A stretch of 20,000 nt of DNA, from IMG/VR virus record IMGVR_UViG_3300028888_000112; one strand, given 5' to 3'. The notes under the pieces were generated by a model. That model saw nothing but the letters and a program-made list of their open reading frames with translations, did not search any database and was not told the origin of the DNA. This document shows, one piece after another, positions 1-20,000 of the stretch. Each line of letters opens with the position of its first letter. The first letter of the stretch is position 1. The translations under genes and the position numbers were made by a program. The DNA is from an uncultured virus (IMG/VR IMGVR_UViG_3300028888_000112). Lineage: Duplodnaviria; Heunggongvirae; Uroviricota; Caudoviricetes.

Positions 1-2
1 TA

Positions 3-341
3 CTGCGCTGCGATCCCGACAAGAGCTTTGTGGCGTTAAACGCGCACGGCTTTAAGCAGCGGCACGCAAAGCAGACGTCGTACTGTGACTGCAACGGAGA
101 CCACGTGAGGCTGATATCGAGTCTTAAGTTTGCCGTGGATGCGTTTACGCACCACGAGTCGTATATTGAGCACTACTCAACCAAGTCGCTGTCCGAGTAT
201 CTCAAGTACAAGGCAAACCGCATAGGAGTGGTGTGGAACACGGACACGGGCAAGGTTAGTTATTTTTTTCGAGTAAACATTAAAACTCCCGAAAAGTTAC
301 AGTATATTGCGGACTATTATGCGGATACTTGTAACGGGTAG
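3..341 (+). CDS. Hypothetical protein, 5'-truncated by the window edge
   Basis: Frame is open from base 3 to TAG at 339-341, has the same codon style as neighbouring genes, and overlaps the next ATG (319). Confidence 0.7.
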   Translation: MRCDPDKSFVALNAHGFKQRHAKQTSYCDCNGDHVRLISSLKFAVDAFTHHESYIEHYSTKSLSEYLKYKANRIGVVWNTDTGKVSYFFRVNIKTPEKLQYIADYYADTCNG

Positions 342-1296
342 TGTCGGGTTTATTGGTTACCATCTTTGCACGCGGCTTGCGGCGGACGGACATGAGGTTG
401 TCGGGTTAGACAACTTTAGCGACTACTACGACGTTTCCTTAAAGGAGGACAGATTGGCGAACCTGCTGCGGCTGAGCAACTTCCGCTTTTATCGGGCGGA
501 CATAACGGATGCGCACGCCTTGGAGAAGGTTTTTGTTTACGGCTTTGACGCTGTTGTGCATCTTGCTGCGCAGGCGGGGGTGCGCTACTCGCTTGAGAAT
601 CCGTCCGCATACATGCAGACAAACGTAGTAGGGTTCTTTAACATTCTCGAGTGCTGCAGACAGTACGGCGTAGAACGCCTTTTATTTGCCTCGTCAAGCA
701 GTGTTTACGGAAATAAGGACGGTTGTCGCTCAAGCGTGGAAAGCAACGACACAAGCCGCCCTTTATCGCCGTATGCGGCAACAAAGAAGATGGACGAGGT
801 GCTTGCCTACTCTTACGCTCAAAACTACGGACTTAAGACGACGGGGCTGCGATTTTTCACGGTATACGGCGAGATGGGACGACCTGATATGGCTTGCTAC
901 AAGTTCGCGGAGTGCTTAAGGCAAGGCAGACCTGTCACCTTATACAACGGCGGGGACATGTACCGCGACTTTACCTACGTTGGGGACGCTGTTGAGTGTG
1001 TCGTCCGCATACTACCCCTAAGCAGTCCGCAGTCGGTTTACAATATAGGCGGCGGCAAACCCGTCTACCTGCTCGACTTTGTCGACGAGTTAAGAAAGCA
1101 GATGGAGGCTGCGGGGCTTATTCCCAAAGACAAGTACGCCTACGACCTGCTCCCGATGCAGAAGGGCGACGTATATAAGACGTTCGCCAACACAGCGGCT
1201 TTAAAGAGGGACATCGGATATATCCCCAACACCACCCTAAAAAGCGGACTGAAGGCTTTTGTACGATGGTACAAAGAAAAAAGTTTAAATAGATAA
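319..1296 (+). CDS. NAD-dependent nucleotide-sugar epimerase/dehydratase (extended SDR; UDP-glucuronate 4-epimerase, WcaG/CapI-like)
   Basis: MRILVTGSVGFIG (GxxGxxG), DNFSDYYDVSLKEDRL, VHLAAQAGVRYSLENP, ASSSSVYG, catalytic YAATK, LRFFTVYG..GRPDMA, RDFTYV, PMQKGDV. ATG at 319 is preferred over the TTG at 307. Confidence 0.95.
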   Translation: MRILVTGSVGFIGYHLCTRLAADGHEVVGLDNFSDYYDVSLKEDRLANLLRLSNFRFYRADITDAHALEKVFVYGFDAVVHLAAQAGVRYSLENPSAYMQTNVVGFFNILECCRQYGVERLLFASSSSVYGNKDGCRSSVESNDTSRPLSPYAATKKMDEVLAYSYAQNYGLKTTGLRFFTVYGEMGRPDMACYKFAECLRQGRPVTLYNGGDMYRDFTYVGDAVECVVRILPLSSPQSVYNIGGGKPVYLLDFVDELRKQMEAAGLIPKDKYAYDLLPMQKGDVYKTFANTAALKRDIGYIPNTTLKSGLKAFVRWYKEKSLNR

Positions 1297-1305
1297 TACT
1301 TTTTT

Positions 1306-1336
1306 ATTGCATATAACAAAACTTTTATTACTTTTG
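1306..1336 (+). promoter_or_regulatory. Bacteroidota housekeeping-type promoter (-33 ATTG, 19-nt spacer, -7 TACTTTTG)
   Basis: Intergenic; fits the Bacteroides TTTG-N19-21-TAnnTTTG consensus; near-identical copies at 12008-12038 and 19532-19562. Confidence 0.8.
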
Positions 1337-1361
1337 TTATCATATTTAAAATAACAACGAT

Positions 1362-1577
1362 ATGAGAACAAGAGTTTTAAGGTTTTTATTGGCTGCGATA
1401 ATGACCTTGTTGGCTTGCGAAGCGCAAGCCTGCAGAAGCGCAGAGGTGGGCAAGCCCGTTTGGAGTGAGAGAAACAAAGCGTTTAAAAAGCTGTCGAAAA
1501 AGAAACGGCAGAGGTGCAAGACCTGCGTTGTTTTCAAAGAAGCTAAAAAGGCTAAAAAAAGTGGGTACAAAAATTAG
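1362..1577 (+). CDS. Small basic protein with signal-peptide/lipoprotein-like N-terminus
   Basis: Basic start, hydrophobic stretch FLLAAIMTLLAC, Lys-rich C-terminus; first ORF after the promoter. Confidence 0.6.
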   Translation: MRTRVLRFLLAAIMTLLACEAQACRSAEVGKPVWSERNKAFKKLSKKKRQRCKTCVVFKEAKKAKKSGYKN

Positions 1578-1623
1578 GATTTAATAAAAATATATTATTT
1601 TTGTGCCAATGCAGATAACTGCA
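1574..1623 (+). promoter_or_regulatory. Possible second promoter (-7 TATTTTTG at 1596-1603) followed by a small hairpin TGCAG-ATAA-CTGCA (1610-1623)
   Basis: Matches TAnnTTTG in an intergenic gap; the -33 element is weak (TTAG). Confidence 0.45.
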
Positions 1624-1646
1624 GAAACACGTAAAAGGAAAGAGTT

Positions 1647-1916
1647 ATGAAAAGGTATTTTTTCGAATTGTACCCCATTTGGAACTTCACGCCGAAGTCC
1701 CTGCCTGATGGGTGGTACTTTGCCGAGAGCGCGGAGTACGGATCTTTGATAGAATGCGAGCTTGCTGCGGTGCAGAAGGCGCAGGAGTTTTTCAAAGAGA
1801 AGTTTGTGGAGTTTGACGGGGCGATGGGCGACGTCAGCATTGAGCTTTTCTCGGTGTACCGCACCAAGGTTGTGAAAAACGAAAAGAATCTAACATTAAA
1901 AACATGCGGAATATGA
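1647..1916 (+). CDS. Hypothetical protein
   Basis: 89-aa ORF preceded by AAAGGAAAGAGTT; its stop overlaps the next start (ATGA). Confidence 0.75.
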   Translation: MKRYFFELYPIWNFTPKSLPDGWYFAESAEYGSLIECELAAVQKAQEFFKEKFVEFDGAMGDVSIELFSVYRTKVVKNEKNLTLKTCGI

Positions 1917-2569
1917 GCAAGACGGTAGCATTTGACTTAAGGTACAAGGATGCTATTGAGTCGGGAGAGGCGGTTGTAACCACCCGTAACGGGAACAGTG
2001 TGGATATTATAAATTGGGAGTGGTCGGTGGACTTCCCCATTCTTGTAAAAAATCACAAGCAGCTGCATGAGCCGCAGTTGTACAACGCAAACGGCAAGAA
2101 GAGGGAGTTTTATCAAAACTACACGCAGCCGAGGAGCACTGATTTGGTAGTGGTCTTTAACAAACCAACGGCGAGCGTGCCGACGGACATCAAGTTGGAC
2201 GTAGGCTTGGTGCTGTGGACTAACGCGGATATGTCGGACGAGCTGGCAACAAGCAACCGACTGCTTGGTTACCAAAAGTTAAGCGAGCCTGTTCCGCTTA
2301 CGTGGAGCATTAGCGATTTTGCGACAAAAGAAACGTGCCAACGGCTTTCGAATATACTAAAGAACTCAAGCTGTTACTTCAAGTCGTACTCGGAGGAGCT
2401 TGAGGATTGGGCGCAGCTTGACACGGTTTGTCTGAGGCGAAACTTGAAGGCGGACTGCATGTTCTTTGAGCGCAGACACAAGGACGTGCCATATATTGCG
2501 AGTCTGTACCTCCTTGTGCGGAACAGCAGCAATGACATAATATTAACGCAACGCATAATAGTAGAGTAG
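1913..2569 (+). CDS. Hypothetical phage protein
   Basis: ATGA coupling with the upstream gene; N-terminal FDL...G..VVTTRNG..V.I pattern resembles Bacteroidota phage proteins. Confidence 0.8.
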   Translation: MSKTVAFDLRYKDAIESGEAVVTTRNGNSVDIINWEWSVDFPILVKNHKQLHEPQLYNANGKKREFYQNYTQPRSTDLVVVFNKPTASVPTDIKLDVGLVLWTNADMSDELATSNRLLGYQKLSEPVPLTWSISDFATKETCQRLSNILKNSSCYFKSYSEELEDWAQLDTVCLRRNLKADCMFFERRHKDVPYIASLYLLVRNSSNDIILTQRIIVE

Positions 2570-2571
2570 CC

Positions 2572-2829
2572 ATGAGTAACGAGGACATTGTAAAAACTGT
2601 GTGTGAGGTAGTAAAGGAGAAGCTCCTCAGCTTTAAAGCCATTGTAACTGTTGCCGAGCGCACGGCGCAGGCAACCATTCAGGCTAAGGACGAGATTTTC
2701 GACGCGCAGATCGACTACGTGTTGAAGACGCTCGACGACAACAAGTACGACTACAACAGCCATGCGCGGGCAGCCTTCGGGATTTTTGCAAAAAAGCTGA
2801 AGGAGCGGATGAGAATAATAAACAGTTAA
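2572..2829 (+). CDS. Hypothetical protein, paralog of 2843-3046
   Basis: Shares MSN..I, KDE...A.ID..L, YN.HAR..F.IFAK.LKE with the next gene. Confidence 0.8.
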   Translation: MSNEDIVKTVCEVVKEKLLSFKAIVTVAERTAQATIQAKDEIFDAQIDYVLKTLDDNKYDYNSHARAAFGIFAKKLKERMRIINS

Positions 2830-2842
2830 AATACAAACGACT

Positions 2843-3046
2843 ATGAGCAATGGGGAAATTTTAAATTTGGTAAAGGATGAGTTTAGTATTGTCGACGTTA
2901 TTGGCAGTACAATCCTTCGCATAAAGGACGAGGACACAAAGGCGCGGATCGATGATCTGCTGCGGTATATGGACTGCGAGGCTTACAACGAGCACGCCCG
3001 TGAGGGGTTTAGAATTTTTGCAAAAAGGCTAAAGGAGATATTGTAA
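2843..3046 (+). CDS. Hypothetical protein, paralog of 2572-2829
   Basis: Same shared motifs; A-rich leader ending ACTATG. Confidence 0.8.
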   Translation: MSNGEILNLVKDEFSIVDVIGSTILRIKDEDTKARIDDLLRYMDCEAYNEHAREGFRIFAKRLKEIL

Positions 3047-3069
3047 TAATAAACCTTTAGTTATATTTG
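3040..3069 (+). promoter_or_regulatory. Putative Bacteroidota-type promoter (ATTG-N18-TATATTTG)
   Basis: TAnnTTTG at 3062-3069 followed by C, upstream of the recombination block. Confidence 0.55.
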
Positions 3070-3085
3070 CGCAAACAAATATTGA

Positions 3086-3400
3086 ATGACTATGTGGAAC
3101 GAGGTTAAGAACCGCACAAGGCGTGCCTTGGTGGAGCGCAGACTGCGCAAGAGTATAGCGGACAGCATTTTATCGCAGAACAAGCTGACAGTCGGCAACC
3201 TAAACGACTACGCCAACCTTGCGATGCGGTTGAGCGACACGGACGCTGACGCTTTTCAAAATTGGGCGGACGAGTCTTTCGCAAACGAGGAGGGCACGGT
3301 CTTTGACGTGGTGATAACCACCAAGGACAACGCGGATGAGAGCGCGGACTACGTGTACAACTCCAACGGAGGGTTTGCCGCCAACTTCTACAAACAGTAA
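3086..3400 (+). CDS. Hypothetical protein
   Basis: 104-aa ORF (start may be 3092), colinear with neighbours. Confidence 0.75.
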   Translation: MTMWNEVKNRTRRALVERRLRKSIADSILSQNKLTVGNLNDYANLAMRLSDTDADAFQNWADESFANEEGTVFDVVITTKDNADESADYVYNSNGGFAANFYKQ

Positions 3401-3412
3401 ACAAGCAAGACA

Positions 3413-3796
3413 ATGACAACAACAACAACAAACGTAAACGAGGTGGAAGCCATTCGGCATATTGCCGCGCAAAAGGATAACCACTTGGATGAGCTTTACA
3501 ACACCATGCTTGCGATGACGGATGTGCTTGAGGACATGGAGCTCCCGCTGAGCAAGAAGAACGAAACGATCCTAAACGTGGAGTACTTGGTGGTGCGCAT
3601 CCGCTTTCTTATTAACGACGAGGTTAAGCGCATAGACCGTGCCCTGCAGACGGACGAGGTCAAGGGCAAGCTTGCGGTAAAGACCGAGTTTACAAAGCGC
3701 AAGCAGTACCTGCTTGGACTTGTAGCAAGACTGAATGAGATTAGAGAGGATATGAATACGTTGTCAAGAAGTTATTACAATTTGAAATTTTCGTGA
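3413..3796 (+). CDS. Helical/coiled-coil protein, possibly a UvsY-like recombination mediator
   Basis: 127 aa with amphipathic helical pattern, directly upstream of the SSB and near the RecA-like gene. The function is inferred from size and context only. Confidence 0.5.
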   Translation: MTTTTTNVNEVEAIRHIAAQKDNHLDELYNTMLAMTDVLEDMELPLSKKNETILNVEYLVVRIRFLINDEVKRIDRALQTDEVKGKLAVKTEFTKRKQYLLGLVARLNEIREDMNTLSRSYYNLKFS

Positions 3797-3836
3797 TTTT
3801 TTAATTTTATGTTTAATTTTTCTAATTTTTTGTACT

Positions 3837-4613
3837 ATGGGACAATTGATTGAGTATGGACAGAAAGTCCAAAAAGTGGGCATAGAGCGTTTCGACTGTG
3901 CCCAAGGAGTAACCGTTAAGGCTGCGCTGCTTAACTACAAGCAGCCGTATGCGAGAAACATTGCGTATGACGAGGTTAACCGTTGCTTTGTTGAGTGCGA
4001 CAGAGCGATGGCGTTGAAGTACGGCTTAAACCCGTCTCCACGTTATTACTTTTTGGTAGCCGCGTTTGCGACTGATCTAAACGGCAACGTTATCGGCGAC
4101 AAAGAGGTCAAGGTAACGTATATGCAGATGAAGAATCAGCAGTACGAGCACTTCCTTGCAGCAAGTAACAACTTGGGTGGATGGGATGGTTTGGTAACAC
4201 TCACCAAGGTTGCGAAGAAGGGAGAGGGCGGCAAGGACTTCTCTTATGTGGAGGCGATGCCCGCGTCTTCGCAGGCGGACGGCTTTAAAACCATTTCACA
4301 GACGCTGCGTGACCGTATCAACAAGCTCGCTACCGACGAGGAGCTGCTCAAGGTATCGATTCACATGATTGACGCGGTGACAGGCTTGTACGAGGATAAG
4401 TACTTGGAGCGCATTGCGCAGAATAAGCAAAACGCCGCACAAACGGCTTCAGTGCCACGGTCTGCGCCGCAGCAGTCGATTAGTCAACCTGCACCACAGC
4501 AAGCGGCACAGCAGCCTAAAACGGCGGCAATACCGCAGACGGCACAACCGACTGCCGCCGCACCAAGTGATGACATAACACCTATTAACGGGGATGATCT
4601 GCCTTTTAATTAA
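3837..4613 (+). CDS. Putative single-stranded DNA-binding protein
   Basis: Globular N-terminal region, Gln/Pro/Ala-rich linker, acidic tip NGDDLPFN resembling SSB-Ct; lies in a recombination gene context. Confidence 0.65.
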   Translation: MGQLIEYGQKVQKVGIERFDCAQGVTVKAALLNYKQPYARNIAYDEVNRCFVECDRAMALKYGLNPSPRYYFLVAAFATDLNGNVIGDKEVKVTYMQMKNQQYEHFLAASNNLGGWDGLVTLTKVAKKGEGGKDFSYVEAMPASSQADGFKTISQTLRDRINKLATDEELLKVSIHMIDAVTGLYEDKYLERIAQNKQNAAQTASVPRSAPQQSISQPAPQQAAQQPKTAAIPQTAQPTAAAPSDDITPINGDDLPFN

Positions 4614-4664
4614 GACCTAAGCAAGTCTTGAAACTACTTTAATATTTCTAAATCAAGTAGTGTC

Positions 4665-5147
4665 ATGTACATACCATCAAAAAAGGTAGTTAACGAGTAC
4701 GGCAAGTTCGACTCGGAGGGGGAGTGGGAGTGCTTTAAGCAAAAGATACTGCCCATGTCCGATGCGGGTTGGATTGACGGACTCGACCGTCAGGTGAGTT
4801 TTGAGATTATACCAAAGTTGACTATAAAAGTACCTGTCGTTCTTAAAACGAAGATAAAGGTTGTAGAGCGCGTGTTGGAGAGAGCCGCAGAGTACACCTG
4901 CGACTTTTTCTACCACGACAAGCGGGACGACACGACGCATATAGTTGAGTTTAAGTCTCGGTACTCAAGCACCGCCCGCGACTACCCGCTAAGGCGCAAG
5001 CTGATCAAGCGGTTAATATGCGAGTGGAACGAGAAGGAGGGGCGGACGAAGTACGTTTTTGATGAGTACAAGGACACCGACTTGGTAAAGGAAAAGAAAG
5101 TACGAACCAAAAAAACAAAGAGTTATGGCAAAAAAGGAAAAAGTTAG
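4665..5147 (+). CDS. DUF1064-like PD-(D/E)xK endonuclease
   Basis: KFDSEGE...RQVSFEIIPK...YTCDFFY...IVEFKS...YPLRRKL follows the FDS.E / Q..F.L / Y.ADF.Y / V.DVKG / Y.LK.KL pattern of this phage family. Confidence 0.8.
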   Translation: MYIPSKKVVNEYGKFDSEGEWECFKQKILPMSDAGWIDGLDRQVSFEIIPKLTIKVPVVLKTKIKVVERVLERAAEYTCDFFYHDKRDDTTHIVEFKSRYSSTARDYPLRRKLIKRLICEWNEKEGRTKYVFDEYKDTDLVKEKKVRTKKTKSYGKKGKS

Positions 5148-6078
5148 TATAATGGACGAGTACGCAAGCGACAGACCGTTGGTTATGCACTCTACAGGCA
5201 TTAAGGCTTTAGACGATATCAGCGGCGGCGGCTTGATGGAGGGCGCGTTGTACGCCTTTTGGGGAGAGCCTGGGACTGGCAAGTCCTCGCTGTGTGCGCA
5301 GATAGCGAAGAAGTTTTGTGACGACGGTTTCCGTGTCGCGTATATTGACTCGGAGAAGTCGCTCAACGACGTGCAGAAGGAGATCTACGGTCTTACCGAG
5401 TACTGCAAGGACACCGAGGCTAAGGGTGACCGTCTGCTGCGACATTTGAACACGGTTGAAACCTTTAAAAGGTGCGACAGCTGTGTTAAGGATCTTGTTG
5501 AGGAGGGAATCACCAAGCTTATTATCATCGACTCGGACTCGGAGCTTTTAGCCCGCAACGTCGAGGAGATGGACGTTGAGTCAAAGGTGATCGGCGAGCA
5601 CGCAAGGCAGTCGCAGATTATGCTTAACAACTTGAAGGTGCTCGTGCACGAAAACAACCTGATCGCGATTGTGCTTTTCCAAGCGCGTGCGAACATACAG
5701 ACGTTTGCGGCGTACGGTGCGCCCGACAAGAAGCAGGCGGGCGGTTTTAGCGGAAAGCACATCCCCGACGCCATTATGAAAGTGGGCAAGGGAGCTACGT
5801 TAAAGGATAACGACAACAAGCCGATAGGTCACATAATGAAGCTGACGTTTGAGAAAAACAAGATTTACAAGCCCGAGTCGACGGAGGTGCAGTTCTTGTA
5901 CGGTTACGGCGTAGCTATCAAGATTGGCGCAATTGACGCGGCTATAGAGCGTGGCTTAATCGAGAAGAGCGGCAACAGCTATCTGCTTGGGAACGGCAGC
6001 AAGTACGTCGGCAAGAAGGCGTTGTACGATATGAGCGACGAGGATTTTGAGTATTTGGACAGCATTTTAAGCGAATAA
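5125..6078 (+). CDS. recA: RecA/UvsX-like recombinase ATPase
   Basis: STGIKALD..GGG, Walker A GEPGTGKS, AYIDSEKS, Walker B IIIDS, IGEHAR, Q.RA.I....G.P....GG, EKNK, FLYGYG, GLIEKSG. Confidence 0.9.
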   Translation: MAKKEKVSIMDEYASDRPLVMHSTGIKALDDISGGGLMEGALYAFWGEPGTGKSSLCAQIAKKFCDDGFRVAYIDSEKSLNDVQKEIYGLTEYCKDTEAKGDRLLRHLNTVETFKRCDSCVKDLVEEGITKLIIIDSDSELLARNVEEMDVESKVIGEHARQSQIMLNNLKVLVHENNLIAIVLFQARANIQTFAAYGAPDKKQAGGFSGKHIPDAIMKVGKGATLKDNDNKPIGHIMKLTFEKNKIYKPESTEVQFLYGYGVAIKIGAIDAAIERGLIEKSGNSYLLGNGSKYVGKKALYDMSDEDFEYLDSILSE

Positions 6079-6082
6079 CACT

Positions 6083-6514
6083 ATGGCAAAGAAAAAGTTT
6101 TTTGAATCGGACGATCAGATTGTTAAGCTGATCACCGAGCGTGCAGTGGTTAACGGCTTGACCGAGTGCGGGGTAAACGTACAGGTTATGTCGACCACAA
6201 AGCAGAAAGAGGTAATCAAGGTGGGTAAGGCATCCGATCCCACGGAGTTTCTAACCAAGACAGACAACGCGGTGCAGCTTTTTGTATACGAGGAGGTCTT
6301 TTTGGAGCTTGACGAGGAGTTGCAGAAGTTCTTGGTTGAGTTTGCCTTTGACGGGGTTTACTACGACTCCGACAAGGATCGCGTGATGCTTGAGAAGAAC
6401 CCGTACGTTCCGCTCTTTGACTTGCGCCGCAAGTACGGGGAGCGTGCGGACGAGCTGCTTGAGGCTGCTTACCTTGCGGTAAAGCAGAAGGCTGACAAAA
6501 ACAACGAAGAGTAA
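6083..6514 (+). CDS. Hypothetical protein resembling phage putative-metallopeptidase domains but lacking HExxH
   Basis: KVGKAS...FL....V.LFVYEEVF.ELDEE.QKFLVE...V.Y......EK resembles that family; no His zinc ligands are present. Confidence 0.45.
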   Translation: MAKKKFFESDDQIVKLITERAVVNGLTECGVNVQVMSTTKQKEVIKVGKASDPTEFLTKTDNAVQLFVYEEVFLELDEELQKFLVEFAFDGVYYDSDKDRVMLEKNPYVPLFDLRRKYGERADELLEAAYLAVKQKADKNNEE

Positions 6515-6528
6515 GGATGGCTTGAGTT

Positions 6529-6792
6529 ATGGCAGAAAACGCAAACAAACCGAAGACCGAACCCGTTGATCCGATGAAGGAGATGGTTGAGGAGGCTATC
6601 GCGCAGATAGCCGACGGGTACGACAGCCCCGCGATCAGGGCTGCGTTGGAGAAGTTTTGGAAGGAGTACCTTAAGGCGACGTTTGACGACCTGAGAGGTA
6701 AGCAGGACGCTTTGGTGTCGCTGATCGCCTTGGTTGGCAGTCAGGACAACCGCATCATGAGGTTGCTTAACTTTATACTTGCGGGCAAGTAG
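6529..6792 (+). CDS. Hypothetical protein
   Basis: 87-aa ORF with GAGTTATG start context; last gene before the terminator. Confidence 0.75.
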   Translation: MAENANKPKTEPVDPMKEMVEEAIAQIADGYDSPAIRAALEKFWKEYLKATFDDLRGKQDALVSLIALVGSQDNRIMRLLNFILAGK

Positions 6793-6822
6793 ACAGAGAT
6801 TCTTTCGTCTTGGTTTTATAGG

Positions 6823-6860
6823 AAGAGCGGACATTTATTTTAAGGGTGTCCGCTCTTTTT
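6823..6860 (+). terminator. Rho-independent terminator
   Basis: Perfect 11-bp stem AAGAGCGGACA (6823-6833) / TGTCCGCTCTT (6847-6857), extendable by G-U pairs and ending in a T run. Confidence 0.85.
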
Positions 6861-6899
6861 ATATATTAGAATGTATGTTTGTCTTTTAAACAGAGTATT

Positions 6900-8873
6900 A
6901 TGACAGAGAATCGCAGAAAGGTGCAGCTGCACAAGAAGGGTGATCAGTCGGATCAGTGGATTCCGCTTACCGTAGGTAGCTGTGTTCACCTAACGGACTA
7001 TAAAAACGATCCAAACGTAACGGGGGCTATAACAAACGCGGTGGATGCCGTAAACGAGAACGAGTACGACGACTTGAACACGGCGTTGATGAAGCTTGAG
7101 AACAGACCTGACTTTGTGGGTGCTACTTCGTCGGAGGACGGTGAGCGCGGCTTAGTGCCTGCGCCTCTTAAGGCGGACGCGGAGAAGTTCCTTAAGGGGG
7201 ACGGCACGTGGTCGACGGTTGAGGGTTCGGAGATTGGCGACGGTGAGGTTACGATCACGGTAAACGGCACGCCGTACGTGTTTACGATGAACCAAAGCGC
7301 AAATCTGCAGATAGATATTAACATTCCCCAAAACCCTGTTATCTTCCAAGGCACGGTGGATCGCACGGGCATAAACGGCACGTCAACGCCTCTTCCTGCT
7401 GCGGGTGCTACAAACAACGGGCACGAGTACAAAGTGACGGAGGACGGCACTTATCAGGGCGTGTCGGCAAAGGTAGGCGACACGCTTATAAGCAACGGGG
7501 TGGCGTGGGTTAAGATTCCGAGCGGTGACGAGCCGAGCGGTACTGTGCTGTCGGTTGCGGCGGGCACAGGCTTGCAGACAAACCTTACAAACGGCGCGCC
7601 CATAACGGAGAGCGGGGAGCTGTCGCTTGTGAGCGTTAACCTTTCGGGGGCGACTGTTGGCAACAACACAAACACGACACCGCAGTTTGGTGACACGTTT
7701 GTGATTCCCAAGTTTACGTACGACGAGTACGGCAGGGTGACGACGGTGTCGGATGTTACGATGACGCTGCCGAGTGCGCAGTCGTACTCGTTAGCACCTG
7801 CGACGACGAGCACCCTTGGTGGTGTTATTATCAGCACGGGGTTAAGCGTTCAGTCGGACGGCACGCTAACGGTAAACGCGGCGAGCAACGGCACGCTTGG
7901 TGGTGTCAAGCTTGGGTACGTAAGGCAGTCGGGGGTTGCGGCGGACGAGCGCAAGTACGCGGTTGAGGTTGACGGCAACGGCAAGGCGTACGTGGACGTG
8001 CCGTGGGTGGAGTACACGAACGCTTCTGCGGCATCGGGCGACACTACGCTGTCGCTTGTTACGACGGGCGACAAGTACGTTTGGAATAACAAGCCCGATA
8101 TAGGCAGCGGTGCGACGGATGCCGCGGCAGGCAACCATACGCACGCCGTTAGCATTGGTACGGATAGCGGTGCTACGGTGGGCATAAACCTCGCGTTTGG
8201 CTCACAGTATAAAATAACCGCAGGTGGTGAGTCGTTTGTGTTTACAACGCCGCAAGCACCAAGTGCGTACGGAAGCGGAACGGGCATAAATATAGATAGT
8301 AACAATAATATTAATGTTAAGCTTGGGTACACGACGAGCGGCAATAATAGGGCTGTTGAAGCTGACTCTAACGGCAATTTGTATGTAACGCAGACGGACA
8401 CAACGTATAGTGACTACACGCCTGCTACTTCAACAAACGGAGTGGCGGGTTTAGTTCCTGCGCCCACAACTTCCGACAAGGCTAAGTTTTTGAACGGAGG
8501 CAGTGGATGGGTTGCTTTAGCCATTGACGAAACGAAGACGGTGTCAAGCGGATTGTCGAGTTTCGCTGTAACATACGGTCACAATTACTTCGTTGGTGGC
8601 GCAGACGTGACTGCAATATCGAGCGGCAGCAATAATGCTGTCAACACTCTCACTATAACAGGTGTGAATGGCACAGACAATCCTACTGGAGCTGATTTTG
8701 AGGCAAATATATTTTTCAAAGCAGGCTCAAGTTTCACTAAACCTACATTCAGCAATAATACTCCGATGCTCATAGGCGATTTGCCGACCTTTGAGGCTGA
8801 CGGAATATATCTTATGTCCTTATACAAGGGGACTGTCATTTTCGGTACTTTGAGTTCATACACAAACGCATAA
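6900..8873 (+). CDS. Tail fibre / fibre-like virion protein
   Basis: Gly/Thr/Ser/Val-rich. Repeated fibre modules: GLVPAP....KFL.G.G.W (x2), A(T/S)..TLGGV (x2), VKLGY....AVE.D.NG..YV (x2), GTV.SV.AGTGL, GSGTGI.I. ATG at 6900 is preferred over TTG at 6879. Confidence 0.75.
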   Translation: MTENRRKVQLHKKGDQSDQWIPLTVGSCVHLTDYKNDPNVTGAITNAVDAVNENEYDDLNTALMKLENRPDFVGATSSEDGERGLVPAPLKADAEKFLKGDGTWSTVEGSEIGDGEVTITVNGTPYVFTMNQSANLQIDINIPQNPVIFQGTVDRTGINGTSTPLPAAGATNNGHEYKVTEDGTYQGVSAKVGDTLISNGVAWVKIPSGDEPSGTVLSVAAGTGLQTNLTNGAPITESGELSLVSVNLSGATVGNNTNTTPQFGDTFVIPKFTYDEYGRVTTVSDVTMTLPSAQSYSLAPATTSTLGGVIISTGLSVQSDGTLTVNAASNGTLGGVKLGYVRQSGVAADERKYAVEVDGNGKAYVDVPWVEYTNASAASGDTTLSLVTTGDKYVWNNKPDIGSGATDAAAGNHTHAVSIGTDSGATVGINLAFGSQYKITAGGESFVFTTPQAPSAYGSGTGINIDSNNNINVKLGYTTSGNNRAVEADSNGNLYVTQTDTTYSDYTPATSTNGVAGLVPAPTTSDKAKFLNGGSGWVALAIDETKTVSSGLSSFAVTYGHNYFVGGADVTAISSGSNNAVNTLTITGVNGTDNPTGADFEANIFFKAGSSFTKPTFSNNTPMLIGDLPTFEADGIYLMSLYKGTVIFGTLSSYTNA

Positions 8874-8885
8874 AAACAGCAAGGC

Positions 8886-9611
8886 GTGATTAGATTTTGG
8901 CATTGGTTGAATATTCAAGGCAAAAGTGATTGGAATGATAATAACTTCTATTACATAAAAATCATATTCAATGATTCTGTGAACATACCATACGGCTCTA
9001 TCAGTTTTTCAGACGGTTCTTCTACGAATCTAAGTAATATTCAGACTAAAGTTATAGGTAATCAAACTTATTACTACTATGAATATCCTAAGACAAAGAA
9101 AATAACAGGTTTACCTAATATGTTCTTTTATTCTTTAGACGCTTACCTTATAGAGATGACAGAACCTTTGGATTTATTCGGTTTCGAGTCAGGTAGCTGC
9201 TTCAGAATGTTCCAAGGTTTTTTTACAGTATTCTCAATACCTAACGCTACATTTGGAAGCTTGTCAGACGCCATGTCAGTACATGGTCAGGTGTTCAACT
9301 TTTTTCATACAGACACTCTTATTCTACCTAAGAATAAACTAAAGCAGAATATGGATCTCAGCAGTACAGCCTATTTTTCAAAACAGCAGATATATGATAT
9401 TGTTGATTGGTGTGCTAACGATGGAAATAGTTATTCTTTATATCTGAATATAGGAACTGATAGCTGTTACGGTAGTGATTTAGTGACAGCTAATCAAAAA
9501 GTTCAAGATGTACGCCAAAATCCAAGTAGTTACATAATATCAGATACAGAACTGTTACAAATAGACACTACACTTGCTAACAAGAATTGGACATTATATT
9601 TATATAGTTAA
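8886..9611 (+). CDS. Putative receptor-binding/fibre-tip protein A (starts MIRFWHWLN)
   Basis: GTG start 12 nt after the fibre stop; AT-rich; N-terminus shared with the next gene; C-terminal 'LANKNWTL' resembles caps of LRR-like phage proteins. Confidence 0.55.
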   Translation: MIRFWHWLNIQGKSDWNDNNFYYIKIIFNDSVNIPYGSISFSDGSSTNLSNIQTKVIGNQTYYYYEYPKTKKITGLPNMFFYSLDAYLIEMTEPLDLFGFESGSCFRMFQGFFTVFSIPNATFGSLSDAMSVHGQVFNFFHTDTLILPKNKLKQNMDLSSTAYFSKQQIYDIVDWCANDGNSYSLYLNIGTDSCYGSDLVTANQKVQDVRQNPSSYIISDTELLQIDTTLANKNWTLYLYS

Positions 9612-9648
9612 TAATAAAAAGATGATACGGTTTTGGCATTGGTTGAAT
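8895..9648 (+). repeat. 18-bp exact direct repeat TTTTGGCATTGGTTGAAT at 8895-8912 and 9631-9648
   Basis: Read directly; occupies codons 4-9 (FWHWLN) of both genes. Confidence 0.95.
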
Positions 9649-10758
9649 CAGAATAAAATAAAATTCTTTTGTGTTAGGGGTACAAGTTCTAATATAGGAG
9701 GTACTGAGACTTTTGCTATCACATATAGTGATGGCTCGTCAGGTGAGACTGTGACTGTAGACTCTAACGGCAACTGGGTTTTTTATTATAAAGACAAATC
9801 AATAACAGATATAACATATTTTGCATCATCTAATAATAATATCTTGAGTGTTGATTTTTCTGATAGTGATATTACTGACTTAAGTACATGTGCTTTTAGA
9901 TACTGCAGCAATCTGACAAGTGTTACTTTAACCGATGCTGTTGCCCATGTCGGTAAATTGGCGTTTGCTAACTGTACAGAACTATTAGAAGTTCTGATAA
10001 ATGATAAGCAAATAATACAACCTCAAATCGAAGTAAGAAGTATTGAAGAAAGCGCCTTTCAAGGCTGTACGAAATTAGAATCTTTAGAGATACCTTCATC
10101 AATCACTATCATAGAAGGTGGTGTTTTTGCTAACTGTAATATTTCTCATTTGGATATACCTAATTCAATCACAAGCATTGGAAATAATGCTTTTGGTAGA
10201 TATAAAGGTACAACATTGGTAGTCCCTAATTCAGTCGCTTCTTTTGGACAAGCCGTATTCATGCTCTGTGAGAATCTTCAAAGCGCTTCTATCCCATTTG
10301 TGGGACGTGAAAAATACAGTACTGGTGATGGAAAAAGACAATACACTTTCGGAGATATGTTTGCTGGTTTTATACAACAAGGAGATGATCCTAATAAATT
10401 TGTATCTTGTTCTTATATCTATTATGATGATTCGCAAAGCAGATACATTGAAAGCAACGGTTATTACCCTGTCTCTTTGACACACATAACAATAACAAAT
10501 CAAGAATATCTGCAACCGTATGTCTTCGGCGAATGTACCACATTGACATCTATAACATTTGACTGTCCCTTACAAAAAATAGCAGCTTTCGCGTTCCGAG
10601 ACTGCACAGGGTTGACAAGTATCACAATCCCAAGCACAGTCACCGAAATACATACCTATGCTTTTTACGGATGCACTAACCTTAGAACAATATATTATTC
10701 AGGTACAGCAACAGGCGCACCTTGGAGTGCTTCTAATGCAACTGTAATATCTACTTGA
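9622..10758 (+). CDS. BspA-type leucine-rich-repeat protein, putative adhesin B (starts MIRFWHWLN)
   Basis: Multiple AF..C..L.S(I/L).IP.S(I/V)T.I repeats (LRR_5/BspA-like) and C-terminal GAPWSASNATV. The true start is ATG 9622 by homology with the upstream gene. Confidence 0.85.
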   Translation: MIRFWHWLNQNKIKFFCVRGTSSNIGGTETFAITYSDGSSGETVTVDSNGNWVFYYKDKSITDITYFASSNNNILSVDFSDSDITDLSTCAFRYCSNLTSVTLTDAVAHVGKLAFANCTELLEVLINDKQIIQPQIEVRSIEESAFQGCTKLESLEIPSSITIIEGGVFANCNISHLDIPNSITSIGNNAFGRYKGTTLVVPNSVASFGQAVFMLCENLQSASIPFVGREKYSTGDGKRQYTFGDMFAGFIQQGDDPNKFVSCSYIYYDDSQSRYIESNGYYPVSLTHITITNQEYLQPYVFGECTTLTSITFDCPLQKIAAFAFRDCTGLTSITIPSTVTEIHTYAFYGCTNLRTIYYSGTATGAPWSASNATVIST

Positions 10759-10886
10759 ACAATGTAAAACAAACCGAAGCTAAAGTTGCGATAGACGTAA
10801 GTGAGTCGGTTCTCTCAAACCACAGATCCATTCAGCCTTATTTGTAATTATATATTAACAGTAGGAACTTTAAAACGCGTATAACT

Positions 10887-11255
10887 ATGAATTTGAATTG
10901 GCAGTCTATAACAGGGTTAATTGGTGTGATGCTTGGCGAAAGCGGATTGGGCGTATTCTTTAACCGTAAGGCGAAGAAGAAGGCTCTTGACATAGAAAAC
11001 AAGAAGAATGAGTCCGAAGTTAAGAAGGATGAGGAATCCTACACCATTAAAAATATCAAGGAGCGTTACGATGAACTTGAAATCCGTCACAACGAACTTG
11101 TAGAACGGCACAAGGCGGTTATTGCTGACAAGCAGACTTTGTTTGAGGAGACGCTTGAGCTCAAGAAGGTTATTGCCGAGAAGGATATTGAGATCAAAAA
11201 GCTAAAAACCAAAAACAAGGAGCTCTCAACCCGACTTAAAAACAAGGGTAAGTAA
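10887..11255 (+). CDS. Membrane-anchored coiled-coil protein (holin-like/lysis-module candidate)
   Basis: N-terminal Gly-rich hydrophobic segment, basic RKAKKK, then a long charged coiled coil; located after tail genes. Confidence 0.6.
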   Translation: MNLNWQSITGLIGVMLGESGLGVFFNRKAKKKALDIENKKNESEVKKDEESYTIKNIKERYDELEIRHNELVERHKAVIADKQTLFEETLELKKVIAEKDIEIKKLKTKNKELSTRLKNKGK

Positions 11256-11256
11256 T

Positions 11257-11430
11257 ATGCGAAAGACTATGGGGATATTGGTTGTTGGCATTTTAGTTGT
11301 TGCGCTGTTTGCACTTGGGTTGGAATTTTACAGCGTTACGCTGTTGCTTGGTGCTGTGTTTTACTTTTTGTGGAACGAGAATCAGGACGACAACAACGAC
11401 GACGGTTATTATAAATTTAATTTAAAATAG
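11257..11430 (+). CDS. 57-aa membrane protein with two predicted hydrophobic segments (holin candidate); not in the ORF track
   Basis: MRKTMGILVVGILVVALFALGLEFYSVTLLLGAVFYFLWNENQDDNNDDGYYKFNLK; fills the gap between neighbours exactly. Confidence 0.7.
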   Translation: MRKTMGILVVGILVVALFALGLEFYSVTLLLGAVFYFLWNENQDDNNDDGYYKFNLK

Positions 11431-11433
11431 GCT

Positions 11434-11718
11434 ATGGCTACGTTAGGTTTTACACAGGTAGGAAATAAGTACGAATCGGACGAGATGAGCGGTCTTGAGA
11501 AGGACACCGTTCTTGAGCTTAACTTCGACGCCATCCCCGAGGAGCTTGGAGTCAAGATTGATATCTATATATCGTTAAGCAAAACGGGGTGGAGTCTTGT
11601 TTTCTCGGACGTGCTGCGGCAGGGGCTGACTTGGTGTCGGTCGGTTGCGGGGGTGAGCGAGAAGGCTTACTACAAGGTTGAGACAACGGTTGAACCAACG
11701 TCGGCAAGTTATGAATAG
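11434..11718 (+). CDS. Hypothetical beta-rich protein, possibly virion-associated
   Basis: 94-aa ORF starting 3 nt after the previous stop. Confidence 0.75.
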   Translation: MATLGFTQVGNKYESDEMSGLEKDTVLELNFDAIPEELGVKIDIYISLSKTGWSLVFSDVLRQGLTWCRSVAGVSEKAYYKVETTVEPTSASYE

Positions 11719-11957
11719 GATTGGGCATGGCATAGCGGTTTTGAGCTGCGCCAACTTAAGCGTATCCAACGTCTGCGACACCACCTTGGCGGAGTCGATC
11801 CTTGCGCGGGGGTGACGAGGAGGTGGAGCGCGAGCCTGTTTACTTGTGCGACGAGAACGGCAACCACATCACAGATACGGACGGTACGTTTGTGCTTAAG
11901 GCGACGGAGTCAGGCGGTGAGGTGACGTACGCTTGGGACAGGAGACTGTTTAGTTAG
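11711..11957 (+). CDS. Probable single gene split by a +1 frameshift at a G5 run (11808-11812)
   Basis: ORF 11711-11815 (MNRIGHGIAVLSC...ILARG*) continues in the +1 frame as GDEEVEREPVYLCDENGNHITDTDGTFVLK...RRLFS* to 11957. Confidence 0.55.
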
Positions 11958-11980
11958 TTTATTATATTATTTTTTTAGCA

Positions 11981-12010
11981 AAAAGCCGACAAAAAAAGTC
12001 GGCTTTTGTT
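11981..12010. terminator. Rho-independent terminator, potentially bidirectional
   Basis: Perfect 10-bp stem AAAAGCCGAC / GTCGGCTTTT with an A7 loop, at the end of the structural block. Confidence 0.85.
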
Positions 12011-12038
12011 GTTTATAACATAACTTTTATTACTTTTG
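12008..12038 (+). promoter_or_regulatory. Bacteroidota-type promoter (GTTG-N19-TACTTTTG)
   Basis: Near-identical to 1306-1336, including the spacer; abuts the terminator. Confidence 0.8.
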
Positions 12039-12085
12039 TCATCGTCATCCGATATTGGATTGGCGAAACGTTAAAGGAAAGAGTT

Positions 12086-12382
12086 ATGGAGTTAAAGGAC
12101 TATTCTACGGAGGCTCTCAAGGCGGAGTTAAAGCGACGCGCCGAGGAGCGAAGGGCGCAGAAGGCGGAGGAGATGAAGACCGCTCTGCGGTGCAGGAACT
12201 GCAGATTCTGCAATGAGATAACAGTGCGCGAGTACGTGGTTGGCTACAAATGCATGGCGAGAACGTGGGGCAAGAATCACACGTACAATTATGCGGTAAA
12301 CCCTTCAAAAAAGGCTTGTGAGTTGTTTGAGAGGGTTGCGCTTAAGGTTACGGTGTCGGAAAGTACGGTGACGTACGTTTAG
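12086..12382 (+). CDS. Hypothetical phage protein with Cys cluster (CxxCxxC...C...C)
   Basis: N-terminal LKDYSTEALKAELKRR helix and CRNCRFC; leader AAAGGAAAGAGTTATG is the same as at 1634-1649. Confidence 0.8.
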   Translation: MELKDYSTEALKAELKRRAEERRAQKAEEMKTALRCRNCRFCNEITVREYVVGYKCMARTWGKNHTYNYAVNPSKKACELFERVALKVTVSESTVTYV

Positions 12383-12413
12383 GCAAGAGAAAGGACGCTA
12401 AATAAACACGGCT

Positions 12414-12788
12414 ATGCAAAAGGAGACTAAAATAACGCGGCGCGAGGCGCACAAATGGGTGGGGGACATCTACAACCGCAACAAGACGGTGAATTGGTTG
12501 AACGACTACGGTTGTGTGCGTGTGTCGTGGTTGATAACCCACGGTCATCTTAAGGTGTCCGCGCCTATACTAAGGTTGGGGGAGTGCAAGGACGACACCT
12601 ACTTGGAGTTTACGTGGCGCGGTAAGTGGTGGCACGATTGGTACACGTGGACGTTTAAGGAGATTTTAAAGTACAAGATCTTCCCCGTTTGGCGGCTGCG
12701 GAACGCTTGGCAGCGGTTTATGATACGGGTGTTTCACAAGCATTACGCTTGGCAGGAGTACGACGGAGTCGAGCCGCGCAATATTTAG
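12414..12788 (+). CDS. Hypothetical Trp-rich protein
   Basis: 124-aa ORF, colinear with neighbours. Confidence 0.75.
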   Translation: MQKETKITRREAHKWVGDIYNRNKTVNWLNDYGCVRVSWLITHGHLKVSAPILRLGECKDDTYLEFTWRGKWWHDWYTWTFKEILKYKIFPVWRLRNAWQRFMIRVFHKHYAWQEYDGVEPRNI

Positions 12789-12800
12789 TAATTGACAACT

Positions 12801-13055
12801 ATGGAGCTAAAATACAAAGTCGCTGATGTTGAGAAGATGATAGATACATTTAGCACACTATCAAAAGAATGTGATGACAATGAGTCAGCAAAACTGAAGA
12901 CACAAGCACAAGAGCAATTGAGTGATTATCCTGTTGATATTGTTGAAGAGTTTATGAAGTGTATCAACGATTTGGAATCCAAAAATATCATCGTTACAAA
13001 GGACAATTACCAAGGTATACTGGGTTACCTAATGATCAGGTTGAATCTTAAATAA
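12801..13055 (+). CDS. Hypothetical protein
   Basis: ATG 12801 in AACTATG context is preferred over TTG 12792; AT-rich codon usage. Confidence 0.75.
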   Translation: MELKYKVADVEKMIDTFSTLSKECDDNESAKLKTQAQEQLSDYPVDIVEEFMKCINDLESKNIIVTKDNYQGILGYLMIRLNLK

Positions 13056-13063
13056 ACACAACA

Positions 13064-13810
13064 ATGGCAGCAATTGACAAAACATATTTGAATGATTGGG
13101 AGCAGTTTGATAAGGCTCGCAATTGGGCGAAAGAAACGCGTATTCCGTTGAAAAACGGAAAGACCGTATGTATGTCCGATTTTATGTATTACCCCGACCT
13201 GACGAAACAGGAGTGGGACGAAATGCACGACGAGCGTATTAAGTACGCAAACGAGGTCTACAACACCCCCGAGCATATTGCCGAAATGCGGCAATGGTAT
13301 GGTGACGATTGGACGTTCAACGCCGAAGACTATTTTGATGTTGTGTTGTGGAACACAACCATCTGCGCCGATGTCTTCCTGATTCGCAATTGTCCGTTTG
13401 ATTTTATACACGAGCGTCTTAAAGAACAGTACGGTGAAGAAGAGTACGAACGAATCAAGAACGGAACGTCCGTATACGATACGTACCAACGTAACGGCTT
13501 AGGTAGGAACGCAAGGGTTAAGTTTAGCAAGCACGCGTTTTCATACTTGCCGAGAGACAAAAAGTGTTGGTGGTTTATCGATATTGAAGACGTAGGGTGG
13601 GCTTACAACGAGGATGACGACGCGTGGTACAACTTCTACGAACTGATGCCGTTTACGAGTAGCGCAAATGACCGTATCCGCGGAGCGTTGACAAAGAAAA
13701 ACATTGTGAATATGATTCGTCGGTGGGATTTGCCGAAAGGAATCAAAATGCGTTTTTTGTGCCAACTGAAAGGGTGTGGTAGTTGGAAATTTACGGCGAC
13801 GGTGAAATAA
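13064..13810 (+). CDS. Hypothetical phage protein (MAAIDKTY...LWNT...D.FLIRNCPF.FI..RLKEQY)
   Basis: 248-aa ORF with an A-rich leader. Confidence 0.85.
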   Translation: MAAIDKTYLNDWEQFDKARNWAKETRIPLKNGKTVCMSDFMYYPDLTKQEWDEMHDERIKYANEVYNTPEHIAEMRQWYGDDWTFNAEDYFDVVLWNTTICADVFLIRNCPFDFIHERLKEQYGEEEYERIKNGTSVYDTYQRNGLGRNARVKFSKHAFSYLPRDKKCWWFIDIEDVGWAYNEDDDAWYNFYELMPFTSSANDRIRGALTKKNIVNMIRRWDLPKGIKMRFLCQLKGCGSWKFTATVK

Positions 13811-13839
13811 ACTTAATAAACAATTAAATAATTAAAACT

Positions 13840-14040
13840 ATGACATTAGGAGAATTAATACGGCTTTATAAAGCCGAGCAAGATGGTAAACAAGTAATAA
13901 TGTATGAAAGCAGTAGTGATCATGGTTATTACGAAGTCAAATATAAAGTAAAACTTGCGGATATGGAGTTATCTGATTTTATAAGAAAAAAAGAAGGCGT
14001 TTATGTAACCTTTTATATTGAAGGAGAAAGAGAGTATTGA
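13840..14040 (+). CDS. Hypothetical protein
   Basis: 66-aa ORF with AACTATG start context. Confidence 0.7.
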   Translation: MTLGELIRLYKAEQDGKQVIMYESSSDHGYYEVKYKVKLADMELSDFIRKKEGVYVTFYIEGEREY

Positions 14041-14066
14041 TTATTGATTATTAAATATTTACAACT

Positions 14067-14261
14067 ATGAAAGTAAAGGAACTTGTAGAGAAACTGTCAA
14101 AACTCAAAGATGATACAGAAGTTAAGATAGGTTATGGTTGTAACAGAAGTGATATTAATTTCATATACACCGAAGGAAACCATATAGTGTTACATCCCAG
14201 TCTTTATGATGCCAATCCCACAGAAGAATGGATTCGCACATTAGTTAACTTTAAAAAATAA
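14067..14261 (+). CDS. Small phage protein with MKVKELVEKL..L..D.EV N-terminus
   Basis: Common small-phage-protein N-terminal pattern; AACTATG context. Confidence 0.75.
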   Translation: MKVKELVEKLSKLKDDTEVKIGYGCNRSDINFIYTEGNHIVLHPSLYDANPTEEWIRTLVNFKK

Positions 14262-14266
14262 TAATC

Positions 14267-14800
14267 ATGGAAATAGATTACAAGAAACTATATGAAGAAG
14301 CTCTTGAAAGAGCGAGGAAGTTTACGATTCCTGATGCTGTTGAGGCTCTTAAATACGTTTTTCCCGAACTTGCAGAGAGCGAAGATGAGAGGGTAAGGAA
14401 AGAACTGTTAGAGCATTGCATTAATAGAAGAGATGGAAAACAAGTCTGTGTTGATGCAGGTGATTATAGAAGATGGGCAGATTGGCTTGAAAAGCAAGGT
14501 GAAAAGTCAAATAGTGTGTACGACGAGGAATTGTCAGAAATGCTTGGTAGTATTATACGCAGATATATCAATGACCCCAACATTCCATATACCGAAAGAG
14601 AAAAGGTTTCAATGGAAATCATACCTTATGTGGAAAGGCTTGAAAAGCAAGGAGAGCAGAACAATATCGTTCAGCAGTTGACCGCCTTCGCTCAACACCT
14701 ACAAAAGCGTGGCGCTTTCCGTGACGACCTATGTATGGACTTCGAGCACGAGGCGCAGTCATTCGTTGAGTCACAAAATTACAAACAATCAATAAGGTGA
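14267..14800 (+). CDS. Array family B protein (FPELAESEDE / WLEKQGE)
   Basis: Shares motifs with 16475-17482 and 17784-18639; contains two LEKQGE copies. Confidence 0.85.
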   Translation: MEIDYKKLYEEALERARKFTIPDAVEALKYVFPELAESEDERVRKELLEHCINRRDGKQVCVDAGDYRRWADWLEKQGEKSNSVYDEELSEMLGSIIRRYINDPNIPYTEREKVSMEIIPYVERLEKQGEQNNIVQQLTAFAQHLQKRGAFRDDLCMDFEHEAQSFVESQNYKQSIR

Positions 14801-14803
14801 GAA

Positions 14804-15040
14804 ATGGAAACACAAAACGAAATTAAAGCTAAAGAATTTGCTACAACAGAAGATGGCAAAATAATAAGTTTTGCTTATATCGCTGCAATGCGAATGGCGT
14901 TGTGGAAAGACGAACAACTTATAGACAAGGTTTATGAAGCGTATTGTAAGGCGTGCGGACATTTTGCTCACACTACACCAATAGAAACTCGCAGACAATA
15001 TTGCCAACGTTATGAGGATTTCAAACAAATAATAAAATAG
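14804..15040 (+). CDS. Array family A protein (NE.KA / WKDEQ / LIDK)
   Basis: N-terminal half is highly similar to 15051-15305. Confidence 0.8.
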   Translation: METQNEIKAKEFATTEDGKIISFAYIAAMRMALWKDEQLIDKVYEAYCKACGHFAHTTPIETRRQYCQRYEDFKQIIK

Positions 15041-15050
15041 TAATACAACT

Positions 15051-15305
15051 ATGGAAACAATATCAAACGAAGAAAAAGCAATAGAATTTGCAACAAGTTA
15101 TGACGGCAAAATTATAAGTTTTGCACATCTCGCCGCATTACAGATGGGACAATGGAAAGACGAACAAATATTGTCAGACGATGATGATAAACTCGCTACC
15201 GAAGTAAAGGTTGATAGTGTTACGATAACACCACCACAGGGTTATCTAATCGGCAGGGTTACACACATTAAAGATAGTTTGATTGTGGAATTTAAAAAAC
15301 ATTGA
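15051..15305 (+). CDS. Array family A protein with an unrelated C-terminal module
   Basis: KAIEFATSYDGKIISFA..AA..M..WKDEQ, then diverges from its neighbour. Confidence 0.8.
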   Translation: METISNEEKAIEFATSYDGKIISFAHLAALQMGQWKDEQILSDDDDKLATEVKVDSVTITPPQGYLIGRVTHIKDSLIVEFKKH

Positions 15306-15308
15306 GTT

Positions 15309-15590
15309 ATGAAAACAATCACAAACGAAGAGAAAGCGAAGAATATGACCAAAGGCTTTTTAAAAGAAGGGTTGATTAAAAAAAGCCGACTGCAAGAATT
15401 GTTAATTAAAGCAATGGGTTGGAAGGATGAGCAACACGCACAAGAGAAACAACAATGGGTTGACAAGGCGGTTGATTTCATCAGTAAGCGTTTTTATATA
15501 GGAATTAACAACCATATAACATCAAAAGAAGATTATTACTCTCTTACGGAGTTAATAAGGGATTTTGAACAAACAATGAAAGGAGAATAA
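15309..15590 (+). CDS. Array family A protein
   Basis: TNEEKA...AMGWKDEQ..QEKQQWVDKAV...FEQTMKGE*. Confidence 0.8.
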   Translation: MKTITNEEKAKNMTKGFLKEGLIKKSRLQELLIKAMGWKDEQHAQEKQQWVDKAVDFISKRFYIGINNHITSKEDYYSLTELIRDFEQTMKGE

Positions 15591-15595
15591 CAACT

Positions 15596-15847
15596 ATGAC
15601 AAGAGATGAAGAAATAGAACAAGTAGCAAAAGACATAGCAAGAAAATTCTACAATGAAGAAAATCCAAATATTGCTTATCGTTCAGTGAGACAAGGTATA
15701 TTATGGGCTGACCAGCACCCATCTATAGATACAGTAAAGAAGATTATATGTTATGCACTAAAGAAAACAAACATAATGCTTGCAGAAGACTTGGAAAACG
15801 GTGTAGAATGGGAACTTTTAATTAAACAAGCAATGAAAGGAGAATAG
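15596..15847 (+). CDS. Array protein (MTRDEEI...G..WADQHP...QAMKGE)
   Basis: Shares the C-terminal MKGE* junction with its neighbours. Confidence 0.8.
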   Translation: MTRDEEIEQVAKDIARKFYNEENPNIAYRSVRQGILWADQHPSIDTVKKIICYALKKTNIMLAEDLENGVEWELLIKQAMKGE

Positions 15848-15851
15848 AACT

Positions 15852-16121
15852 ATGGAAATAACAAACAAAGAAAAAGCAAGGGAAATTTGCGGTTGTGGTA
15901 ACTGCCACCACAATTTTAAAGGAAACGAATGCCTAAAGTATACGGGAATATTATGTTGTTTGAAACCTTGTTTTAAAGACACATTACAAGCAATGGAGTG
16001 GAAAGACGAGCAGTTCGTACAAGAAAAGCAACAACTGATTGATAAGGCTTGGGATTGGCTCACTAATCAAAAGGGCGAGCACACCAAAGAAGACTTTATT
16101 AAAGCAATTAAAGGAGAGTAA
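15852..16121 (+). CDS. Array family A protein with a Cys-rich insert
   Basis: TNKEKAREI[CGCGNCHH..C..CC..C]QAMEWKDEQ..QEKQQLIDKA...IKGE*. Confidence 0.8.
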   Translation: MEITNKEKAREICGCGNCHHNFKGNECLKYTGILCCLKPCFKDTLQAMEWKDEQFVQEKQQLIDKAWDWLTNQKGEHTKEDFIKAIKGE

Positions 16122-16123
16122 TT

Positions 16124-16300
16124 ATGAAATCAAGAGCCGTTACTGTAATAGTAAAAGAAACCGATGATGAACGCAGTGTTGCTTCCGATTTTAAATCTTT
16201 ACGAAAAGCCGCAAGAGCAATCAATGTAAGTGAAGATATTATTAGGGACTGCTGCAACGGAAAAAGAGAACACGATATTTTTAAATTTAAATGGATTTAA
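16124..16300 (+). CDS. Stand-alone NUMOD1/IENR1-like helix-turn-helix protein (58 aa); not in the ORF track
   Basis: FKSLRKAARAINVSEDIIRDCCNGKREHDIFKFKW fits the F.S..EAAR.....I..CC.GK....(F/Y).W pattern of homing-endonuclease DNA-binding modules; no nuclease domain. Confidence 0.7.
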   Translation: MKSRAVTVIVKETDDERSVASDFKSLRKAARAINVSEDIIRDCCNGKREHDIFKFKWI

Positions 16301-16316
16301 TTAAAGGAGAATAGAA

Positions 16317-16478
16317 ATGTACGAGTTTAAATGGAACATAAAGATTGGACTTCTGTGCGTATCGTGGGCGAAAGACTACGAAAGCGACTTTATGAAGTTC
16401 GCGGAGACTTACGCAGACGAATCATTGGTGTTCCTGCGCATATACAAATTGTGTTTAACTAAATTTAAAAGAGTATGA
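16317..16478 (+). CDS. Hypothetical protein (53 aa); not in the ORF track
   Basis: MYEFKWNIKIGLLCVSWAKDY...KFKRV*; preceded by AAAGGAGAATAGAA and ATGA-coupled to the next gene. Confidence 0.65.
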   Translation: MYEFKWNIKIGLLCVSWAKDYESDFMKFAETYADESLVFLRIYKLCLTKFKRV

Positions 16479-17482
16479 ATATGACTACTTACGAGAGAGC
16501 GAAAGCTTATGAGCATGTTTCTCAAAAAGTGAAAGACTTTTTTGAAGGCAAGCAAAAAATGTATAGTGACGTTAAACAAACATTAGAGTATCTTTTCCCT
16601 GAGCTTGCGGGGAGCGAGGATATTAGAGAGCGTTTAATTAACACCATTAAATCTTCGGCACAAATTGATTATTGTTTACAAAAAGAAGGATTCAAAGTAA
16701 AAGAAGTGATTGCTTGGCTTGAAAAGCAAGGTGAGTTGATAGAGAAACCAACTAAAGACCAAGTGTGGGATTATTGCAGTAAAATATCAAGAGAGTGGTG
16801 GCAGATAACTATGAATAGGTGGAATACTCTCACTGATGAAGAAAAAGACAAATATAACCAATTTATTGGCTTTAATGATTTTAGTGACACGTTGATGAAC
16901 ATCACCGCAGGTGCATTGTTTCAATTAAGAGATACAGGCAAATTGGAATATGAGGAAGGAGGTTTACTACTTGAAAAACCAGATGATACACCAAAACCAC
17001 TTAAAGTTATAAATGAAAAACAAGAGTGGAGTGAGGAGGATGAATATTACATCAATACAATTCTCAACGGGCTTGATTTAAAGAGATGTCTCTTTAGGAA
17101 AGAAGGAAATGAAATAGAAGAAGAGAGATACAATACACAATATAATTGGCTCAAATCCTTCAAAAACAGAGTACAACTGCAACAAAAACAAGAGTGGAGT
17201 GAGGAGGATGAGGTTATGCTTCAAACCACAATAGATACTTTGGAAGATTTTAGTAAAGGCAAATTACCGCTTTCTGGTTCTGGATATGATATTGCTATTG
17301 CAGAAATAGAGTGGCTTAAATCATTAAAACCACAATCACATTGGAAACCTACTGATGAGCAGATGAATTGCTTTAAGCAAGCGATTGATTTGTTCAAAAT
17401 GAAAGTCAATGATGATTTAGTTCTGCGGAATTTAAATTCGCTTTACAAGGAACTTGAAGATTTATATGAACAGGAGGGTTGA
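16475..17482 (+). CDS. Array family B protein, long form
   Basis: FPELAGSED, AWLEKQGE, KQEWSEEDE x2, WLKS x2, WKPTDEQ. Confidence 0.85.
   Translation: MNMTTYERAKAYEHVSQKVKDFFEGKQKMYSDVKQTLEYLFPELAGSEDIRERLINTIKSSAQIDYCLQKEGFKVKEVIAWLEKQGELIEKPTKDQVWDYCSKISREWWQITMNRWNTLTDEEKDKYNQFIGFNDFSDTLMNITAGALFQLRDTGKLEYEEGGLLLEKPDDTPKPLKVINEKQEWSEEDEYYINTILNGLDLKRCLFRKEGNEIEEERYNTQYNWLKSFKNRVQLQQKQEWSEEDEVMLQTTIDTLEDFSKGKLPLSGSGYDIAIAEIEWLKSLKPQSHWKPTDEQMNCFKQAIDLFKMKVNDDLVLRNLNSLYKELEDLYEQEG
17016..17211 (+). repeat. 28-bp exact direct repeat AAAAACAAGAGTGGAGTGAGGAGGATGA at 17016-17043 and 17184-17211
   Basis: Read directly; period 168 nt (in frame); the sequence between and after the copies is largely unrelated. 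Confidence 0.95.
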
Positions 17483-17485
17483 ATC

Positions 17486-17746
17486 ATGCAATCAATAACA
17501 ATGACGGACGAAGCGTATGATATTTCGATACAACGTCCAACAGAATACGAAAACAAGGGTTTCACGGACGAAGTGTACGTGCGGTTACAACGTTACAACG
17601 CTGCGATGTCGGCGATGGAGTGGATGATTGGGCGTGTGACCGAATGGTTGAACGAGAATGCAACGATATACGCACATTTCGACGATTATTCCACACTTGA
17701 CGAAATGGTCGAGGATTTGAAAAACGACATTAAACGTGGCGAATGA
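17486..17746 (+). CDS. Hypothetical protein, distant relative of array family A
   Basis: AAMSAMEW...EWL.EN...DLK..IKRGE*. Confidence 0.75.
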   Translation: MQSITMTDEAYDISIQRPTEYENKGFTDEVYVRLQRYNAAMSAMEWMIGRVTEWLNENATIYAHFDDYSTLDEMVEDLKNDIKRGE

Positions 17747-17783
17747 CTAAAAACATACGGATATGAACAAGGAGGAAAAAACT

Positions 17784-18639
17784 ATGGACTATAAAGAAAA
17801 ATTGGAATTGGCTAAAGATTTGTATAATGACCAATCCACAACTAAAAAGGAAAAAGTATTGCTTGAAAACTTGTTCCCCGAACTTGCGGAAAGCGAGGAT
17901 GAGAATATAAGGAAAGAACTGATAAATTTTATTAAACAAGAAGCAAATAGTGCTACCTTAAACGCTAATAGATTGAAATTCAAATCTATGCTTACTTGAC
18001 TTGAAAAGCAAGGTGAACCACAAGATAACGGTGAAATATCTGATGGGTATCATACCTTTAATGAACTTTATTATTACCGAATGCTTTACAATGCTGCGTT
18101 CTTTAATATGCTTCCAAAGGAATGGGTACATAAAAGTAAGAAGCATCATGATGGTGAAGAGTGTTTTGGAGGAGGTTGGTTTATTGTAATGGCTAATCTT
18201 CCGACAGGACAGATTAGTAATCACTATGAACTTAAAGATTGGGATTTGTTCCAAATTACAGAAAAGGAAGTAGCAGACAAACGGGATGGTCATACCCCTC
18301 AAGAAGCAGCTGAAAGATTACATAAATATCTGCTTGAAAAGCAAGGTGAGCAGAAACCTGCGAGGCGGAGTGATAAAGAATTTGATGACTTCTTTAACTT
18401 GGAATCAATTATTGATATTGTAGAGATGTATGGTAAAGGAGAAGTTGATTTGTATGGTAGCAATGTTACATCTGAATTAAAATGGCTCAAATCACTTCGT
18501 GATAGGGTGTATTGGAATACCAACGGATGAGCAGCTACATTGTTTTAAATGTGTTATTGATTTTTATAAGATAAAAGTTAATGATACTATTGTTCTAAAC
18601 CTTCTTGATTCTCTTTACAATGACCTTAAAAAACTTTGA
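17784..18639 (+). pseudogene. Disrupted family B gene carrying a WDGH-motif domain insert
   Basis: In-frame TGA at 17997-17999 where paralogs have Trp (WLEKQGE); +1 frameshift near 18516-18519, after which PTDEQLHCFK..ID..K.KVND..VL..L.SLY..L aligns with the C-terminus of 16475-17482; insert SDGYHTFNELY..R...GWFIV...LPTGQISNHY...DGHT. Confidence 0.8.
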
Positions 18640-18642
18640 GAT

Positions 18643-18969
18643 ATGACAAATGAACAAAACAAACAAAAAGCAAGGGAGATTGTAGAACAATACGAAACGA
18701 GATATAATGATACTCGTGACTTGTTGTGGGAAGATTTGGAAGATATTGCTATGCAAGCGATGAATTGGAAGGACAAAAAGCGAAAAGAGTTGTGGCGCAT
18801 AACTCGCAACCATTACCAAGAATGGGCGGAAGAACAAATCGCAAAAGAAAAGCAAAAGCTGATTGAGAAGGCGGTGGAATACATTAAAATTCATACGCTT
18901 AAAACAATGAGTTCAAGGGACATAAACAATATAATAGTCGATTTCAAACAAGTAATGGAAGGAGAATGA
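18643..18969 (+). CDS. Array family A protein
   Basis: QKAREI...AMQAMNWKD...KEKQKLIEKAV...FKQVMEGE*. Confidence 0.8.
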   Translation: MTNEQNKQKAREIVEQYETRYNDTRDLLWEDLEDIAMQAMNWKDKKRKELWRITRNHYQEWAEEQIAKEKQKLIEKAVEYIKIHTLKTMSSRDINNIIVDFKQVMEGE

Positions 18970-18972
18970 GTT

Positions 18973-19514
18973 ATGGGTAGTATAGTTATGCAATGTCCAT
19001 ATTTTGTGACAGATGGTCTTTCAAGATTTTGTATGAATGGAAAATTTCCATGTGATTGTGAAAGATGTAGTTGTTCTGACAAACAATATGTTGAAATCAC
19101 TACAACCACAACAACGGGTACAAGTGAGCAACCTAATTATTTTAAAAAGAAATGGGCACAATACATTGACAAATCTGCTTTAGTAGCGGAGATAGAGAAA
19201 CTAATGAATAATTATAGCGAACTTCCAACTCGTAACTCCTATGAAGATGGATTAAAAGATGGCAGACTTATCGGATATAAAGATGCTCTGTATAAAATCA
19301 ACTCCCTTGAAGTGAAAGATGTGGACTTGGATGCTACTGATTACCAGAAACAGCAACTCATCGACAAAGCAAGAAGTTTCGTTATGGGGAAGCACTCAAC
19401 TACTTCGTCAGCGACGGGATCTTTGAACTCGGTGAGTTTATGAATGACCTTGAGGAATTTATGAAAGGAGAGTGGAGAGCTTGCGACAACTTCAAACACA
19501 AGCCGCTTTTATAA
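18973..19514 (+). pseudogene. Apparent fusion of a Cys-rich small gene with a (M)AQYIDKSALVAEIE gene, plus a frameshifted family A tail
   Basis: ATG-G-GCA-CAA at 19152-19161 looks like a start with one extra G. After KQQLIDKA, the family A ending (FMNDLEEFMKGE) lies in the -1 frame, which stops at 19514. Confidence 0.55.
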
Positions 19515-19531
19515 AAATAATACAATTTTTA

Positions 19532-19562
19532 TTTGGATATAACAAAACAACTATTACTTTTG
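19532..19562 (+). promoter_or_regulatory. Bacteroidota-type promoter (TTTG-N19-TACTTTTG)
   Basis: Perfect consensus; spacer shares TATAACAAAAC with the 1306 copy. Confidence 0.85.
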
Positions 19563-19605
19563 TAATCGCCAATATTGGTACAGAACAATTTAAAAAGTTT
19601 TAATT

Positions 19606-19809
19606 ATAGCAAGACGAGTAGAAATAGTAAAAGCGGCTCATAAATGGTGTGATCCGACTGAGAGCATACAACCAAGTGCTATTTTGGTATTTACAATGGG
19701 TGCGGAATGGGCTGTTAATTGGCTTGAAGGTGTAAGACTTGATTATTATTCTGAAAATACCAAAGAGTTTATTGAAAAATTTAAAAAGGATGCGGAGGAA
19801 CAGTTATGA
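19606..19809 (+). CDS. Hypothetical protein with an ATA in the expected start position (67 aa)
   Basis: AATT-ATA-GCA context; frame (M)ARRVEIVKAAHKW...FTMGAEWA..WLE...FIEKFKK; ATGA-coupled to the next gene. Confidence 0.6.
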   Translation: MARRVEIVKAAHKWCDPTESIQPSAILVFTMGAEWAVNWLEGVRLDYYSENTKEFIEKFKKDAEEQL

Positions 19810-20000
19810 TACATATTGTTAGAGCAATGGAATGTAATAAAGACGATTGTTCTTATTATTTAAATAGAGATTTCGCTTACAATGATTTGAATGAATATTA
19901 TATTAACAAGCAATATATTGTTCATATTGAAAAGGTCTTAATTATATATGGCACGAAACACATAGAAGGTGTTAAAATAAAAATGTCTAATGAAAGGATA
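19806..20000 (+). CDS. Hypothetical protein, 3'-truncated by the window edge
   Basis: Open from ATG 19806 to the end (MIHIVRAMECNKDD...). Confidence 0.65.
   Translation, partial: MIHIVRAMECNKDDCSYYLNRDFAYNDLNEYYINKQYIVHIEKVLIIYGTKHIEGVKIKMSNERI

Follow-up and report, generated by a model that had tools for sequence, protein, structure and literature searches.

The question raised by this locus is how one phage came to hold three genes in which short motifs with identical DNA alternate with segments that seem to have nothing in common. The window, i.e., the whole stretch of 20,000 nt analysed, comes from an uncultured Caudoviricetes virus, a gut phage (IMGVR_UViG_3300028888_000112), and all features given below lie on its + strand.

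Repeats and family genes in the window

The 14-mer CTTGAAAAGCAAGG was found with 0 mismatches at 14486, 14639, 16718, 18000, and 18333, and nowhere in the rest of the window. Its chance expectation is 0.02, and five matches were reached in 0 of 200 shuffles, which confirms the five identical copies reported by the initial annotation. The pair of 28-nt repeats at 17016-17043 and 17184-17211 was likewise confirmed as 100% identical, with the remainder of the two 168-nt units near random. Two other statements stood only in part. Spacings within a gene are indeed multiples of 3, but this carries no extra meaning, since the copies share one frame within one ORF; and the flanks do diverge immediately upstream of the junctions, while downstream the similarity runs on wherever the same cargo comes next. 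The motifs FPEL, ESEDE, WLEKQ, WSEED, WLKS, and WKPT were confined to the three genes in a motif search of the window.

All three genes belong to a very large phage family, apparently undescribed, which has thousands of members and is built like beads on a string. An alignment of 38 homologues showed conserved motifs and intervening inserts which could not be aligned. Four parts can be told apart: a conserved N-terminal helical unit, FPEL-ESEDE...WLEKQGE; variable cargo domains with a shared tail, consisting of a hydrophobic residue and LEKQGE, often followed by QKP; zero to several helical hairpins, WSEEDE...WLKSLK; and an end unit, WKP(S/T)DEQ...LYNDLKKL. In the relative L246 four modules follow one another, each terminating in [WRF][LI]E[KE]QG[EK].

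Gene 1 (14267..14800, 177 aa), recognised from its ORF, translation, and motifs, consists of the N-terminal unit from FPEL-ESEDE to WLEKQGE, a 51-aa module with the tail RLEKQGE, and a unique C-terminal tail. Junction copy 1 (14486..14499), coding for LEKQG, closes the N unit, copy 2 (14639..14652) belongs to the tail of the module, and the module lies between them (14500..14638). Together with both junctions (14482-14650) it matched locus L040, situated on a 435-kb viral contig, with 89.9% identity over 169 nt, and the copy there is part of a 426-aa gene whose downstream domains are quite different. The gene-1 module gave no match to the scaffold hairpin profiles.

Gene 2 (16475..17482, 335 aa) was described from its translation, an AlphaFold2 model, and a homologue search, which gave 3592 proteins at E<=0.001 among 8000 candidates scored. 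It comprises the N unit, a cargo domain, two WSEEDE...WLKS hairpin repeats, and a C-terminal WKPTDEQ...LY.EL unit. The model (pLDDT 75, pTM 0.40) is all helical, with predicted hairpins formed by helices 48-62/75-84, 187-210/213-233, 243-260/269-284, and 294-310/314-332. Junction copy 3 (16718..16731) closes the N unit, and the segment 16708-16735 occurs with 100% identity over 27-29 nt at many otherwise unrelated loci. The cargo domain (16739..17014, approximately residues 89-180, three predicted helices) was delimited by homologues with and without the scaffold: it follows WLEKQGE in scaffold proteins, with a DNA identity of 0.71-0.92 among the scaffolded copies, and is also present in proteins free of scaffold motifs (L248-L253). 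Copies 1 and 2 of the 28-nt repeat, coding for KQEWSEEDE, start hairpin repeats 1 and 2.

Gene 3 (17763..18639) had been counted among the three family B genes; translation, read-through, Pfam, and an alignment of WDGH domains revealed that it is broken. Its order is N unit, WDGH cassette, one WLKSL hairpin, and a C-terminal unit in a different frame. Sequence comparison placed an in-frame TGA at 17997..17999, where other copies have the TGG (Trp) of WLEKQGE; TGA is an ordinary stop in this phage, terminating 13 of the 39 chosen ORFs. Inspection of the reading frame located a frameshift within the WKPT motif (18513..18521), with one extra base at approximately 18516-18518, and reading from 18517 gives IPTDEQLHCFKCVIDFYKIKVNDTIVLNLLDSLYNDLKKL, then a stop. 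The WDGH cassette (18014..18332) lies between junction copy 4 (18000..18013) and copy 5 (18333..18346), the latter in the tail of the WDGH module, ...KYLLEKQGEQKP. Pfam family PF25311 matched the read-through at residues 90-188, covering positions 1-96 of the 97 in the profile (E 9.7e-38), and the score of 128.8 bits against a curated cut-off of 27 places the domain in this family. The Trp of WDGH, present in at least 90% of 42 aligned homologues, is replaced by Arg (KRDGH). The TGA, the frameshift, and the lost Trp together point, as far as sequence can tell, to a decaying copy, which would fit a rapid birth and death of family members.

The claim that unrelated domains stand between the junctions was borne out, as WDGH and the gene-2 cargo each exist without the scaffold. 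A search with residues 79-200 of gene 3 gave 7260 proteins, the best 120 of which had 84-96% identity and lengths of 150-447 aa. Stand-alone WDGH proteins are 121-126 aa long, and the domain also occurs in other fusions; the LEKQGE tail is present in most scaffolded copies and absent in stand-alone ones. In a DNA alignment with L257-L260 the similarity begins at the left junction and stops at the right junction, and a bovine-metagenome contig covers 17995-18356 with 29 differing letters, the match ending there. The cassettes 14482-14650 and 17995-18356 thus both reappear in foreign contexts, with similarity ending at the junctions. Profiles of the WSEEDE...WLKSL and ESEDE...WLEKQ units matched with a probability of 92.8% (E 4e-7, 35 columns), a match which is partly by construction, as both sets were picked via anchoring patterns; the C-terminal unit against the scaffold hairpin profile gave E 0.025, which is not significant. 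By profile and model the scaffold units are predicted to be copies of one helical hairpin repeat. A single repeat fold, which the initial annotation had named as a result that would speak against it, applies in this way to the scaffold units but not to the inserts, which are unrelated domains. Inserts as diverged copies of the scaffold hairpin were ruled out, WDGH being a separate Pfam family and a stand-alone protein, for which the model predicts strands with low confidence. Against the gene-2 cargo as a scaffold copy speaks that this three-helix domain occurs outside the scaffold as well.

Codon use at the junctions

The junctions were said to show no synonymous change. This is correct for the five copies of the window, but synonymous variants are common across homologues, and of the 123 degenerate W[L/F]EKQGE matches found in viral contigs, 62 had the exact 14-mer. 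Synonymous variation at the junctions, which the initial annotation had also named as a result that would speak against it, is therefore present in part. Junction codons were nevertheless more uniform than the synonymous background, as had been proposed. The major alleles at the third positions had shares of 0.88, 0.95, 0.85, 0.95, and 0.73 in 85 unique-flank copies from 82 loci, against background codon shares of 0.38, 0.68, 0.39, 0.70, and 0.46 for the same LEKQG positions and a flank mean of 0.52; binomial p values ranged from 4e-7 to 9e-22, with counts rounded from the shares. Among 54 copies from 45 family ORFs, LEKQG was written as CTTGAAAAGCAAGGT in 27 (codon-usage expectation 3.3%). 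Outside the junctions the codon pairs vary, EK being GAAAAA in 0.37 and GAAAAG in 0.32, and KQ being AAACAA in 0.55, so the bias is not due to local codon context. The 120 non-family occurrences in bacterial genomes had spread codon use, and the canonical 14-mer was not among their 12 commonest forms. The DNA of further family motifs is fixed as well, in part with rare codons: 11 of 32 WLKSL copies read TGGCTCAAATCCCTC (0.08% expected), and 13 of 23 WKPS copies read TGGAAGCCGAGT (1.1% expected). In the WDGH alignment the left junction was about as variable as the cargo, and in the gene-2 cargo set the junction codons were only modestly more uniform than the cargo codons. The junction DNA is conserved beyond codon bias, though about half of the copies are non-canonical.

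Gain, loss, and exchange of modules

Close relatives differ by modules gained or lost exactly at the junctions, as had been anticipated. The loci L243 and L244 are 93-96% identical on either side of a 171-nt module which is present only in L244. The junction of L243 combines the left variant (CTC) of the first L244 copy with the right variant (GAA) of the second, which confines the crossover to the 12 nt GAAAAGCAAGGT. The repeats concerned are direct, with 12 nt of exact and approximately 37 nt of imperfect identity. At the same place L246 has 312 nt more than L244, and this indel also ends at junctions. We recorded 10 distinct indels between close relatives in all fetched loci, two of them in family genes, both at WLEKQGE and both multiples of 3. 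On a wider scale the coincidence of breakpoints with repeats was partial: DNA-match ends were found <=6 nt from a motif for 24.6% of 407 long matches in family ORFs against 10.5% at random, an enrichment of about 2-fold, but about 60% of the ends were >60 nt from any defined motif. One contig from run X4 had 18376-18510 fused directly to 17340-17455, with the breakpoint at the WKPT motif. The "joints" in the table of reads, with sides of 19-27 nt, all came from other family members.

We consider it probable, at roughly 60%, that relatives acquire, drop, and trade entire domains without loss of frame via crossing-over in conserved linker DNA. The process is best read as short-homology recombination or slippage of an ordinary kind, taking place at linkers that are conserved and in frame. 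Since every module has the same tail, the same frame, and nearly uniform DNA, any two modules would share approximately 12-37 nt of near-identity in direct orientation. Such patches may be available within one gene, between paralogues, or with a co-infecting phage, and crossing-over or replication slippage/template switching in them could delete, duplicate, or exchange whole domains with frame and folds intact. The direction of each module event is presumed, and the uniform junction DNA would be upheld by conversion and hitch-hiking in the exchanges rather than by another constraint. The window holds a RecA/UvsX-like recombinase gene (5125..6078; Pfam RecA 4.7e-15, phrog_97 UvsX-like 4e-30), which is a candidate enzyme only, and a Holliday-junction-resolvase-like gene (4665..5147; phrog_190 1.9e-10, no Pfam hit). 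The acting enzyme may be this RecA/UvsX-like protein or belong to host recombination, or the process may be slippage independent of any recombinase; as 12 nt is little for RecA-type exchange, the phage recombinase may play no part.

It is unlikely, though worth serious consideration, that the motifs are simply protein-level helix ends or linkers of the hairpin, with a DNA uniformity that reflects descent and mild codon constraint, and that recombination at motifs is incidental and no commoner than elsewhere. The partly constructed match of the two unit profiles (92.8% probability), the string of helical hairpins in the gene-2 model, and the common junction variants would all agree with this, but the junction third positions are far above background while the flanks stay at 0.52, WLKSL and WKPS have fixed rare codons, and one crossover maps inside the motif. 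A doubtful proposal, although compatible with short-homology exchange, is that the linkers are protease sites of polyproteins and the DNA uniformity is secondary. Both models have low-confidence, apparently unstructured stretches after the junctions; cleavage would leave the uniform third positions unexplained, and the Pfam and PHROGs scan found no protease gene in the window. The T4 head protease follows the rule Leu/Ile-x-Glu, which LEKQGE does not fit.

We find it improbable that the junction DNA or RNA is functional in itself, as a half-palindrome (CTTG-N5-CAAG) bound by a protein, a pause in translation at the domain boundary, or an RNA element. CTTG is the reverse complement of CAAG, no synonymous choices are more strongly fixed than CTT and CAA, and the rare codons of WLKSL and WKPS could be read in the same way. 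However, the stem would be just 4 bp, and the five junction contexts fold neither alike nor better than shuffles (z-scores -0.77, -0.08, -1.53, +0.10, and -1.95, different structures). The loop codons GAA and AAG are equally fixed, LEKQGE uses common codons, and the 14-mer is missing from the rest of the window. Very improbable is the original picture of a cassette system whose modules leave as circles and reintegrate by single crossover, perhaps with a dedicated or phage-encoded recombination function: direct junction repeats do flank the inserts, the indels end in repeats, and the RecA/UvsX-like and resolvase-like genes lie 9 kb upstream, but every module ends in its own LEKQGE(QKP), so neighbours always show a pair and the "duplicated" junctions serve as punctuation rather than being scars of integration; the fold of the junction is not consistent; the 37 window ORFs/read-throughs scanned with Pfam or PHROGs contained no integrase or transposase family (the unscanned small ORFs being too short for an integrase); and among contigs, which lose rare variants, the one run holding this phage gave no clean deletion between repeats and no deletion, duplication, or circle of the phage's own genes.

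Comparison with known systems

No named system had been recognised for this pattern, but precedents exist in the linkers of modular phage evolution and in the glycine-rich motifs of gp38. The gain and loss of cassette-like units at a repeated site resembles integron gene cassettes, which are promoterless genes, whereas the units here are protein domains inside a gene. An integron-type system was rejected, with no tyrosine-recombinase integrase in the 37 ORFs/read-throughs and no attC-type folded junction site (z +0.10 to -1.95). A diversity-generating retroelement was also rejected: no reverse-transcriptase family was found in the scanned window ORFs (Pfam, PHROGs), and the repeats, being short linkers, do not form a template/variable pair. 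In phages and bacteria, slippage or template switching during replication can delete DNA between short direct repeats as a general mutational process, and the 171-nt module between direct repeats, present in one relative and absent in the other, shows the same pattern. Unlike in the general process, this family has conserved repeats which keep the phase and lie at domain borders, so that the products are viable new proteins.

In polymorphic toxins (CdiA VENN, Rhs PxxxxDPxGL, and orphan modules) variable C-terminal domains are exchanged by homologous recombination at a short conserved peptide motif and the DNA that encodes it; each protein has a single switch point, and the cargo is accompanied by immunity genes. 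The phage family has a similar short conserved peptide motif and DNA at the point of domain exchange, but each of its proteins has many switch points, partner genes were not seen, and the setting is a phage. The linkers of modular theory are short conserved DNA at module borders, the site of homologous exchange between phages, and these borders lie between genes. Such conserved boundary ("linker") sequences in the modular theory of lambdoid phage evolution are reportedly due to Susskind and Botstein in 1978 and Clark et al. in 2001. The junctions described here are likewise short conserved DNA at module borders between otherwise unrelated sequences, and recombinant joints fall within the conserved sequence (L243/L244, L244/L246); unlike those linkers, they are situated inside reading frames, are translated, preserve the phase, and connect protein domains. 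This window also shows a gene-level version of conserved-border exchange.

In T-even phages the gene of the adhesin gp38 has hypervariable segments set apart by conserved glycine-rich motifs (GRMs) (PMC3157838), and the alternation of short conserved motifs with highly variable segments within one gene is shared with the present family. The gp38 motifs stand in a strict order and belong to a single domain, whose structural core they build; this core is fixed and has four loops. The present family differs in that it adds, loses, and reorders whole unrelated, independently folding domains in variable number; it has no sequence similarity to gp38 and is, as far as can be told, not an adhesin. Recombination at conserved linkers is a known principle, and what is new here is the family and the location inside genes.

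Linker repeats and exchange of modules

The family motifs were confined, within the window, to three genes on the plus strand, gene 1 (14267-14800), gene 2 (16475-17482) and gene 3 (17763-18639). Five exact copies of CTTGAAAAGCAAGG, lying in the junction linker that codes for LEKQGE, were present at 14486, 14639, 16718, 18000 and 18333, against a chance expectation of 0.02; this number was reached in none of 200 shuffles. An exact 28-nt repeat occurs at 17016 and 17184, while the rest of both 168-nt units was near random. The repeats and the limit to three genes described in the initial annotation were thereby borne out, but gene 3 is not intact. It has TGA at 17997-17999 where WLEKQGE has TGG, Arg at about 18284-18286 where the WDGH motif has an almost invariant Trp, and one extra base at about 18516-18518 within the WKPT motif, which shifts the frame and leaves the C-terminal unit readable starting at 18517. 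Reading of TGA as Trp was ruled out, since TGA terminates 13 of the 39 chosen ORFs. All three lesions touch Trp codons of conserved motifs, the extra base directly after Trp, and two of the three lie in recombination-prone motifs. Their position at Trp codons may be due to chance, or they may be scars of faulty exchange.

The clearest case of module gain or loss was found among three metagenome contigs. Loci L243 and L244 shared 95.9% identity in the 147 nt before the junction and 93.3% in the 596 nt that start at it, and L244 has an extra module of 171 nt, flanked by two junction copies. The single junction of L243 combines the CTC of the first L244 copy with the GAA of the second. Since it mixes both variants, the crossover took place within the 12 nt GAAAAGCAAGGT, around which there are approximately 37 nt of imperfect identity. 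In the third contig, L246, another two modules (312 nt) are present where L244 has its extra module. Both inserts, 171 nt and 312 nt, were gained or lost exactly at the repeats, at WLEKQGE, as had been proposed. Comparison of close relatives over all fetched loci gave 10 distinct indels, two of them in family genes, where both fall at WLEKQGE and have lengths in multiples of 3; the other eight were in loci without the scaffold.

Modules of the window itself were also found in other settings. A viral contig of 435 kb carries a gene of 426 residues, part of which has 89.9% identity with 14482-14650, comprising the gene-1 module and both its junctions; the downstream domains of that gene differ. 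A contig from a bovine metagenome matched 17995-18356 and the match ended there, and another contig fuses 18376-18510 directly to 17340-17455, at the WKP motif of the gene-3 frameshift. When the WDGH cassette (Pfam PF25311; 18014-18332) was aligned at the DNA level with four viral loci, similarity extended from the left junction to the right junction. Out of 407 ends of long DNA matches in family ORFs, 24.6% were found within 6 nt of a motif, compared to 10.5% for random places. The expectation that breakpoints coincide with the repeats is supported by the crossover within 12 nt and by this enrichment, but not by the about 60% of ends which lie more than 60 nt away from every defined motif.

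Read data for deletions and circles of this phage consisted of contigs only, from four runs, and one of the eight listed runs contains the stretch (share of words 0.97) and may itself be where the window DNA comes from. No contig in that run bridged a clean deletion between repeat pairs, although contigs cannot show rare forms. The listed joints were rejected as deletion forms, as their sides were 19-27 nt with an unknown middle, and were taken as other family members.

Punctuation and folds of the modules

Gene 2 had 3592 protein matches at E<=0.001 among 8000 candidates scored, and residues 79-200 of gene 3, the WDGH cassette, were matched by 7260 of 7323 candidates. The best 120 matches to the cassette were 84-96% identical, and the proteins that contain them range from 150 to 447 residues. 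With gene 2 alone as a query against viral contigs, 26 pattern matches were obtained, none of which was confirmed. We could not find a description of this very large LEKQGE/WSEEDE family, or of PF25311, in the full-text literature covered (subscription journals were outside coverage), nor was there any account of the family in the literature found on domain shuffling at conserved linkers in phages.

Read side by side, family members have in common an N-terminal unit (FPEL, ESEDE...WLEKQGE), which is followed by a variable series of inserts and by zero to several WSEEDE...WLKSLK units, and they finish in WKP(S/T)DEQ...LYNDLKKL. One N-terminal unit pairs with different cargo, i.e., variable domains between the scaffold motifs, and one cargo with different neighbours. 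Among the homologous proteins, P0004 joins the N-terminus of gene 3 to the gene-2 cargo, P0023 has that of gene 2 together with other cargo, and in P0039 a gene-2-like end comes after the gene-3 hairpin. The only Pfam-named cargo was a GNAT acetyltransferase, in 3 of the 78 homologues scanned. Family-like copies in genome bins were found in Bacteroidales/Prevotella and in Clostridium/Bacilli/Erysipelotrichaceae bins alike.

The initial annotation had read an insert between two identical junctions as a cassette whose duplicated junction is the scar of integration. The unrelated domains and the module indels at junctions stood; the scar did not, since every module carries such a tail. In L246 the tails of four successive modules were WLEKQGK, WLEEQGK, RLEKQGE and FIEKQGE. 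Within the best 120 WDGH matches, 114 matched the core pattern, and a junction-like motif was located at most 22 residues to the left of WDGH in 92 of these and at most 30 residues to the right in 76; divergence of the copies starts right past ...YLLEKQGEQKP. The "duplicated junction" round an insert is the tail of the preceding unit plus the insert's own tail, a regular punctuation. Both junctions are absent from stand-alone WDGH proteins (121-126 residues) and from other fusions, and the gene-2 cargo (16739-17014) is found also where scaffold motifs are missing altogether (proteins of L248-L253). Because cargo occurs without scaffold or junctions, each insert is an independent domain that the scaffold has taken up. 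As a phage protein in itself, WDGH is widespread and highly conserved (viral contigs L266 and L268-L336); it occurs both in the stand-alone form of 121-126 aa and in 215-aa fusions, on many contigs of approximately 150 kb.

The possibility that the inserts are diverged copies of one repeat fold applied to the scaffold units but not to the cargo. A profile of WSEEDE...WLKSL matched that of ESEDE...WLEKQ with 92.8% probability (E 4e-7), a match which is partly by construction, since the sets of scaffold units were chosen by anchoring patterns. As modelled with AlphaFold2 (38-row alignment, pLDDT 75, pTM 0.40), gene 2 has two-helix hairpins in a string, with low-confidence linkers between them. 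As for the cargo, WDGH is a separate Pfam family, and its model has strands, at low confidence (block-mean pLDDT 35-55); the gene-2 cargo is predicted as a three-helix domain, and the 51-residue module of gene 1 had no match to the hairpin profile. Neither a fold nor a sequence match that would suggest a function was obtained from PDB or BFVD, nor was a solved relative of WDGH: with phmmer against PDB sequences, gene 2 had no match and gene 3 had only two, both at E >0.2, and Foldseek with the gene-2 model found no match in PDB or BFVD at E<=0.001.

Conservation of the linker DNA

A search of viral contigs by a codon-neutral degenerate pattern gave 123 matches in 121 loci. The exact 14-mer was found in 62 of the 123, and most others were one synonymous change away. 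In 45 family ORFs, 27 of the 54 LEKQG copies were CTTGAAAAGCAAGGT, where codon usage predicts 3.3%. Third positions were tested on 85 copies from 82 loci, chosen for their unique flanks. The share of the major allele was 0.88 for CTT, 0.95 for GAA, 0.85 for AAG, 0.95 for CAA and 0.73 for GGT, compared to background codon shares of 0.38, 0.68, 0.39, 0.70 and 0.46, respectively (binomial p from 4e-7 to 9e-22, with counts rounded from shares); the mean uniformity of the flanks was 0.52. Codon context fails to explain this, because outside junctions GAAAAA is as frequent as GAAAAG for Glu-Lys, and Lys-Gln is mostly AAACAA.

The degenerate pattern had 128 matches in bacterial genomes, 120 of which were chance or unrelated and were used as control. 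In the control the codons were spread out and the canonical form was not among the 12 commonest, while five of the eight family-like occurrences were canonical. When proteins of different loci with less than 70% identity were compared, identical codons were used in 0.79 of junction columns vs 0.37 elsewhere for Leu, and in 0.90 vs 0.62 for Gln; Glu, Lys and Gly had only a small gain in identity at the junction. Other motifs of the family are also fixed in DNA, some of them, WLKSL and WKPS, with rare codons. Junctions inherited together with well-conserved cargo were only modestly more uniform than the cargo. The junction codons are thus more uniform than the synonymous background in the 85 copies, as anticipated, but conservation of the junction DNA is real yet partial, half of the copies being non-canonical.

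All five copies of the 14-mer contain a small half-palindrome, CTTG-N5-CAAG, and CTT and CAA, the choices which preserve it, rank among the most strongly fixed synonymous codons. When the five junction contexts were folded as RNA, neither a shared nor a significant structure emerged, and there was no consistent hairpin.

Phage setting, mechanism and known systems

The window belongs to a phage-like contig, and a recorded contig of 140,339 bases carries gene 2 in identical form; megablast of 14267-18639 against phage records gave no match. The genes are tightly packed on the plus strand. Sequence matches identified a RecA/UvsX-like recombinase (5125-6078, plus strand), a resolvase-like gene (4665-5147, plus strand), an NAD-dependent sugar epimerase/dehydratase (307-1296; Pfam Epimerase, 2e-60) and a BspA-type leucine-rich-repeat protein (9574-10758; LRR_5, 1.5e-50). 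The 143-aa ORF at 6083-6514, earlier taken as SSB, had neither a Pfam nor a PHROG match. No integrase, transposase or reverse transcriptase was found among the window ORFs scanned with Pfam and PHROG.

At 14804-16121 and 18643-19443, between the family genes, there are seven small paralogues (78-156 aa) in tandem. Several have a common N-terminal M(E/K)T..NEEKA motif, and a W(K/A)(D/E)EQ...(K/R)QQ.(I/V)DKA core is present in five of the seven; the last residues of five of the seven are KGE or EGE, after which come a stop and a AAAGGAGA ribosome-binding site. Strong Shine-Dalgarno-like sites of this kind, at 15575-15592, 15832-15849 and 16299-16316, precede gene starts. These paralogues are a second fast-evolving family. 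In a contig from sequencing run X2, a match to 15722-15835 is followed directly by one to 16110-16313, each with no other letters, and since the contig joins 15835 to 16110, the gene at 15852-16121 is absent from a close relative. The joint sits in a repeated A(A/T)(T/G)(A/G)AAGGAGA gene-end/ribosome-site sequence (15832-15849 and 16106-16120), and the difference at 15836-16109 is loss or gain of a whole-gene cassette at a short direct repeat. Between both gene families, the 58-aa ORF at 16124-16300 weakly matches a NUMOD-like DNA-binding module of I-HmuI-type homing endonucleases (E 1.1e-4; 22.1 bits, under the cut-off of 27), and it may be a nuclease-gene remnant at an exchange boundary. Nuclease genes at exchange boundaries are reportedly the subject of one published study (PMC10448857).

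The simplest account of the modules is short-homology recombination, or slippage/template switching, between in-phase linker repeats. Exchange within one gene would lose or duplicate modules, exchange between paralogues or co-infecting phages would swap them, and conversion together with hitch-hiking would keep the linker DNA uniform. We give roughly one chance in four to the reading that the linker DNA is a selected, phase-keeping "address" across gut/rumen phages, letting lineages draw domains from each other. A factor recognising the half-palindrome might assist the exchange.

If the linker DNA is selected, this would be a natural intron-free counterpart of exon shuffling, in which accessory proteins are built combinatorially. 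Exchange of domains at the linkers would offer a specific, testable example of the rapid building of new multi-domain accessory proteins by phages. The crossover of 12 nt is small enough to ask which recombination route acts. Linker-built proteins defeat similarity clustering: single-linkage clustering of linker-cut segments was discarded as uninformative, with 552 of 608 segments in one cluster because motif ends stay on them. They also blur the gene-sharing networks behind phage classification. The linkers mark a set of cargo, including WDGH, the GNAT acetyltransferase and many unnamed domains, which phages evidently find worth recombining, and the linker could double as a natural design rule for domain joining. 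Linker exchange has long been proposed for whole phage genes and for loops of one adhesin, whereas here its units would be entire protein domains, with many in each gene and thousands of members in the family.

The principle of exchange at conserved linkers is already known. The modular theory of phage evolution regards linker sequences as places of exchange, and polymorphic toxins have VENN and Rhs switch points. For T-even gp38, passages of one report place exchanges in or near conserved motifs (PMC3157838). Unlike these known linker systems, the present one involves whole unrelated domains, many of them per gene, in a very large family.
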